A stretch of 64,000 nt of DNA from a virus. Taxonomy: Duplodnaviria > Heunggongvirae > Uroviricota > Caudoviricetes. Made by a program: the position numbers and the translations under genes. Within the stretch, counting starts at the first letter, position 1, and each line of letters starts with the position of its first letter. Where the stretch lies: the IMG/VR virus record IMGVR_UViG_2778261510_000005; one strand, written 5' to 3'. Below are positions 1 through 64,000 of the stretch, piece by piece. Below the pieces are notes generated by a model, which ran no database searches, was not told the origin of the DNA, and worked only from the letters and a program-made list of their open reading frames with translations.

Positions 1-446
1 GCATCAAGCAATTCAGATTTGCCACCGTCGATAAATTTGTCGGTGGTCATTTTGCTGGCTAACCGGTTCAGAGCATCTGCAACCTTCTGGCGTAGATCGG
101 TATCAGTAATATCATCTACACCTTTGCGATAGGTCTGAAATACCGTTGTGACTTTTGCTGGATCAACCTTGTAGGCTACGCCGATGTGGTAACCAATGGT
201 TGTTCCGTCGCTCATCTGGAAGCTGAACGGCTCATCGTATGTCTTCATTTGCTTAAAGGTCGGGAAGATATAAACTTCAGTATTCAAGCCTGTCCAGTAG
301 CGACCAACACCAACTACTTCACCGATACCTTTATCATCCCCCAGCTTATTTACTTTGATCCCTACGTTACCTGGCTCTACCCGATCGCATCCGGTCAGAC
401 ATAAAGAACCCAAAATAATCGCTGCACTAATCAACGTTTTTTTCAT
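1..446 (-). CDS. SPFH/band-7-like lipoprotein, N-terminal 148 codons; gene runs off the window start
   Basis: ATG at 446..444 on minus strand; translation MKKTLISAAIILGSLCLTGCDRVEPGNVGIKVNK... has signal peptide and lipobox LTGC; not in ORF track because it has no in-window stop. Confidence 0.55.
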   Translation of the reverse strand, partial: MKKTLISAAIILGSLCLTGCDRVEPGNVGIKVNKLGDDKGIGEVVGVGRYWTGLNTEVYIFPTFKQMKTYDEPFSFQMSDGTTIGYHIGVAYKVDPAKVTTVFQTYRKGVDDITDTDLRQKVADALNRLASKMTTDKFIDGGKSELLD

Positions 447-663
447 TAATTAATTTCCTGGTTTTTTCACGAAAAAAGACTACTGCGAAAGCCGGGTAAA
501 TGAGCGCGAAAAGGACTCCCAACAATACAAGTATTGTGCTGTTAGATGAGATCATATTTGGCAAAAGCCAAACATACAGAACCAGTGACACAATCAAACA
601 GAGGACGGCATAAATATATAACCGCACCCATAGCGTTCGACATTTGTTCGGATTGTTCTGCAT
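427..663 (-). CDS. small two-helix membrane protein
   Basis: 78-aa ORF with two hydrophobic segments; GGAG-like RBS upstream of ATG at 663; overlaps lipoprotein start by 20 nt. Confidence 0.45.
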   Translation of the reverse strand: MQNNPNKCRTLWVRLYIYAVLCLIVSLVLYVWLLPNMISSNSTILVLLGVLFALIYPAFAVVFFREKTRKLINEKNVD

Positions 664-1033
664 CCTCTCACTCCATTATTTAACGAATAAAAAAGCTGCG
701 GTGCCGGGTGCCTCCCGGTGTCCTTTGGCTGGTTATCCACCGTGGGCGGGGAAACAAGGAGAAATAATGGACAGATATAACCATTTCCCCGCGTGCGCTT
801 AGCCGCATTCACCGCAACGGAAAGAGCATTCTTGGTGGACCTGTAGATTGGGATATGACCCCGTTACGCCAGTGTTCTCAACGTTGTAGTGCCGGTTACG
901 GTTCCGGCCAGGCCTCTTCCTCAACGGGGGGTTCTCCATACGGACTACCGTTTATTGGTCGTTCCTGCGGTTTATGTTGTGAAGCCAGATGCTTATCTTC
1001 TGGTTGCTTCTAAGAGCTGCACTTCATCACAAC

Positions 1034-1107
1034 GGTAAGGGTACTTCGTAGGGATTCGAACCCTCTGCCAAGCACGGCGATCTCCGACGTCGCAAAATAC
1101 CCTTACC
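1034..1107 (-). other. tRNA-like element with GGTTCGAATCC T-loop motif enclosed by a 10-15 bp inverted repeat; does not fold as a canonical tRNA
   Basis: minus strand GGTAAGGGTA...GGGTTCGAATCCC...TACCCTTACC; terminal arms are reverse complements; no consistent acceptor/anticodon arms found by hand. Confidence 0.25.
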
Positions 1108-1115
1108 TGTTGTGT

Positions 1116-1191
1116 TGGTGCCGGTTAACGGACTCGAACCGCTGACATCCTGCTTACAAGGCAGGCGCTCTGCCAACTGAGCTAAACCGGC
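1116..1191 (-). tRNA. tRNA-Thr (anticodon UGU), CCA encoded
   Basis: minus strand GCCGGTT-TA-GCTC..GAGC-G-CCTGC-CTTGTAA-GCAGG-ATGTC-AGCGG-TTCGAGT-CCGTT-AACCGGC-A-CCA; hand-folded cloverleaf, 76 nt. Confidence 0.85.
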
Positions 1192-1193
1192 AT

Positions 1194-1269
1194 TGGCGAT
1201 GGTGGATGGATTTGAACCATCGACCTGTTGATTAACAGTCAACCGCTCTAACCGCTGAGCTACACCATC
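1194..1269 (-). tRNA. tRNA-Asn (anticodon GUU), CCA encoded
   Basis: minus strand GATGGTG-TA-GCTC..GAGC-G-GTTGA-CTGTTAA-TCAAC-AGGTC-GATGG-TTCAAAT-CCATC-CACCATC-G-CCA; 76 nt, 2 nt from tRNA-Thr. Confidence 0.85.
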
Positions 1270-1937
1270 ACTTGCCGGGTACGTCTCCGGCGAGGGCTTC
1301 CACCTCCGTATGCTTTTCGGCGCACCGCGCCCTGGCTGCAATTCGGTAACAGGGGATGCATAACCCTGGCTTCCAGCGTGATTAGCGCTTTCAGCATGAC
1401 GGGATATACCCGTAAATTCGTGGAACTGTACCCAAAGTGCTGTTAAGCACCGCTGTTACGCTGAAAAGAAGACGCAACAGGAAAGGACGCTGACCAACAG
1501 ATGGCCCCTTCTCGTTCATCTGGTTAATCACACCAGCGCCCTTACCTGTTGTGCCTCCCCGTTCCCTAATACACAGACGGGGACACTCTGCGGTCGATTT
1601 TTTGACGGGGGACGACTCATACCCCGTGGCGCCTGGCTTCTTAGGCCGCTACCATCATCAGATCATCGTTTGCATTTACTTTAATGGTCAGTTTCTAAAC
1701 CGCCGCAAAGTCGCTAACCATGACGAAAACCCTGAAAAAAACGCCCACCCGAAGATGGGCAAACTGGAAGCTCGTAACGCACTTCGGTGTTGCCACTTAG
1801 GCGCATGGTCAACCTGGCAACTCGGCGTCATGAGGGGGAAGGAGTCACTACCCCGCCATACTTGCCGCCGCGCCTGTCGCGGTTAACAGCTAAATCGCTC
1901 TATAAATCACGATTCATTGAGGCGATATTACACTAAT

Positions 1938-1954
1938 AAATTTATTAGAGCAAT
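1938..1954. promoter_or_regulatory. C1-repressor-type operator (AAATTTATTAGAGCAAT), overlapping partial inverse copy CTAATAAATTT
   Basis: 17/17 match to reverse complement of P1 operator consensus ATTGCTCTAATAAATTT; lies between dmt 3' end and the tRNA cluster. Confidence 0.6.
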
Positions 1955-4209
1955 ATCGCCATAACGTCATGAGCAACACCACGAGTGTCTCCCTTACAAG
2001 ACACAGAACGTCTGGCAAAGAGAGGTTCCACTCTGAAGCCACTGTCCTGATAAAGTTCTCTGATGTTTGGCGCGCCACTGTTTGTAATGAGAACTTTTGC
2101 ACCTCGACGATGAGCATCCGTCAACAGAGACACCAGGCGTTTTTGCTCTTCAAACTTAAAGTCATGACCGGAATAGTTCGTGAATCCCTCTGTATTTGGA
2201 AGCGGTTCATACGGCGGATCGCAAAAGATGACATCTCCTTCTCCGGCAGCTTCAATCACCGCTGCAAAATCACCGCATACAAACTCAGACCGCCCTTCCG
2301 CACCGAGGAAGGCTTCCATCTCCTGTAATGGGAAATACGGAGTTTTATACTTCCCATAACCGACATTGAACTCACCGGCCTGGTTGTAACGCGTCAATCC
2401 GTTAAAACAATGTCGGTTCAGGAACAAAAACGCCGCTGCGCGATGTAAATCATCATAGACTTGTTTGTTAAACGCATTCCGTACTGCCAGGTATCCTTCC
2501 TGTGTGTTGTAGTCCTGGAAAAAACGATGTGCCAGAGTGATAAGTGAATGCGCCTCGCGTTGCAGAGTCTTGTAAAAGTTAATCAGGTCAGCATTCACAT
2601 CATTTAGCAGATTTTCCTGGTATCCGGCATTCATGAAGACAGCTCCGCCACCAACGAAAGGTTCAATCAGGCGCTTCCCTTCTGGCAAATAGCGAAAGAT
2701 TTGTTCCAGAACACCAAATTTTCCACCAGCCCATTTGAATATGGACCGTTCGAATTCTGCCGCTGGTTTAACTTTTCGCTCTTTTGTTTCACTTCCTTCT
2801 TTCTGCCGACATACGGCCTTAGTAATCCGATCGCCAATCCAGCGCATTACTGGTATTGCCATACTATTGCCGATCGCTTTGTAACGCGGTCCGTCAGCTG
2901 CAAGCATCGCGGCCTCTTCTTCGCTTAAATCTGGATAGTGATTGCGAAGATATGCCAGTTCATCTGAATTAACTTTTTTACGCTTTTCCGTCGGGATCAA
3001 CGTATGCCCATCAGGAAAACCTTGCAGCCTTTCACATTCGACAGGGGTAAGACGGCGGACAGCTACTTCTGCGTTTCTTACTTCATAGCAAACAGCTGTT
3101 GGATTTTTAGCCATTAGAGATGGTGAAGTATTCTTAGTTGCAGCATGTTGTGTACCGCTCATACGCTCAGGAAAAGCCAATGTAACAAGATGCTCATGGC
3201 TTTCTTGCTCACGTGCCCGCAATGTACCATGCCCTTCTGACCAAAAACCTGCTCCTGTGCTGCTAAAAACGGCAAGGTCAGTGGCATCTTTAAAATCTCT
3301 TGCCTTTACTGTCGATGCGGTTTCATCGTCAATATATTCCCCAAATGCCGCCATCCTGAAAGCGTTTACGGCTTTCGTCGATTTCATACCGGGTGGCATG
3401 TCAGCGTGTAGGCATGGATTTAGGCTTTCGCCACTGATTGCAGCGCCATTTGCAATAATGGCGGAAGCGATTTCCTTCTTTTTTCGGCTCGGCGCAATAT
3501 TCCGGCGCACGCCTTCGAACTCAAAAAGTACCGTTGCGGGATCGAAGTCTGTTCGAGCACTTGCGACAACAAACACGCGTCGGCGTCGTTGTGCCACTCC
3601 GAAGTATTGGGCATCAAGGATTCTCCAGGCCACCTTTCGCTGCGGTCCATAAATACAACCACACTGCGGCCACTTTGGAGCATGGCAACCGGTTTTGCCA
3701 TCCCACCGCCAGAACGCGTTACTTTTTCCTGATTCAGGTCGATCACCTGGTTCAAATGGCGCATCTTCTCCAGCCAATCCGGCAAGGAAACATCCGAAGG
3801 CGTTATCTGCCGATGACAAGACTCCTGGGACATTTTCCCAGACGATAACGGCTGGTTTGAGAAATGACTCAGCCCGTTTGTCGTCAATTGCATTTGCAAG
3901 CTCCACATACTTTAAAGTTAGCGCGCCACGCTCATCATCAAGCCCACCACCTAATCCTGCGATACTGAATGCCTGACAAGGTGTTCCCCCGACGAGCACA
4001 TCAGGGGATTCGATTTCCCCAGCCAGGACTTTTTGGGCAAGTTTTGTCATGTCGCCAAGGTTGGCGACATGGGGCCAGCGGTGCGCAAGAACGGCAGATG
4101 GAAAAGGCTCGATTTCAGCAAACCACGCCGGACGCATACCCAACGGTTCCCAGGCAATACTCGCGGCTTCAATTCCACTGCAAACAGATCCATAGCACAG
4201 CTCTTTCAC
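1945..4209 (-). CDS. dmt: bifunctional DNA methyltransferase: C5-cytosine MTase N-terminal half, Dam-like N6-adenine MTase C-terminal half
   Basis: 754 aa; C5 motifs [12 protein letters not shown] and VIVWENVPG; Dam-type motifs FKWAGGK and FCDPPYEPL; GTG start overlapping upstream stop (GTGA). Confidence 0.85.
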
Positions 4210-5111
4210 TGCTTAGCCTCTCCACCAAGGGCATTTACCAGAGCATCAACCAGGCACGAAATTTCACTGGTCAACAGGAAGAAATCTGCGTCCAGTCGCT
4301 GCGCAACATCTTCATTATCAATATCAGAGTTCTGCTCAAGCAATTCATCCGCAAATTTGACGCTGGTAAGGCTGAAGTTATGGTCCAGTGTAAATTTAAT
4401 GCGGTTCTGCCAGTCGAGTGCCAACTTAGTGACGAGCTTGCCAGCTTCCAGGTGTGTGGAAATTTCATCGCTTCCCAAATCCTGCTTTTTCACTCGGGCA
4501 ATACCGCCATCCTCAAGCACTGCCTTAAGTTCTGCCGCATCCCCCATTTGAAATCCTTGTGGAGCACTACCATCACGTACCCAGTCGGTCAGCGTTAATT
4601 CAATGGGATTTTCAACACTCAGGGGAACAACAGGAAGAGAACCCAGAGACTTACGCATAAGCGCGAGCATATCCTCTGCCTGCCGCGCGCTGGCATTGAT
4701 ATAGATACGTTTAGTTGAACCGTCGTAGATCGCCTGGATAACAGAAAACTTTGAAAAAGCCCGTGGCAGAAGAGAATGCAGAACTTCGTCTTTCAGGGAG
4801 TCCTTCTCTGTTTTCTTCAGTTTACGCGCTTGTTCTTGCTCAAGTTTTTCAATTTTTTCTTGAATAGCTCGCTGGATAACCGGCGGGGGAAGAATTTTTG
4901 TTTCGCGCTTTGCTTCAACAAGGATAAAACCATTTCCATGCATAGCGATAACTTCGGAATTATCACCAAATGGAGATACAAAACCGAACTTGGCCATATC
5001 CTGACTACCGCATGGCGTGAAAAGGATCATTTTCTTTTTATCTTCTAAGTCGGTCAGATCCGCCTCACGAGAAAGTTTATAAATAGTAATGTTTTTCCAG
5101 TGCTTAAACAT
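4206..5111 (-). CDS. hrdC: RdgC-like recombination-associated protein
   Basis: N-terminus [16 protein letters not shown]...[14 protein letters not shown] resembles E. coli RdgC (MLWFKNLMVYRL...); start trimmed to ATG at 5111 with AAGGG RBS. Confidence 0.8.
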
Positions 5112-5451
5112 GTTGTAACCCTTGAATATCAACCACAGAAAGCTCGTCTTTGTAGAAAAAGGCCAGGTTGTGGCACCCCCTCGTTTGAGCGTATGAGCTG
5201 GGACCAATTTCGTTCTTCCAGACAAATGGCTTCAAATCCGTACGGCGAAGCATAAAAACGCGATTTGTTCCGCTCTGATTCCCAATGAGGCAAAAGCCTT
5301 CTTTCACCTTGATAGCCTGCAAGTTGTCGAGTTCACCGCTGGTTACACGGCTATCGAACTCTTTGCGGCTTATTAGCTCCATCTGCATCTGACGACTCCA
5401 AACAAATGCCCATTGAAGGGCGATGGCTGAATGGTACCGAAAATACGACAT
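5104..5451 (-). CDS. hypothetical protein, first gene of the operator-controlled hrdC-dmt operon
   Basis: ORF overlaps hrdC start by 8 nt; ATG at 5451 just downstream of the operator at 5460-5476; no clear SD. Confidence 0.4.
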
Positions 5452-5459
5452 AAAAAACA

Positions 5460-5476
5460 ATATTTATTAGAGCAAT
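5460..5476. promoter_or_regulatory. C1-repressor-type operator upstream of the uhr-hrdC-dmt operon
   Basis: ATATTTATTAGAGCAAT, 16/17 match to operator consensus. Confidence 0.6.
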
Positions 5477-5557
5477 TTTGCAATAGTTGAACTCCATGTA
5501 GACCACAAACAACCTGAGTTAAAATAACGAAAATCAGAGCAAATAATTGGTGATGAC

Positions 5558-5842
5558 GTGGCAAGTATTGCAACAAAAGACAGCATTTGTTCGGGGCACG
5601 GAGGATTCCCATCTAGGCCTCCTGTAGAGAGTGAACCACTACTTAAAGTCAACGGAGTCGAAGTGTTAGTTGATGGTAAGCAATATGCACAGCATACCGA
5701 TGGAAACAGTACGCACGGTGGGCAAGCTATATCAACCAGGGCATGGTTTACCGTCAATGGTAAAGGGATCGTATGCGTTGGTGACCCTGTTTCATGCGGA
5801 TCTACCGTAGCGTCCGGAGACGGCCTGGTTCAGGTAAGTTAG
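5558..5842 (+). CDS. PAAR-like small cysteine/glycine-rich protein
   Basis: 94 aa, GTG start; repeated HGG, VNG/VDG and CxGD motifs (SICSGHGG...NSTHGG...VNGKGIVCVGDPVSCG) typical of PAAR-type spike tips. Confidence 0.45.
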   Translation: MASIATKDSICSGHGGFPSRPPVESEPLLKVNGVEVLVDGKQYAQHTDGNSTHGGQAISTRAWFTVNGKGIVCVGDPVSCGSTVASGDGLVQVS

Positions 5843-5850
5843 GAGATATC

Positions 5851-6639
5851 ATGCTGGAAAAAGACTACCAGTTATCCGCATATAAAAAATTGGCCGCCGC
5901 CGGTGGGATGAAAACACCTGGTGCCATAACATCGGCACGAAACAGTGCTAACACAGCAAAACTGCTTGCAGAAGAATTGACCGGATTAATTCTGGATACA
6001 ATTGTCTATCCCGACACTATTACCAGCTATGTTTCAACGATCAGAACAACCACAACCGGCTTAACGAACATTGTCGAACTGGCAACTAAGCACGCGGACC
6101 TGTTGGCTGGTTATGCAGATCTGTCAATGCTGCTTCAACTCGATATTGGTTGGGATGTTTACTGCCGTGCTAATGAGCGAGAAGTATCAGAACTGCCGAT
6201 CTCTATTGCCATTGGTGATGTGACTATTACTAAATCGCTTGAGGACGCTGTAAACGCGCTTAATACATCAAGTTTAATCGCTGCTATGGGGGAGATTAAC
6301 CAGACCCTTAACACTGGCTCAGGAAGCTCGTCAGGCTCTGGTTCAGGCGGCGGCACTGCCACTCCCCCACCAGCACTAACAGAAGAGCAAATTGAATCTC
6401 TGAAAGTAGCAACTGAACAGTTTGGGGTTGTTTTCAACCAGACAACAGCGCCCACAACTGCGTTACAACAGCAGTATGAACGAGCGAATGAAAGCGCCAA
6501 TGTAGCCATAACTGCTTATAACCATGCTATCGGTACTGCGCTTGCGGAAGCATCAGCAAATAAGGCCAGCACAGCCAGCGCAGTTGCTGCTTTGGTTCCT
6601 GATTCTGTTCTTGATGAATTAAACAAAGCGGCACAGTAA
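5851..6639 (+). CDS. hypothetical two-domain protein with Gly/Ser-rich linker
   Basis: ATG at 5851 preceded by AGGAG (5841-5845), 8 nt after PAAR-like stop; linker GSGSSSGSGSGGGTATPPP. Confidence 0.55.
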   Translation: MLEKDYQLSAYKKLAAAGGMKTPGAITSARNSANTAKLLAEELTGLILDTIVYPDTITSYVSTIRTTTTGLTNIVELATKHADLLAGYADLSMLLQLDIGWDVYCRANEREVSELPISIAIGDVTITKSLEDAVNALNTSSLIAAMGEINQTLNTGSGSSSGSGSGGGTATPPPALTEEQIESLKVATEQFGVVFNQTTAPTTALQQQYERANESANVAITAYNHAIGTALAEASANKASTASAVAALVPDSVLDELNKAAQ

Positions 6640-6678
6640 CAAAGGACTTCATTGATAATTTTCCTTCAGGAGGAAGAC

Positions 6679-7101
6679 ATGTCATTCTTTTCTACGTTAA
6701 AAACAGCTTTGTCTTTGAAGGAGAAACTTGCTGCTACTGGTGTTCTTGTTCTGATTTGCGCACTTGTTGGTGCTGGGTTTGCATGGGAACGTCATCAGCT
6801 AAAGCAAGCCATCGAGAAAATTGGCAGTCTTGATCAGGCTGTTAAGGAACGTGATAAGTCAATAATGGATCTTAACCAGACCATTGAGACGATGAACAAA
6901 GCAGATCAACATTTTCACAGCCAGGAAGTGAAAAATGAATCAGAGCAAGCCAAGTATGCTGACAGGCAAATGGAACGAAAAGCAGAAGTTCAGAAACAAC
7001 TGGTTGCGGCGGGTAATGTTCGCCAGCGCATTCCTGCTGACACTCAGCGGTTGCTCCGGGAGTCGATCAGCGAATTTAACGCCGACGCCGACAAAGGTTA
7101 A
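6679..7101 (+). CDS. i-spanin-like (Rz-like) protein: N-terminal TM helix plus coiled coil
   Basis: ATG 6679 with GGAGGA RBS; TM segment ATGVLVLICALVGAGFAW followed by charged helical region; overlapped out-of-frame by a lipoprotein ORF. Confidence 0.5.
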   Translation: MSFFSTLKTALSLKEKLAATGVLVLICALVGAGFAWERHQLKQAIEKIGSLDQAVKERDKSIMDLNQTIETMNKADQHFHSQEVKNESEQAKYADRQMERKAEVQKQLVAAGNVRQRIPADTQRLLRESISEFNADADKG

Positions 7102-7267
7102 CCACCCTGCCCCCAAAAGTGCATTTATGTGCAGGATGCCGGAGTTTAGCAGTGAATATTTTGATGATCTGCCAGCGTATATCCTCGATACAGAAACGAT
7201 GCTGATGGGGATTAACAGGAAGAATCGCAACGTTAATGATTACAACCGCGCTATCAGCGGTAACTAA
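7016..7267 (+). CDS. o-spanin-like (Rz1-like) outer-membrane lipoprotein, overlapping the 3' end of the preceding gene in another frame
   Basis: internal ATG at 7016; MFASAFLLTLSGCSG lipobox; Pro-rich mature part; starts inside 6679..7101 and extends 166 nt beyond it. Confidence 0.45.
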   Translation: MFASAFLLTLSGCSGSRSANLTPTPTKVNHPAPKSAFMCRMPEFSSEYFDDLPAYILDTETMLMGINRKNRNVNDYNRAISGN

Positions 7268-7278
7268 AAGGGATTTTT

Positions 7279-7671
7279 ATGTCTGATAAAGTAACAGTTA
7301 AGCAAACTATCAACAAAGCGACTTCAATCTATAAAATTGAGCAAATCACTGTTGGCAAGCCAGGATCTGAACAATACCGTCATGCTTTCGAACTTGCCGA
7401 TCAGCTTGGTTTAAAACACCCGGATTGTATCGAGCATGTATTTCCAACTTATGCTGATGAGCAATGTAATCAAGTGCTTATTGAAGAGGATTTTTTCAGC
7501 ACTGAAGAACGAGAAGGCGTTGATCGCTGCATTGGTGTGATTTGTTCTTCGGTAAGTGATGATTTATTCCCTAATGTTCCGGAAGGTGGTGGTGTTGGAT
7601 ACCAATTCCTGTATGAAGGCGATGAGCTTAAATGTTATGAACATGGTCTTCTTATCGAAAGCGTAGAATAA
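7279..7671 (+). CDS. hypothetical acidic protein
   Basis: 130-aa ORF, ATG start, followed by intrinsic terminator. Confidence 0.5.
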   Translation: MSDKVTVKQTINKATSIYKIEQITVGKPGSEQYRHAFELADQLGLKHPDCIEHVFPTYADEQCNQVLIEEDFFSTEEREGVDRCIGVICSSVSDDLFPNVPEGGGVGYQFLYEGDELKCYEHGLLIESVE

Positions 7672-7685
7672 TACGGTTTCCTTCC

Positions 7686-7709
7686 AACCGGCTTTGTTGG
7701 CCGGTTTTT
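7686..7709 (+). terminator. rho-independent terminator
   Basis: AACCGGC/GCCGGTT stem, 7-nt loop, then TTTTT. Confidence 0.6.
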
Positions 7710-7712
7710 CAC

Positions 7713-7790
7713 TTATCCACATTATCCACTGGATAGATCCAATAATCAGGTCCATACAGATCCCAATTAGATCCATATAGATCCCTGATC
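7713..7790. promoter_or_regulatory. oriR: plasmid replication origin core: tandem DnaA boxes followed by five GATC-containing repeats
   Basis: TTATCCACA (7713-7721) and TTATCCACT (7722-7730) adjacent; GATC at 7736, 7759, 7770, 7780, 7787 within AGATCC-type repeats; another DnaA-box-like CTATCCACA at 7963-7971. Confidence 0.7.
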
Positions 7791-7829
7791 GTCGTAGGCC
7801 GCGCCCCGTCTGGCTTAGAAGCCTTTCGC

Positions 7830-7933
7830 GATGTGTGCTGGAGGGAAAATGATGTGCGCTGGAGGGAAAAAAATGTGTGCTGACGGGTTGCTAATGTGTG
7901 CTGGCGGGATATAGGATGTGTGCTGACGGGAAA
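7830..7933. repeat. incC: five direct 19-bp iterons spaced about 21 bp (RepA binding sites, repA promoter)
   Basis: GATGTGTGCTGGAGGGAAA at 7830; variants at 7851, 7872, 7893, 7915. Confidence 0.8.
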
Positions 7934-7989
7934 GCCTGGGTAGTTATCACCGCTTATAAAAACTATCCACATAATTCGGAAAAAGTAAT

Positions 7990-8850
7990 ATGAATCAATC
8001 ATTTATCTCCGATATTCTTTACGCAGACATTGAAAGTAAGGCAAAAGAACTAACAGTTAATTCAAACAACACTGTGCAGCCTGTAGCGTTGATGCGCTTG
8101 GGGGTATTCGTGCCGAAGCCATCAAAGAGCAAAGGAGAAAGTAAAGAGATTGATGCTACCAAAGCGTTTTCCCAGCTGGAGATAGCTAAAGCCGAGGGTT
8201 ACGATGATATTAAAATCACCGGTCCTCGACTCGATATGGATACTGATTTCAAAACGTGGATCGGTGTCATCTACGCGTTCAGCAAATACGGCTTGTCTTC
8301 AAACACCATCCAGTTATCGTTTCAGGAGTTCGCTAAAGCCTGTGGTTTCCCCTCAAAACGTCTGGATGCGAAACTGCGTTTAACCATTCATGAATCACTT
8401 GGACGCTTGCGTAACAAGGGTATCGCTTTTAAGCGCGGAAAAGATGCTAAAGGCGGCTATCAGACTGGTCTGCTGAAGGTCGGGCGTTTTGATGCTGACC
8501 TTGATCTGATAGAGCTGGAGGCCGATTCGAAGCTCTGGGAGCTGTTCCAGCTTGATTATCGCGTTCTGTTGCAACACCACGCCTTGCGTGCCCTTCCGAA
8601 GAAAGAAGCTGCACAAGCCATTTACACTTTCATCGAAAGCCTTCCGCAGAACCCGTTGCCGCTATCGTTCGCGCGAATCCGTGAGCGCCTGGCTTTGCAG
8701 TCAGCTGTTGGCGAGCAAAACCGTATCATTAAGAAAGCGATAGAACAGCTTAAAACAATCGGCTATCTCGACTGTTCAATTGAGAAGAAAGGCCGGGAAA
8801 GTTTTGTAATCGTCCATTCTCGCAATCCAAAGCTGAAACTTCCCGAATAA
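7990..8850 (+). CDS. repA: iteron-binding plasmid replication initiator
   Basis: 286 aa; flanked upstream and downstream by arrays of the same 19-bp iteron; size and context as in P1 RepA. Confidence 0.9.
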   Translation: MNQSFISDILYADIESKAKELTVNSNNTVQPVALMRLGVFVPKPSKSKGESKEIDATKAFSQLEIAKAEGYDDIKITGPRLDMDTDFKTWIGVIYAFSKYGLSSNTIQLSFQEFAKACGFPSKRLDAKLRLTIHESLGRLRNKGIAFKRGKDAKGGYQTGLLKVGRFDADLDLIELEADSKLWELFQLDYRVLLQHHALRALPKKEAAQAIYTFIESLPQNPLPLSFARIRERLALQSAVGEQNRIIKKAIEQLKTIGYLDCSIEKKGRESFVIVHSRNPKLKLPE

Positions 8851-9095
8851 GTGTGTGCTGGAGGGCAGCTGCATTTGAAAAATGTGCGCTGCCGGGTTGC
8901 GCCACGCAGTTTGCCCAGACATTCCCTCCAGCACACATCTAACCATCCAAGTTTCCCTCCAGCGCACATCTAATCTTCTATCTTTCCCTCCAGCACACAT
9001 ATTTGATACCAGCGATCCCTCCACAGCACATAATTCAATGCGACTTCCCTCTATCGCACATTCTGGTCCTGCATCATCCCTCCAGCACACATCTA
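8850..9095. repeat. incA: about eight to nine iterons in mixed orientation (copy-number control locus)
   Basis: two forward GTGTGCTGGAGGG-type copies (8850-8897) then six reverse CCCTCCAGCACACAT-type copies through 9093. Confidence 0.8.
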
Positions 9096-9202
9096 ATAGC
9101 CTCATCGCCATTTCTTTACGTGCAATAATTGACGCACGAATCAAAAAAAGTTGCACGTAGCAGAATCAAACGTACAATTCACTCATACGAAATGATAAGG
9201 AG

Positions 9203-10414
9203 ATGATGATGAAACGCGATTACGGCGGTGTCGGCACCATAGCTCTTCGTGCAAGCGCATTACTTAAGGCCATGAGTCAGGATATTGAAGATCAGCGCAA
9301 AGAGTTCAATCAGACCGAGTATTATCAGACGTTCACTCGTAACGCTGTGGCAAAGTTGCCGAAGCTGAGCCGCCGCATTGTGGAGCAGGCCATCAAAGAG
9401 ATGGAAGATGATGGGTACCAGTTCAACAAGAAACAGGTCGGTAACGTTGAACAGTACGCGCTGACCATCCAGAACGTCATTGATATCTATGCCCACCGTA
9501 AGATCCCCAAATATCGCGACATTCACAAATCGCCTTACGTTATTTTTGTCGTAAACCTGAAGGGTGGCGTATCCAAAACGGTTTCCACAGTCACGTTGGC
9601 GCACGCTCTGCGTGTGCATCAGGATTTACTGCGTCACGATCTGCGCATTCTGGTAATTGACCTTGACCCTCAGGCATCCAGCACAATGTTCCTCGACCAT
9701 ACTCACAGTATTGGTTCCATCCTGGAAACCGCCGCGCAGGCGATGCTGAACGACCTGGACGCGGAGACGCTACGCAAAGAGGTGATTCGTCCGACCATCG
9801 TTCCTGGCGTAGACGTGATTCCAGCCTCTATCGACGATGGCTTTGTTGCCAGCCAATGGAAAGAGCTGGTTGAAGAGCATCTTCCCGGACAAAATCAGTA
9901 CGAAATCCTTCGACGCAATATCATTGATCGTGTTGCGGATGATTATGACTTTATCTTTATTGATACCGGTCCACACCTGGATCCGTTCCTGCTCAACGGT
10001 CTGGCGGCCAGCGATTTGCTGCTTACCCCTACCCCACCAGCCCAGGTTGACTTCCACTCAACACTGAAATATCTCACCCGTCTGCCAGAAATGCTGGAGC
10101 AACTGGAGGAGGAAGGCGTAGAACCGCGTTTGAGCGCCAGCATTGGTTTTATGTCGAAGATGACCGGCAAGCGCGATCACGAGACATCACACAGCCTTGC
10201 GCGTGAGGTTTACGCCAGCAACATTCTGGACTCTTCTCTGCCTCGTCTGGATGGCTTTGAGCGATGCGGCGAGTCTTTCGACACCGTAATCAGTGCCAAC
10301 CCGCAATCGTATCCAGGCAGTGCAGAGGCGCTGAAGAAGGCACGAACCGAGGCCGAGCGTTTCACTAAGGCTGTGTTTGATCGAATTGAGTTTGTTAGGG
10401 GTGAGGCGGCATGA
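9203..10414 (+). CDS. parA: partition ATPase (type Ia ParA/SopA family)
   Basis: deviant Walker A NLKGGVSKTVSTV; three consecutive ATGs at 9203-9211, AGGAG directly upstream so the third is the likelier start; long N-terminal DNA-binding extension. Confidence 0.9.
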   Translation: MMMKRDYGGVGTIALRASALLKAMSQDIEDQRKEFNQTEYYQTFTRNAVAKLPKLSRRIVEQAIKEMEDDGYQFNKKQVGNVEQYALTIQNVIDIYAHRKIPKYRDIHKSPYVIFVVNLKGGVSKTVSTVTLAHALRVHQDLLRHDLRILVIDLDPQASSTMFLDHTHSIGSILETAAQAMLNDLDAETLRKEVIRPTIVPGVDVIPASIDDGFVASQWKELVEEHLPGQNQYEILRRNIIDRVADDYDFIFIDTGPHLDPFLLNGLAASDLLLTPTPPAQVDFHSTLKYLTRLPEMLEQLEEEGVEPRLSASIGFMSKMTGKRDHETSHSLAREVYASNILDSSLPRLDGFERCGESFDTVISANPQSYPGSAEALKKARTEAERFTKAVFDRIEFVRGEAA

Positions 10415-11376
10415 AAAAAATAGTTTCCCGTGGACGAGTGCTGGGCAAGAATAGCTCCGAGTTTGCTCGCATGCTTGAAGGCAGTGAAGGCACCAAAACC
10501 TTTACCCTAAAATCTGGCCGCCAGGCTAAATTCTTGCTTACCGTCGTGCTGAGTGGTGAGATTGAGTCGCGCACGTTCGTTGACCCGGCAGTTAACGGCC
10601 GCGATCAGTCTCTGCTCACCCCTGAGTCGGTAAGCGATATTTCCCGCACCATTAAATTGCAACAGTTCTTCCCGGCTATCGGTCGTATGGTTGGGGAGCG
10701 CATTGAGGTATTGGACGGATCGCGTCGCCGTGCTGCGTGTATCTTCAATGAAACGAAATTTGAGATTCTGGTGACGAAAGATGAGATCAGCCTGGCGGAT
10801 GCCCGCCAGCTGGCCATTGATATCCAGACAGCCCGCGAACACACTCTGCGCGAGCTGGGTAAACGCTTCGAGGTTATGTACGGTAAGAATATGACCAAAG
10901 AAGAGATCGCCCGAGCTGAGAACATCTCAAAGGCTAAAGTGACGCGAGCTTTCCAGGCTGCCGCGGTGCCGGATGAGATGATTGCTGTCTTCCCCGTAGC
11001 CAGCGATCTCGCCCTTCCAGATTACCAGTTACTGCTCCAGATCGCCGAGGATGCTAACGCTAAAAGCGTGCCGATTGAAGAGCTGGTTGATACGGTGCGC
11101 GAACGAATTGCAGAGACTGAGGGCGCGAAAGAGGATAAAGCGAAGATACTGGCTATCTTCAAAGCGGAAAGCAAAAGCCTGAAGCCCGCGCCGGTTAAAT
11201 CTGTGGTGGTTGAGAAGCTGCGAGACTTCTCTGACCGTCGCCAATATGCCCGAAAGAAGTCCGATCCGAAAAAACGGGTTGTCGCCTACGAGTTCTCCAG
11301 ACTCCCGTCTGAAGTGCAAACTGAAATTGACGAAGCAATAAAAAAAATCATTGGGAAAATGTCTGCTGGGGAATAA
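10411..11376 (+). CDS. parB: partition centromere-binding protein
   Basis: 321 aa, ATGA overlap with parA stop; position and size as ParB of P1/P7 family. Confidence 0.85.
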   Translation: MKKIVSRGRVLGKNSSEFARMLEGSEGTKTFTLKSGRQAKFLLTVVLSGEIESRTFVDPAVNGRDQSLLTPESVSDISRTIKLQQFFPAIGRMVGERIEVLDGSRRRAACIFNETKFEILVTKDEISLADARQLAIDIQTAREHTLRELGKRFEVMYGKNMTKEEIARAENISKAKVTRAFQAAAVPDEMIAVFPVASDLALPDYQLLLQIAEDANAKSVPIEELVDTVRERIAETEGAKEDKAKILAIFKAESKSLKPAPVKSVVVEKLRDFSDRRQYARKKSDPKKRVVAYEFSRLPSEVQTEIDEAIKKIIGKMSAGE

Positions 11377-11439
11377 TCCCGCTGGTGGGAGGCGGCTTTA
11401 GCCCCCTCCCCTGTCTAAAATGTCCCGCGCCTATTTCAT

Positions 11440-11535
11440 GTATAAATATATGATATATATAGATATTCATGAAAAATTTCAGACTGAAATTCCCACGGTT
11501 TCACGCCTGTTTTAGTTGGGGCCCTCCCCCGCACA
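11440..11535. promoter_or_regulatory. candidate parS centromere region (AT-rich bend site flanked by ATTTCA-type heptamers)
   Basis: TGTATAAATATATGATATATATAGATATT AT-tract; AAATTTCAG, GAAATTCCC, GGTTTCACG heptamer-like repeats just downstream of parB. Confidence 0.4.
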
Positions 11536-11562
11536 AAAAATTTAAAAAATTACTTTTAGCGA

Positions 11563-11583
11563 GAAAGTCAACAAGTGACTTTC
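11563..11583. promoter_or_regulatory. palindrome GAAAGTCA-N5-TGACTTTC containing the recurrent AACAAGTGACT motif; candidate late promoter/activator site for the head gene
   Basis: perfect 8-bp inverted repeat; same core motif recurs at 47924-47933, 52992-53001 (minus) and 62686-62695 (minus); TAAAAT-like -10 follows. Confidence 0.35.
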
Positions 11584-11642
11584 AATAAAATCTCTTCCGA
11601 AAAGGGATTCACACAAGTGCCTTGTGTTTAAGGAAGAGTAAA

Positions 11643-13349
11643 TTGAGTAACTTACGCGAATACCAGAATCGTATTGCAGATATCGCAAAACGCTCTAAAG
11701 CTGTGCTTGGCTGGGCAAGCACTGCGCAGTTCGGTACTGATAACCAATTCATTAAAGATGATGCCGCGCGTGCCGCATCTATCCTTGAAGCTGCACGTAA
11801 AGACCCGGTTTTTGCGGGTATCTCTGATAATGCCACCGCTCAAATCGCTACAGCGTGGGCAAGTGCACTGGCTGACTACGCCGCAGCACATAAATCTATG
11901 CCGCGTCCGGAAATTCTGGCCTCCTGCCACCAGACGCTGGAAAACTGCCTGATTGAGTCCACCCGCAATAGCATGGATGCCACTAATAAAGCGATGCTGG
12001 AATCCGTCGCAGCAGAGATGATGAGCGTTTCTGACGGTGTTATGCGTCTGCCTTTATTCCTCGCGATGATCCTGCCTGTTCAGTTGGGGGCAGCTACCGC
12101 TGATGCGTGTACCTTCATTCCGGTTACGCGTGACCAGTCCGACATCTATGAAGTCTTTAACGTGGCAGGTTCCTCTTTTGGTTCTTATGCTGCTGGTGAT
12201 GTTCTGGACATGCAATCCGTCGGTGTGTACAGCCAGTTACGTCGCCGCTATGTGCTGGTGGCAAGCTCCGATGGCACCAGCAAAACCGCAACCTTCAAGA
12301 TGGAAGACTTCGAAGGCCAGAATGTACCAATCCGAAAAGGTCGTACTAACATCTACGTTAACCGTATTAAGTCTGTTGTTGATAACGGTTCCGGCAGCCT
12401 ACTTCACTCGTTTACTAATGCTGCTGGTGAGCAAATCACTGTTACCTGCTCTCTGAACTACAACATTGGTCAGATTGCCCTGTCGTTCTCCAAAGCGCCG
12501 GATAAAGGCACTGAGATCGCAATTGAGACGGAAATCAATATTGAAGCCGCTCCTGAGCTGATCCCGCTGATCAACCACGAAATGAAGAAATACACCCTGT
12601 TCCCAAGTCAGTTCGTTATCGCGGCTGAGCACACGGTACAGGCGGCGTATGAAGCACAGCGTGAATTTGGTCTGGACCTGGGTTCCCTACAGTTCCGCAC
12701 CCTGAAGGAATACCTGTCTCATGAACAGGATATGCTGCGTCTTCGCATCATGATCTGGCGCACTCTTGCGACCGACACCTTTGACATCGCTCTGCCGGTT
12801 AACCAGTCCTTTGATGTATGGGCAACCATCATTCGTGGCAAATTCCAGACTGTATATCGCGACATTATTGAGCGCGTTAAATCTTCTGGTGCGATGGGGA
12901 TGTTTGCTGGTGCTGATGCAGCATCTTTCTTCAAACAGTTGCCGAAGGATTTCTTCCAGCCAGCCGAAGACTATATCCAGACTCCGTATGTTCACTACAT
13001 CGGTACCCTGTTCGGTAACGTGAAAGTGTACGAAGTACCTGCTGGTATTTGTAAGAACTTAACGACAGAGAACATTCAGTTCAGCTCGATGGATGTGCTG
13101 TGCTACGTCCGTGATGAAAATCCGGGTAAAGCAGGCTTCGTGACTGGTGATGCTGTCCCGGCCATCCCGTTCCAGCATCCGACCACTCCGGCGCTGGTCA
13201 ACCGTACCACGCTGTGGGGTTCGGCTATCAACGATATGCACCCACGCAACGGCGCTGATTACTTCACTCGTGTAACGCTGACAATGGCCAAAAAAGGCGG
13301 GCTTAACTTCATAAGCGGCGACACGATTGATGCCGGTGACTCTGAGTAA
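11643..13349 (+). CDS. virion head protein, probably major capsid protein (P1 gp23-like position)
   Basis: large ORF immediately after parS as in P1; no in-frame ATG near start; TTG at 11643 lies 6 nt after AGGAAG, alternative TTG at 11622. Confidence 0.45.
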   Translation: MSNLREYQNRIADIAKRSKAVLGWASTAQFGTDNQFIKDDAARAASILEAARKDPVFAGISDNATAQIATAWASALADYAAAHKSMPRPEILASCHQTLENCLIESTRNSMDATNKAMLESVAAEMMSVSDGVMRLPLFLAMILPVQLGAATADACTFIPVTRDQSDIYEVFNVAGSSFGSYAAGDVLDMQSVGVYSQLRRRYVLVASSDGTSKTATFKMEDFEGQNVPIRKGRTNIYVNRIKSVVDNGSGSLLHSFTNAAGEQITVTCSLNYNIGQIALSFSKAPDKGTEIAIETEINIEAAPELIPLINHEMKKYTLFPSQFVIAAEHTVQAAYEAQREFGLDLGSLQFRTLKEYLSHEQDMLRLRIMIWRTLATDTFDIALPVNQSFDVWATIIRGKFQTVYRDIIERVKSSGAMGMFAGADAASFFKQLPKDFFQPAEDYIQTPYVHYIGTLFGNVKVYEVPAGICKNLTTENIQFSSMDVLCYVRDENPGKAGFVTGDAVPAIPFQHPTTPALVNRTTLWGSAINDMHPRNGADYFTRVTLTMAKKGGLNFISGDTIDAGDSE

Positions 13350-13409
13350 TCAGGGGAAGTTCTCCGTTTAACATAGCGCCCCCGTGCGGGGCGCATAACA
13401 GGGAAAGTT

Positions 13410-14999
13410 ATGTCTCAATATTCAATTCAACAGTCATTAGGTAATGCATCCGGCGTCGCGGTTAGCCCGATCAATGCCGATGCGACGTTATCTACCGGTG
13501 TTGCATTAAATAGCAGCTTGTGGGCTGGTATTGGCGTATTTGCGCGTGGCAAGCCGTTTACTGTTCTTGCGGTTACTGAGTCCAATTACGAAGATGTTCT
13601 CGGCGAACCGCTGAAGCCGTCTTCCGGCTCACAGTTCGAACCAATTCGCCATGTATACGAAGCTATTCAGCAAACGTCAGGTTATGTTGTTCGTGCTGTT
13701 CCGGATGATGCGAAGTTCCCGATTATTATGTTCGATGAATCAGGCGAACCGGCTTACAGTGCGTTGCCATACGGTTCTGAAATTGAACTTGATAGTGGCG
13801 AAGCCTTTGCTATCTACGTTGATGATGGTGATCCGTGTATTTCACCTACCCGTGAGTTAACCATCGAAACGGCAACAGCGGACAGCGCGGGTAATGAACG
13901 CTTCCTCTTAAAACTGACCCAGACGACTTCGCTCGGCGTGGTAACGACCCTGGAGACACACACTGTGTCTTTGGCGGAAGAAGCGAAAGATGACATGGGC
14001 CGCTTGTGTTATCTGCCTACGGCTCTGGAAGCCCGTTCTAAATATCTGCGCGCGGTTGTTAATGAAGAGCTGATTTCGACGGCGAAAGTAACAAATAAAA
14101 AATCGCTGGCGTTCACTGGCGGTACCAACGGCGATCAGTCGAACATTTCCACTGCTGCTTACCTGCGTGCGGTGAAAGTGCTGAACAATGCGCCGTACAT
14201 GTACACCGCTGTTCTCGGCCTGGGTTGCTATGACAATGCGGCGATCACTGCGTTAGGTAATATCTGTTCTGATCGCCTGATTGATGGTTTCTTTGATGTC
14301 AAACCGACATTGACGTACACGGAAGCGATCTCTGCTGTTGAAGATACCGGTTTACTTGGTACCGATTATGTAAGCTGTGCTGTCTATCATTTCCCGTTCT
14401 CCTGCAAAGACAAATGGACCCAATCCCGTGTGGTCTTCGGTCTGTCTGGCGCGGCGTATGCGGCGAAAGCTCGTGGCGTCAAGAAAAACTCTGATGTCGG
14501 CGGTTGGCATTACTCACCGGCTGGTGAAGAACGTGCCGTCATTGCTCGTGCGTCAATTCAACCGCTGTATCCGGAAGATACCCCGGACGAAGAAGCAATG
14601 GTCAAGGGCCGTCTCAATAAAGTATCTGTAGGTACCTCTGGCCAGATGATCATCGACGATGCTTTAACTTGCTGCACGCAGGATAACTATCTGCACTTCC
14701 AGCACGTCCCATCCCTGATGAATGCAATCAGCCGTTTCTTTGTCCAGTTAGCCCGACAGATGAAGCATAGCCCGGACGGTATTACTGCGGCTGGCCTGAC
14801 TAAAGGGATGACCAAACTTTTAGATCGCTTTGTCGCCTCCAGCGCTCTGGTGGCTCCTCGTGATCCTGATGCTGACGGTACAGAACCGTATGTGCTGAAA
14901 GTTACGCAGGCGGAATTCGATAAATGGGAAGTAGTCTGGGCCTGCTGCCCGACTGGCGTAGCCCGTCGTATCCAGGGCGTACCGCTGCTTATTAAGTAA
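13410..14999 (+). CDS. virion structural protein, probably contractile tail sheath (P1 gp22-like position)
   Basis: 529-aa ORF, AGGGAAAG RBS; order head-sheath-tube as in P1. Confidence 0.45.
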   Translation: MSQYSIQQSLGNASGVAVSPINADATLSTGVALNSSLWAGIGVFARGKPFTVLAVTESNYEDVLGEPLKPSSGSQFEPIRHVYEAIQQTSGYVVRAVPDDAKFPIIMFDESGEPAYSALPYGSEIELDSGEAFAIYVDDGDPCISPTRELTIETATADSAGNERFLLKLTQTTSLGVVTTLETHTVSLAEEAKDDMGRLCYLPTALEARSKYLRAVVNEELISTAKVTNKKSLAFTGGTNGDQSNISTAAYLRAVKVLNNAPYMYTAVLGLGCYDNAAITALGNICSDRLIDGFFDVKPTLTYTEAISAVEDTGLLGTDYVSCAVYHFPFSCKDKWTQSRVVFGLSGAAYAAKARGVKKNSDVGGWHYSPAGEERAVIARASIQPLYPEDTPDEEAMVKGRLNKVSVGTSGQMIIDDALTCCTQDNYLHFQHVPSLMNAISRFFVQLARQMKHSPDGITAAGLTKGMTKLLDRFVASSALVAPRDPDADGTEPYVLKVTQAEFDKWEVVWACCPTGVARRIQGVPLLIK

Positions 15000-15008
15000 G
15001 GGAATACA

Positions 15009-15824
15009 ATGAGCAAAAACTTTTTTCAATCCGGGGCATTTTTGGGGAATGGACTGTCCCGTTTCGCTTTGAACTCTGATCCTGTGCAGCTGATGGAGTC
15101 TGCCCGAGCAAGCGCCGAACCGCCAACAGATCCGGTTATTAATAATAATCCGGAACCGGCGGCACAGACTAACGATAACGTTCCATCTGATCCGGCTCCT
15201 GAGCAAATCCTGGAAGGGAAAGACGGTAAAGAATGGACCGTCGAACAGGCGCACCAGATGATTCTGGAAGCTGCAAATCGAAGTGCTATGCAGAATGCGT
15301 TGAGTGATGCGGCCGACGCCGTTTTCGCCTGGGCTGATAGCGGTGATCTGACTTTCGACTCCCTTGATGGTTTCGTTCAGGCTATCGCTGGTATCTCTGA
15401 TGACGACGACTCCGAAGTTACAGAAGAACAGGACGATGCCTATAACGAAGCATGGGCAAATGTTGCTGACTTCCTCGCAGCATGCGGTGTAGATGATGAC
15501 CTGATCGAAGCACTGGCTGACGATGAAGACGACGACGCTGCTGCTGATGTTGGTGCCTCTATCGCTGGTTTAGATAGCGACGACCGCGACGAACTGGAAG
15601 CGGCGTTTGTTGTTGCTGGCACTTCTGATGAAATGCTGACTGAAGCATTTAAGAAGGTTGTTCGTAACGGTGAGATCAAACTCATCCGTAAACGCCTGCG
15701 TAAAAAACGTCTGACTGCGGCTCAAAAATCGGCGCTGAAAAAAGCGCGTCGTAAAGCCCAGACCGGCGCGGCAAAACTGGCCCGCAAAAAGTCAATGAAA
15801 CTGCGCCGTAAGCGCCTCGGCTAA
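15009..15824 (+). CDS. virion-associated protein with acidic body and strongly basic C-terminal tail
   Basis: 271 aa; D/E-rich middle, C-terminus KRLRKKRLTAAQKSALKKARRKAQTGAAKLARKKSMKLRRKRLG. Confidence 0.45.
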   Translation: MSKNFFQSGAFLGNGLSRFALNSDPVQLMESARASAEPPTDPVINNNPEPAAQTNDNVPSDPAPEQILEGKDGKEWTVEQAHQMILEAANRSAMQNALSDAADAVFAWADSGDLTFDSLDGFVQAIAGISDDDDSEVTEEQDDAYNEAWANVADFLAACGVDDDLIEALADDEDDDAAADVGASIAGLDSDDRDELEAAFVVAGTSDEMLTEAFKKVVRNGEIKLIRKRLRKKRLTAAQKSALKKARRKAQTGAAKLARKKSMKLRRKRLG

Positions 15825-15859
15825 AGGAGGAGGCCGGAGAACTCCGGCCTTTAACTTGA

Positions 15860-16441
15860 ATGGCACCTATACCTTATGGGGTTTACAGCCAGGCTGACGG
15901 TGTATCGCCATATCTGAAAGTTACTTTAACGAACTCTCAGTACCAGGTTACCGGATATATCAGCCAGGGAGCGGCAATGAACATGGCCCAGAATTGGGAA
16001 GCGCCGTTTACCGGTATGTCCATGGGATCTGTTTCTGGTGCTCTGGGTGGTTTTGTGCAAGTAGGTACTGAAACAACGTCGGTTGCCCGTTGGAATAGCT
16101 TAATGGTTTGGGAAGGGGGGACTCCGCCGACGTTCACGCTGCCTGTAACTTTCATTGCTTTGAACAATCCATTCATTGAAGTTTCAGGCGCTATCGCCGC
16201 GTTGACAGCCATGATTAGCCCGGAACTAAAAGCGGCCAATGTTGGTGGTCGAATCCCGGAGCGCGTGACGCTAAACATTGGTCGCCGGATCAACATCACC
16301 GATGTCGCCATCCAGGACTTAAGTTTTGATCTCGATGCGCCAAGGGACAGTAATGGATATTTCCTGAAAAACACCGTCAACCTCCAGTTGACCGGTTCTT
16401 CGATATATAACAGCTCCGATATTGTTCGGGCGTTCCAGTAA
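15860..16441 (+). CDS. tail structural protein (tube or tube-associated)
   Basis: 193-aa ORF in the late morphogenesis operon; weak hairpin upstream. Confidence 0.4.
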   Translation: MAPIPYGVYSQADGVSPYLKVTLTNSQYQVTGYISQGAAMNMAQNWEAPFTGMSMGSVSGALGGFVQVGTETTSVARWNSLMVWEGGTPPTFTLPVTFIALNNPFIEVSGAIAALTAMISPELKAANVGGRIPERVTLNIGRRINITDVAIQDLSFDLDAPRDSNGYFLKNTVNLQLTGSSIYNSSDIVRAFQ

Positions 16442-16452
16442 AAGGATTTTAT

Positions 16453-16962
16453 ATGGGGCACAATAACACTAAGGGAAACCGTAAATTTATTAAGGGCCGC
16501 TATACTGCCAACGCGGCCAAAGGCGAACGACTGGTATCTTCTGAATTCCAGCTCACTTTTGCAGGCCATGAAGATATCAGCGTACTGGTTCGCACGTCGC
16601 AAATCCCTGAAATGACCCGCGAGGATGTGGAGGACTATGGCCCGAATGGTGTGAAGTTCAACCAGCACGGTCCAATCCGTAACTCCGGGGAAATCCAGGT
16701 CCAGTGCGTGGAGACTATCGAAGGCGATATTCTTCAGTTCATTAAAGATCGCATTGCGGCGAAGGACTATGTTGATATCACGATGGCTGCGACCCCTGAA
16801 TCCAAATCTTCCGGGGTTAACGCTGTGACAAAAGCTGCTACAACAATTGAAATGTTGGACTGCAAAATCTACAGTGATGCAATCGACTTTAGTACCGAAG
16901 ATGTGACTGCCGCTGTGCGTCCGTCACTTCGTATCGTTTACAACTGGATTGAGTGGGATTAA
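16453..16962 (+). CDS. tail structural protein
   Basis: 169-aa ORF with AAAGGA RBS, followed by strong terminator. Confidence 0.4.
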   Translation: MGHNNTKGNRKFIKGRYTANAAKGERLVSSEFQLTFAGHEDISVLVRTSQIPEMTREDVEDYGPNGVKFNQHGPIRNSGEIQVQCVETIEGDILQFIKDRIAAKDYVDITMAATPESKSSGVNAVTKAATTIEMLDCKIYSDAIDFSTEDVTAAVRPSLRIVYNWIEWD

Positions 16963-16982
16963 GAGTCACCCCTTGTATTTTA

Positions 16983-17006
16983 AAGCTCCTACGGGAGCTT
17001 TTTTGT
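16983..17006 (+). terminator. rho-independent terminator ending the head-tail operon
   Basis: AAGCTCC-TACG-GGAGCTT hairpin followed by TTTTT. Confidence 0.6.
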
Positions 17007-17045
17007 GCTTAAATTATGCCGGTATAGCGAAATTTTGAGCATATT

Positions 17046-17342
17046 ATGGAAATTGATTTTTCATACTCTCCTGAAACGATAGAACGAAGATTCGAAATAA
17101 TTGGATGCAAAACTATTTCAGAGGAGCATTATTGGATTCTCTATGATGCCAATACATGGTTATGTGCCTTAGCAGAATGTCGGCCATCGTTATGTGCAGG
17201 GGAGGGAGGACTTCGACATAAGGTGCTGGCTACACTTGAAGTGAACACGTTACGATATTGGTGTGTCGAAATACTTAGGGATAACAAAGAATTACATTTA
17301 TTATTGCTGAATAAGTGTGCGCCTCTGCGCAGGAAAGCATAA
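17046..17342 (+). CDS. hypothetical small Cys-rich protein
   Basis: 98-aa ORF in AT-rich DNA, weak RBS. Confidence 0.3.
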   Translation: MEIDFSYSPETIERRFEIIGCKTISEEHYWILYDANTWLCALAECRPSLCAGEGGLRHKVLATLEVNTLRYWCVEILRDNKELHLLLLNKCAPLRRKA

Positions 17343-17508
17343 GAAAACCCAACCGCCATACTGGAATTATCAGAAGAATATGTGCGGAAAGTTATAGCTA
17401 GCTATTGAAAAGCTAAAGTAGATCGGTTAGATTTACCTTACTCATCTACCATGCGTAGAAAGAGCGATCGAACCCGATACATAGCAATATGTGTCGGGTT
17501 CAGCTTTT

Positions 17509-17973
17509 TTATGTCCCAAGTGCTCTTTTTCTGCTTTGTTTGAGTGTTCTGATTTTACTGTCATAGGTTACAACATAGGCTGTTTTGAGAAGCCAATAGT
17601 CTCTACGTGCGGATAGCACAACAACGTAGTTTTCACACTCGTTCCAGATTACCCACTCTTCAGTTGGTCCTCGTCTTTCAGACCAACATGATATATCGCA
17701 ATGGTCATAATTCCTTATCATATGCGCGATCCAGCGGATCCGCTTACACCGTTCAAGATCAGGTATTCGTTCTTCTTCTATTTTTCCCTCTGATACTAAA
17801 TGCCAAAATCCGAACTCTTTCCCATCATATTCCGGTGAATAACGTAATCGAACAGGGAGACCCTTAAACGTTATATTAGAGATTAAAATATCTTCTCTAA
17901 CAACATCATATACATCGTCTATATACTCTTGCCAACTTCCATTGAAGTACAATAAATCTGGCATTTGAAGCAT
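17509..17973 (-). CDS. small protein with nuclease-like motifs, second gene of an AT-rich two-gene operon
   Basis: ATG at 17973 overlaps upstream stop in TGATG arrangement; motifs PEYDGKEFGFWHLVSEGK and WVIWNECE reminiscent of Vsr / PD-(D/E)xK folds. Confidence 0.5.
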   Translation of the reverse strand: MLQMPDLLYFNGSWQEYIDDVYDVVREDILISNITFKGLPVRLRYSPEYDGKEFGFWHLVSEGKIEEERIPDLERCKRIRWIAHMIRNYDHCDISCWSERRGPTEEWVIWNECENYVVVLSARRDYWLLKTAYVVTYDSKIRTLKQSRKRALGT

Positions 17974-18677
17974 CAGCGAGCCTCCCACACGAAAATATTA
18001 AATTTACTTTCTGTTGGAAGAGTGCTTTTTAGTAACTCCCTGTTTGTATGTGATTTTATCCTGTTTATGACTTGGATTTTTCCCGCGTTGCTATTCATTC
18101 CTCGATGAACGTAGCCTAACGCACCAATGAAAAGATCCGTTAGCTGCAATTGTTGCACTTCATGAGATCGTATATGTTGAATTCTGTTTATCGACTCATG
18201 ATTGTAATCATAGCGATCATTGTGAAGAACTCCTCTTAATTTCTCAATTTTTTCAATACCTAAAGTATCTTTTATATCTAGGTAGATATTGTATGTGTTG
18301 TTACTTTCTATTATGTTTTTTAAGACATAAAAAAACATCTTATAATAGAAAGTATTGTGATCTTGATGGAATCGAGCATGGTCCAGTTGCTCTTTATCAG
18401 GAACAACAACACCTCTAAAGCGCAATGCTGGGTTGCTGAAGAAGTAATCTACGACCTCTAAGTAAAATTCAACTTTGGACGCAGATACTTTAGTCCACTT
18501 GATTTCGAAATCAGGTTTTAAATTGTGTTTTAATTTTAATCCCTTGATGTCTCTAGCAATTTTTTTTGTGATAGTGCCAGGACACCAAAGCGCACCCAAT
18601 ACCATGACTTTATTATGATCATTTAGTAGGTGACAGGATTCATCGCAGAATACATTAAATGTTCTTCGGTTCAACAT
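17973..18677 (-). CDS. hypothetical protein with N-terminal acidic DE motif, first gene of AT-rich operon
   Basis: 234 aa; N-terminus NVFCDESCH...; markedly AT-rich coding sequence relative to flanks. Confidence 0.55.
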   Translation of the reverse strand: MLNRRTFNVFCDESCHLLNDHNKVMVLGALWCPGTITKKIARDIKGLKLKHNLKPDFEIKWTKVSASKVEFYLEVVDYFFSNPALRFRGVVVPDKEQLDHARFHQDHNTFYYKMFFYVLKNIIESNNTYNIYLDIKDTLGIEKIEKLRGVLHNDRYDYNHESINRIQHIRSHEVQQLQLTDLFIGALGYVHRGMNSNAGKIQVINRIKSHTNRELLKSTLPTESKFNIFVWEAR

Positions 18678-18845
18678 GTTAACTCCACTTATTGTTAGGT
18701 AGAATTGTCCGTTAGTTGTTTATTAATTGCAATAATGGGACGTTCTGATTTGCTAACTACGTCATCTTACCAGGACGCCTATGAGTTTTCCTCATGGCAA
18801 ACTAGAGGTGTTGAAAGTATGCATGGTTATAATTAGAGCAATCTA

Positions 18846-29553: not shown

Positions 29554-30983
29554 GTAAAACAACACCGACTAAAGACAGTATTCGTGCAGAGTTTGAAGAG
29601 CTTGTCGAGAAAGATTCATTCTGGTCGAAGTTTGTCGGCTCTCAATTTGTCTCGATGCTGACATTGTTTATTACCCAGATTGTCTACAGGTGCTTTCAGT
29701 ATGCCGATGCGGCGCTGGCTGAAGGCTTTATATCGACCGCGACGCGGCGTTCCTCTATCCTGGCAGCGGCAGAAACGAATAGTTACGTTGGTACCAAGCC
29801 AACACCGTCATCGGGGATGATTGAGATCACCGCCACAAGTGAAGATGCCCCAGCGGTAATCCCCAAAAACATGCCTTTAATATCTGACGACCAGTACCCT
29901 TACATGACTATGGATGTATGCAGGTTGGTTGACGGCACCGGTACGGTAGAAGTGGCACAGTTGGAAATCCAGGAGGTGACATATACCGTTACGGCAGCCA
30001 AAGAATTTCTGGAAGTCGTGTTATCAAAGGCTCTCACTGCTGTCTGCTATAAGCTGGAAGTATTCGTGACGACCGATGGTAAGACCACACAGTGGTCTTC
30101 CAGCACTATGTTCCGGTTAGCCGGTAGTAAAAGCCAGGTCTACGTTGAGTTTTATAAACCATCCGAGCAGTTGGGGGTTCGATTCGGTGATGGGCTAATT
30201 GGGCAAATACCGCCAGAAGGCTCGACCATTACACTTAAGGTATGGTGCACCAACGGAGATATAACCTTGGTTGCTGGCCAAAATCTGACGCCTGTCGATT
30301 CTGCTGCTAATTTAGCTAATTTGATTTCAGTTAAGACAACGACACCCATAACCGCAGGTACCGATGCCGAAACAACGGAGATCACACGTAATCGTGCACA
30401 ATATTACCTTGCCTATGATGATCAGGTCGTATGGGGCGGGGACTATACGTATTTTCTGGTGCGTAACATCCCGGGACTGTCCTGGATAAAGGCATGGGGC
30501 GAAGGCCAGCAAGAGAAATTAGATGGTGCTTATAATGTTCGGAATATCAATAAGATATTTATTTCAGGATGGCATCCAAACAAAAGCCAGTCAGAGCTTG
30601 AAGAAATGATCCTGGCTGCCTTTAAGAAGGTGCCGAATGAGTTGAACAAGAAATTCTCGTATAAAGAGGTCAGAAAACTACCCTTTAAGATCACCATCAC
30701 CGGGCGGATATCGGCAAGCCTGACCATTGAGAACGTGACTGATGAGCTGAAGTCGGCACTGGAAACAAAATTTGGGCGCGACTCAACTTTCTTTGATCCG
30801 AACCGCGTCGGAAAGTACATCCTGATTAAGAAAAAAGACGTTTGGGCGTTTATCGAAACGCTGGGTTATTTCCGCGACTTTTATCTGGAATTTGTCGAGT
30901 GGAATGAGTCCAACGGCTTTTACGATTTCGTTTATCTGGATACAGAAAGCTCCACCTTTAATATTTCGTATGAGGAGGAGTGA
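29550..30983 (+). CDS. baseplate structural protein
   Basis: 477 aa, ATGA overlap with upstream gene. Confidence 0.5.
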   Translation: MSKTTPTKDSIRAEFEELVEKDSFWSKFVGSQFVSMLTLFITQIVYRCFQYADAALAEGFISTATRRSSILAAAETNSYVGTKPTPSSGMIEITATSEDAPAVIPKNMPLISDDQYPYMTMDVCRLVDGTGTVEVAQLEIQEVTYTVTAAKEFLEVVLSKALTAVCYKLEVFVTTDGKTTQWSSSTMFRLAGSKSQVYVEFYKPSEQLGVRFGDGLIGQIPPEGSTITLKVWCTNGDITLVAGQNLTPVDSAANLANLISVKTTTPITAGTDAETTEITRNRAQYYLAYDDQVVWGGDYTYFLVRNIPGLSWIKAWGEGQQEKLDGAYNVRNINKIFISGWHPNKSQSELEEMILAAFKKVPNELNKKFSYKEVRKLPFKITITGRISASLTIENVTDELKSALETKFGRDSTFFDPNRVGKYILIKKKDVWAFIETLGYFRDFYLEFVEWNESNGFYDFVYLDTESSTFNISYEEE

Positions 30984-31819
30984 TGCAGCGTTCCTGGTTT
31001 AATAACCGGCTTACATCAGCTAAGCAAAAGTCATTGCTCTATAAATCATTGGCTGATTTGGTTCAGTCAATGATGGACACCTTTGTTGACCCATGGTTGG
31101 AGCGAATTACCAACCGGAAGTCTATTTTCTCCATGAGCAAGGAGGATCTGGAGACCAGGACAAATGAACTTGGCCAGTTCTTTACTATCAGAACCTCGAA
31201 CTCATCTTCCGTTCCGATGTTGTTACAACAGCGGCTTGATGAGATCCACTTTAAGGGAACTGAACGCCCTATAAACCAGACAATTTACCGCGAATTTAAC
31301 GGTATTTCTGTTTTATGGGATCCGATATATGCACCGGTGGACCTTGAGCGTCATCCCTATGGCACGGTTCTAATACCAGAAAGCACACTGGAGACTACCG
31401 GCGGCACATTCGGCGAGATGTTTCTGACTTCCAGAGGGATGATCAGTATTCCCATAAACGACTTGGCCCGGACAATGGGGATTACTGGCACGATAGATCA
31501 GTCCGCAATTACAGAAGAAATTCTCAGAAAGTTTAATCAGTTCGTAAAGCCTCTACTGCCACTGCATATAGTGTTTGATGGGCTTACGCTCTATTTGTCG
31601 GTTGTTGTAAATGAACAGGCCGACATGATCACTTTGAACGAGATTTCTGATACCGAAAAAGCGTACTGCTGGTTTGAAACTTCGGATACAACTTCGCTTA
31701 CTGGAGTTACGTCGATTAGCGCTCCGATCACTGCAACGCCGGGCGGCACTATTGTGAAAGCAACGCCTACGTTTGATCGCACCCGCGCAGATGATTTGCT
31801 GCTGGATAGCGATGCCTGA
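30983..31819 (+). CDS. baseplate/tail protein
   Basis: TGATG overlap, GAGGAGGAG RBS; 278 aa. Confidence 0.5.
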   Translation: MQRSWFNNRLTSAKQKSLLYKSLADLVQSMMDTFVDPWLERITNRKSIFSMSKEDLETRTNELGQFFTIRTSNSSSVPMLLQQRLDEIHFKGTERPINQTIYREFNGISVLWDPIYAPVDLERHPYGTVLIPESTLETTGGTFGEMFLTSRGMISIPINDLARTMGITGTIDQSAITEEILRKFNQFVKPLLPLHIVFDGLTLYLSVVVNEQADMITLNEISDTEKAYCWFETSDTTSLTGVTSISAPITATPGGTIVKATPTFDRTRADDLLLDSDA

Positions 31820-31897
31820 CAATCACCCCGTCCGTAGGGCGGGGTGACAAGTTACTTCTCTTACAATGAGGCTTCACAACATTGATTAGGGAAAATC

Positions 31898-32332
31898 ATG
31901 TCTGACGTCTCAACAAACCTCTATAAGAGTCAGTTGTTGGACTATTACTATCAGCGGCGCGCTGAATCGTCCATTAACAAAGGCTCTCGATTTTTAATCA
32001 GCAAGGCCGTTTTCGGTACCAGTTCGCTGGTTACCAAGAAAGGAGATGGCACTTATGAGATTGGAGAACTGCCAAAGGCTTTCGATCTGGCAGAACTGAC
32101 CAGTCAATTTTGCACCATCAACCTCGTGCCAACCTACTCAGGTGGGATAATTACTGTCCGAATGGACCTTGATCAAAGCCAGTTGCAGGAAGGGAAAAAC
32201 TACCCATTCAACACTCTGGTTGTTCTGGATAACGAGAACAAGCCAATCGCCATTATTTGTGTCCAGGAAGACTCGCTGTATGTGGGCAAAACATATACCG
32301 CAGTTATGGCCATAAACACGACTACAGCATAA
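31898..32332 (+). CDS. tail-fibre-associated protein (P1 R-like position)
   Basis: 144-aa ORF directly upstream of the tail fibre gene. Confidence 0.5.
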   Translation: MSDVSTNLYKSQLLDYYYQRRAESSINKGSRFLISKAVFGTSSLVTKKGDGTYEIGELPKAFDLAELTSQFCTINLVPTYSGGIITVRMDLDQSQLQEGKNYPFNTLVVLDNENKPIAIICVQEDSLYVGKTYTAVMAINTTTA

Positions 32333-32343
32333 GGATATGCTTG

Positions 32344-35262
32344 ATGAATGACGTTACAGTTGTCACATCGGTTACTTACCCATCACCCGAGTCGTTGGCT
32401 CTGGTGGCTGATGTGCAATACCACGAACCATATCTGTCAGCCGCGCTAAACCGAAAATTCAGGGGGATTGTTGACCCGGGATTTTATGCCGGTTTCTTAC
32501 CTAAGCCTGGCGGTGGGATGAACCTGTTAATCACCTCAGTGGATGGTGATAAAACCGCAGGCGCGGCGTCGGTGGATATTGGTGAATTCTACCAGGTAAC
32601 TATTCAGCAACGTAAGGATATTTCTCTTGCACTTAGTGCAGGCAAGAAATATGCAATTGTGCTGAAGGGAAGATACCTCCTTGGAGAAGATACCTATCAG
32701 GTGAATACCGCGTCACATATTCATGCGGCTGAATTTGTTGCCAGAACCTATACCGATTCATATCAGTTAGGAGATGGGGAGCTGCTTGTTTGTACGGTGA
32801 ATATCCCTGCTGGTGTATCTGCCATTACCCAAGAGATGATTGATACATCCGAGCGTATCAACCGCACGATCGGCATTGATATTTCAGACTCTGTAACCAG
32901 TAGCAGAAGTGATGTTGCTGCAAGTTCGCTGGCAGTTAAAAAAGCTTACGATCTGGCGAAAAGTAAGTATACGGCGCAGGATGCAAGCACAACGCAAAAG
33001 GGATTAGTTCAGCTCAGTAGCGAAACTAACAGCGACAGCGAAACAATGGCGGCTACCCCTAAAGCCGTTAAGTCTGTAAAAGATCTTGCTGATACCAAAG
33101 CGCCAATAGAAAGCCCGAGTCTGACAGGAACGCCAACCGCGCCGACGGCAGCGCAAGGTACAAATAGCACGCAGATCGCAAATACAGCCTTTGTTAAGGC
33201 AGCTATAACGGCACTTATCAACGGTGCACCTGGCACACTGGATACGCTTAAAGAAATAGCTGCTGCGATCAATAACGACCCGAATTTCAGCACAACTATC
33301 AACAATGCTCTGGCTCTTAAAGCTCCTTTAGCAAGTCCTGCATTAACGGGAATACCTACTGCGCCTACCGCTGCACAGGGTACGAATAACACGCAGATTG
33401 CTACGACCGCTTATGTAAGAGCTGCCATATCCGCATTGGTTGGTTCATCACCAGAAGCTCTTGATACCCTGAATGAGCTTGCCGCAGCACTTGGTAATGA
33501 CCCGAACTTTGCGACAACAATGACAAATGCGCTGGCAGGCAAACAGCCTCTGGATGCAACTTTAACCGCGCTCGCTGGCCTTGCGACTGGTGCAAACAAA
33601 CTGCCTTATTTCACCGGTAAGGATACGGTAGCGCAGACTGATTTAACGTCAGTCGGTCGCGATATTCTGGCTAAAACAAGCACACTGGCCGTTATCCAAT
33701 ACCTTGGTTTAAGAGAACTCGGTACCAGCGGTGAAAAGATCCCCCTGTTGAGCACGGCTAACACATGGAGTGCACGCCAGACTTTCAACGGCGGGATCAC
33801 CGGGGCGCTGACAGGGAACGCCGATACCGCAACAAAATTGAAAACAGCCAGAAACATTAATGGCGTCAGGTTCGATGGTTCTGGTGACATTAATATCAAT
33901 ACTCTGGTATCGCGCGGTCGCGTAACGGCCCTGGAGGCGAATGCACAGGGAACATCCGGGATTCAGCTGTATGAGGCATACAACAATGGCTACCCTTCCC
34001 CCTATGGCAATGTGCTTCACCTTAAAGGTGCCACCGCTGCTGGCGAAGGTGAGTTATTCATTGGCTGGAGTGGCACGAGCGGTGCCCATGCGCCCGTACA
34101 TATCCGTTCGCGGCGGGATACTGATTCTGCCAACTGGTCTGAATGGGCGCAGGTCTATACGTCAAAAGATTCAATTCCCGGCGTCAATGCCAAAGGGGAT
34201 CAGGATACCTCTGGTAATGCGGCTACAGCGACCAAGTTGCAGACAGCATGTACTATCAACGGTGTCTCGTTTGATGGTTCTAAAAATATTGAGCTAACGG
34301 CTGAAAATTTAAATCTTGAGCGAACAGTAGAATTAGCCGCTGGGTCATTGCAGAAAAATCAGAACGGCGCGGATATTCCTGGAAAAGATACCTTCACTAA
34401 AAATATTGGTGCATGTCGCGCTTTTCACAGTTCTATTAGTACAGGTGCAGGGAACTGGACAACGGCACAATTGATTGAATGGCTGGATTCTCAAGGGGCA
34501 TTCAATCACCCATACTGGATGTGCAAATGTTCATGGTCGTACGGCAATAATAAAATTATAACCGATACTGGCTGTGGAACTATTCATCTTGCAGGTTGCG
34601 TTATTGAGGTTATGGGTAATAAAGGTGCCATGACCATCCGTGTAACAACACCAAGCACTTCCAGCGGTGGCGGAATCACTAATGCTCAATTCACTTATAT
34701 TAATCATGGTGATGCTTACGCTCCTGGCTGGCGACGAGACTACAACACGAAAAACCAGCAGCCTGCATTTGCTTTAGGGCAAACAGGACGCAGGGTCGCA
34801 AATGATAAAGCTGTTGGCTGGAACTGGAATAGCGGCGTTTATGATGCAGATATCAGTGGCGCATCGACATTAATCCTCCACTTTAATATGAATGCGGGGA
34901 GTTGCCCTGCTGTACAGTTCCGCGTGAATTACAGAAATGGCGGTATCTTTTATCGTTCAGCGCGTGATGGTTATGGCTTTGAAGCTAACTGGTCAGAGTT
35001 TTACACCACAACACGCAAACCCTCTGCGGGAGATGTTGGTGCATATACGCAGGCAGAATGTAACTCAAGGTTTATTACAGGTATTCGCCTTGGCGGTCTG
35101 TCATCTGTTCAGACATGGAATGGCCCCGGCTGGTCTGACAGGTCAGGTTATGTCGTTACGGGTTCAGTTAACGGAAACCGTGATGAATTAATTGATACAA
35201 CTCAGGCAAGGCCAATTCAGTATTGCATTAATGGAATGTGGTATAACGCGGGGAGTATTTAA
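32344..35262 (+). CDS. S: tail fibre protein: constant part fused to currently in-phase variable part
   Basis: 972 aa from ATG 32344 (AAGGA RBS); internal tandem repeat; the segment STANTWSARQTFNGGITGALTGNADTATKLKTAR is duplicated in inverted orientation at the start of the alternative variable part at 37641. Confidence 0.75.
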   Translation: MNDVTVVTSVTYPSPESLALVADVQYHEPYLSAALNRKFRGIVDPGFYAGFLPKPGGGMNLLITSVDGDKTAGAASVDIGEFYQVTIQQRKDISLALSAGKKYAIVLKGRYLLGEDTYQVNTASHIHAAEFVARTYTDSYQLGDGELLVCTVNIPAGVSAITQEMIDTSERINRTIGIDISDSVTSSRSDVAASSLAVKKAYDLAKSKYTAQDASTTQKGLVQLSSETNSDSETMAATPKAVKSVKDLADTKAPIESPSLTGTPTAPTAAQGTNSTQIANTAFVKAAITALINGAPGTLDTLKEIAAAINNDPNFSTTINNALALKAPLASPALTGIPTAPTAAQGTNNTQIATTAYVRAAISALVGSSPEALDTLNELAAALGNDPNFATTMTNALAGKQPLDATLTALAGLATGANKLPYFTGKDTVAQTDLTSVGRDILAKTSTLAVIQYLGLRELGTSGEKIPLLSTANTWSARQTFNGGITGALTGNADTATKLKTARNINGVRFDGSGDININTLVSRGRVTALEANAQGTSGIQLYEAYNNGYPSPYGNVLHLKGATAAGEGELFIGWSGTSGAHAPVHIRSRRDTDSANWSEWAQVYTSKDSIPGVNAKGDQDTSGNAATATKLQTACTINGVSFDGSKNIELTAENLNLERTVELAAGSLQKNQNGADIPGKDTFTKNIGACRAFHSSISTGAGNWTTAQLIEWLDSQGAFNHPYWMCKCSWSYGNNKIITDTGCGTIHLAGCVIEVMGNKGAMTIRVTTPSTSSGGGITNAQFTYINHGDAYAPGWRRDYNTKNQQPAFALGQTGRRVANDKAVGWNWNSGVYDADISGASTLILHFNMNAGSCPAVQFRVNYRNGGIFYRSARDGYGFEANWSEFYTTTRKPSAGDVGAYTQAECNSRFITGIRLGGLSSVQTWNGPGWSDRSGYVVTGSVNGNRDELIDTTQARPIQYCINGMWYNAGSI
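33112..33555 (+). repeat. tandem duplication of about 222 bp (74 aa) inside the tail fibre constant region
   Basis: SPSLTGTPTAPTAAQGTNSTQIANTAFVKAAITAL...NDPNFSTT repeated as SPALTGIPTAPTAAQGTNNTQIATTAYVRAAISAL...NDPNFATT. Confidence 0.5.
33692..33717. other. cix-type recombination site (left boundary of invertible segment, inside S)
   Basis: TTATCCAATACCTTGGTTTAAGAGAA; its reverse complement matches the site at 37672-37699 over TTCTCTTAAACCAAGG. Confidence 0.6.
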
Positions 35263-35264
35263 TT

Positions 35265-35798
35265 ATGATGCACTTAAAAAATATTACTGCTGGCAACCCT
35301 AAAACAAAAGAGCAATACCAGCTAACGAAACGATTTAACATCAAATGGCTTTATACAGAGGATGGGAAGAACTGGTATGAGGAACAAAAGAACTTTCAGC
35401 CTGATACGTTGAAAATGGTCTATGACCACAACGACGTTATTATTTGTATTGAAAAGGATGTTTCAGCAATTAATCCAGAAGGCGCAAGCGTCGTTGAGGT
35501 TCCTGATATTACAGCAAATCGCCGGGCTGATATTTCGGGTAAATGGATGTTCAAAGATGGCGTAGTGATAAAGCGAACTTATACCGAGGAGGAACAGAGG
35601 CAGCAGGCAGAGAATGAAAAGCAAAGCCTGTTGCAACTTGTCAGGGATAAAACCCAGCTATGGGACTCACAGCTACGGCTGGGTATCATTCCCGACGAGA
35701 ATAAACAAAAATTAACCGAGTGGATGCTCTATGCGCAGAAGGTCGAATCCACAGACACCTCCAGCCTGCCAGTAACGTTTCCAGAACAACCAGAATGA
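35265..35798 (+). CDS. U: tail fibre assembly chaperone (currently expressed orientation)
   Basis: 177 aa, starts 3 nt after S stop; paralog on opposite strand ([22 protein letters not shown] vs [23 protein letters not shown]). Confidence 0.7.
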   Translation: MMHLKNITAGNPKTKEQYQLTKRFNIKWLYTEDGKNWYEEQKNFQPDTLKMVYDHNDVIICIEKDVSAINPEGASVVEVPDITANRRADISGKWMFKDGVVIKRTYTEEEQRQQAENEKQSLLQLVRDKTQLWDSQLRLGIIPDENKQKLTEWMLYAQKVESTDTSSLPVTFPEQPE

Positions 35799-35802
35799 AA
35801 CA

Positions 35803-35830
35803 AGGCCCGCTATCGGGCCTTAATTTTTAT
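35803..35830. terminator. bidirectional hairpin between convergent U and U'
   Basis: GGCCCG-CTAT-CGGGCC stem-loop followed by TTAATTTTTATT. Confidence 0.5.
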
Positions 35831-36357
35831 TCAGGCTTTTGTGGCCATTCGGGCTTTGCCGTATCCACGCGGCTGACCAGAACGCTGTAGCGTTCCCATG
35901 ACTCCAGTCGTGTGCGCTCCTCGTCTGTTGCCATATTCAGCCTGACAGCGCGTTCCAGCGGCTGGATGACTGATTCAGCTTCGGAAAGCAATGCGGCCTT
36001 TTGTGATTCGGCCTGTTGTTGCTGTTCGTCTGCCGTATAAATCCGTTTAACCACAGCTCCATCCTTAAACATCCACTTCCCGGAGTCATCAGCACGTCGG
36101 TTGGCAGTAATATCGGGAACCTCAACGACGCTAAAACCTTCAGGGTTAAGCGTGGATGCATCTTTAGTGATGGCGACAATAATATTATTTTCATCGTAAA
36201 CAATCTTTATTGTGTCTGGTTGAAAGTTTTTCACTTCCTCATACCAGTTTTTATCGTCTTCGGACCATAACCAGATAACATCAAAATTCTTTGTTAGCTG
36301 ATATTGTTCTTTCGTTTTAGGATTTCCAGACTTAATATTTTTTAAATGCTGCATCAT
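35827..36357 (-). CDS. alternative tail fibre assembly chaperone (silent orientation)
   Basis: 176 aa, paralog of U, adjacent to alternative variable fibre part. Confidence 0.7.
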
Positions 36358-37641
36358 TTACACCTGTGCGACGTTATACCATGTGCCATTGATGTATTTT
36401 TGTATTGGCCTGAAGATGGCTTCATCATCGCCATCTACTTCACCAATGATTCTTAATCCGGTAATTGCGTGTCCGGCTTTTTCATAACGACCACCACGCG
36501 CCATCAATTGAACAACTCGCGTACCCAGGCGAACATCTCTCACATATCTGGAATCAAAATTGCCATAGTTGCCAGGAATAACTTGCGAGCCACAAAGCCA
36601 GTTACCGTTATTATCCATGTACGCCTGACCATCGGTGCCATTGGCCGTCCTTGAATTATTAATCATGTAGATGCCAAATTGCTTATTCCCCAGACCACCA
36701 ATCATAAATTTGCGGTCGGCGTGATTCTGGCGAAGCAACGCCTGAGCGCTATCAGTGTTAACTATATTTTTCCCAAAGATAGCGTTGTTATCGCGCATCT
36801 GAATCCACATACCATTACTGCTGTTAATAGCAAAACGGTTTGCAAATATATCCCCTGTAACATCAAGACCATGCCCCATGCTTATCCGACCAGTTCTAAG
36901 ATTAAGCGTAAAGGGGCGTAGTGGCCCTATATCACCATTTTCTCCCTCATTCTCTCGTGTCGGGATGATATGCAGGCATTCTTCAGAACGACGAAAAATA
37001 GCACCAAAAGATGAATTAAATATCCTCAGTGCATTGACTGTCGATATTTTTACTTCACTGCTGAAAAGGGCTTTAACAAGAACAGACAAAGCATCCCATT
37101 TAAGATTCATCAGGTCTTTTGTTGTGGTGCTTTGTTTGCTTCTCCATTTGAAATATTCATTGCCGTTGTCGCCTGTTTCAAACCACATGTATGAATCAGT
37201 ATCGCTATCGGCATCATTTTTAAAACCAATCTTTGCCCAGTCAGTATTTCGAATCCAGGCAAGGATTGAGTCGTTTTCAAAAGTAAGTCCGCCGGACAAG
37301 ATATCGCCTGAACGCTGAACGGCATTATTTGCTTTATTAATAAATTCCTGTAGATTTAAATCTTCCACCGTTAGCTCAATATTTTTAGAACCATCAAACG
37401 ACACCCCATTTATAGTTCGAGCGGTTTGTAACTTGGTCGCTGTCGCTGCATTACCGGTTGTGTTCTGATTACCTGTTTTATTCACACCTGGCAGGTCGAT
37501 ATTGGCACTACCATCGAATGACACACCGCCAATCGTGCGTGCTGTTTTCAATTTCGTCGCGGTGTCGGCGTTCCCTGTCAGTGCCCCGGTGATCCCGCCG
37601 TTGAAAGTCTGGCGCGCACTCCATGTGTTAGCCGTGCTCAA
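36358..37641 (-). CDS. alternative tail fibre variable part (Sv'-like), expressed only after inversion
   Basis: ORF begins at TTG with no RBS exactly at the duplicated STANTWSARQ segment; 427 aa. Confidence 0.65.
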   Translation of the reverse strand: MSTANTWSARQTFNGGITGALTGNADTATKLKTARTIGGVSFDGSANIDLPGVNKTGNQNTTGNAATATKLQTARTINGVSFDGSKNIELTVEDLNLQEFINKANNAVQRSGDILSGGLTFENDSILAWIRNTDWAKIGFKNDADSDTDSYMWFETGDNGNEYFKWRSKQSTTTKDLMNLKWDALSVLVKALFSSEVKISTVNALRIFNSSFGAIFRRSEECLHIIPTRENEGENGDIGPLRPFTLNLRTGRISMGHGLDVTGDIFANRFAINSSNGMWIQMRDNNAIFGKNIVNTDSAQALLRQNHADRKFMIGGLGNKQFGIYMINNSRTANGTDGQAYMDNNGNWLCGSQVIPGNYGNFDSRYVRDVRLGTRVVQLMARGGRYEKAGHAITGLRIIGEVDGDDEAIFRPIQKYINGTWYNVAQV

Positions 37642-37671
37642 CAGGGGGATCTTTTCACCGCTGGTACCGAG

Positions 37672-37699
37672 TTCTCTTAAACCAAGGTTTAGGATTGAA
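37672..37699. other. cix-type recombination site (right boundary of invertible segment)
   Basis: TTCTCTTAAACCAAGGTTTAGGATTGAA, 10 bp from cin stop. Confidence 0.6.
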
Positions 37700-38249
37700 A
37701 TGATGACGCCGGAAACTTCTTATAAAGAGTGGAAACAGCCACATCATAGATGATTGCAACCTGCTTACGGGGGATGCCCTTCTCCAGCAATCGCCGCATT
37801 TGCTGCCATGTTTCTTTCTGGTATTTAGGCCGACGCCCACCTATTCGACCTTCTGCGCGAGCTGCATCAAGTCCAGCGCGTGTACGTTCAACAATAAGTT
37901 CACGTTCCATTTCTGCCAGCGCCCCCATTACGTGAAAGAAAAAGCGCCCCATTGGTGTACTGGTGTCGATGGAGTCAGTGAGACTCCGGAAGTTAATGCC
38001 TCTGTCACGCAGCTCTTCCACCAGCACAACTAAGTGACGCATGCTGCGCCCAAGACGATCTAACTTCCATACGACCAGGGTATCACCTCTGGAAAGCATA
38101 CGGAGTACCTTTTTTAACCCAGGGCGCTCAGCCTTTTTGCCGCTCGCCTTGTCCTCAAAAATTAGCTCACATCCTGCGCTTTCAAGAGCGTTTCGTTGTA
38201 AAGCAGTGTTTTGTTCATTTGTTGATACGCGTACATAGCCTATTAGCAT
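37689..38249 (-). CDS. cin: serine DNA invertase (Cin/Gin/Hin family)
   Basis: 186 aa; MLIGYVRVSTNEQ catalytic-serine motif, C-terminal HTH; C-terminal 40 aa diverge from what I recall of P1 Cin. Confidence 0.9.
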   Translation of the reverse strand: MLIGYVRVSTNEQNTALQRNALESAGCELIFEDKASGKKAERPGLKKVLRMLSRGDTLVVWKLDRLGRSMRHLVVLVEELRDRGINFRSLTDSIDTSTPMGRFFFHVMGALAEMERELIVERTRAGLDAARAEGRIGGRRPKYQKETWQQMRRLLEKGIPRKQVAIIYDVAVSTLYKKFPASSFQS

Positions 38250-38376
38250 ATTTTCTGCTCACTATCGTTATTTATAGCAAGCTGCGGATTTTAATTAACA
38301 AAAACCAGTATGTGTGGAAATCACAAAGTACATACCGTTTCCCAATGATATTTAATTCACTATTAAGGAAATAGTT

Positions 38377-38658
38377 ATGTGTGATTTCACAATAATGCTC
38401 CTCTCCATCCTTGGCGGGGTGCATTCGTTTCTGAATGGGGTTTGTGAAAAACGTTACGAAGCGTCATGCAGGCAATTGATGGCCGAGTGTATTGCTGCCG
38501 TACTTGCAGGCTTTATAGGCATGTATTTCGCGGAATATAAGGGTATGGATGAAAGTCTTCAGAATTGCGTGACTATTATTTGCAGCATCAATAACAGGCT
38601 CATTCTTGAAAAGTTACAAAGGATTATTGATTCGTACCTCAATAGAAATGCCTCTTAA
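38377..38658 (+). CDS. small membrane protein, holin-like
   Basis: 93 aa with two hydrophobic segments; AAGGAA RBS; first gene after divergent AT-rich promoter region. Confidence 0.4.
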   Translation: MCDFTIMLLSILGGVHSFLNGVCEKRYEASCRQLMAECIAAVLAGFIGMYFAEYKGMDESLQNCVTIICSINNRLILEKLQRIIDSYLNRNAS

Positions 38659-38725
38659 GCAACAAATGACCGGTTGAGAAGTTACTTTGCATACCATTAC
38701 CTCCTGACAACGTAGGAGGGAACTT

Positions 38726-39055
38726 GTGCTTGACACACAGGAATTAGCTCCAGTTGCTATTGCGCTCCTGCTTTCAGTAATTGGTGGGATAGGCACGTTC
38801 CTGATGGATGTCCGAGACGGTCGCCAGTCTGGCAATTTGTTGGGATTGGTTACGGAGATCTTTGTTGCAGTGACAGCTGGCGCGGTGGCGTACCTATTGG
38901 GGCAACACGAGGGCTGGGAGTTATCAATTACGTACTTAATGGTAACGATAGCCAGCAATAACGGTCATGAGGTGATTTCAGGGATGAAACGAGTGAATAT
39001 CGATAGCATTCTGAATGTTCTTACAAGTTTGGTGAAAAAGGGAGGCGGGAAATGA
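38726..39055 (+). CDS. holin-like membrane protein (LydA-like position)
   Basis: GTG start after GGAGGG RBS; two TM segments LAPVAIALLLSVIGGIGTFLM and IFVAVTAGAVAYLL; C-terminal charged tail. Confidence 0.5.
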   Translation: MLDTQELAPVAIALLLSVIGGIGTFLMDVRDGRQSGNLLGLVTEIFVAVTAGAVAYLLGQHEGWELSITYLMVTIASNNGHEVISGMKRVNIDSILNVLTSLVKKGGGK

Positions 39056-39495
39056 TTGGCTGGGGTGTATGCGTTCTTGCGTTAGCCTTAGCCGATCGCT
39101 ATTTGCTAAAACGCAAGGACATCACGCATTTAGAACTTGGTGATGTGGAAATTAAACCGGGTTTCATCCGGGTACCGTTCAAGTACCGGTCTAAATTCCC
39201 GTTTTTGCGCGGCGCAACGGTCAGATATTGGATCCGCGATGTTCAGAAGCCGACGACAGTGATTGAAGGTGAACAACGTTGTCTGACGTCGGCTGAACAG
39301 GGCGAAAACAGTGAATGGTTGTACATACCCACTGAATATATGGGTAAAGGAGAGCGACTGTGGCATTTCAACGTCATGGTTACGCATGGCGACTCGTTCA
39401 TTAACCCGTTGTATCGGATTTTCCCTGTTACTCAGCAAATCCGCAGAAGTTACGTAATAAATCTCGCACAGGATGTGTCAGATGACGAAAAATAA
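39052..39495 (+). CDS. antiholin-like protein (LydB-like position)
   Basis: ATGA overlap with preceding gene; N-terminal TM segment; 147 aa. Confidence 0.45.
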   Translation: MIGWGVCVLALALADRYLLKRKDITHLELGDVEIKPGFIRVPFKYRSKFPFLRGATVRYWIRDVQKPTTVIEGEQRCLTSAEQGENSEWLYIPTEYMGKGERLWHFNVMVTHGDSFINPLYRIFPVTQQIRRSYVINLAQDVSDDEK

Positions 39496-40084
39496 GTATG
39501 CAACGGTCGATTTTGACCAGGTTAATGAAAAGGGGCTGAAATCCCTTATCGCGGCGATCAATAAAACCGGTGTTACGGTAATTGAGGTTGACTCCAGCAA
39601 CCGCGCAACAACGAAAGATGGCGTTAAAGTTAAAACCGCAAAGCTGGTTCTTAACGACGGACAAATTCTTGCCATACAGGTAAACGATACTGGCGATATA
39701 TCGTCTGTGAAGCTGAATGGAAAAGCTATTCCTAACGCTCAGTCGCCGGATATCAAGACGCTTGGTACCGTCATGGGGCAAGCGGCCCGCAAAAACTCCG
39801 CAAAATTCCAGAAATCACTGATCGCCAAAGCGAAACGTGTTGCCAATCCGGTAGACAAGAAACCGGCAGTAAAATCCAACTTTCAGCGCCTGCAAGAGGC
39901 AAAACAGCGGAATGCTCAGGTGGTTGCCGCTTATAAATCAGCGCAGAACTCGGTGTCTTTCACTCAACAGCAGATCACTGATTTGCGGGCGAAGCTGGAT
40001 AAGGAGACAGGCCGACTCAATAACGAAAAGGCCCGAAATGGCGAACTCAAACGCCGTCTTAAGCAACTGAAAGCAGGAAATTAA
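39473..40084 (+). CDS. hdf: DarA-fragment homolog, Dar antirestriction operon
   Basis: shares KNSAKFQ-containing segment with the following 639-aa protein. Confidence 0.55.
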   Translation: MCQMTKNKYATVDFDQVNEKGLKSLIAAINKTGVTVIEVDSSNRATTKDGVKVKTAKLVLNDGQILAIQVNDTGDISSVKLNGKAIPNAQSPDIKTLGTVMGQAARKNSAKFQKSLIAKAKRVANPVDKKPAVKSNFQRLQEAKQRNAQVVAAYKSAQNSVSFTQQQITDLRAKLDKETGRLNNEKARNGELKRRLKQLKAGN

Positions 40085-40085
40085 C

Positions 40086-42005
40086 ATGGAACAGTTCAAT
40101 ATCAATAAAGGGGTGACGATCAAACCTGGGCTTGACGTGCTTCCCCCGCCGGTGACTGATGATGAATATCGCGCATTAATGGCCGGTGAGGACCGCTATC
40201 TGATGACGGAATCCAACACCCTGGAAGAAATCGAGGCTACGTTCTTCTATGACACGCCGATCCACTGGTGTGCTACGGATTTACTGGAGGCGATTAGTTC
40301 TACTCGTTTGCAGCTACACCGGACCATGCAGGCATTTGTCCGGGCATTGAACCAGAAGCTGAATGGTACCGGAATCTCTGCGGGGAGTGATAAAACGGGG
40401 GATGTGGCCCAGAACGGTGCACGCGCGATCGGCGGGGCTGAAATTGGCCGGGCACGTAACGTTAACGGGCTGCCGGTCCTGCCGGCCATTATTCCGCTCA
40501 GTGATGGTCAGACTATCAGCATTCTGTTTCATAGCCCGACAGCGGAAAACCGGATCACCAATAGCGATACGCTGGTTGCTTTCCAGTTCTTACTGAATAA
40601 AAAAGACGTTACTCATACCGTTGCTCCGATGAGTGGACGTGATATGACGCTGGCGCAGGTCACCATGAAACTTGCCAACCTTGCAGAGAAAAACTCGGCA
40701 AAATTCCAGCGTGCGCAGAAGAAGAAAAAAGCCCTGGTTGATGAAATAACCCAACTACAGGCTGATAGTGACCAGAAAGAGGATGCCATGAGCGACCTCG
40801 CGGATCAGGTGGCAGCGGTAGAAGGGCAGAAGGTAGATCTGGAGCAGAAAATTAACGCTGTTGCATCGGAAGCGGATTCTCTTTATGAAGAGAATGAGCG
40901 TTTGCAGACGGAGATTGATCAGCTCAATCGCACTGGTGGACGCGAAACCATTGCTCCTGCGGGGATGACTGGTGGGCACTCTCGCGCGCTGACGGATCGC
41001 CTTGCCAGTATCAAAAATCGTATGCATATGGACGGGGAAGTGACGCTCAGTAATGGTGCATCAATGAAGCAATTCATTGGGGGCGGCGAAGGGTATATCC
41101 AGTTAACCGATCCGGATGGCAGCGTATACATGATCAAGGCTAAATCCATACAGGGTGTGGATATGGCAGATGCGATCGGCAAGCTGTTTAAAGCCTATAA
41201 AGCGGGTAATGTATCGGAATACCTGGTCCAACCAGAAGAACATAAACCGGAAAACGTCGAACCTGAACCAGCGGAGGATACCGGTAGCTCTTCGCCTGAA
41301 CCAGAAGTCTCTGTAGGTGCATATCGATATGCCCTGCAAATGCGTCCGGCGGCCCCTGGCGCAATACCTGAAGGTAACAAAGCAATTCTGCCGCGCCCTG
41401 ATGAAGGTGACCCGTATTATGAATATGCACGCTACGGCATTGCTACTTACGATACCCCGCTTTCTGATCAGCAAATGAGTGAGTACGACCTGAAGTTATT
41501 GCCTCGCGAGGATTCTTTCGACTTCCTGGCGAAGACACTTACTAATGGTCCGTTTGGCAAATATGCACAAAAAGCTCTGGAGCTGGCCACCAGCTCACCA
41601 GACGAGTTCCGCGTAATGCTGAAAACTCAGTTTCAAAAAACTTTCCCCAATATTGCGTTTCCGGGTGGCGCTGGCACCGAGAAAATGGTGCAGAGCATGA
41701 TCAATGCATTGCAGGCCGAAGTCGGTGAGATTACTCAGCCAGAACCGGCCTCGGCACAGCCTGATGAAACGGTTAGCGAAGCAGATGCAGAGGCTAATAA
41801 AGCCATTGAATATCTCAATAACGTGATGGATATGCAAAGCACTGACATGGCGGAGATCCGTAACGCCCGGGGCAATGTCCGGGAAGTGATTGCAGCCCTT
41901 CAGGCTGCCGGACGTTTTGAGGAAAACGAAGAGCTGGTTAATGGCGCTGCTCGCCACCTGGCTGATCTGCTGGTAGCAATCCAGAAAGCGGGGGTAGCGG
42001 CATGA
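40086..42005 (+). CDS. darA: DarA-like internal head protein (antirestriction)
   Basis: 639 aa; paralogous segment with hdf; operon position after lyd genes next to cin. Confidence 0.6.
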   Translation: MEQFNINKGVTIKPGLDVLPPPVTDDEYRALMAGEDRYLMTESNTLEEIEATFFYDTPIHWCATDLLEAISSTRLQLHRTMQAFVRALNQKLNGTGISAGSDKTGDVAQNGARAIGGAEIGRARNVNGLPVLPAIIPLSDGQTISILFHSPTAENRITNSDTLVAFQFLLNKKDVTHTVAPMSGRDMTLAQVTMKLANLAEKNSAKFQRAQKKKKALVDEITQLQADSDQKEDAMSDLADQVAAVEGQKVDLEQKINAVASEADSLYEENERLQTEIDQLNRTGGRETIAPAGMTGGHSRALTDRLASIKNRMHMDGEVTLSNGASMKQFIGGGEGYIQLTDPDGSVYMIKAKSIQGVDMADAIGKLFKAYKAGNVSEYLVQPEEHKPENVEPEPAEDTGSSSPEPEVSVGAYRYALQMRPAAPGAIPEGNKAILPRPDEGDPYYEYARYGIATYDTPLSDQQMSEYDLKLLPREDSFDFLAKTLTNGPFGKYAQKALELATSSPDEFRVMLKTQFQKTFPNIAFPGGAGTEKMVQSMINALQAEVGEITQPEPASAQPDETVSEADAEANKAIEYLNNVMDMQSTDMAEIRNARGNVREVIAALQAAGRFEENEELVNGAARHLADLLVAIQKAGVAA

Positions 42006-42367
42006 CACTATCAGCTATTGAGTTAATGGATCTCAGCGATAAGTTGGATGCTCTGATGTCCAAAGCGGCTACCGCGAGTGGCATGGAGTTGCTGGATATC
42101 AGCGATGAAATTGACCAGATCATGCAACAGATGGGGTACGGCGCGTCCGGCGGCGGTAGTGGCGAGGAAAAACAACCTTCGGTACATGATGGTGTGCCAA
42201 AACTGGTTGCTGATTTCCTGGCTGATAAATTCGTCGATCAGAGCACCGATGCATTTATCGGTACGTTGCAGGACTTGAGTCAATATGTTGGCACATACAT
42301 CGATCTGGACCAGGTTAAACAGCACACGGCGGCATGGATAGCCGCCAACATTAAAGAGGCAGCATAA
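42002..42367 (+). CDS. Dar operon small acidic protein (DdrA-like position)
   Basis: 121 aa, ATGA overlap with darA. Confidence 0.45.
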   Translation: MTLSAIELMDLSDKLDALMSKAATASGMELLDISDEIDQIMQQMGYGASGGGSGEEKQPSVHDGVPKLVADFLADKFVDQSTDAFIGTLQDLSQYVGTYIDLDQVKQHTAAWIAANIKEAA

Positions 42368-42379
42368 GGCGTAACAGGG

Positions 42380-45367
42380 ATGAGCTTAAGCGATCGGGTG
42401 GTGATGGCCACCAGCATAGAAACGCTGATCGAGCTGCTAAAAAACCTGCCCGATTACGGGCGGGTTTCGTATGTGGTGACAGCGAAGGGAGACGAGGTAA
42501 AAACAGCGTTTGATATCGTCGATGCCTCAGCTCTTTTGGTATCCAATACTCTGGACGGGAAAATTAATCCGGACTATCCCCAGGAACTTCAGCCGCGCGA
42601 CCGGACCCGCGCATCCAGTATTCTTCAGGTTAACCAGATATCCAAGGATTTGCGGCCTGCTCAGCTTACCGACTCCGGTTTATCCAGCCATGGAGCGCCG
42701 ATAATTGGTGAGGACAATGCCGTTGAGTCAGGTAATGGACGAACCATGGGGATCATTAAAGCCTATCAGGACGGCAATGCGGATCGGTATCGGGAGTACC
42801 TGATTGAACATGCGAGCGAATTCGGCATACGTCCTGAAAAGGTTGAATCAATGACGGCTCCGGTACTGGTGCGCCGCCGGTTAACTAAGGTTGACCGCGT
42901 TCAGTTTGCCAAAGACTCAAATATTTCTGATCTTCAGGAAATGGCAGCCAGTGAAAAGGCTTTTGTTGATGCCGACAGCATAACACCGGCGATGATGGCG
43001 CTGTTTAATCCGTCAGAAAGCGGAGATCTGCTTAGCCGCAGTAATGACGCGTTTATTCGCGGATTCATGACGCAAGTTGGTGCCACACAGGCTGCTGGCC
43101 TTGTAACGGAAGATGGGCGACCAACGCGGCAACTTGTTGACCGTATACAAAACGCGATCTTTGCCAAGGCATATAAGGATGCGCGCCTGGTAAGGATGGT
43201 TGCAGAAGAACCTGATCCGGATATGCGTAATGTTCTGACGGCACTTAATGCGGCGGCCAATGATTTTGTACAGATGCAGGCTTTATCAGGAGAAGCGCAC
43301 AAGCAGGCTGTGACAACTATCGTTGATGGTATTGAAACAGCGGATAGCCTCGATAAAAAGGCGCTGGCGGCATTGAAAGATGCGGTAGACCTGGTAAGGC
43401 AATCGAAGGAGTCAGGCCAACATATTACCGATGTTATTGCTCAGGGGGATATGTTCAGCGAAACGGCCCCGGAAGTGAAAGCTCTCGCGTTGTTCATCGT
43501 CGCGAATAACCGTAGCGCGAAGCGTATGGCCACCGCCTTTAAATTGATGGCTCAACGTATCAATGATGAGTTACAGCACCAGGGCCAGGCGCTGGGGGAT
43601 ATGTTTGGCGGTGGTGATGTGTCGTTACAGGATATCCTTCGCCAGGTGTCTCAGGAACTGGAAAACGAAGGCATGCAAGGGATATCCGGCGGTCTTTTCG
43701 AGTCCGTTTCCGGCGGTAGTTACAACGGTGTTGCTCCATATACCAGCTTGCTATTACATCGGGTATCCGGCATCAAAGACATTATTCATCTGATCAGGCT
43801 GCTTTCCCGTACAGATCCCCAGGATGAACAGCTTGTACAAGTGCTTGCGCATTTTGTTCGAATGCCTGTTGCCGACGTGAATAAATGGTGCCGATTATTC
43901 GGTATCAGCAATTCGTTACTTCGCGGATTGTTAAATCACGCATCCTCCCTTGGGCGCGACGGCTTTGATGAGATAGCGCAGGCGATAAAAAACGGAGATA
44001 TGCCACCAGCTATTGACTGGTTTTCCATTCGCCCAACCAGGGTGAAAGCATTCCTTAGCGCGGCGCATTCGGCATCACCATTGGCAGAAATGATTCAGAG
44101 GTTGTCGCTCATATTCACAGACCATACCGCGTTGGGTGATCTGACTCTGGACGAGATGAAAGAAGCCTCCATTCAGTGGGCCGATCAACAAAATGAGGTT
44201 AACTCAGACTTCTTGCCAGCATTCAGGAAGGCCGTTAGTAAAGCGGATGATGCCCGTGGAATTCTGAAGGCATTTAAGGCATTGCAAAGTCGGGTTAATA
44301 AACATGTCGGTGATATCGATGGGGTAACGGCGGAAGGCAGGGATATCCTTAAAGAGCACGGCATAACGCCAGAGTTTATTGATGAGATCAGGACGGATAT
44401 GCAGCGTGATGTCGTATCGTCCCTGCAAATTGTAGCCAGAGCGTTGGCGGATGCTAATCCGAAGAGTGCGGCCATTGTTAACCGGGTTATTGGTGATATT
44501 GAAGCATCGGAGGGCATGGGGGCGCTGAAACTCTTCCTTTCGCGAGCGTTTAATCCTAACGGCAATATTCTCCCTGGCATTATTGGTGAGGCTAAAAAGT
44601 ATGTCAGTGAAGAAGAACTTGAGCATCTTGACCAACTACTTAAGCGATTCTCATATAACCCGCAGACACGCTGGCAAATGAATCAGCGAAGTATGGGTTC
44701 GGTCCACGAGAAAGTGTTATCTGCCATGAACAGTGCGATCGCAAACTCATCCGTATCTGAAGAAAAAGCTCTTGAGTGGGCCGACTCTTTTATCACGGAA
44801 GAAGTGGAAGAAGCCCGCGCTGGACAGAATGGTGGGATAGACCTGCGCAAGGAACTTGCTGATATTTATCGCCTGACCGGCGGTAAAATTTCGACCTTAT
44901 CAAAGGTGGTTCACCACAAGGGAAGGGCATATGCAAATCTTAATGGTGTTGTTGCTGTCAATTTGAACGATGAAAATGCAAGTGCACTGTGGCACGAGCT
45001 GGGTCATCATCTTGAGTACAGTAACCCTGGTTTGTTAGAGAAAGCCCGGTCATTCCTGAAGGCCAATGTTGAAGGGGATAAGCCATCTTTCGTTAATATC
45101 GGTGGGCGTGGCAAGCCTGAATGGTGCTTCAGATCTCGATTGAGTAATATTTATATGGCGAAGGTATACCCGCCAGCCTCAGTAAGTAACACTGGGAAAA
45201 TTCGGCAGAAATCCCCGACTATTTCCAAAACGTCAGCAACGGAAGTATTCTCTATGGCTCTTCAGTTGTATCATGACAAAGAGGCCGCTGCCGCATCACT
45301 GATGAATGGTGACGGATTGCTGGAACTGTTATTAGGTGTGGCAAAGGAGCTAAATAATGCAGATTAA
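42380..45367 (+). CDS. Dar operon large protein (DdrB-like position)
   Basis: 995-aa ORF in antirestriction operon. Confidence 0.5.
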   Translation: MSLSDRVVMATSIETLIELLKNLPDYGRVSYVVTAKGDEVKTAFDIVDASALLVSNTLDGKINPDYPQELQPRDRTRASSILQVNQISKDLRPAQLTDSGLSSHGAPIIGEDNAVESGNGRTMGIIKAYQDGNADRYREYLIEHASEFGIRPEKVESMTAPVLVRRRLTKVDRVQFAKDSNISDLQEMAASEKAFVDADSITPAMMALFNPSESGDLLSRSNDAFIRGFMTQVGATQAAGLVTEDGRPTRQLVDRIQNAIFAKAYKDARLVRMVAEEPDPDMRNVLTALNAAANDFVQMQALSGEAHKQAVTTIVDGIETADSLDKKALAALKDAVDLVRQSKESGQHITDVIAQGDMFSETAPEVKALALFIVANNRSAKRMATAFKLMAQRINDELQHQGQALGDMFGGGDVSLQDILRQVSQELENEGMQGISGGLFESVSGGSYNGVAPYTSLLLHRVSGIKDIIHLIRLLSRTDPQDEQLVQVLAHFVRMPVADVNKWCRLFGISNSLLRGLLNHASSLGRDGFDEIAQAIKNGDMPPAIDWFSIRPTRVKAFLSAAHSASPLAEMIQRLSLIFTDHTALGDLTLDEMKEASIQWADQQNEVNSDFLPAFRKAVSKADDARGILKAFKALQSRVNKHVGDIDGVTAEGRDILKEHGITPEFIDEIRTDMQRDVVSSLQIVARALADANPKSAAIVNRVIGDIEASEGMGALKLFLSRAFNPNGNILPGIIGEAKKYVSEEELEHLDQLLKRFSYNPQTRWQMNQRSMGSVHEKVLSAMNSAIANSSVSEEKALEWADSFITEEVEEARAGQNGGIDLRKELADIYRLTGGKISTLSKVVHHKGRAYANLNGVVAVNLNDENASALWHELGHHLEYSNPGLLEKARSFLKANVEGDKPSFVNIGGRGKPEWCFRSRLSNIYMAKVYPPASVSNTGKIRQKSPTISKTSATEVFSMALQLYHDKEAAAASLMNGDGLLELLLGVAKELNNAD

Positions 45368-45674
45368 AATCGCAGCGCCATTAGGCGGAGATGCCATTAT
45401 CGAATTTGATGATAATGAAGAAGTTTCCGGGCGTTTAAGCATTATCTCCGGTGACATTACCGAGGACATGATCGCTGAAGCCATAGCTGGGGCAAATCCC
45501 AATAGCTATATGGGATTCGTTAACACCCTTGATGCTCCCGCAAGTGATGTTCTCCGAACGCTGCATCTTTACGCTGGCTGGTTTGTTGATTGGCCAGCAG
45601 TAGAGGGTGGCGATGAGGACGACGACGATGACGACGATGATTTTGGGGATCATGTAGACCAGATCGTATATTGA
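45357..45674 (+). CDS. small protein with poly-Asp tail
   Basis: 105 aa ending GGDEDDDDDDDDFGDHVDQIVY; followed by terminator. Confidence 0.45.
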   Translation: MQIKIAAPLGGDAIIEFDDNEEVSGRLSIISGDITEDMIAEAIAGANPNSYMGFVNTLDAPASDVLRTLHLYAGWFVDWPAVEGGDEDDDDDDDDFGDHVDQIVY

Positions 45675-45680
45675 AGAAAT

Positions 45681-45705
45681 CCCGCCAATCGGCGGGATTT
45701 TTTTT
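45681..45705. terminator. rho-independent terminator (between convergent genes)
   Basis: CCCGCC-AATC-GGCGGG followed by ATTTTTTTT. Confidence 0.6.
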
Positions 45706-46492
45706 AATCGCTTTCCACTTCTTCCGTGGTGTTTTCTTGCAGTTCTGTTAATGCAGCACGACATAGGTTCCGGGCATTGGCTATAGCCACACTTTTGACT
45801 TCATCCGTCATCGTGCAGGTAATGTACTGATCGAGTTCTTCAGCGTGGATGATGCTTTTGCCAATCAGAAACTGTATTTGCCAGAGCAGATCGGCATCCA
45901 TAATCAGAATTTCTGCCGGGCCTTCAGGGCCAGCCGGGAAGGAAACATAAGACTGTTTGCCCAGGCCGATAACTCGACAACTTGCTTCAAGAATTGCGCG
46001 CTTGAGGTCTGACTTTGTAACTGAAACAGGTTGATTTTCACCTGCGATTACGCCGTTGACATGGATGTGGAAAGGCATGTAGCTTGAAATTCGCTCTACT
46101 TTCCATACGCCAGCAAGCGATCCTTCATGCAGCACAATGGGGGTAACCGCGAGTTTCATCTCACCATATAACTGCTGGCAGATGGCTGGATTGCTGAATA
46201 CATCCAAAGGTTCACACTCAAACAGCGGCGCAATCTGCATGAGGTCCATCATGGTCATACTAGGGGTACGAGCAGTAATGAATCTGCGCATGCCAGTATC
46301 CATTGTGCGCCAGATAGCTACACCATGCTTTTTGCTCACTTCTTCAGTAAAGCCAAGGTGGCACATGATGGTTTTTTCGATAGCCAGATCAGAGATAGAA
46401 ACCTTTTCGCCAGGTACACCATCATTATTGATGGTCACTTCGACACTCTGGCCATTACGCAGGCGGTATTGAATTGCTTTAGTATTTTCCAC
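45704..46492 (-). CDS. hypothetical protein
   Basis: 262-aa ORF, convergent with Dar operon. Confidence 0.45.
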   Translation of the reverse strand: MENTKAIQYRLRNGQSVEVTINNDGVPGEKVSISDLAIEKTIMCHLGFTEEVSKKHGVAIWRTMDTGMRRFITARTPSMTMMDLMQIAPLFECEPLDVFSNPAICQQLYGEMKLAVTPIVLHEGSLAGVWKVERISSYMPFHIHVNGVIAGENQPVSVTKSDLKRAILEASCRVIGLGKQSYVSFPAGPEGPAEILIMDADLLWQIQFLIGKSIIHAEELDQYITCTMTDEVKSVAIANARNLCRAALTELQENTTEEVESD

Positions 46493-46498
46493 GTTAAA

Positions 46499-47176
46499 TC
46501 ACTCCACTACAAACCAGTCACATGCCAGTAAGTCGCATACAGAAGGCACCCACGGAACAACTACACCTTGTGCATTTTTTAAGGCGAAATAAGCACCATA
46601 CGGAACGAGGTCGCCGGGGAAATATCCCTTAATGGCTTCCATTCGTGCCGGGTACTGTCCTTCAGGAACCAGCCAGCAGAATTGGTTTTCGCCGTTCCAC
46701 CCGCGTCGAGCAACTTTCTTGCCATCCTTCAGCCACATCAGCGCGTCAGAAAAGTCGGCTGCTTCAAGGTCGATTTCTTCTTGTGTGGTAATGATGCCAC
46801 TGGCAGCAATAGTTACGTCCCTGGCTGTAATGAATGTCACCCCATTGTGACCTTCAATACTGAGCGATACCCCATTTTCGAAGAAGTCGTTAGTCCGACT
46901 AAAGCCTTCTTCAAATGTTTTTTCTGGTGAATAGGACAGAGATCCGTCCTCATAAGCGACCAGATATCCGCCAATTTCTGGTCGGTGTTTTTGCAAAAAC
47001 ATTTTATCAACATGGACTTTTACCCCTTCTGGCTCAACGACTTCGATGTTGCAAAAAAGGACCACATCCATTAGGGCGATAATTTCGATATCTTTGATTT
47101 TTGAGGCGCGAACTGTTTTATGGCTTTTGTATTTTGGAAGTGCCGTCAAAAGCTCTTTCGTTGTCATGTTATTCAT
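46499..47176 (-). CDS. two-domain protein with C-terminal DUF2829-like segment
   Basis: ATG 47176 with GAGGAAA RBS; C-terminal ALMWLKDGKKVARRGWNGENQFCWLVPEG...VPWVPSVCDLLACDWFVVE. Confidence 0.5.
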   Translation of the reverse strand: MNNMTTKELLTALPKYKSHKTVRASKIKDIEIIALMDVVLFCNIEVVEPEGVKVHVDKMFLQKHRPEIGGYLVAYEDGSLSYSPEKTFEEGFSRTNDFFENGVSLSIEGHNGVTFITARDVTIAASGIITTQEEIDLEAADFSDALMWLKDGKKVARRGWNGENQFCWLVPEGQYPARMEAIKGYFPGDLVPYGAYFALKNAQGVVVPWVPSVCDLLACDWFVVE

Positions 47177-47373
47177 AGTCTTTCCTCTGCTTAAAACCTG
47201 ATGTATTGCGCCTTCAGGTGGGTCAGGAATGTTTTCCCACCAGCGAAAGCAATATCTCGGGGTGTTCTTTTCGTGAAAAGCGCGTGCCATTGCCAACTTT
47301 GGCGTTTGTTTGCGAGTTCGTGCTTTTGTCGGCGTCTGGACCACCGCTTTTCTTTCAGTCGTTTTTTACACAT

Positions 47374-47862
47374 TCAAAACGGAATATCGTCGTCAAAGTC
47401 CATTTGAGGTTCGTTATTGGCGTTGCTCTGAGGTTTACCGCCACCACTGTATTGCTGGTGGTTTTGAGGTTGGTTTGATTGCCCCCAGCCATTTGAGGAC
47501 TGTGAATCGTCACGGCGAGCGCCGATCATTTGCATGGTGCCGCCCTGGCTGACGATAATTTCCGTCGTGTAACGTTCTACACCGGCGTCATCTGTCCACT
47601 TACGGGTTTTAAGTTTCCCTTCGATGTAGACCTGAGAACCTTTTCGTAAATACTCACTCGCAATTTCAGCAAGTTTTCCGAACAAAACGACTTTATGCCA
47701 TTCTGTTTGCTCTTTCTGTTGGCCCGTTTGCTTGTCGCGCCATGATTCATTCGTTGCGATGCTGAGTCTTCCGACCGCGCCGCCATTTGGTATATACCTG
47801 ATCTCCGGGTCTTGCCCCAGGGTACCAATCAGGATGACTTTGTTTACACCGCGTTGTGCCAC
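47374..47862 (-). CDS. ssb: single-stranded DNA-binding protein
   Basis: 162 aa, GTG start; OB-fold core closely similar to E. coli SSB; Gly/Gln-rich linker; acidic C-terminal tip DFDDDIPF. Confidence 0.9.
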
Positions 47863-47881
47863 TTATCTTACCTAATAAAAT

Positions 47882-47898
47882 AAATTAATTAGAGCAAT
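47882..47898. promoter_or_regulatory. C1-repressor-type operator between divergent ssb and lyz
   Basis: AAATTAATTAGAGCAAT, 16/17 to consensus. Confidence 0.6.
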
Positions 47899-48031
47899 AA
47901 TGTATATCTTTGAAACGTAGCTAACAAGTGATTTGCATTATCCTGTGCCTTCTAAAGGGATCGAGTCAGTCGGTATTGGCTGTGAATGAGTGTTTGTCCT
48001 GGAGCGTAAAAAATTCGCTTATGAGGTCTTT

Positions 48032-48589
48032 ATGAAGGGAAAAACAGCCGCAGGAGGCGGTGCAATTTGCGCTATCGCGGTGATGATTACCATCGTGATG
48101 GGTAATGGCAATGTGCGAACCAACCAGGCAGGGCTTGAGCTGATTGGTAACGCTGAAGGTTGCCGACGTGATCCATACATGTGCCCGGCGGGGGTATGGA
48201 CTGACGGGATCGGTAATGCACACGGGGTAACGCCGGGTGTGCGAAAAACCGACCAGCAAATCGCCGCTGATTGGGAAAAGAATATCCTGATCGCTGAACG
48301 CTGTATTAATCAGCACTTCCGGGGCAAAGACATGCCCGATAATGCCTTCAGTGCAATGACAAGCGCGGCATTCAATATGGGATGTAATAGCTTACGGACC
48401 TACTACAGCAAAGCGCGAGGCATGCGAGTAGAAACGTCCATCCACAAGTGGGCGCAGAAAGAGGAATGGGTGAATATGTGTAACCATCTCCCTGATTTCG
48501 TGAACAGTAACGGCGTGCCCCTGCGAGGTTTAAAGATTCGCCGTGAAAAAGAACGCCAGCTTTGCCTGACGGGGCTGATCAATGAATAA
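48032..48589 (+). CDS. lyz: SAR-endolysin (T4-lysozyme fold with N-terminal signal-anchor-release domain)
   Basis: 185 aa from ATG 48032; Gly/Ala-rich weakly hydrophobic N-terminus AAGGGAICAIAVMITIVMG; catalytic E...D...T in NAEGCRRDPYMCPAGVWT. Confidence 0.85.
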   Translation: MKGKTAAGGGAICAIAVMITIVMGNGNVRTNQAGLELIGNAEGCRRDPYMCPAGVWTDGIGNAHGVTPGVRKTDQQIAADWEKNILIAERCINQHFRGKDMPDNAFSAMTSAAFNMGCNSLRTYYSKARGMRVETSIHKWAQKEEWVNMCNHLPDFVNSNGVPLRGLKIRREKERQLCLTGLINE

Positions 48590-48836
48590 ACTCCGGCAGC
48601 TCCGCCGACTTTCGACAATGAAGTTATCGCTGGCGGCGATAGTTTTCGACTCGATTTTCATGGCGGTATATGTGCTCAATGAGACGTGGCCACTGGAACC
48701 GCTATTATATGCCGGGCTTCGGCTGTGCCTGACATTTTTGAGCATGGCTGCGAGATTGATGCAGCAGAAAGAAACCGCTTCAGATTGTCCACGCCGCGCG
48801 GTGCGCAAATATATGGCACGCAGGCGAAGGCGATAA
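48582..48836 (+). CDS. small membrane protein overlapping lyz 3' end
   Basis: 84 aa, 8-nt overlap with lyz; hydrophobic core, Arg-rich C-terminus; followed by terminator. Confidence 0.4.
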   Translation: MNKLRQLRRLSTMKLSLAAIVFDSIFMAVYVLNETWPLEPLLYAGLRLCLTFLSMAARLMQQKETASDCPRRAVRKYMARRRRR

Positions 48837-48847
48837 TAGTTAACGAT

Positions 48848-48875
48848 AACCCCGGAAGCCGCCGGGGTTATTTTT
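48848..48875 (+). terminator. rho-independent terminator
   Basis: AACCCCGG-AAGCCG-CCGGGGTT followed by ATTTTT. Confidence 0.6.
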
Positions 48876-50216
48876 GGTGGTTATCCGGTGCGCCGTAAAA
48901 TCCCGTCCTTCAGGGAGGGGATATAAGGCGTGGTTTTCCACCTAACTGTTTTTGTTTAAAATAGTGGGATGAAGCGACTACAAGCATTTAAATTCCAGTT
49001 AAGACCCGGTGGTCAACAGGAGCGTCAAATGAGGCTCTTTGCCGGAGCTTGTCGTTTCGTTTTCAATCGTGCACTGGCACTTCAGAATGAGAATTATGAG
49101 GCCGGGAATAAATACATCCCTTACACGAAAATGGCTTCCTGGTTGGTTGAGTGGAAAAAAGACACTGAAACCGAATGGCTTAAAGATTCTCCCTCACAGC
49201 CATTGCAGCAGTCACTGAAAGACCTTGAGCGGGCCTACAAAAATTTCTTCCAGAAGCGGGCGGCTTTTCCCCGATTCAAAAAGCGGGGACAGAATGATGC
49301 ATTCCGCTACCCGCAGGGTGTTAAGCTCGACCAGGAAAACAGCCGTATTTTTCTGCCGAAACTTGGCTGGATGCGCTACCGTAACAGCCGGCAGGTCACG
49401 GGGATTGTGAAAAATGTCACTGTCAGCCAGTCCTGCGGTAAATGGTACATCAGTATTCAGACAGAAAGTGAAGTATCCACTCCGGCTCACCCTTCAGCAT
49501 CAATGGTCGGATTGGATGCTGGCGTGGCCAGGCTCGCCACGCTGTCAGATGGCACAGTCTTTGAGCCTGTAAACAGTTTCCAGAAAAACCAGAAAAAGCT
49601 GGCGAGACTTCAGCGCCAGTTAAGCCGCAAGGTCAGATTCAGCAACAACTGGCAGAAGCAGAAACGCAAAATACAGCAACTGCACTCCCGTATCGCAAAT
49701 ATCCGCAGAGACTACCTTCATAAAGTCACAACGATCATCAGCAAAAACCACGCAATGATTGTCATTGAGGATTTGAAGGTTAAACACATGTCAAAGTCAG
49801 CGGCGGGTACGATAAGTCAGCCGGGTCGCAATGTCCGGGCAAAATCAGGTTTAAACCGTTCGATACTGGATCAGGGCTGGTATGAAATGCGCCGCCAGCT
49901 TGCGTACAAGCAGCTCTGGCGTGGCGGTCAGGTGCTTGCTGTTCCGCCAGCGTATACAAGCCAGCGTTGCGCGTACTGTGGTCATACAGCGAAAGAGAAC
50001 CGCCTGTCACAAAGTAAATTCAGATGCCAGGTATGTGGATATACAGCGAACGCCGATGTAAATGGCGCTCGCAACATTTTAGCGGCGGGGCACGCCGTTC
50101 TTGCCTGTGGAGAGATGGTGCAGTCAGGCCGCCCGTTGAAGCAGGAACCCACCGAAATGATTCAGGCGACAGCCTGAACGTAGCAGGAATCCACGCCCGT
50201 CAGGGCGTGGAGGGTG
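48876..50216 (+). mobile_element. IS200/IS605-family tnpB-only element inserted between lysis genes and prohead protease gene (ends approximate)
   Basis: intact tnpB; right-end hairpin CCACGCCC-GTCA-GGGCGTGG at 50191-50210 about 6 bp from the convergent protease stop; no tnpA ORF; left end not resolved. Confidence 0.5.
48969..50177 (+). CDS. tnpB: TnpB RNA-guided endonuclease (OrfB_IS605)
   Basis: 402 aa; RuvC-I GLDAGV, RuvC-II IVIEDL, zinc ribbon CAYCGHT...CQVCGYT, Ruv[14 protein letters not shown]. Confidence 0.85.
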
Positions 50217-52947
<2,731 letters not shown>

Positions 52948-53013
52948 TTAATTAGAATAATTCGCATCGTGTTTGAACGGAATTTAACACTAGTCACTTG
53001 TTAAGGATTACCA

Positions 53014-56000
53014 ATGAAAAAGCTATCTATGGGGGTGTTTCGCTGTTCAAGTGTCAGCGAAATATTGAAATACATTAGGGCAATAACATCTCATCGAGCG
53101 CCGATTAGATACGGCGTGGAAAAGGTGGAAGGCAAAAGCTATGACCGACTACGCCGGGAGGCGAATCAGAAGGCGATAGATTTGCTTAATTCGCTGGTGG
53201 ACGGCGCGACACTGACAGATGAACAGCGCCAGATCCTGGCTGGGTACACCGGCGAAGGCGGCATTGGCGGGTCCGTCTCCGAATATTACACACCAAAGCC
53301 GATCGCTGAAGGTGTCTGGGAGATCATGAAGCTCTACGGCGCGGACGTAGGTAACACTCTGGAACCATCGGCGGGCACCGGCGTTTTTAATGAGACAAAA
53401 CCGGTTGGTACGGTGATGACCGCGACTGAGATCAGCAGTGTTTCCGGTCGTATAAACCAGCTGTTACACCCGGAAGACAGCGTACAGATTTCCCCGTTCG
53501 AACAGCTGGCTGTAAGCACGCCTAACGATTCATTCGACCATGTTGTGGGTAACGTTCCGTTCGGTGGTCGTGATAACACACGCAACATCGATAAGCCTTA
53601 CGCAGAAGAAACGGACATGGGGTCTTACTTCATGCTCCGCATGCTGGACAAGATAAAGCCAGGCGGATTCATGTGTGTGATTGTGCCGCCGTCCATTGTT
53701 TCAGGTTCAAACATGAAGCGGTTGCGCCTGCGCCTATCCCGTAAAGCTGAATTTCTTGGCGCTCACCGCTTGCCTACCGGTACTTTTGACGCAAACGGGA
53801 CCAGTACGGTCGTAGATGTGGTGCTGATGCGCAAACATCCGGCAGAGATGGCTGAGAAAATCCCCCTGGTGGATGAGAGCACTCTTGAATTGGCAAATGT
53901 GCTTTGGCCAACGTTTATTTCTGGCAAGTGGTTTGAAAAGGACGGCCGCCGGTTTGTTCATGGCACCCAGGAAAAGGGCTTCCAGGGGCGTATTGAGGTT
54001 CGTGCCGACGGTCAGATTGATAACCAGGCTCTTAAAGCGAAGCTGATTCATCGTTTCGAAAGCCGTATCGACTGGTCTTTGCTCGATATGGCTGAACCGT
54101 CACCGACCGCAGACGTTGTTGGTGAAGGGGAAATGCGCCTGATTAATGGCGTATGGCAAAAATATGCTGGTGGTCGCTGGATTGAAGCTGATGCCGGGAA
54201 GGAACTTAAGATCGATGCTGCCAGTTATGGCGCGGATAGCTGGGAGGCTCTTCAGCGTAACCTGACTACAACAGAAGGCCGTCTCGGCATGACATTTACC
54301 CAGATGGCAAATGTCCGCGATAAGTACACCACATCAATCAGCGACGATATGGTGCAGCTGGTGGACTGGATTAACAGCCAGCCTGAAAAATACCGTGAAC
54401 GCTTGTATCGCGGGGCGATGATTGGCCGGATGTTAATTGAATATCAGGACATGAAGGCCGCCGGGCATAGTGCTGAACAAATCGAACAGCAGCGCCTTTC
54501 TCTGGTATCCCGTTTGCAGGCAGAGATTGACCGTTTTGGTAACCCCGGTCGCGGTCCGATAGCGAAATTATCGGGGAGCGGTGCGCGCGCCTGGTTTGCT
54601 TTCCGTGGTGCAATTAAGCTGGATGGCACTATTTCTGACGAGCTGACAGGAAAACTGGTTACGCATGATTCCAGCGCCAGTTATGACTCCACCAGCTATC
54701 AGGACACCCTGCGTTATCTCTACAGTGATCTCACTCGCGATCCAATCCAGCTCGATGATTTCCGCCTTGCGTTTACCGGCGAACTGCCAGCCAGTGATGA
54801 CGAGTTGCTTAATTTATTGGCCAGCACCCCTGGCATTGCGGTTTCACCGTATGGCGGGATTGTTCCGTTCGCCCGCGCCACCAGCGGCGACATTAACGAG
54901 ATAGTGGCTCCAAAACAGGAATTCCTTGCCACACTCCCCGACGGTCCAGTAAAGAACAACGTCCTTAATCAGCTGGCAGCGATCGAAGAGAAGCGCATCA
55001 AGACGCCAGCAGAGAATATCCGCTTTAAGCTCAATAGCCGTTGGTTCGACCGCTCCGTCATTCTGGAGTTTTTGCAGGAAAACGGCTATCCGGATCTGCG
55101 CTATGTGCAGTCAGTGCAGCTGGAAGGCGACGAAATGGTTTCTGACACCTATCACGGTGGTGATGGTCTGTTCGTCGGGCACCGATACGGTGTCGTCCAG
55201 CGCAAGGATAAAGAAACAGGCGAGATCCGCTACGAGTGGGACCGTAAATCAGGTGAAAACGCGACCGGGTTCCCGGCACAGCTGGAAAAGTATCTCAATG
55301 GTGCGCGTATCGGTGGCAAAGATAGCGCGACGGCGAACGGCTACCGCGAGCAGATGGCACTGCTTGAGGACCAGTTCAATAAGTGGATCAAGACGCACGA
55401 TCGCTACGATGAGCTGGTTGCCAAATACAACGATGTGTTCAATAGCAATATCCCGTATGAACACTCTGGCGATCCGCTTGGGTTGAAGGGATTAAGCGGT
55501 AAGCGCCAGCCATTTGATTACCAGAATAGCGAGGTGCGCCGACTGTCCGAAGATGGGCGCGGCATCCTGGGCTTCGGCACCGGGCTGGGTAAAACCACGA
55601 CCGCGCTGGCGCTTGAGGCGTTCAACTATGAGAACGGTCGCTCCACCCGTACTGCGTATGTAGTGCCTAAATCAGTGCTGGAAAACTGGTATTACGAAGC
55701 AAAAGAATTCCTGAGTGAAGAGGCATTCAGTAACTACCTGTTCGTCGGTCTTGATGTGCTGATGGATGGCGATCAGATTCGCCAGGTGCCGGTGCTCGAT
55801 GAGAACGGTAAACCTGTCCTTGGTGCTGATGGCACTCCACTTATGCGCGATGCCCTTAAGCTGGCAGATGAAGCCACTATCACGGCGCGGATGAACGCGA
55901 TACCGCACTCAAATTACCGTGCAGTCGTGTTTACCAAAGAGCAATACGCCCGCATTCCGCTACGTGATGACACCGTAGATGAGCATGCACAGGATATGCT

Positions 56001-59000
56001 TTATGACTTCGTTGCCGCCGGGCGCGTAGCCAGCGCAATGGACTCCGACTCCCACCGCAAAGAGGCAGCGCGTCGCCGGGTATTGTCGGAGTATTCAGAT
56101 ACCGGTACCGAAAAAGCAGAGAAGTATCCGTACTTTGAGGATATGGGCTTCGACAGCGTGATCGCCGACGAAGGCCACAACTACCGCAATAGCTATAAAA
56201 ATGGTCGCGAAGCGTCACAACTGGCCTATCTGCCCACCAGCGCGGTGGCGCAATCGGCGCGGGATATGGCAATTAAAAACGCGTACCTGATGAAAAAGAA
56301 TGGCGGGCGCGGGCCGGTTCTTCTGACTGCAACGCCAGTCGTTAACACCCCGATCGATGCATACAACATGCTTTCTCATGTTCTGCCGAAGGAATACTGG
56401 CAGAAGATGGGGATCTACGGTCCTGATGACTTCGTTAAATTCTTCGGCAAGACCAGGCTGGAAACGGTACAGAAAATTAGCGGTGAAGTTGAAGAAAAAA
56501 TGGCGCTGGTGGGCTTTGAAAACCTTGATGCGCTGCGCGGTATATTCCATCGCTGGGTAACGCTTAAAACGGCGGAAGACGTTAAGGATACCGTGGAGAT
56601 CCCGGAGCTGGACGAACACCAGCAGGATGCACCACTTACTGAAGAACAACTGGCGGCGTATGAAGAATTGCGTCAGCAGGCGGAAGCGGCGGCCAAAGCC
56701 AACAATGGCGTAACGACCTCGGTCGATGAAGACGGAGTGATTGAGCACGAGAAAGCCCGTCCGATCTTCTCAATAATCAGGGATATGGACCGCGTATGTA
56801 CTGACATGGACCTGTACTATCGCCGGATCACCTATCGTTTCCTGCCGGAGTACGCCGATGCGGTGCAGCAGCTGGCGGACAGTTTGCCCAAACAAGCCAC
56901 CAGCGAAGACGACGACAGTGATGATTCAATCACGCAGCAATCGCAATACTCCCTGATAGATAAGGGCGAGTTTATTCAGTTGCAGGTTCCGGAAGCGTTC
57001 GAGCAGGAAGTGAATAAGCGCTTGGCCAAGTTTGGCATTGACGAACAGACCGTAACTCACCCCGTTACGCCCAAATACGCGAAGCTGATCGCCACGCTGA
57101 AGGAGTTTTTCCCGGAAGGTAAGCAAATCATCTTCACGGACGAAAAAACGCAGCACCAGAAGCTCAAGCGCATTATCTGCAATGCTCTTAACCTTGAACC
57201 TTCAAAGGTGGGGATCCTGAATGCTCAGACGGTTGCCGAGGCAGGTAAAACCGGTAAGAAACTGAAAGCGGTTAAACCGCCGAAAGAGCTACCGGATGAA
57301 CCAACAGATGCACAGATAGCGAAATACAACGAGCAAATGGCTCTGTATGACGCCTATATCGCGCAGCAAAATGAAATGTCGCTGGGCGGGCTGGAAAAGA
57401 TTGCTGCCGACTTCCAGGAGGGCCGGACTCCGATCATCATCTGCAACAAAAAGGCAGAGGTGGGTATCAACCTGCATCGAGGAACGACTGACATCCATCA
57501 TCTGACGTTGCCATGGACACCAGCCAGTATCGCACAGCGTAACGGTCGCGGTGCCCGAGTTGGTTCCAACCGTGCAAGCGTTCGCGTTCACTACTACTGC
57601 GGCAAGGGTTCTTTCGATGAATACCGACTGAAGACGCTGAAGCGTAAAGCAGGCTGGATCTCCGATATCCTCCGCTCAGATAAGTCTGAAATGGAGAACG
57701 CCGACGCCAACGATATGATCGAAATGCAGATGTATACCGCTAAGGATGATGGCGAACGTCTGGCAATGATGCAGGTTCAAATGGATAAGGCGAAAGCCGC
57801 GCAACGCGCTCGCCAGAAAGAACAGGCTACTATCGACCTTCAGAACTACATCAAGGCGCAGCACGCAGCTGGCGAGGATGTGGAGGTACTTACCGCTGAA
57901 TTAGAGCGAAGCAAAGCGGAACTTGAAAAGACCACCGCCGAGGTAGCTAAATTCAAACAGGCGGTAATGGCCAAAGCAGCTGATAACGCAGACTGGAAGG
58001 CCCGCTGGGGTAGCGTCCATCACACAGACCGTACGTTGTTAGCACAGTATCGCGCGTCGTTGAAAAGCGCCATTCAGCGCAAGGCTAATATCTCTCAGGC
58101 CATCTCCCGCTATGAGAAATTATTGAACCGTACTCAGAAGGCCGCGACGGATATCAAACGCCTGCGCCCGCTGGTGGAGGATGCAATAAATAAAGGCATT
58201 CTGGATGTTGATCCTGATCTGGTTAACCATGCGAATGAGTTCCTTGTTATCGGCGATCGCTCATGGCGTGTAGGCCAATACTACGATTGTGCCGGTGATA
58301 TCGTTCGCATTAAGTCGCTGGACTTCGACAGCCAGCGCGCAGACGTGGAGATCATCTTTACCTTCAAAGGCACCAAATCGGGTAACTGGGATGTGAAGAC
58401 GCTGGATAAACAGGTTGATGTAACTCCCGATGAAGATGCTGTTATGCAGAAAATCAGTGGTGGCGTCTCCATCGCCGGGATTAACGACATCATTTCCTGT
58501 GACGATTTCTACCGTTTCCAGCAGCGCGGCATGATCAAAATCACTGACTCATACGGCGTTCAGACTACAGAGTCAGGCTATAGCATTGATTTTGTTGGTA
58601 CCTATACGGACCCACTGAAGCATGCGGTTTACCCGGATCGCCGTGACGGCGCGCTGAAGTCGTCAATTGCAAAATGGGTGCTTGGTATGATGTCTGAAGG
58701 GAATAACCGCCAGGTCCGTTTGGCAGAAGCATTCCTGGTTGAACTGTTTGGTTCCAATTATGGCGATGTAATCGCGTCATACGGAGATACGCTATCCCCT
58801 GAAGCAATTCAGGAGAACATAGCGGATGCGATCGCAAAAATGCCGGAGAAAACAAGCCAGGGGGCTACTCGTAACGGGGATTCTGAACTTGAGGTCACCA
58901 ATGCCATTTTCGGTACCAATGAGTTCCGGGCGTCAGATTATGAGATCACCACAACACAGTTTGGCCCCATTGGCATTTACAGCAATAAAGACGAGATCAA

Positions 59001-59781
59001 GCAGGCAATGGACGCAGCAAGCGCGCGCATTGCAGCAGAACGGAAAGCCAATCTGAATCATGCAGTCGCCGCGCTGACTCAATCGTGGGTAACAGCAATC
59101 AGGGAGGCCGCCGCCACAGGGAAAATCACACCGGCAATTGCGGATGTCGTAAACGACGGCTCTAAATTTATGGATGCCTATCAAATGGATGCGGTGCAGT
59201 TGCCATCAGCCTATGGCCAACTCAGCTATCGCATGACCTACAACCTGGTATCAATGTTTTCCGACCTTGCCATCCTTGGGCTGGTGGACCTTAACGAGGT
59301 TACGCCGGAATTGCTCAGCATGCGCAAGAACCATGTGGAGATATTGCACAGAATTAACACGGTACTTTCCGGGCGCACCGATGAAGAGAAACAGGCAGAC
59401 GCTGATCGGATAAACCTGGCCCTTGGCAACATCACGGAGGAAGAAATTGCCGCCAGAAACGAGAAACAAGAAGAGTTATCATCAATACAGGGTGATGCCA
59501 CCAGCATAGCTCAGTCTCTTGGTCTGAATTATCGCGTATCCACCGCCGACCTGAAGATGATGTACGCACCGAAATTCGCCGCTGGCGAGGTATTTGGGCT
59601 TCAGGAAGCCTCAGGCATGAAAGGCGTTCTTTTCCGTGCGAAAGACGCAATCAAGGCGAAATTCGGCGCTCGCTGGCTGCCAGCGAAGGCGAAGAACAGC
59701 GATTTCCCGGGTAACTGGTGGATTATCGAGACAAAACACAACGTGGCGGACGTTCTGGCCGTCATCCAACAATACGCATAA
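53014..59781 (+). CDS. darB: giant antirestriction protein with N-terminal N6-adenine methyltransferase-like and central SF2 helicase-like domains
   Basis: 2255 aa; MTase motifs EPSAGTGVF and VGNVPFGG; helicase motifs GFGTGLGKTTTA and VIADEGHNY; size identical to P1 DarB. Confidence 0.8.
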   Translation: MKKLSMGVFRCSSVSEILKYIRAITSHRAPIRYGVEKVEGKSYDRLRREANQKAIDLLNSLVDGATLTDEQRQILAGYTGEGGIGGSVSEYYTPKPIAEGVWEIMKLYGADVGNTLEPSAGTGVFNETKPVGTVMTATEISSVSGRINQLLHPEDSVQISPFEQLAVSTPNDSFDHVVGNVPFGGRDNTRNIDKPYAEETDMGSYFMLRMLDKIKPGGFMCVIVPPSIVSGSNMKRLRLRLSRKAEFLGAHRLPTGTFDANGTSTVVDVVLMRKHPAEMAEKIPLVDESTLELANVLWPTFISGKWFEKDGRRFVHGTQEKGFQGRIEVRADGQIDNQALKAKLIHRFESRIDWSLLDMAEPSPTADVVGEGEMRLINGVWQKYAGGRWIEADAGKELKIDAASYGADSWEALQRNLTTTEGRLGMTFTQMANVRDKYTTSISDDMVQLVDWINSQPEKYRERLYRGAMIGRMLIEYQDMKAAGHSAEQIEQQRLSLVSRLQAEIDRFGNPGRGPIAKLSGSGARAWFAFRGAIKLDGTISDELTGKLVTHDSSASYDSTSYQDTLRYLYSDLTRDPIQLDDFRLAFTGELPASDDELLNLLASTPGIAVSPYGGIVPFARATSGDINEIVAPKQEFLATLPDGPVKNNVLNQLAAIEEKRIKTPAENIRFKLNSRWFDRSVILEFLQENGYPDLRYVQSVQLEGDEMVSDTYHGGDGLFVGHRYGVVQRKDKETGEIRYEWDRKSGENATGFPAQLEKYLNGARIGGKDSATANGYREQMALLEDQFNKWIKTHDRYDELVAKYNDVFNSNIPYEHSGDPLGLKGLSGKRQPFDYQNSEVRRLSEDGRGILGFGTGLGKTTTALALEAFNYENGRSTRTAYVVPKSVLENWYYEAKEFLSEEAFSNYLFVGLDVLMDGDQIRQVPVLDENGKPVLGADGTPLMRDALKLADEATITARMNAIPHSNYRAVVFTKEQYARIPLRDDTVDEHAQDMLYDFVAAGRVASAMDSDSHRKEAARRRVLSEYSDTGTEKAEKYPYFEDMGFDSVIADEGHNYRNSYKNGREASQLAYLPTSAVAQSARDMAIKNAYLMKKNGGRGPVLLTATPVVNTPIDAYNMLSHVLPKEYWQKMGIYGPDDFVKFFGKTRLETVQKISGEVEEKMALVGFENLDALRGIFHRWVTLKTAEDVKDTVEIPELDEHQQDAPLTEEQLAAYEELRQQAEAAAKANNGVTTSVDEDGVIEHEKARPIFSIIRDMDRVCTDMDLYYRRITYRFLPEYADAVQQLADSLPKQATSEDDDSDDSITQQSQYSLIDKGEFIQLQVPEAFEQEVNKRLAKFGIDEQTVTHPVTPKYAKLIATLKEFFPEGKQIIFTDEKTQHQKLKRIICNALNLEPSKVGILNAQTVAEAGKTGKKLKAVKPPKELPDEPTDAQIAKYNEQMALYDAYIAQQNEMSLGGLEKIAADFQEGRTPIIICNKKAEVGINLHRGTTDIHHLTLPWTPASIAQRNGRGARVGSNRASVRVHYYCGKGSFDEYRLKTLKRKAGWISDILRSDKSEMENADANDMIEMQMYTAKDDGERLAMMQVQMDKAKAAQRARQKEQATIDLQNYIKAQHAAGEDVEVLTAELERSKAELEKTTAEVAKFKQAVMAKAADNADWKARWGSVHHTDRTLLAQYRASLKSAIQRKANISQAISRYEKLLNRTQKAATDIKRLRPLVEDAINKGILDVDPDLVNHANEFLVIGDRSWRVGQYYDCAGDIVRIKSLDFDSQRADVEIIFTFKGTKSGNWDVKTLDKQVDVTPDEDAVMQKISGGVSIAGINDIISCDDFYRFQQRGMIKITDSYGVQTTESGYSIDFVGTYTDPLKHAVYPDRRDGALKSSIAKWVLGMMSEGNNRQVRLAEAFLVELFGSNYGDVIASYGDTLSPEAIQENIADAIAKMPEKTSQGATRNGDSELEVTNAIFGTNEFRASDYEITTTQFGPIGIYSNKDEIKQAMDAASARIAAERKANLNHAVAALTQSWVTAIREAAATGKITPAIADVVNDGSKFMDAYQMDAVQLPSAYGQLSYRMTYNLVSMFSDLAILGLVDLNEVTPELLSMRKNHVEILHRINTVLSGRTDEEKQADADRINLALGNITEEEIAARNEKQEELSSIQGDATSIAQSLGLNYRVSTADLKMMYAPKFAAGEVFGLQEASGMKGVLFRAKDAIKAKFGARWLPAKAKNSDFPGNWWIIETKHNVADVLAVIQQYA

Positions 59782-59814
59782 CAGGAGCGCCCGGTTCGCC
59801 GGGCGTCGCATAAT

Positions 59815-60255
59815 ATGGCCACACTATCTGATACAATAAAACCGAATAAAACATATCTTGAGGCGGTACTCCGTACAGCGTTGTTAGGAAAGACAGAAGA
59901 CGAATACGTTGATTTCTTCCTGTCAGGGCTACGCGGGCGATTACTGAAAAATCCCCGCCTGTACCGCAGCTATGGTCCATACTGGCCGGAAATTAAAAAA
60001 TTATTACTGGAGCGCGGTTATGGTAATTTCGGTCGTCTCGTTGACCGTGACGTTCGCAAAATTTACCGTTATGACCGTCCGGCGCTGACGCTCATAGCCG
60101 CGACGCTCTACAGCCAGGAGCGTTTTGATAATGGTCAGATATACTCAGCCTGGCATTTACTGCCAGTGCCTGAAGAGGTTGACGACCAGGACTATGAGTT
60201 TGAGTCTTACGATTTGGAAGTTGAAGCCTTGGCACAGGCTGGAGAGAAAACTTGA
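59815..60255 (+). CDS. hypothetical protein (Ulx-like position)
   Basis: 146-aa ORF between darB and lxc. Confidence 0.45.
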   Translation: MATLSDTIKPNKTYLEAVLRTALLGKTEDEYVDFFLSGLRGRLLKNPRLYRSYGPYWPEIKKLLLERGYGNFGRLVDRDVRKIYRYDRPALTLIAATLYSQERFDNGQIYSAWHLLPVPEEVDDQDYEFESYDLEVEALAQAGEKT

Positions 60256-60500
60256 AAAAGCGATACTACACAGTAAAGCATGGGACGCTACGAGCATTAC
60301 AAGAGTTTGCTGACAAGCACAACGTTGAGGTGCGCAGGGAAGGGGGAAGTAAAGCTCTGCGCATGTACCGCCCGGACGGGAAATGGCGGACGGTCGTCGA
60401 TTTCAAAACTAACAGTGTTCCCCAAGGTGTCCGCGACCGGGCATTCGAAGAATGGGAGCAGATCATCATAGATAACGCATTGCTTCTGAATGCTGATTAA
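60252..60500 (+). CDS. lxc: Bof/Lxc-like C1 corepressor, 82 aa, TTG start
   Basis: TTG at 60252 6 nt after GGAGAG, overlapping upstream stop; 82 codons as in P1 Bof. Confidence 0.6.
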   Translation: MKKRYYTVKHGTLRALQEFADKHNVEVRREGGSKALRMYRPDGKWRTVVDFKTNSVPQGVRDRAFEEWEQIIIDNALLLNAD

Positions 60501-60505
60501 GAACT

Positions 60506-60532
60506 CTCCGGCCTAGGGAGATTAGGCCGGAG
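60506..60532. terminator. perfect 10-bp-stem hairpin between convergent lxc and SIR2 genes
   Basis: CTCCGGCCTA-GGGAGAT-TAGGCCGGAG; no clean U-tract on either side. Confidence 0.5.
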
Positions 60533-60541
60533 ATAAATATA

Positions 60542-61846
60542 CTATATAAACTTAGATATAATATCGTGAATCTGTTGTAGCGGGATATCTTCCATCTCAT
60601 TCTTAATAAGAGAGCGGTTAGATGCTGTCAGTGAAGGCCATTTTGTTTTCCAGGCTAGATATGCTCGCCATGAGCAGCCTGTTTCGTAAGGTTTATTCAT
60701 ATTAGTCATTGAGTGCTCAACCGCATGTATGTATTTTTTCTCAAAATTGGTTCCTTTTACTTCAAATAAACTACCGAAATAAATAAGCCATTTTGCCAAG
60801 TGTTCATACTGCTCCCATGCGCCAGGCTTTTTAGTAAGTTCTATTTTTTTATCTATTATATTACAAAAAACATTTAATACATTTTCATTATTCCAGCTAT
60901 ATCCAGATGATGAAATGGAGGAAATGATATGATAAAAAGAATCCTCTAGCTTCAAGAACTCTATTTTATACTCTCTTCCGTTTTTTATTACCGATTTGAT
61001 TGAGTGCCTCAATTTGTCTTTTATTTTTTTTGCTTCTGGAATTTTATCGTTAAGTTTTCTAAAGAAATCAGATACCTCTGTTTTATCTATAACCCTAACC
61101 CCATAGCAGGAAAAATAGTAATCTTTAATAGGTTGCAATAGTTCCCCTCGGGAAACAAGGAAAATATTGGAGGACATTACGTTGTCCCGTGAAAATACCT
61201 TATATTCATTTATAATAGCCTTTAGGTTCGCGTCACTTAGAGAATAGCCAAGGATAACAATAGTGTTTTCATGTAGAACTGTGCTTAGTTTATTAGAAAA
61301 GTAAGAATTACCATTTATAAATCTGAAATAATCCTCGCTAGTAACAACCATGTCTGATGGGGAGTCTATAGAACCGTGAACATGGTAGACTTTAACCTCA
61401 CAATTATATTTTGGAATTGGCAGGCCGGGGGTGATTGTACACGTTCGATTCTCTCCAGCCAGCTTTTCTGCTAACTTGTCATAATTTGTCGTAATTACTT
61501 TAAATGTGTTTTCTTTGAAAAAGTCTTGAATATATTCAATTGATGGATCAAGTTCGATTGAGGCTATGATTTTCTCAATCTCCTGGTAAATATTTTTCCC
61601 CGAAAGTATAAATTTTAGTGCAATAACCTGAGCAGCCTCTTCAAGGCTAAGGTCTTTTGCTTTTCCATCAGGAAATAATTCCTCTTTGAGTGAGTCACCA
61701 TCCTTCAACAAACCGCACAGTTGCTCCAATAAAGATTGCCAACTTGGGGCTTTATCATCAGAAACAGCCTTTGAAAATCCAGTGCCTGTAAGAAAGCACA
61801 GCCTATGTGTAGCTGCTGCATAGGCAATTTCTATATACTCGCTCAT
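60542..61846 (-). CDS. SIR2-family (ThsA-like SIR2_2) protein with uncharacterised alpha-helical C-terminal domain
   Basis: 434 aa; motif blocks FLTGTGFSKAVSDDKAPSWQSLL, KVITTNYDKL, VYHVHGSIDSP...EDY, IVILGYSLSDANL align to ThsA SIR2 blocks; ATG 61846 with GGAG RBS; coding sequence AT-rich. Confidence 0.8.
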   Translation of the reverse strand: MSEYIEIAYAAATHRLCFLTGTGFSKAVSDDKAPSWQSLLEQLCGLLKDGDSLKEELFPDGKAKDLSLEEAAQVIALKFILSGKNIYQEIEKIIASIELDPSIEYIQDFFKENTFKVITTNYDKLAEKLAGENRTCTITPGLPIPKYNCEVKVYHVHGSIDSPSDMVVTSEDYFRFINGNSYFSNKLSTVLHENTIVILGYSLSDANLKAIINEYKVFSRDNVMSSNIFLVSRGELLQPIKDYYFSCYGVRVIDKTEVSDFFRKLNDKIPEAKKIKDKLRHSIKSVIKNGREYKIEFLKLEDSFYHIISSISSSGYSWNNENVLNVFCNIIDKKIELTKKPGAWEQYEHLAKWLIYFGSLFEVKGTNFEKKYIHAVEHSMTNMNKPYETGCSWRAYLAWKTKWPSLTASNRSLIKNEMEDIPLQQIHDIISKFI

Positions 61847-61902
61847 TACTTACTCCATTTACTTATAGTTCTACGGAGAAGTATACCCTAATGCATTGAC
61901 GT

Positions 61903-62544
61903 TTATAGATAATTTCCTTTTCCTGTTAATACTCCCTTAGGCACCTGTTTTTGTGCCAGCGTTTGGGTTCCGCGAATTATGTTAATCAGAGGGCTTAGTA
62001 ACGATGGTTCCTGGCGTGCCTCAACTTCTCCAGCCATTGCCCTGATGTAGTCTGCGCTGGCAACGTTGTTGTATTCCGTCGCAAAGCAACATAGTAACGT
62101 CAGAACATGCTCTGTCGTTATTTCGCTCCAGTTGATGTTGAAAAATTCATCGCCTTTTTTGTCGTGTTCGGAATCGAAGATGCTTTGGTGGAGGATGTAT
62201 TTGCCGGATTCTTTGCGCGGTAACTTGATCGCTTTCTGGCGTTCCAATTCCTTGTAAATCTGCATTGCCTCAATTAGTACCGGCCTGCCGTTCATGAAGG
62301 GATCGCGCAACCTTACACGCTGGCCAACTCGACCAGTAATAAAGCTGTTTTCCTCTTCCACCAGCACGATAAAACCTTTTTCCTCTTTCTCACGCAATTC
62401 GCGCAGCAACTGGAGTTCCATATCGCGGCGGCGTTCAGGGTAGCTGGTCCGCTCAGCCATTATCAGCTCGTTGTTGATCCATGCAGCAGTCATTGACGCC
62501 GGTTTGCCGACGCTCATCGAAACAACGCATATTTTCTTATCCAT
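61903..62544 (-). CDS. hypothetical 213-aa protein, upstream partner of the SIR2 gene
   Basis: ATG 62544 preceded by AGGGGG; 56-bp spacer to SIR2 gene; ORF-track N-terminal extension to GTG 62691 rejected. Confidence 0.5.
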   Translation of the reverse strand: MDKKICVVSMSVGKPASMTAAWINNELIMAERTSYPERRRDMELQLLRELREKEEKGFIVLVEEENSFITGRVGQRVRLRDPFMNGRPVLIEAMQIYKELERQKAIKLPRKESGKYILHQSIFDSEHDKKGDEFFNINWSEITTEHVLTLLCCFATEYNNVASADYIRAMAGEVEARQEPSLLSPLINIIRGTQTLAQKQVPKGVLTGKGNYL

Positions 62545-62804
62545 AGCGCCCCCTACAAAAAAGAAAAGCCACCAGCGGCGGCTTAGCAATACAACTGAAG
62601 GTAGCGCCCGGTACTCAGACTGTGCCGTCCATGGAATATTTGAAAAGGGATCCATCCGTACCGGGCGTGTGATGATTCTGACTGAAGTCACTTGTCAGTT
62701 GTCAATTATTTATTATTAAAAATAATATATTTATTAGTGCATACAAATAAGGCACTAAGTGTGCACATTGCAACCTCAGAGAGGAAACATTCAACTAGAA
62801 TGTT

Positions 62805-62837
62805 ATTGCTCTAATAAATTTGATTTATTAGAGCAAA
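62805..62837. promoter_or_regulatory. head-to-head pair of C1-repressor-type operators
   Basis: ATTGCTCTAATAAATTT (62805-62821, 17/17) overlapping by 1 nt an inverted copy TGATTTATTAGAGCAAA (62821-62837). Confidence 0.6.
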
Positions 62838-62914
62838 TAAACTACTATTGGACGCCAGACTATTGATCTTCCTGTTGTTCAGGCTTATAGTTCCTACGTC
62901 GTAGCAAATTCTGC

Positions 62915-63125
62915 GACCGGGTTTAGCAGCCTGAATGTACATGCGGACAACCGCAGATTTCCGATATTGCGGTATTTTTATGTCCGTAAAACCGCGTTAC
63001 GCCCGAATTATGGTGGGGCGTGATGGGGAGGCTTCGGCCTGCTGGTTTCATGTACGCCAGTCTGCTAACCCCGTCACGTCCTGCCACCCGTTTAGCAGCG
63101 GGTAGCAGGTTGTTAAACCTGTACA
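62915..63125 (+). ncRNA. second c4-like antisense RNA region with switched recognition motifs (boundaries approximate)
   Basis: collinear with 21960-22160 (minus); every GACAG in copy 1 replaced by AGCAG, every GATTGTG by GTACATG, on both partner strands. Confidence 0.45.
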
Positions 63126-63138
63126 TGAGGCCGTAACT

Positions 63139-63360
63139 ATGGTTAATGCCAATCCTTGCGCACGCCCTGAATTTATCTGGCGCTTTTACTCCTGCCAGAA
63201 ACGTCACTATCACTTCGTTATCGCACCAACAGAAGATGAGGCACGTTCTCAGCTTCCGGATGCTCCCTGTATTTTCTCTGCCCGCTTTTCTACCGATTCG
63301 CGCAATTCTCTCAGTTACTGGTGCCTCCCTGTTAACGCTTCGGCTCAGGAGGGACTATGA
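63139..63360 (+). CDS. Icd paralog, 73 aa
   Basis: MVNANPCARPEFIWRFYSC..., about 80 percent identical to the copy at 21719..21940. Confidence 0.6.
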   Translation: MVNANPCARPEFIWRFYSCQKRHYHFVIAPTEDEARSQLPDAPCIFSARFSTDSRNSLSYWCLPVNASAQEGL

Positions 63361-64000
63361 GAACGTCATTAGTCACCCGTGAAGAGATGATCGAGGCAAT
63401 TGAACAGCACACTGCCTGTATCAGTACCAGGGATATACCAGGCGTTATTGCCAACTACTTCATGATCACCAAACAACTTTACCGGAGAAAGGACAAACAC
63501 GCGGTTCACCGTATCCTGTTGTCTGATATCCGCGAATACCTGCTCGAACAGGGGCATCTGAATTACGCAACCGTCGCAGCCGAAGCACGCAAGGAGGCAC
63601 ACAGAATGAAAGCAACTAACGTTAAATCAGAAAAAATTCATGCACCTTCAGTTCAGGAATCGGAGCTGGTGGTTGTTCAAAATCAGCCGGATGAAATTCC
63701 CGTTCTGGAATGGCAGGGAGTACGTGTCGTAACAACCGAAACTCTTGCTAAGGGGTACGGAACCGATGAAGGCAATATTCGTAAAAATTTGTCTTGCAAC
63801 TCCGATCGCTTTGAAGAAGGTAAACACTACTTTCTTTTAACTGGTTCAAAATTAAGAGAATTTAAGAACAGAGTTACTTTTAGTAACTCTGTTGGTAAGA
63901 ACGCCAGAAACCTCACTCTCTGGACGGAACGCGGCGCAGCCCGCCACGCTAAAATGATCGAAACCGATCAGGCATGGGCATTCTTTGAAAAACTGGAAGA
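63357..64000 (+). CDS. second antirepressor, 5' 214 codons; gene runs off the window end
   Basis: ATGA overlap with icd paralog, AGGAGG RBS; N-terminal 90 aa paralogous to Ant at 20685, then a different C-terminal domain. Confidence 0.65.
   Translation, partial: MRTSLVTREEMIEAIEQHTACISTRDIPGVIANYFMITKQLYRRKDKHAVHRILLSDIREYLLEQGHLNYATVAAEARKEAHRMKATNVKSEKIHAPSVQESELVVVQNQPDEIPVLEWQGVRVVTTETLAKGYGTDEGNIRKNLSCNSDRFEEGKHYFLLTGSKLREFKNRVTFSNSVGKNARNLTLWTERGAARHAKMIETDQAWAFFEKLE

Follow-up and report, generated by a model that had tools for sequence, protein, structure and literature searches.

Overlapping ppfA and mlp orthologs of a P1-like phage-plasmid are a predicted two-component spanin

A spanin is a two-part system that disrupts the outer membrane when infection ends. 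We analyzed a 64,000-nucleotide stretch of viral DNA (here, the window) in which two overlapping reading frames next to a plasmid origin raise two questions: are both frames genes, and do their products form a spanin at a distance from the other lysis genes? A preliminary description had read the locus as a spanin pair, and this interpretation is supported as far as sequence analysis goes: the two frames are orthologous to ppfA and mlp of phage P1, and they have the sequence features of the overlapped class of spanins.

By its alignment to P1, the window is a P1-like phage-plasmid: positions 843 to 8896 are collinear with P1, and the region of the pair has 96.5% nucleotide identity to P1 positions 62921 to 64021. 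The product of the first frame has 99.3% amino acid identity to P1 PpfA (gp064), and the product of the second has 97.3% identity to P1 Mlp (gp063). Given these identities, which place both proteins in the P1 ppfA/mlp orthologous group (spanin family "P1" of Kongari et al. 2018), it is essentially certain that the two genes are orthologs of ppfA and mlp. PpfA differs from its P1 counterpart by one substitution (E76D) and Mlp by three (N4S, L17Q, and V32A), all three in the N-terminal overlapped part; none of these changes is of functional note. The identical pair, with a common overlap and common neighbors, is found in P1, P7, SJ46, RCS47, and other P1-like phage-plasmids, and the gene order upfC-upfB-ppfA-mlp-(upfA)-oriR-repA is kept in the window, in P1, and in relatives at 59 to 64% identity.

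The pair is already catalogued. It has been a predicted spanin since 2007, when, as cited in PMC9025707, Summer et al. named P1 ppfA and mlp as equivalents of Rz and Rz1; a curated spanin table of 2018 includes it (Table S1 of Kongari et al. 2018, where gp064/gp063 are "ovl" OIS/OOS, an overlapped i-/o-spanin pair); and the RefSeq product name for mlp is "Rz-like spanin." Annotation of the pair is uneven across the literature and databases. One paper has the i- and o-spanin labels swapped, and several GenBank records of P1-like phage-plasmids either leave mlp unannotated or give it as a truncated open reading frame (ORF) of 45 to 46 aa that lacks the lipobox. Many of the P1-like phage-plasmids with faulty mlp annotation carry resistance genes.

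The ppfA ortholog, a predicted i-spanin gene, occupies positions 6679 to 7101 on the plus strand and encodes 140 aa; the assignment draws on the ORF, identity to P1, phrog_89, and AlphaFold. A Shine-Dalgarno sequence, AGGAGG, lies at 6668 to 6673 (plus strand), 5 nt ahead of the ATG, and Table S1 of Kongari et al. 2018 gives the same site for P1 gp064. The sole hydrophobic stretch of PpfA is aa 17 to 35, LAATGVLVLICALVGAGFA (codons at 6727 to 6783, plus strand), where the Kyte-Doolittle 19-mer mean reaches its maximum of 2.35. The predicted layout is a short cytoplasmic N terminus, this single transmembrane helix, and a helical periplasmic domain of about 104 aa. In the AlphaFold2 model, which has modest confidence (pLDDT 66.7), one long helix (13 to 110) is followed by a linker (111 to 119) and a second helix (120 to 137). 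Heptad periodicity is clear only at about aa 38 to 78, and its statistical support is weak: p is ~0.03 for the 3.5-residue power, and 12% of shuffles reached the a/d score. The preliminary description had called this protein an N-terminally anchored coiled-coil. The N-terminal anchor and the helical tail hold up, and the helical prediction is solid; a coiled-coil is only plausible. A single N-terminal transmembrane domain followed by a mainly helical domain is the arrangement expected of a type II i-spanin, for which we infer an N-in, C-out orientation. Since the periplasmic part of PpfA is free of Cys, a dimer of this protein would have to be non-covalent.

Database matches for PpfA point to spanins at the level of PHROG families. 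PpfA matches phrog_89 (E = 1.1e-24), phrog_739, and phrog_214, all three described as "Rz-like spanin." A Pfam scan gave no match for PpfA or Mlp, and an NCBIfam scan gave no above-threshold family for either protein; the PpfA score against the NCBIfam LysB model TIGR03495 was 17.9 bits (E = 0.003), far under the 92.75-bit cutoff. Neither Pfam PF03245 (Phage_lysis, the family of lambda Rz) nor the Rz1 family was matched at E <= 1.

The second frame, which ends at 7267, encodes a lipoprotein with an LTLSGC lipobox, as the preliminary description had noted. The core of the lipobox, L-S-G-C, is encoded at 7043 to 7054 (plus strand). Its Cys codon (7052 to 7054) specifies the predicted lipid-attachment site and is followed by a Ser codon, and therefore the Asp inner-membrane retention signal at position +2 is absent. 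Mlp thus combines a signal peptidase II lipobox with the lack of a +2 inner-membrane retention residue, as expected of an o-spanin, and its signal is atypically long: the predicted precursor of 110 aa consists of a 39-aa signal sequence and a 71-aa mature lipoprotein that contains 6 Pro residues. Mlp matches phrog_30284 over its full length (1.8e-76) and phrog_456 (3.8e-5), both "Rz-like spanin." The Mlp family also aligns with the P2 o-spanin LysC (hhalign probability 87.6%, E = 3.5e-6) over 65 columns that take in the lipobox Cys, the Pro-rich stretch, and a second Cys. Against the NCBIfam model NF038368 (P2_Rz1), Mlp scored 14.4 bits (E = 0.033), under the curated cutoff of 27 bits. From these alignments, Mlp is a remote homolog of LysC that falls short of the curated threshold for family membership. 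The second Cys, Cys66, is the single periplasmic Cys of Mlp; it is invariant in the family and aligned with a Cys of LysC, and it probably forms a homodimer disulfide.

Where mlp begins determines how far the two genes overlap. The stop-to-stop frame opens at 6932 and its first ATG is at 6935, preceded by a Shine-Dalgarno sequence, AGGAAG, at 6923 to 6928 (plus strand) within ppfA codons Q82-E83-V84; in distant relatives this sequence is AGGAGG. The first ATG together with an AGGAGG or AGGAAG site was present in all eight of the eight loci that we compared. Table S1 of Kongari et al. 2018 gives an mlp Shine-Dalgarno site for P1 gp063, and both that table and the P1 GenBank/RefSeq annotation place the mlp start at the equivalent of 6935. 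The preliminary description had instead chosen an internal ATG at 7016 to 7018 (plus strand). If translation began at this codon, the signal peptide would have 12 residues (MFASAFLLTLSG|C), the overlap would be 86 nt, and the upstream frame would be non-coding for Mlp. The ATG is there in the window and in P1, a 39-aa signal is abnormal for a lipoprotein (Table S1 flags P1 Mlp as "Too long signal sequence," with no Prosite match), and the N-terminal 27 residues of Mlp show little conservation, behaving in evolution like passengers of the ppfA frame. However, the 7016 ATG is confined to the P1 clade and is replaced by Phe, Leu, or Val codons in every relative outside it, the sequence ahead of it (gcggcgggta) has no recognizable Shine-Dalgarno, and the resulting peptide would lack a positively charged n-region, whereas the first ATG with its strong Shine-Dalgarno is universal among the loci compared. 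The long precursor is also reportedly accepted by LipoP, for which Table S1 gives cleavage of P1 Mlp at position 39. Furthermore, a start in between, 48 nt ahead of the Cys codon, is equally possible and would yield a textbook 17-aa signal; this codon is TTG in the window (at 7004), ATG in three relatives, and missing in two. We therefore consider a start at 7016 improbable and 6935 the most likely start of mlp.

With a start at 6935, the mlp ortholog, a predicted o-spanin gene, spans positions 6935 to 7267 on the plus strand, in the +1 frame relative to ppfA. It follows that the dual-coding overlap is 167 nt long (6935 to 7101, plus strand) rather than 86 nt. Because mlp begins inside ppfA (6679 to 7101) in the +1 frame and ends past its stop, which it passes by 166 nt, the arrangement is that of the overlapped class.

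Gene callers often omit mlp or call a truncated piece of 45 to 52 aa, as might be expected if the second frame were a chance ORF with a fortuitous lipobox and ppfA the sole gene. The comparison with relatives does not fit this explanation. The +1-frame lipoprotein is present in 10 of the 10 P1-like loci examined, at 59 to 99% PpfA identity, and in all 10 the distance from the lipobox Cys to the end of ppfA is 49 nt. The lipoprotein frame has also been kept where PpfA identity drops to about 30% (L014, L015, and L016), and these relatives share the Mlp motifs FMC.MP, DL.GYI.D, and N.KN..VNAYN; in two relatives at 30% identity, the distance is 55 to 64 nt and the frame is unchanged. Among the relatives, the lipobox reads LSGC, LSAC, LNGC, LNAC, or LSSC. 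Retention of the frame, the lipobox Cys, and the C-terminal motifs at this distance argues against a chance ORF, as does the pattern of selection: in the segment that is mlp only (150 nt past the ppfA stop), dN/dS is 0.07 to 0.12 in the mlp frame versus 1.7 to 2.7 in the other two frames. Inside the overlap, dN/dS of the mlp frame is >1, and the synonymous rate of the ppfA frame falls from 1.5 to 2.2 upstream to 0.7 to 1.1. In addition, a filter for lipoprotein signals retained three ORFs in the window versus 0.4 expected from shuffles, and among the three only mlp overlaps the 3' end of a gene for a type II membrane protein. The dN/dS values indicate purifying selection on both frames, and the pair is retained at 30% identity; on this evidence, both frames are real, conserved protein-coding genes, and the chance-ORF explanation is already refuted, with a negligible probability. 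The preliminary description had proposed conservation of the embedded frame as a check, and this conservation extends down to 30% PpfA identity.

The family to which these relatives belong is very narrow. A PpfA search of genome contigs returned near-identical P1-like loci only, and a word-indexed protein search reached relatives at 59% identity; those at 25 to 30% were found by exhaustive HMMER searching. Among 1.84 billion representatives there were 34 matches at E <= 1e-3, mostly fragments of the same family. The next gene downstream of the most distant PpfA match (P0091 at locus L017; E = 1.5e-4) is a separated lipoprotein gene, and we left this match out as evidence because its neighbors gave no lysis annotation.

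The embedded two-component spanin Rz/Rz1 of lambda is the experimentally characterized prototype. Like ppfA/mlp, it consists of a helical type II protein of the inner membrane and a small lipoprotein of the outer membrane that contains Pro and is read from the +1 frame; the two systems have a common predicted topology and presumed mechanism. They differ in that lambda Rz1 lies wholly within Rz, whereas mlp extends 166 nt past ppfA; mature Mlp has 71 aa compared to 40 aa for Rz1; and lambda Rz has periplasmic Cys residues, unlike PpfA. We detected no homology between PpfA and lambda Rz or between Mlp and Rz1 (hhalign probabilities 1.6% and 4.1%; no Pfam match). The preliminary description had spoken of an Rz/Rz1 overlapped architecture, which is right as to the overlapped spanin class and loose as to the model, since lambda Rz1 is fully embedded and the pair resembles P2 lysB/lysC. 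In P2, too, the o-spanin gene begins inside the i-spanin gene in the +1 frame and passes its stop, the two genes adjoin tail genes, and LysC has, like Mlp, a lipobox Cys, a Pro-rich stretch, and a second Cys in a C-x-M-P motif. The resemblance does not extend to the 39-aa signal sequence of Mlp or to the i-spanins: PpfA and LysB have no significant similarity beyond the transmembrane domain (hhalign probability 2.3%), and LysB has periplasmic Cys residues, whereas PpfA has none. The P2 genes also lie directly behind those for the holin, the endolysin, and lysA, in contrast to the P1-type pair, which is 31 to 41 kb from the lysis genes.

This location bears on what the pair does. The ppfA and mlp genes belong to a same-strand cluster (plus strand) that starts with the upfC ortholog at 5558 to 5842 (Pfam PAAR_motif, 8.5e-6; phrog_281), whose product is assigned as the PAAR-like tail spike tip by cryo-EM of P1 (PMC12810830). 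The upfB ortholog, at 5794 to 6639 directly upstream of ppfA (phrog_1559, 7.8e-138; P1 annotation), encodes the baseplate "tripod" protein (PMC12810830). The upfA ortholog (7279 to 7671; phrog_1453), which is replaced or absent in some relatives, is the last gene, and an intrinsic-terminator-like hairpin at 7686 to 7716 (plus strand; 8-bp stem with 5 GC pairs, then the T-run TTTTCACTTAT) closes the cluster ahead of oriR. The preliminary description was correct that the pair adjoins the plasmid origin, given an oriR homolog at 7696 to 7933 (95.8% to P1 oriR) and repA at 7990 to 8850. It was also correct that lysis functions are scattered, as they are in P1, where the distance has already been remarked (PMC9025707). 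In the window, the pair is 31 kb from the genes for a LydC-like holin (38377 to 38658), the LydA holin (38726 to 39055), and LydB (39052 to 39495), all on the plus strand; matches in this group are to Pfam Phage_holin_3_3 and LydB (8e-104) and to PHROGs. The claim of holin-like genes at 38377 to 39495 applies to the LydC-like gene and lydA; LydB is an antiholin. The SAR-endolysin placed at 48032 is the SAR-type lysozyme Lyz (48032 to 48589, plus strand; Pfam Phage_lysozyme, 2.5e-21), which, with the holin-like lydD (48582 to 48836, plus strand; phrog_21930 holin), lies 41 kb away. Location in or beside a lysis cassette is usual for spanin genes, not obligatory.

The separation from all other lysis genes would suit envelope proteins with a job other than lysis, such as a lipoprotein and membrane-protein pair expressed from the prophage that alters the cell envelope. 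Example roles are superinfection exclusion, serum or colicin resistance, or a link to the neighboring tail-tip proteins. The promoter data could be read in the same way. We found motifs resembling the P1 late promoter (AAGTKACTT-N4-TAnnAT) at 38679 before lydA, at 47926 before lyz, and also before gene 23, but no such motif precedes upfC or ppfA. For ppfA, the promoters predicted in the P1 annotation are all of the sigma-70 type, and our sigma-70 scan did no better than shuffles (4 found versus 4.7 expected). However, the co-oriented genes upstream, upfC and upfB, encode virion baseplate proteins (PMC12810830; PMC9024508) and not lysogeny functions, which suggests that ppfA and mlp are expressed during lytic growth. 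A genome-wide CRISPRi knock-down study of P1 scored both ppfA (EOP 1.3/1.2) and mlp (0.24/0.19) as non-essential for plaque formation and scored lambda Rz as essential (PMC10695390). Non-essentiality would agree with an envelope role, as would the narrowness of the PpfA family and the lack of a Pfam or above-threshold NCBIfam spanin match; it is also compatible with spanins being dispensable in some laboratory conditions and gives no support to a spanin.

Several lines of evidence stand against an envelope role. The signature that defines spanins, an outer-membrane lipoprotein overlapped with a type II membrane protein, is intact down to 30% identity, Mlp is remotely homologous to LysC, and PpfA has matches in three PHROG families of spanins. 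There is no alternative spanin candidate in P1, and the other two lipoprotein ORFs of the window have no type II membrane partner. We also considered a lipoprotein and coiled-coil pair at 22554 to 23618 as a second spanin and rejected this idea: the order is reversed, with the lipoprotein ahead of its partner, which carries a cleavable signal in place of a transmembrane domain, and the family matches (TraT-like and DUF5384) counted against this reading. We judge a role outside lysis to be unlikely. Somewhat less likely again is that the pair is something other than a plain lysis spanin: a regulated or dual-start o-spanin, in which a long basic N-terminal extension would delay Mlp export or give two isoforms, or an envelope function linked to the tail tip. 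Dual starts of this kind have an analogy in those of holins and antiholins. Behind these ideas are the conserved first ATG and Shine-Dalgarno, the highly basic 39-aa signal, and the internal starts in some clades, along with the co-orientation with upfC/upfB, the lack of an Lpa-type late-promoter motif, and the dispensability under CRISPRi.

Overall, we consider it very probable that ppfA and mlp encode a two-component spanin of the overlapped class. The observations counted against this prediction are the CRISPRi scores of both genes, the lack of a late-promoter motif, the long signal, the lack of a Pfam match, and the lack of significant pairwise similarity of PpfA to LysB or Rz. If the pair works like lambda Rz/Rz1 and P2 LysB/LysC, PpfA would insert in the inner membrane with its N terminus in and its C terminus out, and Mlp, after signal peptidase II cleavage at Cys40 and lipidation, would travel by the Lol system to the inner leaflet of the outer membrane. 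The C-terminal regions of the two proteins would then bind each other, and the resulting complexes would reach across the periplasm through the peptidoglycan mesh. The window also encodes the partners of the predicted spanin, namely holins, an antiholin, and a SAR-endolysin. Once the LydA and LydD holins trigger and Lyz degrades the wall, the complexes could be freed to cluster and collapse, and their collapse would fuse the inner and outer membranes, removing the last barrier to phage release.

Because ppfA/mlp is already a catalogued predicted spanin, the finding is correct but ordinary and adds little beyond what is known. The assignment in P1 has been purely bioinformatic, and the conservation and dN/dS evidence presented here puts it on a firmer footing and establishes which start codon of mlp is likely. 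The long signal sequence of Mlp, together with the promoter and the timing of expression, offers small questions for studies of P1 lysis.

Sequence features support the prediction that ppfA and mlp form a two-component spanin of the overlapped class. The ppfA gene (6679-7101, + strand) is an ORF of 140 aa with its ATG five bases 3' of AGGAGG. PpfA has only one hydrophobic segment, at residues 17 to 35, and the 104 residues beyond it are rich in Q, A, K, and E. Modeling with AlphaFold2, with 19 family members as input, gave a long helix (residues 13 to 110), a linker (111 to 119), and a C-terminal helix (120 to 137). A preliminary description of this DNA had called PpfA an N-terminally anchored coiled-coil protein. 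PpfA is solidly a membrane-anchored helical protein, but the coiled coil is merely plausible, because confidence in the model is moderate (pLDDT 66.7) and the heptad pattern seen at approximately residues 38 to 78 has weak statistical support. In an exhaustive HMMER search of 1.84 billion representatives, we found 34 matches at E <= 1e-3, mostly fragments from the same family; judged by sequence, the predicted i-spanin PpfA is a member of its own narrow family. One E. coli contig (L010, 59-481) has unrelated sequence in place of PpfA residues 1 to 23 and is P1-like over the remainder of the protein, a pattern suggesting that the breakpoint of a recombination or insertion lies within ppfA.

The mlp ORF, in the +1 frame and ending at 7267, encodes the LTLSGC lipobox that had been described for the second frame, with its Cys codon at 7052-7054. 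Because Ser follows the lipobox Cys, Mlp lacks the Asp signal for inner-membrane retention. The mature protein is 71 aa. Three ORFs with a lipoprotein signal were found in the 64-kb window, compared to 0.4 expected from shuffles, and mlp alone among the three overlaps the end of a gene for a type II membrane protein.

Comparison of the embedded frame among relatives could have spoken against a second gene; instead, the frame was kept, its lipobox Cys was kept, and dN/dS was low. All 10 P1-like loci examined at 59 to 99% PpfA identity have an open +1 frame, and in each the lipobox Cys lies exactly 49 nt 5' of the ppfA end; the lipobox variants are LSGC, LSAC, LNGC, and LNAC. The exhaustive search also returned three more remote PpfA relatives (25 to 30% identity), two of which keep an overlapped +1-frame lipoprotein: P0077 (151 aa, contigs of 92 to 94 kb) and P0085 (145 aa, short contig). 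The lipoproteins of these two loci share the motifs FMC.MP, DL.GYI.D, and N.KN..VNAYN. For the 150 nt of mlp past the ppfA stop, dN/dS against relatives at 60% identity was 0.07 to 0.12 in the mlp frame and 1.7 to 2.7 in the other two frames. Within the overlap, the ppfA frame is dominant (dN/dS 0.15 to 0.25), and its synonymous rate is about half of that upstream, as expected for dual coding. The most remote PpfA-like match (L017, 2332-3002) has 25% identity and E = 1.5e-4. A separate lipoprotein gene (MKRLITLALFLALVTLPGC...) begins at the stop codon of this PpfA-like gene, and the two make a "separated" spanin-like pair on an unrelated phage contig.

The start of mlp had been placed at ATG 7016, which we do not favor. 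We compared start codons in the window, P1, and relatives at 59 to 64% PpfA identity (Cronobacter phage JK004 plus Salmonella, Klebsiella, and other contigs). Among these loci, ATG 7016 is confined to the P1 clade, whereas every one has the earliest ATG of the frame (6935 in the window), preceded by a strong Shine-Dalgarno sequence, either AGGAAG or AGGAGG. This first ATG is also the mlp start in the P1 annotation and in the curated spanin table of Kongari et al. 2018. A start at 6935 therefore gives a 167-nt overlap with ppfA and a predicted signal sequence of 39 aa; the same table flags Mlp with "Too long signal sequence" and gives LipoP cleavage at position 39. Conservation is poor across the first 27 residues of the precursor, except that they are basic. 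Translation could conceivably begin at an intermediate position 48 nt 5' of the Cys codon, which is TTG here, ATG in three relatives, and absent from two.

The preliminary description had likened the pair to Rz/Rz1. The overlapped i-spanin/o-spanin layout stands, but PpfA and Mlp fall outside the lambda families: hhalign comparisons of the PpfA family with Rz and of the Mlp family with Rz1 were not significant. PpfA matched phrog_89 ("Rz-like spanin") at E = 1.1e-24 and the spanin families phrog_739 and phrog_214 more weakly; Mlp matched the P1-type phrog_30284 at E = 1.8e-76 and phrog_456 ("Rz-like spanin") at E = 3.8e-5. A Pfam scan of both proteins matched zero families. Against the NCBIfam models of the P2 spanins, PpfA scored 17.9 bits with LysB, below the cutoff of 92.75, and Mlp scored 14.4 bits with LysC (cutoff 27). 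With hhalign, the PpfA family did not match LysB significantly, while the Mlp family aligned with LysC (87.6%, E = 3.5e-6, 65 columns) across the signal peptide, lipobox Cys, Pro-rich stretch, and second conserved Cys. On this alignment, Mlp is a predicted remote homologue of the P2 o-spanin LysC. Mlp Cys66 is invariant and is matched in the alignment by a Cys of LysC; by analogy, it probably forms a homodimer disulfide.

P2 LysB/LysC is an overlapped spanin, and ppfA/mlp is built alike and predicted to work alike. By analogy at every step, PpfA would reside in the inner membrane and extend its helical domain into the periplasm, and Mlp would be lipidated at Cys40 and then sorted to the outer membrane. 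The C-terminal parts of the two proteins would bind, bridging the periplasm. After holin triggering and removal of peptidoglycan by Lyz, the complexes would cluster and fold back, fusing both membranes.

The pair lies in a same-strand (+) cluster, upfC (5558-5842), upfB (5794-6639), ppfA, mlp, and upfA (7279-7671), whose order is kept in relatives, with upfA replaced or absent in some. As had been described, the plasmid origin is next to the pair: a good intrinsic-terminator-like hairpin (7686-7706) lies just 5' of oriR, the oriR homologue spans 7696-7933, and repA spans 7990-8850. Cryo-EM of P1 identified UpfC as a PAAR-like spike tip and UpfB as a baseplate "tripod" protein (PMC12810830; PMC9024508). 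Because these are virion tail proteins, the functional neighbors of ppfA/mlp are tail genes, and the origin simply adjoins the pair. In P2, tail genes R and S come after lysC; ppfA/mlp likewise sits beside tail genes.

Other lysis genes lie elsewhere, the predicted spanin pair making a third site. Of the genes at 38377-39495 that had been called holin-like, the lydC-like gene (38377-38658) and lydA (38726-39055) encode holins (Pfam Phage_holin_3_3), but lydB (39052-39495) encodes an antiholin. The SAR endolysin reported at 48032 is the SAR-type lysozyme gene lyz (48032-48589), followed by lydD (48582-48836). Approximately 130 bp downstream of lyz-lydD is a TnpB gene of IS200/IS605 type (48969-50177, +; OrfB_IS605, with Cas12f1-like TNB and HTH domains), which suggests that it inserted where the lyz operon ends. 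The motif AAGTKACTT-N4-TAnnAT, which derives from the late promoter LP23 in the P1 annotation, has six matches at <=2 mismatches compared to 0.45 expected: 11573, 31849, 38679, and 47926 (+) and 52999 and 11653 (-). It precedes gene 23 (11573), lydA (38679), and lyz (47926), and none of these matches in the window precedes upfC or ppfA. In the P1 annotation, the predicted ppfA promoters are sigma-70 only. A homologue of the P1 C1-repressor operator Odmt (Op68) lies at 5457-5476, in the interval separating upfC from the divergent uhr/dmt operon, about 45 to 60 bp upstream of the sole sigma-70-like hexamer pair before upfC (5519-5547).

A lipoprotein and coiled-coil gene pair at 22554-23618 was considered as a second spanin; gene order and a cleavable signal without a TMD argue against it. 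The product of the first gene (22554-23075, +) is a 173-aa lipoprotein (LLSGC, Gln at +2); its TraT and glycine-zipper matches are weak, and its phrog_1277 label, "DNA methyltransferase," looks like a misannotation. The second (23079-23618, +) encodes a secreted DUF5384-family protein of 179 aa that is helical and highly charged. Another ORF (~2-446, -), which continues to the window start, has a canonical lipoprotein signal (MKKTLISAAIILGSLCLTGC) with Asp at +2, and inner-membrane retention is therefore predicted.

The region 843-8896 is collinear with P1 at 97.2% identity. Positions 6600-7700 are 96.5% identical to P1 (NC_005856, 62921-64021) and 96 to 97% identical to other P1-like phage-plasmids (SJ46, P7, and RCS47). 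By blastn, the partition region (9093-11473) does not match the par region of P1, with both flanks 97 to 98% identical to P1, and the incA iteron region is just 87% identical; these two results imply a par/incompatibility allele different from that of P1.

The counterparts of the pair in the NC_005856 record bear the names ppfA and mlp. That record gives ppfA (P1_gp064) a "possible periplasmic function" and describes mlp (P1_gp063) as [quoted passage not shown]; window PpfA and Mlp are 99.3% and 97.3% identical to the P1 proteins. The spanin reading coincides with the published one and is already known. P1 ppfA and mlp were described in 2022 as partly overlapping spanin genes in an operon unlinked to the remaining lysis genes (PMC9025707, in whose sentence the i- and o-spanin labels are swapped), an assignment that, as cited there, comes from predicted features (Summer et al. 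2007). Table S1 of Kongari et al. 2018 pairs gp064 with gp063 in the overlapped class, assigns them to families of their own ("P1"), and records one periplasmic Cys for the o-spanin and none for the i-spanin. Both genes scored as nonessential for plaque formation in a P1 CRISPRi screen (PMC10695390). Among the papers searched, we found no later experimental study of P1 ppfA/mlp.

The RefSeq product name of P1 mlp is now "Rz-like spanin." Elsewhere, records and gene callers give mlp merely as a 45- to 46-aa ORF from an internal ATG (equivalent to window 7127), without signal peptide or lipobox: L002 2028-2168 (MH422554), L003 4458-4592 (JK004), L009 3449-3589, L011 3049-3186, and L015 3467-3607. 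Some other public records miss mlp wholly. The annotation of this predicted o-spanin gene is thus inconsistent across public records.

What the first reader, a model, noticed from the sequence alone, without database searches (positions are those of the whole stretch)
11563..11583. Recurrent AACAAGTGA(C/T)T motif upstream of head, portal, endolysin and the SIR2 operon
The same 10-11 nt core occurs at 11570-11580 (plus, before the head gene, within a perfect palindrome GAAAGTCA-N5-TGACTTTC), 47924-47933 (plus, before lyz), 52992-53001 (minus sense, about 50 bp before the portal gene) and 62686-62695 (minus sense, before the SIR2 partner gene). Each is followed by an A/T-rich -10-like hexamer. 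This fits a dedicated late-promoter or activator-binding element, and would imply the SIR2 operon is switched on with late genes.
Basis: seen in the sequence. Interest (0 to 1): 0.45.

Follow-up and report, generated by a model that had tools for sequence, protein, structure and literature searches.

The report
Known phage P1 late promoters
The repeated motif is the already described late-gene promoter of phage P1 (the site used by the phage activator Lpa), so it is ordinary. One side point is new: in this P1-like prophage a SIR2 defence-type gene lies downstream of one such promoter, behind a conserved terminator-containing leader.

Summary
The 10-mer ACAAGTGAYT occurs exactly four times, at the stated coordinates, against 0.19 expected by chance. 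The window is a P1/P7-like plasmid prophage (98-99.5% identical to P1/P7). The four sites are 19/19 identical to late promoters annotated in P1 record NC_005856: LP23, LPlyz, LPpro and LPmat. Each has a 9-bp inverted repeat AAGTnACTT centred near -22, then 4 nt, then a -10 hexamer. The published mechanism is activation by phage protein Lpa together with host SspA.

A 71%-identical Cronobacter phage that encodes an Lpa orthologue has the motif upstream of orthologous genes.

The "late promoter / activator site" reading is therefore correct, but already known. The extended palindrome at LP23 is not conserved.

The "SIR2 partner gene" is the core P1 gene mat. The SIR2 gene is single-gene cargo in a variable hot spot downstream of mat, where P1 has res/mod and SJ46 has a CapRel-like gene. 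It has no clear promoter of its own, so co-transcription from LPmat is plausible. However, a conserved structured leader with an intrinsic terminator lies between LPmat and mat, so late expression of SIR2 is inferred, not shown.

The parts
11571..11591 (+). LP23: late promoter of gene 23 (major head protein). It reads AC + box AAGTGACTT (11573-11581) + tcaa + -10 TAAAAT (11586-11591). Gene 23 starts at TTG 11643.
   Evidence: 19/19 identical to 'predicted late promoter LP23' of NC_005856, and also annotated in P7. Geometry. An orthologous site lies upstream of JK004_19.
11563..11583 (.). Extended palindrome GAAAGTCA-N5-TGACTTTC around LP23. Its centre (11573) is 4 bp away from the centre of the -22 box (11577).
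   Evidence: Seen in sequence. The left arm is not kept in JK004, which reads ctgtttgtcaacAAGTGACTTTC. No other late promoter has such an extension. It is probably incidental.
23647..23667 (+). LPsit: late promoter upstream of pmgC (tail tube and sit operon). It reads acAAATGACAA ctcg TAGAAT.
   Evidence: 1 mismatch to P1 LPsit. It lies 31 nt before the pmgC ATG at 23699.
31847..31867 (+). LPs (Ps): late promoter of the tail-fibre operon R-S-U. It reads acAAGTTACTT ctct TACAAT.
   Evidence: 1 mismatch to P1 LPs. It lies 30 nt before the R ATG at 31898. An orthologue lies upstream of JK004_4.
38677..38697 (+). LPdar: late promoter of the lydA-lydB-hdf-darA operon. It reads agAAGTTACTT tgca TACCAT.
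   Evidence: 19/19 identical to P1 LPdar. It lies 28 nt before the lydA GTG at 38726.
47924..47944 (+). LPlyz: late promoter of the endolysin gene lyz. It reads acAAGTGATTT gcat TATCCT.
   Evidence: 19/19 identical to P1 LPlyz. It lies 87 nt before the lyz ATG at 48032. A weaker orthologue lies upstream of JK004_113.
52981..53001 (-). LPpro: late promoter of the prt (portal)-pro operon. It reads acAAGTGACTA gtgt TAAATT.
   Evidence: 19/19 identical to P1 LPpro. It lies 42 nt before the prt TTG at 52938. An orthologue lies upstream of JK004_108.
62675..62695 (-). LPmat: late promoter of mat. It reads acAAGTGACTT cagt CAGAAT. It overlaps a sigma-70-like promoter (Pmat in the P1 record): TTGACA at 62705-62700, 19-nt spacer, the same -10.
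   Evidence: 19/19 identical to P1 'late promoter LPmat; former LP2'. The TTGACA / 19 nt / CAGAAT arrangement comes. It is conserved in 78 of 80 IMG/VR P1-like contigs and in the JK004 clade.
62545..62668 (-). Structured leader between LPmat and mat. It has a 9-bp closing stem GCCCGGUAC/GUACCGGGC, two inner hairpins, and an intrinsic terminator (62584-62566 plus a U-run).
   Evidence: Terminator scan, single-sequence fold, and alignments with JK004 and L173-L176. RNAalifold finds 25 pairs, 3 of them with changes on both sides. No Rfam family matches.
61903..62544 (-). mat (maturation control), 213 aa. The P1 record starts it 111 nt further upstream (equivalent to window 62655; 250 aa), but that extension is not conserved as coding sequence.
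   Evidence: Homologous to P1 mat. PGAP and the JK004 annotation call a 642-nt gene. Frame-breaking indels occur between the two ATGs in relatives.
60542..61846 (-). SIR2-family gene (434 aa). It is single-gene cargo 56 nt downstream of mat on the same strand, in the position where P1 has res/mod.
   Evidence: Pfam SIR2_2, E 2e-23. PADLOC PDC-S25 / ThsA / LmuA-like. PDB matches to DSR2 and ThsA SIR2 domains, E 1e-8 to 1e-9. Present in at least 65 E. coli P1-like plasmids and in no record of the phage collection.
60505..60533 (-). Terminator-like hairpin (11 pairs) just after the SIR2 stop codon, between the convergent SIR2 and lxc genes. It is the likely end of a mat-SIR2 transcript.
   Evidence: Terminator scan and the sequence itself.

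Best explanation
The motif is the upstream element of phage P1's Lpa-dependent late promoters. Each promoter has a 9-bp inverted repeat AAGTnACTT centred near -22, preceded by a conserved AC, followed by 4 nt and then a sigma-70-type -10 hexamer (TAnaaT). The box occupies the place of a usual -35 hexamer; LPmat additionally overlaps a TTGACA at 19-nt spacing.

According to the literature, the early phage protein Lpa (gp10) binds this box. Together with host SspA bound to RNA polymerase, it switches on the morphogenesis and lysis operons late in lytic growth.

The window is a P1/P7-like plasmid prophage and carries seven such promoters: LP23, LPsit, LPs, LPdar, LPlyz, LPpro and LPmat. The activator gene lpa lies outside the window.

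LPmat drives mat through a roughly 125-nt structured leader that ends in an intrinsic terminator. The SIR2 cargo gene downstream of mat would be made late only to the extent that transcription reads through that terminator.

Shown here: sequence identity to the annotated P1 promoters, enrichment, position and orientation, and conservation in a 71%-identical relative that has lpa. Taken from the literature: Lpa binding and SspA dependence. Inferred: co-transcription of mat and SIR2, and the regulatory role of the leader.
For: The window is 98-99.5% identical to P1 and P7.

The four reported sites and LPdar are 19/19 identical to late promoters annotated in NC_005856. LPs and LPsit differ by 1 nt each.

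Enrichment: ACAAGTGAYT 4 observed against 0.19 expected; AAGTNACTT 7 against 0.82; box plus -10 pattern 5-6 against 0.2-0.6.

A weight matrix built only from three P1 late promoters that lie outside the window's span ranks LPpro, LPlyz, LP23 and LPmat at ranks 1, 2, 4 and 6 of 128,000 positions.

All seven promoters are intergenic, correctly oriented, and 28-130 nt before a start codon.

Cronobacter phage JK004 (71.6% identical) encodes an Lpa orthologue (PF25716, E 4e-41; 67% identity). It has the motif upstream of the orthologues of 23, prt, R, 26, pacA, mat and lyz, with 6 hits of at least 15 bits against 0.65 in shuffles.

The consensus over 17 sites is ACAAGTGACTT-N4-TAnaaT.

[quoted passage not shown] Lpa is a sequence-specific DNA-binding activator that acts with SspA (PMC1891329). 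lyz transcription depends on Lpa (PMC8198154).

A SIR2-bearing P1-like plasmid, pO26_98E11_1, has an lpa 99.3% identical to P1's, together with exact LPmat and LPpac.
Against: lpa is not in the window, so activator and sites could not be shown together in this exact molecule.

No transcription-start or expression data for this element were available, and a search for P1 start-site mapping found nothing.

LP23 is labelled 'predicted' in the P1 record.

Three perfect AAGTnACTT boxes lie inside genes without a good -10, so the box alone does not define a promoter.

The primary papers (Lehnherr et al. 1991/1992; Hansen et al. 2003; Lobocka et al. 2004) were not held in the library. The mechanism is therefore cited second-hand.
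Confidence: 0.95

Rival explanations
1. The SIR2 gene is a genuine late gene. It is co-transcribed with mat from LPmat, with no independent expression, so the NADase-type protein is made only during lytic growth of the P1-like phage rather than in the lysogen.
For: It is on the same strand as mat. The gap is 56 nt, contains a Shine-Dalgarno sequence and has no terminator. Only 8/12 sigma-70 candidates occur inside mat or in the gap. Other co-oriented cargo at this site has longer spacers of about 90-135 nt, in which promoter-like hexamers can be read by eye. A terminator follows SIR2. The 57-nt offset is identical in all 14 IMG/VR contigs that carry SIR2.
Against: A conserved intrinsic terminator lies between LPmat and mat. 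A CapRel-like gene sits in the same position and orientation on the SJ46-length contig L036, and CapRel-SJ46 is functional from its native promoter without phage (PMC9712102). Prophage defence genes are normally needed in the lysogen (general knowledge). A weak candidate promoter exists, with TATACT at 61885-61880. No expression data are available.
Confidence: 0.3
2. The recurrence is chance, or a by-product of shared ancestry of short sequence, with no regulatory role.
For: The box is short. With 2 mismatches, the 11-mer is no more frequent than in shuffles (32 observed against 33.8 expected). Three perfect boxes lie inside genes.
Against: Exact matches are 20-fold enriched. All sites are intergenic and correctly oriented, with fixed spacing to a -10. 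The sites are conserved at orthologous positions in a 71%-identical genome whose flanks have diverged. They are annotated and described as functional in P1.
Confidence: 0.01
3. The functional unit at LP23 is the 21-bp palindrome GAAAGTCA-N5-TGACTTTC, acting for example as a hairpin or a second protein site linked to the neighbouring parS, rather than the -22 box.
For: It is a perfect 8+8 inverted repeat. It lies about 40 bp downstream of the parS boxes. It is identical in P1 and P7.
Against: Its centre is 4 bp off the box centre. The left arm is not conserved in JK004, whereas the box and the -10 are. None of the other 10 P1 late promoters has it. It is A/T-rich and not followed by a T-run, so it does not resemble a terminator.
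Confidence: 0.04

Closest known systems
Bacteriophage P1 late promoters (LPs/Ps, LPlyz, LPdar, LPpro, LPmat, LP23, LPsit, LP26, LPpmgL, LPhot, LPpac) activated by Lpa (gp10) with host SspA
   Same: The sequences are identical or differ by 1 nt. The geometry is the same: 9-bp inverted repeat at -22, 4-nt spacer, -10 hexamer. The downstream genes are the same, as is the genome type (Punavirus-like plasmid prophage).
   Different: Nothing about the promoters themselves differs. The only difference is downstream of LPmat, where this element carries a SIR2 gene and P1 carries the convergent res/mod genes.
Phage Mu late promoters activated by protein C, and P2/P4 late promoters activated by Ogr/Delta (comparison from my own knowledge, not tested here)
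   Same: A phage-encoded activator binds a dyad-symmetric site upstream of a sigma-70 -10 at promoters that lack a good -35, and this turns on morphogenesis and lysis operons late.
   Different: The activator families and the site positions differ: the Mu C and P2 Ogr sites lie further upstream, whereas the P1 box is centred at -22 inside the spacer/-35 zone. P1 additionally needs host SspA. Lpa has its own Pfam family, PF25716.
Lambda PR'-tR' with Q antitermination (relevant only to the LPmat leader; from my own knowledge plus PMC10695390)
   Same: A late promoter is followed closely by an intrinsic terminator that must be overcome before the downstream genes are transcribed.
   Different: No P1 antiterminator has been demonstrated (PMC10695390). 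Only LPmat was seen here to have this arrangement. The leader contains a conserved folded domain upstream of the terminator, which lambda's 6S RNA region does not resemble.

Membership tests
P1 Lpa-dependent late promoter | 9-bp inverted repeat AAGTnACTT (the '-22 region') | tested here: met
   Present, perfect or with 1-2 substitutions, at all 7 sites. The pattern is 8.5-fold enriched.
P1 Lpa-dependent late promoter | sigma-70-type -10 hexamer 4 nt downstream of the box, with the box taking the place of a canonical -35 | tested here: met
   All 7 sites have a 4-nt spacer and a TAnnnT or CAGAAT hexamer. LPmat additionally overlaps a TTGACA at 19-nt spacing, annotated as Pmat in P1.
P1 Lpa-dependent late promoter | Location upstream of, and pointing into, late (head, tail, lysis, maturation) operons | tested here: met
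   The downstream genes are 23, pmgC, R, lydA, lyz, prt and mat, 28-130 nt away on the same strand (with gene identities).
P1 Lpa-dependent late promoter | Orthology to promoters annotated or characterised in P1 | tested here: met
   19/19 identity for LP23, LPlyz, LPpro, LPmat and LPdar; 18/19 for LPs and LPsit.
P1 Lpa-dependent late promoter | The activator gene lpa (PF25716) is in the same genome | tested here: inconclusive
   No lpa is in the window (tblastn), because its expected position lies outside the window. It is present in the SIR2-bearing sister plasmid pO26_98E11_1 (99.3% identical) and in JK004 (67% identical).
P1 Lpa-dependent late promoter | Lpa- and SspA-dependent transcription starting late in lytic growth | not testable with these tools
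   This needs wet-lab work. It is known for P1 from the literature.
Two-gene 'SIR2 operon' / SIR2 defence system with a partner | The upstream gene is a dedicated partner that co-occurs with the SIR2 gene | tested here: not met
   The upstream gene is mat, which is present in P1, P7, JK004 and 80 IMG/VR contigs with at least 10 different downstream genes. SIR2 follows it in only 14 of 74 contigs with downstream data.
SIR2-domain NADase-type defence protein | SIR2_2 domain related to those of ThsA / DSR2 | tested here: met
   Pfam PF13289, E 2e-23. PADLOC PDC-S25 and ThsA. PDB DSR2 and ThsA, E 1e-8 to 1e-9. Catalytic residues and defence activity were not tested.

The most novel reading that the evidence does not exclude
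LPmat is not a simple late promoter. Its transcript begins with a conserved, folded leader of about 125 nt that ends in an intrinsic terminator, so it may act as an unrecognised late attenuator, antitermination target or small RNA in P1-like phages. This element would gate mat and, through it, whatever defence cargo has been inserted co-directionally downstream (SIR2 here). A SIR2 NADase-type protein would then be produced conditionally during the phage's own late phase.
Probability: 0.25. Interest if true: 0.5.

Novelty: already known. Interest (0 to 1): 0.12.

Why it matters
For the motif itself, very little: it rediscovers a promoter class described for P1 and annotated in the P1 and P7 GenBank records. 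Its practical value is for annotation.

The side findings could matter more.
- The site downstream of mat is a cargo hot spot holding SIR2, a CapRel-like gene, type III restriction, PIN and GNAT genes in different P1-like elements.
- The conserved terminator-containing leader after LPmat suggests an undescribed control step for mat and for co-oriented cargo.
- The P1 reference start codon of mat is probably wrong.

Tried and rejected
- The primary P1 genome paper (PMC523184) is not held in the library, so the mechanism is cited from later open-access papers.
- I searched for published P1 transcription-start maps and found nothing useful. A search for P1-like / phage-plasmid / SIR2 found no paper describing this gene.
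- I looked for divergent Lpa loci to test co-variation of activator and box. The genome-contig scan gave 3 loci. The viral-contig scan returned only copies 99-100% identical. I abandoned this route and used JK004 instead.
- I looked for divergent mat leaders in plasmids. Nearly all hits are at least 95% identical.
- Rfam has no family for the LPmat leader. The only hits are chance-level, E 0.4-0.6.
- I rejected a divergent late promoter for darB sharing the LPpro box, by analogy with LP26/LPpmgL in P1. The + strand hexamer AGGATT is poor and ends 5 nt before the darB ATG (and sequence).
- The extra boxes at 15918 and 28765 have no -10 on either strand. The box at 19673 has only CAGCAT. I do not claim any of them as promoters.
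- ParB box and C1 operator identities for the motif were rejected by eye against the annotated P1 sites.

Full report
**Observation.** The sequence at 11563-11583 reads GAAAGTCAACAAGTGACTTTC, as the finding states. The shared 10-mer ACAAGTGAYT occurs exactly four times in the 64-kb window, at 11571-11580 (+), 47924-47933 (+), 52992-53001 (-) and 62686-62695 (-). Dinucleotide-preserving shuffles give 0.19 on average, and none of 100 reached four. The 11-mer with the leading A matches three times against 0.11 expected; the fourth site begins with G. Once two mismatches are allowed the pattern is no commoner than chance (32 against 33.8), so the signal lies in the near-exact copies.

**Identity of the window.** The region around the first site is 98-99.5% identical to phages P1 and P7. 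The window runs in reverse orientation relative to P1 record NC_005856, from about P1 coordinate 70 kb down past mat. That record and the P7 record annotate the first site as 'predicted late promoter LP23', with a '-22 region' and a -10 signal.

I read the whole P1 annotation. It lists eleven late promoters: LPmat, LPpro, LPlyz, LPdar, LPs, LPsit, LP23, LP26, LPpmgL, LPhot and LPpac. I extracted each 19-nt promoter and searched the window.
- The four sites of the finding are 19/19 identical to LP23, LPlyz, LPpro and LPmat.
- LPdar is also present unchanged, at 38679-38697.
- LPs (31849-31867) and LPsit (23649-23667) are present with one substitution each.
- The other four P1 late promoters lie in the part of the genome that the window does not cover.

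**Anatomy.** Every site has a 9-bp inverted repeat AAGTnACTT, four bases, and then a -10 hexamer (TAAAAT, TAGAAT, TACAAT, TACCAT, TATCCT, TAAATT or CAGAAT). The hexamer ends 28-130 nt before the start codon of a late gene on the same strand: 23, pmgC, R, lydA, lyz, prt or mat. Across ten P1 sites and seven sites from a diverged relative, the consensus is ACAAGTGACTT-N4-TAnaaT. The two bases AC just upstream of the box carry as much information as the box itself. The palindromic box alone is 8.5-fold enriched (7 against 0.82), and box-plus-hexamer patterns are enriched 10- to 30-fold.

**Independent tests.**
- A weight matrix built only from three P1 late promoters outside the window's span (LP26, LPpmgL, LPpac) places LPpro, LPlyz, LP23 and LPmat at ranks 1, 2, 4 and 6 among all positions on both strands. 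LPs is at rank 10.
- Cronobacter phage JK004 is only 71.6% identical in the gene 23 region. It encodes an orthologue of the activator Lpa next to pacA (Pfam PF25716, E 4e-41; 67% identity). Scanning its 93.8-kb genome gives six hits of at least 15 bits against 0.65 in shuffles. These hits, plus a weaker one, lie directly upstream of the orthologues of mat, 23, prt, R, 26, pacA and lyz. The flanks have diverged while the box and the -10 have not.

**Mechanism, from the literature.**
- PMC1891329 summarises Hansen et al.: Lpa (gp10) is a sequence-specific DNA-binding activator thought to act through host SspA, which contacts RNA polymerase; SspA itself does not appear to bind late-promoter DNA.
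- PMC8198154 treats lyz as Lpa-dependent.

The primary papers were not available. The window does not contain lpa, as expected from its span. A sister plasmid that carries the same SIR2 gene, pO26_98E11_1, has an lpa 99.3% identical to P1's, together with exact copies of LPmat and LPpac.

**The extended palindrome at LP23.** The 8+8 palindrome is real, but its centre is 4 bp from the centre of the -22 box. No other late promoter has one. In JK004 the left arm is changed (ctgtttgtcaacAAGTGACTTTC) while the box and the -10 are kept. I regard it as incidental.

**The 'SIR2 operon'.** The gene immediately downstream of the fourth site is not a SIR2 partner. It is mat (maturation control), a core P1 gene reported as essential from amber mutants (PMC10695390).

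The SIR2 gene (60542-61846, minus strand, 434 aa) matches Pfam SIR2_2 at E 2e-23. It resembles the SIR2 domains of PDC-S25, ThsA and DSR2. It lies 56 nt after mat on the same strand, in the place where P1 has the convergent res and mod genes. The same gene is present in at least 65 E. coli P1-like plasmids, but in none of the records of the phage collection.

In 80 IMG/VR contigs that encode Mat, the position downstream of mat holds at least ten unrelated genes:
- SIR2: 14 contigs, always 57 nt downstream and co-oriented.
- A 376-aa RelA_SpoT protein: 12 contigs, co-oriented. One of these contigs (L036) has the exact length of phage SJ46, so this is probably CapRel-SJ46.
- A GNAT acetyltransferase: 10 contigs.
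- Type III res: 9 contigs, opposite strand.
- A PIN protein, a YaaC-like protein and others.

This is therefore a cargo hot spot, and SIR2 is single-gene cargo.

**Is SIR2 a late gene?**

In favour:
- The 56-nt gap contains no terminator.
- Only 8-of-12 sigma-70 candidates occur within mat or the gap. Other co-oriented cargo has longer spacers, in which promoter-like hexamers can be read by eye.
- A strong hairpin follows the SIR2 stop codon.

Against:
- Between LPmat and mat lies a terminator-like hairpin with a T-run, at 62584-62566.

Late co-transcription is therefore plausible but unproven. I put it at about 0.3 as the sole mode of expression.

**The LPmat leader.** The P1 record starts mat at an ATG 20 nt after the -10 (window 62655), giving 250 aa. 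PGAP and the JK004 annotators start it 111 nt later (window 62544), giving 213 aa. Relatives differ by 1-nt indels in a G-run, and JK004 by a net +8 nt, between the two ATGs. The upstream extension therefore cannot be conserved coding sequence.

The interval is instead a leader of about 125 nt. Six distinct leader types (window, JK004, L173-L176) share four features:
- a 9-bp closing stem, in which three pairs change on both sides while staying paired (G-C/A-U, U-A/C-G, A-U/G-C);
- two inner hairpins;
- an intrinsic terminator whose loop varies but whose stem and U-run persist;
- a Shine-Dalgarno sequence and the ATG of the 213-aa Mat.

Rfam has no matching family, and the P1 record annotates nothing there. 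PMC10695390 notes that no P1 antiterminator has been shown experimentally, although there are indications that one exists. With only six sequences from a few lineages, the covariation is suggestive rather than statistically secure.

**Verdict.** The main interpretation (late promoter / activator site) is correct but already known and already annotated in the reference genomes. The SIR2 corollary rests on a misread gene and remains an inference. The only possibly new items are by-products: the structured, terminator-containing LPmat leader, the probable mis-annotation of the P1 mat start, and the cargo hot spot downstream of mat.

Noticed in passing
window 62545-62668 (- strand): There is a conserved structured leader with an intrinsic terminator (62584-62566) between LPmat and mat. 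Three stem pairs covary across six leader types. No Rfam family matches, and the P1 record annotates nothing here. The P1 mat start codon (equivalent to window 62655) is probably wrong; the real start is likely ATG 62544 (213 aa).
   Followed up: partly
window 60505-61902; loci L010-L089: The position downstream of mat is a cargo hot spot in P1-like elements. Different contigs hold SIR2, a RelA_SpoT protein resembling CapRel-SJ46, a GNAT acetyltransferase, type III res, a PIN protein, a YaaC-like protein and others. About half of these genes are co-oriented with mat.
   Followed up: partly
window 62801-64000 (+ strand): A second immI-like immunity module sits where P1 has ref. It comprises a C1-operator-like palindrome (about 62801-62840), c4-a1b1 (62885-62937), a C4 antisense RNA (63006-63091), an icd-like ORF (63139-63360), and an ant-like ORF with an ORF6N domain running off the window end. 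The canonical C4 is at 21988-22195 (-). The same layout occurs in plasmid pO26_98E11_1.
   Followed up: partly
window 48969-50177 (+): A 402-aa TnpB (IS605 OrfB, with HTH_OrfB_IS605, OrfB_IS605 and Cas12f1-like TNB domains) is inserted between lydD and pro. It is co-oriented with the LPlyz-driven lysis operon and is absent from P1.
   Followed up: no
window 19673-19691 (+): A perfect box AAGTGACTT lies inside the 5' end of repL. It is followed at the canonical spacing by CAGCAT and points antisense into kilA. It is identical in P1 but not annotated there. It could be a weak twelfth Lpa site or chance. Two further perfect boxes, at 15918 (pmgG) and 28765 (sit), have no -10.
   Followed up: partly
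window 11592-11645 (+): In the leader of gene 23, CTCTTCC (11592-11598) can pair with GGAAGAG (11632-11638), which covers the Shine-Dalgarno sequence. An inner hairpin CACAAG-TGC-CTTGTG is also present. Together these could form a translational control structure.
   Followed up: no
window 1119-1269 (-): Two tRNA genes are found by Rfam. By position they correspond to P1 trnA and trnT, which marks the window start at about P1 coordinate 69.5-70 kb.
   Followed up: no

What the first reader, a model, noticed from the sequence alone, without database searches (positions are those of the whole stretch)
17471..18842. AT-rich, translationally coupled two-gene operon downstream of repL with nuclease-like motifs
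Genes 17973-18677 and 17509-17973 (minus) share a TGATG stop-start overlap. They sit in a block that is clearly more AT-rich than the surrounding morphogenesis and replication genes. The first protein has an N-terminal acidic FCDESCH motif of the kind seen in DUF3800-type proteins (this family assignment is from memory and unverified). The second has PEYD...FGFWHLVSEGK and WVIWNECE motifs reminiscent of Vsr-like or PD-(D/E)xK endonuclease cores. A degenerate operator-like site (18826-18842) lies just upstream. These may correspond to the uncharacterised replication-linked genes that follow repL in P1. Either way the function is unknown, and the motifs suggest a nucleic-acid-targeting exclusion or defence module.
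Basis: partly seen in the sequence, partly recalled or inferred. Interest (0 to 1): 0.6.

Follow-up and report, generated by a model that had tools for sequence, protein, structure and literature searches.

The report
P1 rlfA-rlfB: candidate two-nuclease defence pair
These two overlapping genes are the long-known but uncharacterised rlfA and rlfB genes of a P1-like phage-plasmid; they are dispensable, horizontally acquired cargo that matches an untested catalogued anti-phage candidate (PDC-M04), and there is no sign that they work in replication.

Summary
Two minus-strand genes (17973-18677, 234 aa; 17509-17973, 154 aa) share a TGATG overlap. They lie in a low-GC block (0.37 against 0.48 for the window), downstream of repL and of a C1 operator at 18826-18842.

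They are rlfA/rlfB of phage P1 (97% nt identity), rapA/rapB of P7, and 99.9% identical to phage JL22. The operator is P1's annotated Orlf (Op55).

Both proteins hit PADLOC candidate PDC-M04 (A 2e-95, B 4e-51). The pairing held in 79 of 80 loci from many phyla; the 80th is cut by a contig end. The genes usually overlap. At least 36 of the 80 pairs sit beside type I restriction-modification genes, often between hsdS and hsdR.

The genes are non-essential in P1 and missing from some P1-like phages. The best reading is a mobile nuclease-based defence or exclusion module; its mechanism is untested. The entity is already known and catalogued, so interest is modest.

The parts
17973..18677 (-). rlfA (P7 rapA): 234-aa DUF3800 protein with a predicted RNase HII/H2-like nuclease fold. 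Invariant D12, E13, D134 and D181 are the candidate DEDD site. C11/C15/H16/C32 are also conserved.
17509..17973 (-). rlfB (P7 rapB): 154-aa obligate partner protein in no curated family. Its alpha/beta core weakly resembles RelE/colicin D-type RNase toxins. Conserved residues are P5, G12, Y22, F56, H58, R69, R75 and W97.
18826..18842 (-). C1 repressor operator, corresponding to P1 Orlf (former Op55) and P7 Op(rap). It lies immediately after the repL stop codon.
   Evidence: Position-for-position match to the annotated protein_bind features in AF234172 and AF503408. The exact 11-nt operator core occurs 5 times in the window.
18704..18732 (-). Weak sigma-70 promoter-like site, TTGCAA-17 nt-GACAAT, corresponding to P1's predicted PrlfA. 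It lies about 95 bp downstream of the operator and about 25 bp upstream of the rlfA ATG.
   Evidence: Coordinates transferred from the P1 annotation with an offset of 14900. Sequence read. It falls below the threshold of the consensus scan, so it remains a prediction only.
17470..17501 (.). A 14-bp-stem hairpin between the convergent genes rlfB and pmgF. It is a canonical intrinsic terminator on the + strand (T-run follows) and has an A-run before it on the - strand, so it is probably a bidirectional terminator that ends the rlfAB transcript.
   Evidence: Terminator scan; sequence.

Best explanation
**What it is.** The region is the rlfA-rlfB operon of a P1-like phage-plasmid.

**Shown**
- It is a two-gene, translationally coupled cassette.
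- It is low in GC, dispensable, and variably present among P1-like elements.
- The same gene pair occurs across many bacterial phyla. It is typically wedged inside restriction-modification operons or placed at prophage ends.
- It corresponds to the catalogued but untested PADLOC candidate PDC-M04.
- RlfA has an RNase HII/H2-like fold with an intact set of invariant acidic residues.
- RlfB is a fast-evolving small partner that is always encoded directly downstream.

**Inferred**
- The two proteins act together as a nuclease-based defence or exclusion module and do not serve P1 replication.
- RlfA is a Mg2+-dependent nuclease or sensor for RNA:DNA hybrids, or for structured nucleic acid made by an invader.
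- RlfB is either a RelE/colicin-D-like RNase effector or a specificity/regulatory subunit. Its conserved His58/Arg69/Arg75 cluster is the candidate functional site.
- The outcome would be degradation of invader intermediates or abortive shut-down of translation.
- In P1 the cassette lies behind a C1 operator, and no terminator was found between it and repL. It is therefore probably expressed mainly on derepression or early in infection, together with kilA-repL.
For: - **Identity:** (97-99.9% nt identity to P1, P7 and JL22; annotation and synteny).
- **Defence candidate:** PADLOC PDC-M04A E 2.2e-95 and PDC-M04B E 3.5e-51. PDCs are embedding-derived, untested candidates (bioRxiv 10.1101/2024.01.29.577857).
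- **Independent replication of the embedding:**
  - Between hsdS and hsdR in Methylomonas and a Nitrospirota MAG, and between hsdM and hsdR, next to an RT and a pAgo, in Algoriphagus.
  - 36 of 80 loci have type I hsd genes on the same strand. Often the A start overlaps the hsdS stop and hsdR follows B.
  - In the other 44 loci, nearest neighbours match ResIII in 7 cases, N6_N4_Mtase in 4, Eco57I and MmeI methylase domains in 2 each, and integrase in 2.
  - In Enterobacter the pair sits next to a prophage integrase.
- **Obligate pairing:** a B homologue lies directly downstream of A in 79 of 80 loci; the exception is cut by a contig end. The A-stop to B-start gap is -4 in 26 loci, -1 in 16 and -8 in 8. 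A and B identities correlate (r = 0.50). A is more conserved than B in 98% of sequence pairs (0.58 against 0.40).
- **RlfB fold:**
- **Dispensable accessory:** CRISPRi scores rlfA and rlfB as non-essential in P1 (PMC10695390). rlfA-rlfB-pmgF is a low-GC variable region of P1-like elements (PMC9603915; PMC6906374). The pair is absent from RCS47 and phi456.
- **Regulation:** operator; the only terminator-like site found lies after rlfB; induced early in P1vir infection (bioRxiv 10.64898/2025.12.28.696737).
Against: - No experiment shows defence, toxicity or nuclease activity for this pair or for any PDC-M04 member. Two literature searches found none.
- Association with restriction-modification operons and prophage ends is also typical of selfish addiction modules.
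- The DEDD assignment in RlfA rests on secondary-structure position. I could not inspect a residue-level superposition.
- Control by C1 implies low expression in the lysogen, which is unusual for a prophage gene meant to protect its host.
- A nuclease acting on RNA:DNA hybrids would have to spare P1's own transcription-activated oriL.
Confidence: 0.55

Rival explanations
1. Replication-linked function, the original P1 naming. RlfA would be an RNase H-like enzyme that processes the transcript or R-loop that activates oriL inside repL, or removes primers, with RlfB as a cofactor.
For: The genes lie immediately downstream of repL/oriL, and no terminator was detected in between. RlfA has an RNase H2-like fold. 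Transcription is early, together with repL.
Against: The genes are non-essential for P1 plaque formation under CRISPRi. They are missing from the P1-like phages RCS47 and phi456, which keep repL, and are deleted or replaced in other P1-like plasmids. None of the fetched non-P1 loci whose genes were annotated or scanned showed a replication module. There the neighbours are mainly restriction-modification genes, integrases and a few housekeeping genes.
Confidence: 0.1
2. A toxin-antitoxin or addiction module. One protein, perhaps the RelE-like RlfB, would be a growth-arresting RNase and the other would neutralise it. The main role would be stabilising the P1 plasmid prophage, or the restriction-modification island, and not stopping phages.
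For: The arrangement is a two-gene overlapping operon of small proteins. RlfB shows structural resemblance to type II toxins. The pair is mobile and sits in restriction-modification operons and prophage ends, where toxin-antitoxin modules also accumulate.
Against: The upstream, supposed antitoxin RlfA is the larger protein and by far the more conserved one, with an intact enzyme-like active site. It has no DNA-binding domain, which is atypical for type II antitoxins. P1 already carries phd-doc (named among the conserved P1 genes in PMC9603915). The fold evidence for a toxin is weak. Many toxin-antitoxin modules are themselves abortive-infection systems, so this rival overlaps with the best explanation.
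Confidence: 0.2
3. A phage counter-defence or host-takeover nuclease. It would be expressed early in the lytic cycle to destroy host immune nucleic acids (retron msDNA, CRISPR R-loops) or competitor genomes.
For: Early lytic, C1-controlled expression. An RNase H-like fold would suit RNA:DNA hybrid substrates.
Against: Most homologues are chromosomal and are embedded, co-oriented and often translationally coupled, within the host's own restriction-modification operons. That placement argues for a role on the defending side.
Confidence: 0.05

Closest known systems
Phage P1 rlfA/rlfB (GenBank AF234172) and phage P7 rapA/rapB (AF503408)
   Same: Orthologues. They share 97.2% and 98.5% nt identity over 1.5 kb, the same lengths (234 and 154 aa), the same synteny (kilA-repL-operator-rlfA-rlfB, convergent with pmgF) and the same C1 operator.
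   Different: Nothing of substance. The window is closest to phage JL22 (99.9%). The names 'replication-linked' and 'replication-associated' are positional guesses with no functional data.
PADLOC phage defence candidate PDC-M04 (Payne, Hughes, Fineran and Jackson, bioRxiv 10.1101/2024.01.29.577857)
   Same: Both proteins match the A and B models nearly end to end (E 2.2e-95 and 3.5e-51). I independently reproduced the embedding of the pair in type I restriction-modification operons.
   Different: PDC-M04 is a prediction only, with no phenotype or mechanism published (no paper mentions PDC-M04). Here the pair is on a phage-plasmid, stands alone without flanking restriction genes, and lies behind a phage repressor operator.
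DUF3800 effectors of type VII retrons and the TPR-DUF3800 accessory proteins of Cas12a2, Cas12a3 and type VI-F CRISPR loci
   Same: The same Pfam domain, with the N-terminal DE motif and the C-terminal QxxD motif, a predicted RNase H2-like fold, and a link to immunity loci.
   Different: In the window there is no reverse transcriptase, no Rfam-detectable ncRNA, no TPR domain and no CRISPR. The partner is the RlfB family instead. RlfA keeps the Q of QxxD (Q178-L-T-D181), which the retron-associated clade is reported to lack.
RNase HII/H2 and RNase HIII
   Different: Sequence identity is only 7-13%, and there is no sequence-level match to any PDB chain. RlfA has an extra conserved Cys/His cluster (C11, C15, H16, C32) and a C-terminal extension. 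Its substrate is unknown.
PrrC anticodon nuclease embedded in the EcoprrI type I restriction-modification operon
   Same: PrrC is likewise a small nuclease gene found almost exclusively embedded in type I restriction-modification systems. From my own knowledge, not checked here, prrC lies between hsdS and hsdR, the position many PDC-M04 pairs occupy. This suggests a comparable role guarding the restriction system.
   Different: There is no sequence or domain relationship. PrrC is a single ABC-ATPase-like protein. The P1 copy has no adjacent type I restriction-modification genes. The analogy is positional only.
RelE/YoeB/HigB type II toxins, the colicin D tRNase domain and CdiA-CT toxins (BECR-fold RNases)
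   Different: The scores are in the grey zone. Foldseek finds nothing significant, and there is no profile similarity. RlfB has an extra N-terminal helix. Its conserved residues have not been mapped onto the toxins' active sites.

Membership tests
P1 rlfA/rlfB orthologous operon | High nucleotide identity and conserved synteny downstream of repL, with the Orlf (Op55) C1 operator | tested here: met
   97.2% identity to P1, 98.5% to P7 and 99.9% to JL22 over 1501 nt. Features map one-to-one.
Pfam DUF3800 (PF12686) | Profile score above the gathering threshold | tested here: met
   53.1 bits against a cut-off of 21, covering residues 8-189 and profile positions 1-148 of 149.
Pfam DUF3800 (PF12686) | N-terminal DE motif and C-terminal QxxD motif, as described in PMC7736814 | tested here: met
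   D12-E13 and Q178-L-T-D181 are present. D12, E13 and D181 are at least 95% conserved in 79 sequences (motif definition).
PADLOC PDC-M04 candidate system | Adjacent genes matching the M04A and M04B models | tested here: met
   E 2.2e-95 (residues 5-233 on profile 3-228 of 232) and E 3.5e-51 (residues 3-150 on profile 5-161 of 167). The genes overlap by 1 nt.
PADLOC PDC-M04 candidate system | Protection against phage infection | not testable with these tools
   No experimental data were found.
RNase H-like superfamily, RNase HII/H2 type (RlfA) | RNase H fold | tested here: met
RNase H-like superfamily, RNase HII/H2 type (RlfA) | Four catalytic carboxylates (DEDD) at equivalent structural positions | tested here: inconclusive
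   Invariant D12, E13, D134 and D181 lie at the end of strand 1, the end of strand 127-133 and in helix 175-192. No residue-level superposition was available.
RNase H-like superfamily, RNase HII/H2 type (RlfA) | Cleavage of RNA in RNA:DNA hybrids | not testable with these tools
   This needs a biochemical assay.
RelE/colicin D (BECR) RNase toxin fold (RlfB) | Shared fold | tested here: inconclusive
Type II toxin-antitoxin module | One product is toxic alone and is neutralised by the other | not testable with these tools
   Only the operon architecture is compatible with this.
Type VII retron (RT plus ncRNA plus DUF3800) | An adjacent reverse transcriptase and an msr/msd ncRNA | tested here: not met
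   No RT ORF lies next to rlfAB. There is no Rfam match at E <= 1 in 17000-19800. Only 2 of 80 related loci have an RT nearby.

The most novel reading that the evidence does not exclude
P1's classical 'replication-linked' genes would in fact be a two-nuclease immune module. An RNase H2-like sensor nuclease (RlfA) would recognise RNA:DNA hybrid intermediates of an invading replicon, or the loss of a partner restriction complex. It would then license a colicin-D/RelE-like RNase (RlfB) to cut tRNA or mRNA. This would be a two-protein functional analogue of the PrrC guard of type I restriction systems, carried here by a phage-plasmid and switched on when the C1 repressor is lost.
Probability: 0.2. 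Interest if true: 0.65.

Novelty: already known. Interest (0 to 1): 0.33.

Why it matters
If rlfAB does defend, a gene pair that has sat unexplained in the P1 genome since 2004 becomes an immune module. It would be directly testable in one of the best genetic systems available. It would also validate PDC-M04, a widespread candidate: the B family alone has about 1,800 cluster representatives at 50% identity across many phyla. And it would give the first functional handle on the DUF3800 nuclease domain, which also accompanies type VII retrons and Cas12a2, Cas12a3 and type VI-F CRISPR loci. It would further support the view that the low-GC variable regions of P1-like phage-plasmids are defence cargo slots; a SIR2-like gene sits in another such block of this window. 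Even so, the locus itself is ordinary for a P1-like element. Both the annotation and the candidate-defence label already exist.

Tried and rejected
**The PD-(D/E)xK / Vsr idea for RlfB was rejected.** The model is confident and the fold differs. The motif residues are not conserved.

**Sequence-level searches for RlfB gave nothing useful.**
- Pfam and NCBIfam found nothing, even at E = 10 over 25 family members.
- A profile search against PDB sequences gave only E about 1.3 to chains labelled 'Antitoxin'.

**A search for domain fusions gave no functional clue.** The exhaustive profile search over 1.84 billion representatives found 1790 hits. The top 150 are almost all stand-alone proteins of 150-190 aa.

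**No DUF3800-associated ncRNA was found.** An Rfam scan of 17000-19800 at E <= 1 returned nothing. In other genomes the pair is packed too tightly between hsdS and hsdR to leave room for one.

**The replication function was considered and down-weighted**, because the genes are dispensable, absent from repL-bearing relatives, and found elsewhere in non-replication contexts.

**Database names were rejected.** The names 'oxidoreductase' (NCBI) and 'replication protein' (PHROG 16230) for RlfB homologues have no support.

**Not accessible.** I could not open Lobocka et al. 2004 (PMC523184) or the 2026 preprint 10.64898/2026.08.25.746378, which mentions DUF3800.

Full report
**1.

The ORF listing and the sequence itself show a 234-codon ORF at 17973-18677 (-) and a 154-codon ORF at 17509-17973 (-). 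They are joined by TGATG, so the stop codon of the first overlaps the ATG of the second by one base. A GGGAGG ribosome-binding site lies 7 nt upstream. A longer reading from GTG 17988 is possible, but homologues begin at ML.MP, which favours the ATG.

GC content of the two genes is 0.368, against 0.481 for the whole window. Only 1.35% of equally long windows are as low. The site at 18826-18842 reads ATTGCTCTAATTATAAC. Its first 11 bases are the exact core shared by four other sites in the window.

**2. Identity**

The 1.5-kb stretch is 99.9% identical to phage JL22, 98.5% to P7 (rapA, rapB) and 97.2% to P1 (rlfA, rlfB). Gene order is that of P1: kilA, repL, operator, rlfA, rlfB, then convergent pmgF, bplB, pmgG, 21, 22, 23. 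The operator-like site coincides with P1's annotated 'monovalent C1-controlled operator Orlf; former Op55'.

The P1 and P7 names ('replication-linked', 'replication-associated') are positional. The GenBank notes say only 'possibly associated with lytic replication'.

**3. RlfA**

Pfam places RlfA in DUF3800 (53.1 bits against a cut-off of 21). The family is large: 5364 hits in the word-indexed search. It is also remarkably conserved, at about 50% identity to copies in Bacteroidota, Nitrospirota, Chloroflexota, Cyanobacteria, Acidobacteriota and others.

- then Argonaute PIWI and Cas9 RuvC domains

D134 ends strand 127-133. D181 (Q178-x-x-D181) lies in helix 175-192. I infer that these are the DEDD carboxylates of an RNase H-type active site, but I could not inspect a residue-level superposition. 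Published work reached the same fold assignment for other DUF3800 proteins (PMC7736814; PMC10910872; PMC12669027).

**4. RlfB**

RlfB matches no Pfam or NCBIfam family. An exhaustive profile search finds 1790 cluster representatives, almost all of them stand-alone proteins of 150-190 aa. The model is confident (pLDDT 91.8). It consists of an N-terminal helix, a short strand, helices at 54-60 and 73-87, a four-stranded antiparallel sheet (94-134) and a C-terminal helix.

Foldseek finds nothing significant, although HigB1 and colicin D appear at ranks 4 and 12. Profile comparisons are empty. I therefore treat 'RelE/colicin-D-like core' as a weak lead.

Across 79 sequences the residues conserved at 95% or more are P5, G12, Y22, F56, H58, R69, R75 and W97. 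At 85% or more, D72, R78, W81, Y116 and R123 are added. A His/Arg/Tyr set of this kind would suit a metal-independent RNase or a phosphate-binding surface.

**5. The two genes are an obligate pair**

One scan of species-representative genomes returned 80 loci encoding RlfA relatives. In 79 of them an RlfB-profile hit lies directly downstream on the same strand. The exception is cut by a contig end.

The gap from the A stop to the B start is -4 in 26 loci, -1 in 16 (as in this window), -8 in 8 and +2 in 9. Translational coupling is therefore a conserved trait. A and B identities correlate (r = 0.50). A is more conserved than B in 98% of sequence pairs (mean 0.58 against 0.40). PADLOC's structure mirrors this, with two A models against at least twelve B models.

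**6. Context elsewhere**

- In Methylomonas and a Nitrospirota MAG the pair lies between hsdS and hsdR of a type I restriction-modification operon.
- In Algoriphagus it lies between hsdM and hsdR, next to a reverse transcriptase, and a pAgo gene is nearby.
- In Enterobacter ludwigii it is the last cargo next to a prophage integrase.
- With only three seed sets, phmmer finds hsdM/S/R on the same strand in 36 of 80 loci. Often the A start overlaps the hsdS stop and hsdR follows B.
- Among the other 44 loci, the nearest neighbours include ResIII (7), N6_N4_Mtase (4), Eco57I and MmeI methylase domains (2 each) and integrases (2), besides a minority of housekeeping genes.

This reproduces independently the reasoning behind PADLOC's PDC-M04, which both window proteins match strongly. 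PDCs were defined by 'guilt-by-embedding' and were not tested (bioRxiv 10.1101/2024.01.29.577857).

**7. Context in P1-like elements**

CRISPRi scored rlfA and rlfB as non-essential in P1 (PMC10695390). The rlfA-rlfB-pmgF segment is one of eight low-GC variable regions of P1-like phage-plasmids (PMC9603915). It is deleted or replaced in several of them (PMC6906374). RCS47 carries a transposase there, and phi456 carries almost nothing. About 100 Escherichia, Salmonella and Shigella plasmids carry the pair at 95% identity or more.

No terminator-like site separates repL from rlfA. The only one is the hairpin at 17470-17501 after rlfB. P1's predicted PrlfA (TTGCAA-17 nt-GACAAT, window 18704-18732) is weak and lies about 95 bp downstream of the operator. 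A P1vir transcriptome groups rlfA/B with early replication genes.

I infer that rlfAB is mostly expressed with kilA-repL on derepression, with Orlf acting as a second C1 checkpoint. This is not shown.

**8. Mechanism and rivals**

My best explanation is a mobile, two-protein, nuclease-based defence or exclusion module (confidence about 0.55). RlfA would be an RNase H2-like nuclease or sensor. RlfB would be its co-evolving partner, either an RNase effector or a specificity subunit. Confidence in that specific two-nuclease division of labour is lower, about 0.2.

The rivals are:
- a toxin-antitoxin or addiction module (0.2), which overlaps with abortive infection
- the original replication-linked role (0.1), weakened by dispensability, by absence from repL-bearing relatives, and by the lack of any replication module in the non-P1 loci examined
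- a phage counter-defence nuclease (0.05), weakened by the chromosomal, restriction-operon-embedded majority

**9. Comparison with what is known**

The locus is a member of the P1 rlfAB orthologue group, of Pfam DUF3800 and of PADLOC PDC-M04; the sequence-based defining features of each were tested and met. It works like an RNase H-type enzyme only by fold inference. It is not a type VII retron, since there is no RT and no ncRNA. RlfB is not a PD-(D/E)xK or Vsr nuclease. Its placement in type I operons parallels PrrC, which is also found embedded there, but there is no homology.

**10. Verdict**

The entity is already known. The genes have been annotated since the P1 genome was published, and the family is already listed as a defence candidate. 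This analysis adds four things:
- the explicit link between P1 rlfAB and PDC-M04
- confident models for both proteins
- refutation of the PD-(D/E)xK idea
- quantified pairing and embedding

Interest is modest at 0.33. The function remains open, and P1 makes it easy to test.

Noticed in passing
window 60542-61846 (-): A 434-aa ORF in another low-GC block (minimum 0.346) carries a SIR2_2 domain (Pfam E 2.1e-23). It matches PADLOC PDC-S25 (E 1.8e-24) and ThsA-like models (E 7.6e-18). This is a second candidate defence gene in a variable region of the same P1-like element.
   Followed up: partly
window 22554-23618 (+): Two ORFs sit in a low-GC block between the c4/icd region and pmgC, where P1 carries simABC. 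One is a 173-aa lipoprotein-like protein with a weak, sub-threshold TraT match. The other is a 179-aa DUF5384 protein. They correspond to JL22 gp41 and gp40.
   Followed up: partly
window 1938-1954, 5460-5476, 20590-20606, 47882-47898, 62805-62836: Further C1 operator cores (ATTGCTCTAAT or TTGCTCTAAT) occur at these sites. They include the site upstream of kilA (the position of Op53) and an overlapping inverted pair at 62805-62836.
   Followed up: no
window 17046-17342 (+): pmgF (98 aa; PHROG 7349, unknown function; no Pfam, NCBIfam or PADLOC match) belongs to the same low-GC variable block. It is convergent with rlfB and shares the hairpin at 17470-17501.
   Followed up: partly
L006 8470-9978 (= L017), Algoriphagus pacificus: A 502-aa reverse transcriptase gene ends 23 bp upstream of the DUF3800 gene. 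All of it lies inside a type I restriction-modification operon, with a pAgo gene nearby. L026 also has an RT 1.2 kb downstream. This could be an RT-linked variant or simply two stacked systems.
   Followed up: no
L008 10699-10872 (Methylomonas sp. 11b); L033 884-1381: The partner gene is called at only 57 aa in L008 and is split into two 80-aa ORFs in L033. These may be decayed copies or assembly errors.
   Followed up: no
RlfB homologues P0003, P0007, P0009, P0012, P0016; PHROG 16230: NCBI names several RlfB homologues 'oxidoreductase', and PHROG labels the family 'replication protein'. Nothing in sequence, fold or context supports either name.
   Followed up: yes
RlfA residues C11, C15, H16, C32 (window 17973-18677): A conserved Cys/His cluster lies next to the DE motif. 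C15, H16 and C32 are invariant, and C11 is conserved in at least 95% of 79 sequences. It could be a structural or regulatory metal site that canonical RNase HII lacks.
   Followed up: no

Follow-up and report, generated by a model that had tools for sequence, protein, structure and literature searches.

A Tad2-like domain joined to a Dec-type OB domain in a protein encoded beside ssb of a P1-like phage-plasmid

A gene lying between ssb and isaA, close to the antirestriction (Dar) cluster of a P1-like phage-plasmid, was originally predicted to encode a possible signal-sponge anti-defence factor, because its C-terminus was thought to resemble DUF2829, the family that includes the Thoeris anti-defence protein Tad2. 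This raises the questions of whether the protein is indeed a Tad2-type sponge, which immune signal it might bind, and what the rest of the protein could contribute.

The gene and its place in the phage-plasmid

The window, by which we mean the whole stretch of 64,000 nucleotides of viral DNA analysed here, shares 97.6% identity with Salmonella phage SJ46 and, in the parts that align, 96-97% with phage P1, and a 100% nucleotide-identical copy of the gene is present on pMB2910_2, a 96-kb IncY plasmid of an E. coli isolate from human blood. The window thus comes from a P1-like (IncY) phage-plasmid. The locus has the order ddrB(+) - hxr-like(+) - isaA(-) - Tad2-like gene(-) - ssb(-) - lyz(+), with the following features:

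42380-45367, plus strand: ddrB of the Dar cluster (PF18763, ddrB-ParB), with position and length as in P1 ddrB
45704..46492, minus strand: isaA homologue, 262 aa, beginning 6 nt past the stop codon of the Tad2-like gene
46499..47176, minus strand: the whole coding sequence for the 225-aa protein with its two domains (start codon ATG at 47176, stop codon at 46499-46501)
47177..47373, minus strand: leader of 197 nt from ssb to the gene; the same sequence lies 5' of isaA in P1
47180-47187, minus strand: Shine-Dalgarno-like sequence GAGGAAAG, ending 4 nt before the ATG
47374-47862, minus strand: ssb, first gene of the operon (NCBIfam PRK09010, 267 bits)
47882..47898, minus strand: C1 repressor operator (P1 Op21/Ossb), ATTGCTCTAATTAATTT, within the promoter region upstream of ssb

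The reading frame and the neighbourhood of ssb and Dar genes on which the original prediction relied were thus both recovered, the former with the C-terminal sequence that had been quoted for it. The gene itself is missing from P1. Collinearity of P1 and the window breaks off at the start codon of the gene and resumes at codon 5 or 6 of isaA; the gene is therefore a cassette whose insertion point lies precisely where the ssb-isaA leader meets isaA. As P1 has IS1 and isaB between ssb and isaA instead, the slot is accessory and variable in content, and we flag it as a variable 'anti-signalling' site beside ssb. The GC content of the gene shows a mild dip (~0.40 in the 5' half vs 0.50-0.52 in the 3' half) that gives no clear signature of a foreign origin.

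The 225-aa product has the same sequence as WP_001376910.1, the protein annotated on pMB2910_2, and it is spanned over its full length by the profile of PHROG 872. In the record of SJ46 a product of 281 aa is annotated, by way of an in-frame extension of 56 codons that starts at a GTG at 47344. We consider this longer product unlikely, as the same 56 codons, with almost no change, head the unrelated IsaA as annotated in P1, a strong ribosome binding site is located at the ATG, PGAP calls the 225-aa form, and homologues in other contexts begin at the equivalent Met. Because of the codons shared with IsaA, the starts of the homologues and the PGAP call, 47177-47373 was treated as a shared leader; itself an open frame, it could conceivably be translated.

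Regarding expression, ssb and the gene have the same orientation, ssb coming first, and both lie downstream of promoters controlled by the C1 operator; the promoter/operator region of ssb differs from that of P1 at 2 of 146 aligned bases. A terminator scan detected no terminator-like site on the minus strand, including between the two genes, and a sigma-70 promoter scan of 45300-48100 found no promoter. A site resembling the -22 box of the P1 late promoter LPlyz was likewise not found upstream of the gene (matches to this box across the window numbered 29 vs 20.5 expected, which is near chance). We infer from this arrangement that the Tad2-like gene belongs to the early, repressor-controlled ssb operon, and predict that it is co-transcribed with ssb.

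The C-terminal domain and its predicted signal pocket

The protein divides into two domains and a linker, and the first of these domains to be considered is the one that prompted the original prediction:

46502..46768, minus strand: Tad2-like (DUF2829) domain, a predicted sponge, residues 137-225 (Pfam part: residues 141-224, 46505-46756)
46589..46666, minus strand: insertion between Tad2 beta-strands, residues 171-196, equivalent to the region of the second (cyclic-nucleotide) pocket in HgmTad2 and MoTad2
46769..46885, minus strand: linker, residues 98-136, beta-rich, pLDDT <50
46886..47149, minus strand: N-terminal domain, a Dec-type OB-fold barrel, residues 10-97, with motif LPKYKSHK...RPEIGGYLVAYEDGSLSYSPEKTFEEGF

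Residues 141-224 matched PF11195 (Tad2-like, formerly DUF2829) over profile positions 2-73 of 73, with E=3.6e-23 and 82.3 bits (the gathering cut-off is 25 bits), a score far outside what chance would give. Four Tad2 proteins of solved structure were also matched at the sequence level, with ModTad2 being the closest (E 7e-21 by phmmer to ~7e-20, ~46% identity), followed by HgmTad2/AcrIIA7 (E 6e-12 to 2e-10), SPO1 Tad2 (E 6e-10 to 4e-9) and SptTad2 (E=2e-9). An AlphaFold2 (monomer) model built on 34 homologues had a pLDDT of ~85-92 over residues 140-225, where a helix at residues 142-150 is followed by strands. In Foldseek searches this predicted domain superposed on 24 Tad2 chains (E=6e-10 to 1e-5; target-normalised TM 0.63-0.88), the best partner being the complex of ModTad2 with His-ADPR (9EIB, E=6e-10; TM 0.79-0.88 to ModTad2). 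Both profile and model clearly point to residues 137-225 as a bona fide Tad2-like domain. The profile search and the structure comparison that had been proposed as checks thereby returned Tad2, and the resemblance to DUF2829 stands; of the predicted extent, 85 C-terminal residues, the size holds approximately (~84-89 residues, 137/141-225), and the stretch quoted for it begins too late, at A145.

Searches of PADLOC and NCBIfam with the 225-aa protein gave no match, and the PADLOC result is uninformative because its models cover defence and not anti-defence. At E<=1, no Pfam match to Sequestin (PF21825), Acb4 (PF13876) or Acb2/Tad1 was present in the protein, and an HMM scan of all six frames revealed no second copy of either of its domains in the window.

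Tad2 proteins are tetrameric sponges that sequester signals made by TIR proteins, and the residues that do so are retained here. W25/N26/W73/S76/D79 of SPO1 Tad2 align to W160/N161/W209/S212/D215, and W21/N22/G23/W87/S90/D93 of HgmTad2 align to W160/N161/G162/W209/S212/D215; in the complexes of both proteins the aligned residues contact the ADP-ribose signal as a diphosphate/ribose clamp. All 34 homologues have W160, W209, S212 and D215, and G162 is nearly invariant among them. The position of the adenine-contacting T78/T92 is occupied by C214 in this protein and by G in most close homologues, and the second-shell changes of the pocket relative to SPO1 Tad2 are T65N, D67Q, H71V and T78C. On the strength of its sequence and modelled fold, the C-terminal domain is very probably a signal sponge.

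Which signal would be bound is a separate matter. SPO1 Tad2 binds 3'cADPR, and ModTad2 binds His-ADPR and, in a second pocket located at its A-C interface, cUMP/cCMP. ModTad2 fails against type I Thoeris even though it has the same core residues, and the defence that is inhibited varies from one Tad2 homologue to the next, between CBASS, Pycsar and Thoeris I, II and IV, for which reasons the specificity of a Tad2 protein is not readable from its sequence. By analogy, His-ADPR (type II Thoeris) is the most likely ligand and our best single guess, with 3'cADPR (type I) next, because the closest relative is ModTad2 (46% identity), which has an insertion of the same length class.

A comparison with the three best-known family members puts this guess into context. 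ModTad2/MoTad2 from a Myroides odoratus prophage (PDB 8V3E, apo form; 9EIB, His-ADPR complex) is, of the proteins with a solved structure, the one closest to residues 137-225: the insertions of the two follow a similar pattern (VP.G.Y....IK..F.G..V.Y..Y), and their GWNG and W-x-P-S-V-x-D motifs are identical. However, ModTad2 is a stand-alone protein of 89 aa to which the window protein adds an N-terminal extension of 136 residues, and its ligands were established experimentally, whereas those of the window protein are predicted. SPO1 Tad2 (gp34.65; PDB 8SME/8SMF/8SMG), the founder of the family, shares the Pfam family, the fold and the core residues, but it is a single domain with ~35% identity to the domain of the window protein, and its insertion is shorter, with stacking of F44 occluding its second pocket. 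HgmTad2/AcrIIA7 (PDB 8KBI-8KBM) consists of the same domain with the same gcADPR pocket motif, but has a 41-residue insertion and binds cGG/cGAMP via R31, S47, F70 and N85.

The insertion is also where the P1-like alleles differ most. They fall into three length classes of 24, 33 and 41 aa, with the window protein in the 33-residue class, and the insertion is the least conserved segment, with a mean pairwise identity of 0.44 vs 0.80-0.88 in the domain core. Such a hypervariable pattern in the aligned alleles would fit a ligand site that has diversified, and could also result from module shuffling alone. Like that of MoTad2 and HgmTad2, the insertion may provide a second pocket that accepts cyclic mono- or dinucleotides. 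The HgmTad2-type subclass is marked by an insertion of 35-41 residues together with R31, S47, F70 and N85; in the window protein R31 is replaced by V170 and N85 falls in a gap, which places it outside this subclass. Since these dinucleotide-binding residues are not retained, binding of cGG/cGAMP is not predicted for the protein.

The relationship to HgmTad2/AcrIIA7 brings up two further functions. The first report on DUF2829 described it as inhibiting type II-A Cas9, and with sequence and fold similarity to AcrIIA7/HgmTad2 (8kbi, 9kzr) in hand the protein might be taken for an anti-CRISPR of that type. The anti-Cas9 activity of HgmTad2/AcrIIA7 has been irreproducible in vitro and in vivo, however. 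To our knowledge, type II-A CRISPR-Cas is moreover absent from E. coli and Salmonella, the hosts of P1-like plasmids, and we regard an anti-CRISPR role as extremely improbable. Alternatively, the picomolar affinity of HgmTad2 for c-di-GMP and the dispensability of the gene, given that P1 does without it, would fit a role outside defence (for instance, the buffering of a host second messenger like c-di-GMP, with an influence on lysogen physiology) or a decaying passenger gene. This reading, too, is very improbable, as the residues with which HgmTad2 binds c-di-GMP have no conserved counterparts here, and the open reading frame is intact, has pocket residues that are invariant in the 34 homologues, and has been kept in hundreds of plasmids.

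The N-terminal Dec-type OB domain

The original prediction made no mention of the first part of the protein, nor of the public annotation that already existed for it. Residues 10-97 were modelled as a small beta-barrel with a pLDDT of 85-97, and are followed by a linker (residues 98-136) that is variable, replaced or missing among the aligned homologues. No Pfam or NCBIfam model matches this N-domain, which is covered by PHROG 11049, a PHROG without an assigned function. When the N-domain was compared with the PDB by Foldseek, Dec of phage L (6e3c) was the sole significant match (E=2.9e-4, prob 1.0), and this relationship was also found between the N-domain profile and Dec, by hmmsearch (E=4.5e-5) as well as by hhalign (95.4%, E=1.8e-8, 85 columns), with (K/R)PE(V/I)GGYL...G.L.Y....FE..(Y/F) as the common motif. 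By hhalign, the N-domain also aligned to residues 2-69 of gp68, the RyR Tad protein of Pectobacterium phage CB1 (90.2% probability, E=1.5e-6), with L.xY.sHK.V.A and GGYLV.Y...Y.S.SP..F..G as common motifs.

The family to which the N-domain belongs is very large. A word-indexed search with the N-domain alone retrieved close relatives only, so that an exhaustive profile search was needed; with clusters defined at 50% identity, this search returned 4,930 cluster representatives at E<=1e-3, of which 2,535 had E<=1e-10. Architectures were counted among the 139 best-scoring N-domain matches shorter than 500 aa, as follows:

N-domain at the N-terminus: 126/139
N-domain stand-alone (<=125 aa): 51/139
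N-domain with Sequestin (PF21825): 17/139
N-domain with Tad2: 12/139
N-domain with Acb4 (PF13876): 3/139
N-domain with an Acb2/Tad1 hairpin: 1/139
N-domain with an RyR domain: 1/139

Stand-alone members are often of about 90 aa. Triple arrays occur as well among the relatives, such as N-domain-Tad2-Sequestin and N-domain-Sequestin-Acb4. Experiments have proven both Sequestin and Acb4 to be sponges, and fusions of one sponge to another are functional. The known multi-sponge fusions, namely Acb4-Tad2 of Pasteurella phage Pm86, Tad2-Sequestin and Acb4-Sequestin (Ab09 gp59), are built as the window protein is, from small domains with a flexible linker, but their partner is a proven sponge whereas that of the window protein is an uncharacterised OB domain.

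RyR Tad offers the most direct comparison for what such a domain might do. Like the window protein, it has a homologous N-domain followed by a signal-sponge domain, but its sponge is all-helical and RyR Repeat12-like instead of Tad2, its N-domain is shorter (~70 aa), and it is a dimer (10.64898/2026.06.04.730250). The N-domain of RyR Tad on its own was inactive on type I Thoeris, and it forms a domain-swapped dimer via strand beta1 (10.64898/2026.06.04.730250). Since the homologous domain is inactive alone and dimeric, the most economical reading, by analogy, is that the N-domain would be an oligomerisation or scaffold module.

The same fusion data could also be read as pointing to an independent module, acting as a sponge for another signal or masking a phage trigger, so that the gene would hit two pathways. 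The sheer size of the family, the 51 stand-alone members and the fusions to Sequestin, Tad2, Acb4, Acb2/Tad1 and RyR speak for this reading, as does the fact that a similar guilt-by-fusion logic led to Sequestin and that Acb4-Tad2 and Acb4-Sequestin neutralise two pathways. Against it stand the inactivity on type I Thoeris of the isolated RyR Tad N-domain and the dimer interface observed in the crystal, and we hold such a dual function to be possible but rather unlikely.

As Dec is a capsid decoration protein, a third possibility is that the OB domain binds the capsid and that Tad2 is displayed on the particle or delivered with it, in the manner of the packaged Dar proteins. This would be in line with the homology of the N-domain to the capsid-binding OB fold of Dec, with the automatic annotation of some homologues as 'capsid decoration protein', with the adjacent Dar cluster (the Dar antirestriction proteins of P1 are packaged), and with a homologue (P0023) that bears a tail-fibre repeat of Dec's kind. 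The two proteins nevertheless differ in ways that matter for this idea. Although the OB fold of Dec (phage L, PDB 6E3C) is homologous to residues 10-97, Dec is a capsid binder with a C-terminal trimerisation repeat of the tail-fibre type (its residues 94-131 match tail-fibre PHROGs), and its gene is located in the head cluster beside the terminase genes. The window protein has no PF03406-type trimerising repeat and carries a Tad2 domain, and its gene sits in the C1-controlled ssb operon, which is early, and not in a late structural operon. In addition, the N-domain precedes cytoplasmic sponges in many unrelated phages and is a dimer in RyR Tad, and a sponge must be in stoichiometric excess within the cell. 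We accordingly judge an association with the virion to be very improbable, and retain the scaffold reading.

Identity of the N-domain with Lockin was also considered. Lockin is reported to be hexameric and to be absent from INPHARED phages, and was compared by description only; the presence of the N-domain in INPHARED phages and Dec as sole fold match in the PDB speak against this identity, which was rejected.

Proposed function, distribution and a second locus

Altogether, the gene product is probably a Tad2-family sponge with a predicted role in counter-defence, and the gene itself is accessory cargo of a P1-like phage-plasmid. Upon infection or derepression of the prophage, early transcription of the ssb operon would lead to a build-up of the protein, and its Tad2 domains would assemble as the usual tetramer of the family. 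The pockets between protomers would then bind the signal of a TIR sensor and sequester it without degrading it, so that the Thoeris effector would stay unactivated and phage replication would be possible. [quoted passage not shown] Experiments have found Tad2 to be functional when fused to other sponge domains, for instance in Acb4-Tad2.

By megablast against PLSDB, the gene was found in 229 plasmids, as compared with 484 that have a P1-like ddrB, which corresponds to approximately half of the P1-like plasmids. Nearly all of the 229 carriers are non-mobilisable and come from E. coli, Salmonella and Shigella, with sizes of ~88-99 kb among the matches listed. In a 2025 preprint, a screen of phage-plasmids for anti-defence systems is reported to have found Tad2 in 56% of the P1 group and 93% of the D6 group. 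The gene product carries the name "DUF2829 domain-containing protein" in RefSeq, and a close homologue is called "Thoeris anti-defense Tad2 family protein" in UniRef. In view of these names and the 2025 survey, the Tad2 identification is not new. The gene adds a predicted sponge to the Tad2 family, in a two-domain architecture with an abundant Dec-type OB partner.

Clinical E. coli, Salmonella and Shigella often carry P1-like phage-plasmids, which serve as workhorses of transduction. A Tad2-type sponge in about half of them, with its predicted early expression, would help to explain their host range with respect to strains with TIR/Thoeris or nucleotide-signalling systems. The N-domain is the better lead, being abundant, associated with five sponge families and kin to a capsid decoration fold, and it is a candidate either for a new counter-defence function or for a general oligomerisation handle of sponges.

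Related alleles occur at a second locus, downstream of cre, where the allele is either directly preceded by a dUTPase gene or has dUTPase joined in frame to its Tad2 domain. An IsaA homologue follows the gene at both loci (48% identity between them), and a 364-aa protein, which is absent from the window, usually follows it too (53% identity between loci). This conserved IsaA/364-aa neighbourhood hints at a functional module. A more far-reaching interpretation is that the N-domain is a widespread, unrecognised counter-defence module, and that the P1-like gene, IsaA and the 364-aa protein form a mobile multi-target anti-signalling cassette, which we consider speculative and rather unlikely; in such a cassette, the N-domain would be a sponge for another immune signal or would mask a phage trigger. 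Tad2-Sequestin genes are also found in the region downstream of cre.

A recurring trio around the Tad2-like gene

Directly downstream of the Tad2-like gene, isaA starts 6 nt past the Tad2-like stop codon, and its product was assigned to a PHROG cluster, with no Pfam family found for the 262 residues.

45704-46492, minus strand: IsaA, 262 aa (PHROG 2326)

In P1/D6-like phage-plasmids, a trio comprising an N-domain-Tad2 protein, an IsaA-like protein and a 364-aa protein was found at two different loci, after ssb and after cre.

Locus L010 of a related element, 3209-5084: trio region
Locus L011 of a related element, 3170-5021: trio region

Since the trio recurs at two loci with copies that are 48-53% identical, the sequence comparison suggests that these three genes form a mobile functional module. 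The 364-aa gene is absent from the window.

Domain exchange and allelic variation

The Tad2 domain was also found next to, or joined with, a dUTPase. In some P1/D6-like elements, it is fused in frame to the dUTPase (P0056, a homologous protein of 241 aa), whereas other elements of this group carry a separate 164-aa dUTPase gene immediately upstream of the N-domain-Tad2 gene.

Locus L004 of a related element, 4001-4726: dUTPase/Tad2 arrangement
Locus L011, 1992-3163: dUTPase/Tad2 arrangement

The fused and separate forms seem to capture domain shuffling in progress at gene boundaries. Variation was also seen inside the Tad2 domain, at an insertion covering residues 171-196.

46589-46666, minus strand: Tad2-domain insertion

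Across otherwise similar P1-like alleles this insertion has three discrete lengths (24, 33 and 41 aa), and it recombines separately from the variants of the N-domain and of the linker.

Further matches to the N-domain

The homologous protein P0023 (306 aa) carries an N-terminal Phage_fiber_2 repeat (PF03406) followed by the OB and Tad2 domains, and the trimeric C-terminus of Dec is built from the same type of repeat. This architecture could be true or could be a gene-fusion artefact. High N-domain profile scores were also obtained for five giant proteins of 2,000-4,500 aa (P0126, P0127, P0129, P0150 and P0214). These scores arise from 8-28 short, repeated partial matches to profile positions of about 35-87, and the giant proteins probably contain an unrelated repeat with a GGYL-like motif in common.

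Flanking features of the window

47177-47373, minus strand: spacer of 197 nt separating ssb from the Tad2-like gene, with an uninterrupted 56-codon frame from GTG 47344
45357-45674, plus strand: hxr-like ORF, 105 aa
48969-50177, plus strand: IS605-family TnpB, 402 aa (domains HTH_OrfB_IS605, OrfB_IS605 and Cas12f1-like TNB)

The spacer, which has a near-exact counterpart upstream of isaA in P1, could serve as a leader or a regulatory element, or could encode a small basic peptide; database records differ in labelling its frame as the N-terminus of one or the other of two unrelated proteins. No Pfam match was found for the hxr-like ORF, which the P1 and SJ46 annotations call hxr and label 'putative repressor'. 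Its first 11 nt also belong to the end of ddrB, and its product has nine consecutive aspartates at the C-terminal end, within GGDEDDDDDDDDDFGD. The tnpB gene lies 3' of lyz and a small 84-aa ORF. Because the gene table of plasmid pMB2910_2 lists 'head processing protein' directly after 'lysozyme' at the equivalent place, a recent IS insertion in the window element is suggested.

Follow-up and report, generated by a model that had tools for sequence, protein, structure and literature searches.

An apparently intact tnpB gene lies among the late genes of a P1-like phage-plasmid with no transposase gene beside it, which raises the question of what kind of element carries it, how that element reached its site and what might keep it there. 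The DNA analysed here (the window) is a 64,000-nucleotide stretch of a replicon of about 95–100 kb. The DNA surrounding the gene is that of a P1-like (Punavirus) phage-plasmid, colinear with a P1 variant and 97–99% identical to it over most of the window. An earlier note, made from the sequence of the window, had proposed an intact TnpB element without tnpA at 48876–50216, between the lysis cassette and the head-maturation genes. All coordinates below are those of the window, and features lie on its plus strand unless stated otherwise.

Alignment to the empty site of P1 (NC_005856), from which the element is absent, placed the breakpoints at 48885 and 50220. The complete element is therefore 1,336 bp long, and the boundaries proposed earlier were close but not exact. 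At the left junction the flank ...GGTGGTTAT is followed by the element start CCGGTGCGCC..., and at the right junction the element end ...GGAGGGTGTCAA is followed by the flank TTAAACGGG.... Comparison of the occupied and empty sites gives TTAT, then the element, then TTAAACGG, with a target-site duplication of zero and no terminal inverted repeats, as is characteristic of the IS200/IS605 family. The TTAT directly 5′ of the left end (48881–48884) was identified from the junction comparison with P1 as the target motif, or TAM.

To the left of the insertion are lyz and lydD followed by the terminator hairpin of their operon, and to the right are the convergent genes pro (head processing) and prt (portal). 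The terminator-like structure, a hairpin and T-run at the end of the lyz-lydD lysis operon (48846–48876; stem 48846–48871 in the DNA fold), lies just upstream of the insertion point and is native P1 sequence, being present also in the P1 empty site. A lydE-like ORF (48686–48898, by comparison with P1, where it is annotated as a putative antiholin) runs into the left end of the element and terminates as ...WWLSGAP, compared with ...WWLFKRID in P1. On the other side, the TTAT of the P1 empty site shares bases with the TAA that ends pro on the minus strand. The insertion point falls within the last sense codon of pro (50217–51236, minus strand, by comparison with P1), changing K to N at residue 339 as numbered from the P1 start codon (349 in the longer ORF that begins with TTG), and the C-terminus of Pro reads ...NSINPFN-TGA in the window and ...NSINPFK-TAA in P1. 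The new TGA stop codon is the TCA (50217–50219) of the terminal TCAA of the element, read on the minus strand. The convergent stop codon, which the earlier note had put a few bp from the right-end hairpin, thus lies inside the element itself. The same note spoke of a protease gene; the gene is P1 pro, and the protease status of Pro itself is not established. Because the right end restores the pro stop codon, the insertion should have close to no effect on the phage. The site is also a clean example of how a TAM of TTAT (reverse complement ATAA) and a terminus of TCAA (reverse complement TTGA) allow insertion at a stop codon, with TAA becoming TGA.

Both ends of the element carry subterminal hairpins and conserved cleavage motifs, as in other IS200/IS605 elements. 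The left end (48885–48945) folds into an imperfect subterminal hairpin at about 48890–48931, with an inner stem at 48902–48920 (DNA fold z = −4.1), and contains GTAAAA at 48895–48900, the final base of which covaries with the final TAM base. The subterminal hairpin of the right end (about 50190–50211; DNA fold z = −3.9, with compensatory changes in relatives) has the sequence CCACGCCC-GTCA-GGGCGTGG at 50191–50210, exactly where it had been noted earlier. GAAT (50187–50190) lies 5′ of this hairpin, and the terminal TCAA (50217–50220), the cleavage motif or 'TEM', is conserved in relatives. The right end reads GGAGGGTGTCAA in the window and GGAGGATGTCAA in nearly all relatives, a difference that changes a U-A pair to a U-G pair in the predicted RNA described below.

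This arrangement is that of IS608 from Helicobacter pylori, the paradigm for TnpA, which likewise inserts 3′ of TTAC or TTAT without duplication, ends in TCAA and has imperfect subterminal hairpins. The two elements also have in common AAAA or AAAG 5′ of the left-end hairpin, covarying with the last base of the target, and GAAT 5′ of the right-end hairpin. Barabas et al. reportedly found, in 2008, that TTAC is paired by AAAG, and TCAA by GAAT, in IS608. The window element differs from IS608 in sequence family and host, and in the absence of tnpA from the window copy.

The sole gene of the element, tnpB (48969–50177), encodes a protein of 402 amino acids. The protein matched the Pfam families HTH_OrfB_IS605 (PF12323, E 8e-14), OrfB_IS605 (PF01385, E 3e-32) and Cas12f1-like_TNB (PF07282, E 3e-23), all three above their gathering thresholds, and the NCBIfam model guided_TnpB (NF040570), where its score of 383.5 bits far exceeded the cut-off of 100. 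Residues 3–376 aligned to ISDra2 TnpB (8EXA/8H1J, E 1e-50), and in this alignment the RuvC triad D183/E268/D363 stood opposite the catalytic residues D191/E278/D361. The CxxC pairs of the zinc finger were found at 334–337 (C334/C337) and 353–356 (C353/C356). The RuvC motifs and CxxC...CxxC signature read from the ORF in the earlier note are thus borne out by Pfam, guided_TnpB and the ISDra2 alignment. Judged by its domains, triad and zinc finger, TnpB is apparently intact, and with the family features present at both ends the element as a whole also appears intact, as had been claimed. The RefSeq label of the gene is already 'RNA-guided endonuclease TnpB family protein'. In the comparison with ISDra2 of Deinococcus radiodurans (PDB 8EXA, 8H1J, 8BF8), made by sequence, the shared features are the conserved D/E/D residues and a structured RNA, predicted in our case, that overlaps the tnpB 3′ end as well as the right end. 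The differences are the TAM, TTAT instead of TTGAT, and a 15-residue insertion after the RuvC-II glutamate. A consensus scan located a candidate sigma-70-like promoter, TTTCCA-16-TAAAAT (48935–48962), directly before the tnpB ATG; its −10 sequence, TTTAAAAT, is kept in the alignment of all tnpA-less copies.

No Y1 transposase gene had been seen earlier, and none was detected within the 64-kb window by tblastn with IS609-type TnpA (best E 1.3); one may lie in the rest of the replicon or in the host. There was also no second copy of the element elsewhere in the window. As it contains no tnpA, the element is a non-autonomous derivative. Its closest well-known relative is IS609/insQ of E. coli (IS605 group), with which it shares the left-end start (CCGGTGCGCCGTAAAA...), the right end (...GGAGGATGTCAA) and a TAM of TTAT. 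From position 86 onward, covering tnpB and the right end, the window element is 94–95% identical at the nucleotide level to chromosomal insQ/IS609, copies of which were found in 5,014 of the 5,426 complete E. coli genomes. Records at least 95% identical to the P1 copy numbered only 32 in E. coli, which puts the P1 copy in a separate sub-lineage. It differs from IS609/insQ in having no tnpA segment (about 430 bp; 1,336 against 1,748 bp overall), in another short linker from the left end to tnpB, and in starting tnpB with ATG rather than GTG. The element is thus a tnpA-less, non-autonomous derivative of enterobacterial IS609/insQ, in which TnpA is the only feature of the IS200/IS605 family that is missing.

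To place this derivative among its relatives, 134 related loci were gathered, some in species genomes and others in viral contigs. The full-length form, 1,748 bp, has a Y1 tnpA between its left end and tnpB, encoded on the opposite strand; this gene was intact in 22 of the 34 sampled 1,748-bp relatives (Enterobacterales), and many chromosomal IS609 copies of tnpA in E. coli are annotated as pseudogenes. The right end ...GGAGG(A/G)TGTCAA was found in Enterobacterales at 67 distinct sites with unrelated flanks. Of 45 distinct left flanks, 41 had one of two motifs directly before the element, TTAT in 28 cases and TTAC in 13. Across sites, the last base of this TAM covaried with GTAAA[A/G]CC in the left end, A occurring with TTAT and G with TTAC.

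All tnpA-less copies have one and the same junction between the left end and tnpB, ...CTAAC followed directly by TGTTTTTGTTTAAAATAGTGGGATG, with small changes in Kluyvera. They were located in the window (at pro), near ddrA in RCS47, SJ46 and 813R1, in Citrobacter and Kluyvera, and in other viral contigs. The tnpA-less 1,336-bp form is therefore a lineage of its own, and its single junction at different sites indicates that this lineage has been mobilised in trans more than once. The tnpB-only IS1341-type elements and the ISGst elements of G. stearothermophilus (PMC10055086) are similar in that their ends are shared with a relative that has tnpA, implying movement in trans; the window element does not differ from them in principle and is an enterobacterial counterpart on a phage-plasmid. 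The insQ copy at the ddrA site (RCS47, SJ46, vB_EcoM-813R1) resembles the window element more closely, being tnpA-less, carried on a P1-like replicon and supplying the convergent ddrA stop codon from its right end. It differs in its site, in its sequence (about 94% identical, with the first ~32 nt of the left end divergent and the 5′ end of tnpB diverged) and in a right end that finishes TCAC.

The rule that a convergent gene always takes its stop codon from the right end, which held at the first five sites, was abandoned after the survey, where it applied to 14 of the 67 distinct sites. Compared with 3 and 3 in control frames, this is an enrichment, not a rule. Guide-directed targeting was also considered, from the likeness of the right flank at yedK, CAAACAGGTTGAATTAA, to the P1 flank, TTAAACGGGTTGATTGAA. 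This likeness was treated as chance, because the match and the TAM are in different registers and the sequence is native to P1.

The last ~170 nt of the element (50051–50220), overlapping the 3′ end of tnpB and the right end, contain the predicted scaffold of an omega RNA. A consensus structure calculated with RNAalifold from 59 distinct relatives comprised 46 pairs, 97.5% canonical across these sequences, and 10 of the 46 showed changes on both sides; one pair, for example, was AU in 32 sequences and GC in 26, and a pair of the right-end hairpin was AU in 19, UG in 17 and CG in 13. When the 3′ partners were slid by 1–3 columns as a control, only 39–48% of pairs were canonical, and column shuffles never matched the observed values. 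The many G-U pairs on the tnpB strand point to an RNA in that orientation, rather than a DNA hairpin alone. A predicted long-range pairing joins 50074–50079 with 50212–50217, just before the boundary, and is similar to the pairing that links a guide-adjacent segment with a distant one in the ISDra2 omega RNA. It is therefore plausible, from the covariation of this conserved structure, that the region has the form of an omega RNA (reRNA) in silico. Rfam matches in 50051–50220 were all sub-threshold (RAGATH-18 with 25.4 bits against a threshold of 44.9, HgcC and sot0042) and give weak corroboration; RNAs derived from RAGATH-18 are guides of IS607 TnpBs (PMC11061315).

The position of the guide was predicted from the family model and the mapped right-end boundary. 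The 16-nt sequence TTAAACGGGTTGATTG (50221–50236) is flanking P1 DNA and antisense to the last codons of pro. The suggestion in the earlier note that the guide would be read from the 3′ end of the convergent gene agrees with this model and with the predicted RNA structure, which ends at the right-end boundary. The occupied site was the only near-match to TAM plus guide in the window, with TCAA in place of TTAT. As TCAA replaces TTAT, the occupied site should be protected, in the usual manner of self-protection.

A guide antisense to the 3′ end of pro, in an element convergent with that gene, would also suit a regulator that acts without cleavage, either as a TldR/Cas12m-like repressor or roadblock at pro/lydE or through an omega RNA antisense to pro mRNA. 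We regard such a role as extremely improbable. The RuvC triad and zinc finger, which TldRs have lost, are intact here; the occupied site has no TAM and so offers the complex no target on its own replicon; and the same family is found at 67 unrelated sites. A TldR or nuclease-dead TnpB-like repressor was accordingly rejected, the catalytic residues being intact and the guide merely the flank of a bona fide insertion.

The distribution of the insertion was examined in PLSDB, where about 41 of about 484 P1-like plasmids (about 8%) had the insertion at exactly this place and about 443 had an empty lydE/pro junction, these counts being approximate as they were taken from BLAST coverage bands. The occupied plasmids came from E. 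coli, Salmonella, E. fergusonii and E. albertii. Among named replicons, the junction is uninterrupted in P1, P7, RCS47 and SJ46. A search for an empty site in related phage-plasmids had been proposed earlier, together with definition of the ends and the TAM; it thus yielded four empty relatives, both ends and a TAM of TTAT. The locus could in principle have been a domesticated gene, fixed at this position in all relatives and lacking terminal hairpins. Since P1 relatives have empty sites and the terminal hairpins are present, that reading does not apply, and a domesticated or fixed gene was rejected on the strength of P1, P7 and the ~443 plasmids. The locus is an insertion, as first proposed.

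Occupied and empty plasmids were then compared at the sequence corresponding to the guide. Guide position 9 was G in all occupied copies and A in the empty sites of P1, pRM10386-1 and pM505-b, a change that is synonymous in pro. Empty plasmids with the G allele numbered 27 in PLSDB, in a search whose junction query could seed on the G allele only, and the three G-allele empty sites inspected (pEA24_3, pO111_2 and one further perfect 42-mer) matched TTAT and the 16 nt perfectly. Overall, about 94% of empty P1-like sites have the position-9 mismatch, and about 6% match TAM and guide perfectly. In other TnpBs, guide positions 5–12 are sensitive to mismatches (PMC12781874). By analogy, the position-9 mismatch probably blocks cleavage of most empty sites. 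The proposal that the G allele is private to occupied sites, a drive having swept all susceptible alleles, was discarded in view of the 27 empty PLSDB sites that carry G.

Copies of the element at the pro site differ from one another by 0.8–1.4%, a divergence similar to that of the P1 backbone on either side. Eight occupied copies have mosaic haplotypes in the right flank, and the association with occupancy is already gone at the next variable site, 105 bp away. This divergence, together with the mosaic flanks, indicates that the insertion is not a recent clonal event. The mosaic flanks and the high recombination rate of P1 also mean that homing and ordinary recombination are not separable by monophyly.

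One account of these observations would be a stranded relic, inserted long ago and without TnpA, whose TnpB and omega RNA are irrelevant in P1 and which persists by vertical inheritance and hitch-hiking. The absence of tnpA from the window, the frequent tnpA pseudogenes among chromosomal IS609 copies of E. coli, and an insertion made nearly neutral by the restored pro stop codon all fit such a history, as do the presence of the element in only ~8% of P1-like plasmids and the persistence of the 27 matching empty sites, with no visible sweep of susceptible alleles. The state of the element itself argues the other way. The tnpB ORF was intact in every copy compared without gaps, despite the 0.8–1.4% divergence at this site, and the dN/dS of tnpB was 0.10–0.28 relative to the window copy as reference, including four copies at the same P1 site, for which counts were small (4–5 non-synonymous against 5–14 synonymous changes). 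Both the ends and the RNA structure are completely conserved, and the mosaic backbones, with flank linkage lost within ~105 bp, imply that the element has survived much recombination. The relic reading therefore fits the preserved ORF, ends and RNA structure poorly, and we hold it to be possible but on the whole unlikely.

Selection could instead act for the phage, if TnpB and its omega RNA served to destroy or convert co-infecting or co-resident element-free P1 relatives. Such an activity may be likened to that of a homing endonuclease causing marker exclusion. TAM and guide together do correspond to the empty junction of relatives, and the 27 G-allele PLSDB plasmids would provide targets; P1 is polyploid in lytic growth, a TnpB gene drive in plasmids is known for ISDra2 (PMC11870625), and a second P1 site, ddrA, also recurrently holds a related copy. 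However, the guide equals the empty site by construction in every IS200/IS605 element, so this correspondence lends the reading no specific support. Some 94% of the empty sites are mismatched at position 9, prevalence among P1-like plasmids is low, and the element shows no phage-specific changes, its junction and ends being the same as those of chromosomal copies in Citrobacter or Kluyvera. A domesticated phage weapon thus seems to us quite improbable.

Taking these results together, the explanation that we favour, with considerable confidence, is a tnpA-less IS609/insQ derivative, mobilised in trans, whose TnpB and omega RNA would act in its retention or drive in a P1-like phage-plasmid. The insertion, the ends, the intact TnpB ORF and the conserved RNA region emerge from the sequence comparisons; the mechanism that would connect them is taken by analogy from the IS608/ISDra2/GstIS paradigm. 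The Y1 (HUH) TnpA of an autonomous relative would have placed the element, as single-stranded DNA, 3′ of TTAT. Transcription of tnpB would start at the promoter-like site near the left end, or arise by read-through, and the 3′ part of the transcript would become the omega RNA, its last ~16 nt (50221–50236) being flanking pro sequence. TnpB with this RNA would cut DNA carrying TTAT and the guide sequence, that is, the unoccupied lydE/pro junction, either after excision of the element or when an element-free P1 relative shares the cell. The cut empty copy would then be lost, or an occupied copy would serve as template for its repair, with retention or gene drive in a polyploid plasmid or phage population as the outcome. 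Homing and retention by TnpB have been described by Meers et al. (PMC10055086), TnpB gene drive in plasmids has been obtained experimentally with ISDra2 by Mears et al. (PMC11870625), and most tnpB elements are non-autonomous (PMC10055086). In its present host, given the lack of tnpA in the 64-kb window and the many tnpA pseudogenes in E. coli, the element may be immobile.

A more novel reading would make the element a homing gene drive, or an exclusion device, that works among P1-like phage-plasmids without TnpA. TnpB and the omega RNA would cut the empty TTAT-TTAAACGGGTTGATTG site when phages co-infect a cell or are polyploid in lytic growth, and recombination would copy the element in. We consider this reading doubtful. 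If true, it would account for the presence of the element on mosaic backbones in E. coli, Salmonella, E. albertii and E. fergusonii, and the G-to-A change at position 9 would be a natural drive-resistance allele present in most empty sites.

In abundance, TnpB-only IS200/IS605 elements rank with the commonest of all known genes. The observation made here is genuine, but it concerns a very common and already well-understood kind of insertion, belonging to a family whose biology is known from relatives. Dozens of public P1-like plasmids already have this gene labelled as TnpB. It matters little as an object, and the presumed biology, homing retention and plasmid gene drive, is already published for other members of the family. 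No paper describing this P1-like insertion was found in a literature search. The modest value of the locus is as a natural test bed for whether a native TnpB drives its element through a phage population. P1 is genetically tractable, polyploid in lytic growth and readily recombining, and nature holds occupied sites, perfectly matching empty sites with G and probably resistant empty sites with A, so that resistance by a single base is testable.

The right end of the IS609/insQ-like element terminates in TCAA (window 50217–50220). Of the 67 distinct sites occupied by this IS family, 14 have a convergent reading frame that takes its TGA stop codon from this terminus, compared with 3 and 3 such ORF ends in two control frames; only convergent ORFs of at least 60 codons were counted. 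The genes ended in this way include pro in the window, ddrA in RCS47 (L004), yedK and yfeD, and right-end stops were found in the comparison loci L003, L006, L010–L012, L025, L059 and L062, among others. By annotation the ydcO stop also lies at the right end in L005, a site below the 60-codon cut-off. At such sites a TAA stop codon coincides in part with the TAM, TTAT, which reads ATAA on the opposite strand. The element exchanges TAA for TGA with the frame kept, and the last sense codon is altered in its third base only.

The predicted 16-nt guide (50221–50236) is antisense to the 3′ end of pro, and its position 9 (window 50229), 9 nt from the insertion point, coincides with a synonymous G/A polymorphism in that gene. 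Among the sites compared, which include the window, L001, L141–L143 and L146, G was present in every occupied site seen, and A in P1 and most empty sites. Approximately 27 empty PLSDB plasmids carry G at this position and would be perfect TnpB targets.

A second recurrent site in P1-like phages is the ddrB–ddrA interval, where a tnpA-less copy with about 94% identity was found in RCS47 (30578–33080) and in 15 IMG/VR contigs (L091–L096, L098, L099, L102, L104, L120, L131, L132, L135). The right end of this copy is TCAC rather than TCAA, and its left end is diverged over the first ~32 nt.

The P1-like phage vB_EcoM-673R5 (L002, ON470615.2 49642–53993) has a different IS200/IS605-family insertion, annotated as ISEc42, just past pro. 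Where lyz would lie, its annotation shows two hypothetical ORFs that overlap each other. In Escherichia albertii pEA24_3 (L141, NZ_CP117623.1), icd and a KilAC antirepressor gene replace lyz–lydD ahead of the terminator/TTAT junction by pro, indicating that the left side of the hotspot is rearranged in some P1-like replicons. The 21-nt junction at pro is retained in pEA24_3 despite this rearrangement.

Elsewhere in the window, the replication/partition module (7804–11472), encoding a Rep3-type initiator (7990–8850), ParA (9203–10414) and ParB (10411–11376), has no nucleotide-level match to the module of the P1 variant MH422554; the window plasmid therefore differs from that P1 in replicon/partition type. 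The variable segment 17005–18831, absent from MH422554, contains a DUF3800 gene (17973–18677, minus strand) and an adjoining 159-aa ORF without a Pfam match (17509–17988, minus strand). Next to ssb is a 281-aa ORF (46499–47344, minus strand) whose C-terminal domain resembles Tad2 (Thoeris anti-defence 2; Pfam E 6e-23), located in a segment (46489–47172) with no match in MH422554. The 1.5-kb segment 60504–62031, also absent from MH422554, encodes a 434-aa SIR2_2-domain protein (60542–61846, minus strand) that weakly resembles the defence proteins Dsr1/Dsr2 in their sirtuin domains, and this gene is probably defence cargo of the P1-like plasmid.

Follow-up and report, generated by a model that had tools for sequence, protein, structure and literature searches.

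Two c4-icd-ant immunity modules with different antisense recognition motifs in the genome of a P1-like phage

Results

Two immI-type modules in one genome

The DNA analysed here, a stretch of 64,000 nucleotides from a tailed phage (IMG/VR record IMGVR_UViG_2778261510_000005; hereafter the window), comes from a P1-like (Punavirus) phage-plasmid, in which the immI switch is probably present in two copies that are both functional and do not cross-react. Copy 1 bears the recognition motifs a = GACAG and b = GATTGTG, copy 2 the motifs a = AGCAG and b = GTACATG, each at three sites. We refer to such a combination of a and b as a key.

Module 1 (~22272-20685, minus strand) is, judged by its sequence, the canonical immI of a P1-like phage, 99.7% identical to that of phage JL22 and 96.9% to that of P7. 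All of its parts lie on the minus strand. A putative C1 operator (22256-22272, 15 of 17 positions, in accord with the P7 annotation) is followed by the c4-a1b1 leader (22142-22195; Rfam RF03163, 47.1 bits against a gathering score of 46.7) with a1 (GACAG, 22150-22154) and b1 (GATTGTG, 22136-22142). The C4 antisense RNA (21991-22067) gives a full-length Rfam match (model positions 1-87) at 22073-21988 with 68.4 bits and contains b' (CACAATC, 22024-22030) and a' (CTGTC, 22013-22017). Then come a2 (GACAG, 21981-21985), b2 (GATTGTG, 21952-21958), icd (21940-21719) and ant1/ant2 (21722-20685), with kilA (20521-19721) downstream. Upstream of module 1 (22554-23075, plus strand) lies the gene for a upf50.5 lipoprotein of the P7 type, whose TraT match is weak and below threshold; simABC occupies this position in P1.

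A complete second c4-icd-ant module, composed of operator, promoter, a1/b1 leader, C4, a2/b2, icd and ant, occupies 62805-64000 on the plus strand. It follows darB (53014-59781), ulx, bof/lxc, a SIR2-like gene and mat, is oriented away from mat, and takes the slot which ref has in P1, between mat and c8/cre. The operator predicted for the C1 repressor (62805-62821, plus strand) matches ATTGCTCTAATAAATTT in 17 of 17 positions, and an inverted imperfect copy (62821-62837, 14 of 17) renders the site palindromic. C1-operator matches number seven in the window against 0.03 expected by chance, further ones being located at 1927-1954 (an overlapping inverted pair), 5460-5476, 20591-20607 and 47882-47898. 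A sigma-70 promoter-like site, TTGATC-17-TATAGT (62863-62891, plus strand), was recognized by a scan and by alignment with P1; according to this alignment and the P1 annotation, its position is homologous to that of the P1 promoter P1c4 (former P51b).

The remaining elements of module 2, all on the plus strand, repeat the order of those in module 1. The c4-a1b1 leader (62885-62937; RF03163, 53.2 bits against a gathering score of 46.7) comes with a1 (AGCAG, 62925-62929) and b1 (GTACATG, 62937-62943). The C4 antisense RNA is placed at 63012-63088, where its 77-nt mature form is predicted by homology to the annotated P1 c4, within a full-length match (1-87) to Rfam C4 (RF01695) at 63006-63091 that reaches 71.7 bits against a gathering score of 45. 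The motif b' (CATGTAC, 63049-63055) lies in the hairpin loop of the folded RNA and a' (CTGCT, 63062-63066) in its single-stranded junction; the minimum free energy of the 77-mer is -44.9 kcal/mol (z = -4.9), with the same fold as in copy 1. The target region on the icd-ant mRNA (63092-63130), which forms 15 pairs with C4, contains a2 (AGCAG, 63094-63098, within TTAGCAG at 63092-63098) and b2 (GTACATG, 63121-63127; 63121-63128 as GTACATGA), and b2 overlaps the GAGG Shine-Dalgarno sequence at 63127-63130. The predicted promoter and operator and all six motifs of module 2 are intact, and the module possesses what characterizes the P1/P7 immI operon, namely predicted C1 control together with a putative constitutive promoter. 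Within the 64-kb window, the Rfam search gave no C4 matches beyond these two modules.

The icd paralog of module 2 (63139-63360, 73 aa) encodes a protein with 82% amino acid identity to Icd of module 1, and its stop codon overlaps the start codon of the ant paralog, ant', in an ATGA at 63357-63360. The window end cuts ant' (63357-64000) at codon 214; a conserved internal Ant2-like start, the ATG at 63606, has an AGGAGG Shine-Dalgarno sequence in front. In pTA13-2, a relative with 99.6% identity, the full-length Ant' has 370 aa. The N-terminal 84 aa of Ant' are homologous to Ant1 (~60% identity); residues about 90-215 are not, and a Pfam ORF6N match replaces the middle region of Ant1. The C-terminus, beyond the window end and read from full-length relatives, is a KilAC domain more than 90% identical to that of Ant1. 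Going by these relatives, ant' is presumably intact in this genome too. Ant' would be expected to inactivate C1; given its different middle domain, the target might also be another than C1.

Two further features of the window may be recorded. A gene for a 434-aa SIR2_2-domain protein (60542-61846, minus strand; Pfam 83 bits), probably an anti-phage defence gene, lies between bof/lxc and mat. This slot is variable: P1 has its res-mod restriction system there, in pE2865-1 the same SIR2_2 gene adjoins res-mod, and in pTA13-2 a GNAT gene is found instead. Two adjacent tRNA genes (1119-1269, minus strand; Rfam 72-77 bits) are present, as in the P1 tRNA cluster.

Differences between the copies fall in the recognition motifs

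Next, we compared the regulatory blocks of both modules in an ungapped alignment of 245 nt (62897-63141 of copy 2 against 22182-21938 of copy 1). The blocks upstream of the two icd genes are indeed collinear and largely identical, as the initial annotation had it: they differ in 23 of the 245 nt. The 36 motif positions account for eighteen of these 23 differences (hypergeometric P = 2.5e-13), while outside the motifs the blocks are 97.6% identical (2.4% differ). The three proposed replacements of GACAG/CTGTC by AGCAG/CTGCT are all borne out, with the motifs lying inside the ranges assigned to them; the three replacements of GATTGTG/CACAATC by GTACATG/CATGTAC are real as well, with coordinates that had to be shifted by 1-2 nt. 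AGCAG/CTGCT strings at 63104 and 63039 are common to both copies and do not represent switches. The identification as a second c4-icd-ant module likewise holds, given the Rfam matches to C4 and c4-a1b1, the Icd identity and the KilAC-type Ant paralog.

Complementarity to the C4 loops survives every motif switch between the copies. Between the two C4 RNAs, six loop nucleotides differ, four in b' and two in a'. When both regions were aligned and folded, the same structure was obtained, with the differences concentrated in the motifs. The minimum free energy structures of P1, P7, copy-1 and copy-2 C4 are identical (-42 to -44.9 kcal/mol, z-scores from -4.6 to -4.9), b' being exposed in a hairpin loop and a' in a single-stranded junction.

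The adjacent icd paralogs have gone through a very different history, with dS of 1.39, dN of 0.11 and dN/dS of 0.08; synonymous sites are near saturation (63% differ). On account of this dN/dS value, we rejected a pseudogene. Since the c4 block is near-identical next to a gene almost saturated at synonymous sites, it must be under far stronger constraint or have been homogenised more recently. Its low divergence would be explained by very strong constraint, or by gene conversion that stayed within the block.

Both modules are reassortments of circulating alleles

Alignment with the annotated phages gives the alleles a = GACAG and b = GTTAGTG for P1 and a = AGCAG and b = GATTGTG for P7. Copy 1 of the window thus combines the a allele of P1 with the b allele of P7, and copy 2 combines the a allele of P7 with a third b allele, GTACATG, found in neither P1 nor P7. 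This third allele also occurs in the second module of phage Ro157c2YLVW. The family as a whole contains two a alleles and at least five b alleles (GATTGTG, GTTAGTG, GTACATG, ACGAATG, ACTTGTG) in nine combinations. Since both window modules are reassortments of alleles circulating in the family, the new specificity was not born in this genome. The earlier proposal that RNA and targets have evolved together to a new specificity therefore stands as to the compensatory nature of the changes and has to be revised as to their place, which was not this genome.

For four of the b alleles, all eight combinations with the two a alleles exist in spite of the interleaved order of the sites (a1 b1 ... b' a' a2 ... 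b2). To obtain a new a/b combination by recombination, three crossovers within ~200 nt would be needed, or mismatched intermediates.

Covariation throughout the family

IMG/VR was scanned with the invariant C4 core, which yielded 113 loci. We typed 108 complete modules, including the window's two, corresponding to 40 distinct sequences. The a1/b1 alleles agree with the a2/b2 alleles in 108 out of 108 complete modules. Intermolecular pairing was counted on an alignment of 41 sequences, composed of distinct modules from IMG/VR and the window. The 15 pairs of a'-a2 and b'-b2 are 100% Watson-Crick in the 41 sequences, and so are the 14 pairs of a1-a' and b1-b'. In each of the two pairing sets, seven pairs have changed on both sides, with no one-sided change and no mismatch, so that the initial claim of changes on both pairing partners holds for the family at large. 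As a control, the partner was slid by 1-3 columns, which reduced pairing to 25-49%. The covariation signal is about as clean as an RNA-RNA interaction can yield, and it extends to the sites a1/b1, so far called putative.

The sole discordant module that we saw lies near the end of IMG/VR contig 2565956613_000015. Here, a1/b1 and C4 belong to the ACGAATG type, whereas b2 reads GTTAGTG. Natural recombination between a2 and b2 may have produced this module, or the contig end may have been misassembled into a chimera.

Predicted independence of the two C4 RNAs

To compare the two RNAs, loop-target duplex energies were summed, a measure that is crude for contacts as short as these. The predicted sum is about -26.5 kcal/mol for cognate combinations. 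For copy 1 x copy 2 it amounts to -12.9 and -15.8 kcal/mol in the two directions, and for P1 x P7 to -16.2 and -17.8 kcal/mol. In both cross directions between the window's copies, six of the 15 pairing positions are mismatched. According to Citron & Schuster (1990, as cited in PMC5320573), four differing nucleotides between P1 and P7 C4 are enough to prevent cross-reaction. As the cross energies in the window are weaker than those of P1 x P7, where four nucleotides reportedly suffice, the window pair should be at least as independent. Our best inference from these models is that the two C4 circuits are orthogonal, each RNA controlling its own antirepressor only.

In many relatives the co-resident modules have the a allele in common and differ at b alone. 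The predicted loss of energy for differences at a only is small, ~2-3.5 kcal/mol. Partial cross-talk is possible in those relatives whose co-resident modules differ at one site only, as far as the modelled energies go.

Stacking and mobility of cassettes in related plasmids

The P1-type C4 core is present in PLSDB in 563 plasmids, at 663 places, and 54 plasmids there cover at least 80% of the module-2 query. Key counts rest on 34-nt queries and direct reading of the sequences. By this procedure the exact copy-2 key was found in 31 PLSDB plasmids, once in each, the copy-1 key in 60, and the exact pair of keys present in the window in four. A count of places matched by a 40-nt b-specific query was dropped: partial matches to other alleles were counted as well, which made it not type-specific. 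NZ_AP027182, for example, has two places matched by the 40-nt b query and one GTACATG module only.

A complete circular plasmid, pTA13-2, aligns collinearly with the window at 96-98%, and we rejected an assembly artefact on this ground. pTA13-2 contains three C4 genes, all with different keys. The third one is part of an isrK-C4-icd-ant module whose motifs are unrelated and which lies between pacB and c1 (L119, 2827-4422; a = TTGGAAC, b = GCAAAAGG). In pacB-c1 modules of this kind, a C1 operator and an isrK-like RNA come together with icd, a 370-aa Ant and a C4 of divergent sequence (76-77 bits); the counterpart in the window's source genome would sit a few kb beyond position 64000.

Related complete plasmids bear two to four c4 modules each. 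In pE2865-1 there are four C4 genes, all with different keys: AGCAG/GATTGTG in immI, AGCAG/GTACATG between mat and c8, GACAG/GTACATG downstream of ban (L127, 19648-21153), and the isrK type with divergent C4 between pacB and c1 (L127, 46322-47896). An IMG/VR contig with four P1-type modules was set aside as a possible chimera, since two of its loci are linked to kilA, and the complete pE2865-1 was used instead. In NZ_CP013030 an extra cassette lies downstream of ban (dnaB), behind the same palindromic C1 operator as module 2 of the window, and shares its a allele with the immI of that plasmid. The presence of the operator-c4-icd-ant cassette at different loci shows that it is mobile among at least three of them.

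In relatives, co-resident modules may be distinguished by a alone, by b alone or by both sites. Among the genomes examined, none had two independent modules with the same key. The single apparent same-key duplicate, in NZ_CP016549, turned out to be a segmental duplication of ~21 kb, reaching from ddrA through immI with identical protein accessions; its second immI lies inside this duplication and hence is not an independent module. NZ_CP016549.1 is a 126-kb record labelled complete, in which the ~21-kb repeat spans ddrA, tail genes and immI; the duplication may be an untrimmed terminal redundancy or the product of a concatemer assembly. Extra cassettes nearly all have b = GTACATG, and immI rarely does. 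Lineage alone could therefore explain most of the non-identity of keys within genomes. To take this non-identity as proof of selection would be too strong, as ancestry may account for part of it.

Discussion

How the two switches may work

C1 represses the upstream promoter of immI in P1 and P7. The P1 leader is cut by RNase P to release C4 (PMC5499578; PMC5320573), whose pairing with a2/b2 blocks translation of icd and hence expression of ant (PMC8198154). We propose that in the window, too, each module would be transcribed from a C1-operated promoter and a constitutive one, and that each leader transcript would be processed to a 77-nt C4 RNA (by RNase P in P1). The hairpin loop with b' and the junction with a' would then bind b2 and a2, which directly precede icd, covering the icd ribosome-binding site and blocking icd translation, and the antirepressor gene, being translationally coupled to icd, would be silenced along with it. 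Because the alleles of each module are present at all of its sites, a1/a'/a2 and b1/b'/b2, each C4 should silence its own ant only.

Each cassette may accordingly be pictured as a shield (c4) joined to a sword (ant). A lysogen would be immune only to those relatives whose ant modules all match a resident C4. If immunity requires that every ant be matched, an extra module with a different key would broaden immunity, and stacking of distinct keys would pay. The extra key would also let the phage break the immunity of residents that do not have it. We infer RNA processing, repression in trans and this set-inclusion logic for the modules of the window.

Weighing of other explanations

The observations could also be read in ways that do not make module 2 a second, independent P1 immunity determinant. 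The one we would rank highest among these, while still considering it unlikely, is that module 2 keeps its antisense control and Ant' has been retargeted from C1 to a different repressor, perhaps one belonging to another resident prophage, or has taken on another role; with such an Ant', module 2 would not be a second P1 immunity determinant. The ORF6N region at residues about 90-215, not homologous to Ant1, fits this idea, as do some modules of this type in contexts not assignable to P1 loci. Against it speak the homology of Ant' to Ant1 both in the N-terminal 84 aa and in the KilAC C-terminus (>90%), the perfect predicted C1 operator in front of module 2, and the distribution of this module type, which is largely confined to P1-like plasmids. 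A slightly less likely option still is that module 2 is functional and not orthogonal, the C4 RNAs cross-repressing each other's target so that the copies are redundant and serve gene dosage or backup of ant repression. The almost identical RNA backbones could be taken that way, since the pairing flanks (TT...CAG and G...TG) are common to both copies and co-resident modules in relatives often have one of the two sites in common. The six mismatches among 15 pairing positions in both cross directions are hard to reconcile with redundancy, and so are cross energies (-12.9 and -15.8) weaker than those of P1 x P7, a pair reported as non-cross-reacting in the source cited above; moreover, the strict covariation at three sites implies that the exact bases of the motifs matter.

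That module 2 lacks a function of its own, having been left behind as an inert piece when P1-like plasmids recombined or having been created in assembly from two co-resident plasmids, strikes us as very improbable. P1-like elements do exchange DNA freely by recombination, a four-module IMG/VR contig contains two immI loci linked to kilA and is possibly chimeric, and one plasmid record holds a 21-kb duplication including immI. Module 2 itself, however, has intact reading frames under purifying selection (icd dN/dS 0.08), an intact promoter, operator and set of six motifs, and a Rfam C4 score above that of copy 1, and the same arrangement recurs in dozens of complete circular plasmids. Two functional immI switches with separate specificities therefore remain the explanation we prefer.

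A wider, and clearly more tentative, proposal concerns the whole group: P1-like phage-plasmids may possess a combinatorial RNA bar-code immunity, in which two a alleles and five or more b alleles, each occupying three places in a module, are combined on movable operator-c4-icd-ant cassettes stacked up to four per genome. The cassettes would reside at immI, between mat and c8, downstream of ban and between pacB and c1. Both a and b would have to match for repression (AND logic), immunity would follow set inclusion, and diversity of the keys would be kept by frequency-dependent selection. The window's genome would then be a two-key, possibly three-key, player in an arms race. At present we would lean somewhat against this proposal.

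Significance

The immI region of P1 and P7, the founding example of antisense-RNA immunity, has so far been treated as one module with two specificities. Here, two keys are found in one genome, within a family that displays at least nine key combinations on stacking cassettes. Such a family provides, ready-made by nature, RNA-target pairs that are presumably orthogonal and share a scaffold with hardly any variation; they might serve as synthetic regulators. It further suggests a concrete rule, open to test, for the lysogens that a given P1-like phage-plasmid can superinfect or induce. Resistance genes are found on many of these plasmids in E. coli, E. albertii and Salmonella. Finally, it offers a clean system in which to ask how an RNA and three copies of its target switch specificity without passing through a lethal derepressed intermediate.

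Extra modules have been mentioned in passing. D6-like pYU39_89 contains an additional region homologous to c4/icd (PMC6799933), and RD-1 of pSvP1 an additional region homologous to icd-ant1/2 (PMC6906374); motifs, specificity and orthogonality were not analysed in either report. In the literature searched, where coverage of the key immI papers was incomplete, we found only such passing mentions and no treatment of allele combinatorics or stacking. Stacking and combinatorial alleles thus appear to be little described, while the mechanism and its compensatory logic are textbook P1/P7 biology.

Comparison with known systems

The closest relative of the window's modules is immI of P1 and P7. Common to all of them are the C1 operator, two promoters, the a1/b1 leader, a C4 of 77 nt (predicted for the window), the a2/b2 sites over the icd Shine-Dalgarno sequence, the ATGA coupling of icd and ant, the internal Ant2 start and the RNA fold. 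Specificity would depend here, as it does there, on 2+2 to 2+4 nucleotides, altered jointly in the RNA and at its target sites, and such joint changes are the textbook basis of heteroimmunity between P1 and P7. Unlike P1 and P7, the window has two modules in one genome. Module 2 differs further by its palindromic C1 operator, the b allele GTACATG and the ORF6N-bearing Ant, and copy 1 is itself a hybrid of P1 (a) and P7 (b).

The isrK-C4-icd-ant modules, which form the third or fourth module at pacB-c1 in pTA13-2, pE2865-1 and RCS47, resemble the window's modules in their C1 operator, their C4 (76-77 bits), an icd-like ORF and a 370-aa Ant with ORF6N and KilAC domains like that of module 2; they use another pair of recognition motifs. 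In contrast to the modules of the window, they are devoid of the a1/b1 leader, have an isrK-like RNA upstream, and their C4 is far more divergent.

A more distant parallel is provided by the plasmid copy-control antisense RNAs ColE1 RNA I and R1 CopA and by the processed CI immunity RNA of P4, where a few loop nucleotides changed together with the target give rise to new incompatibility or immunity groups. We know of no homology between these RNAs and C4; the RNA families, the targets and the downstream mechanisms are different. The P4 CI RNA and C4 are nevertheless alike in that both are substrates of RNase P (PMC5499578).
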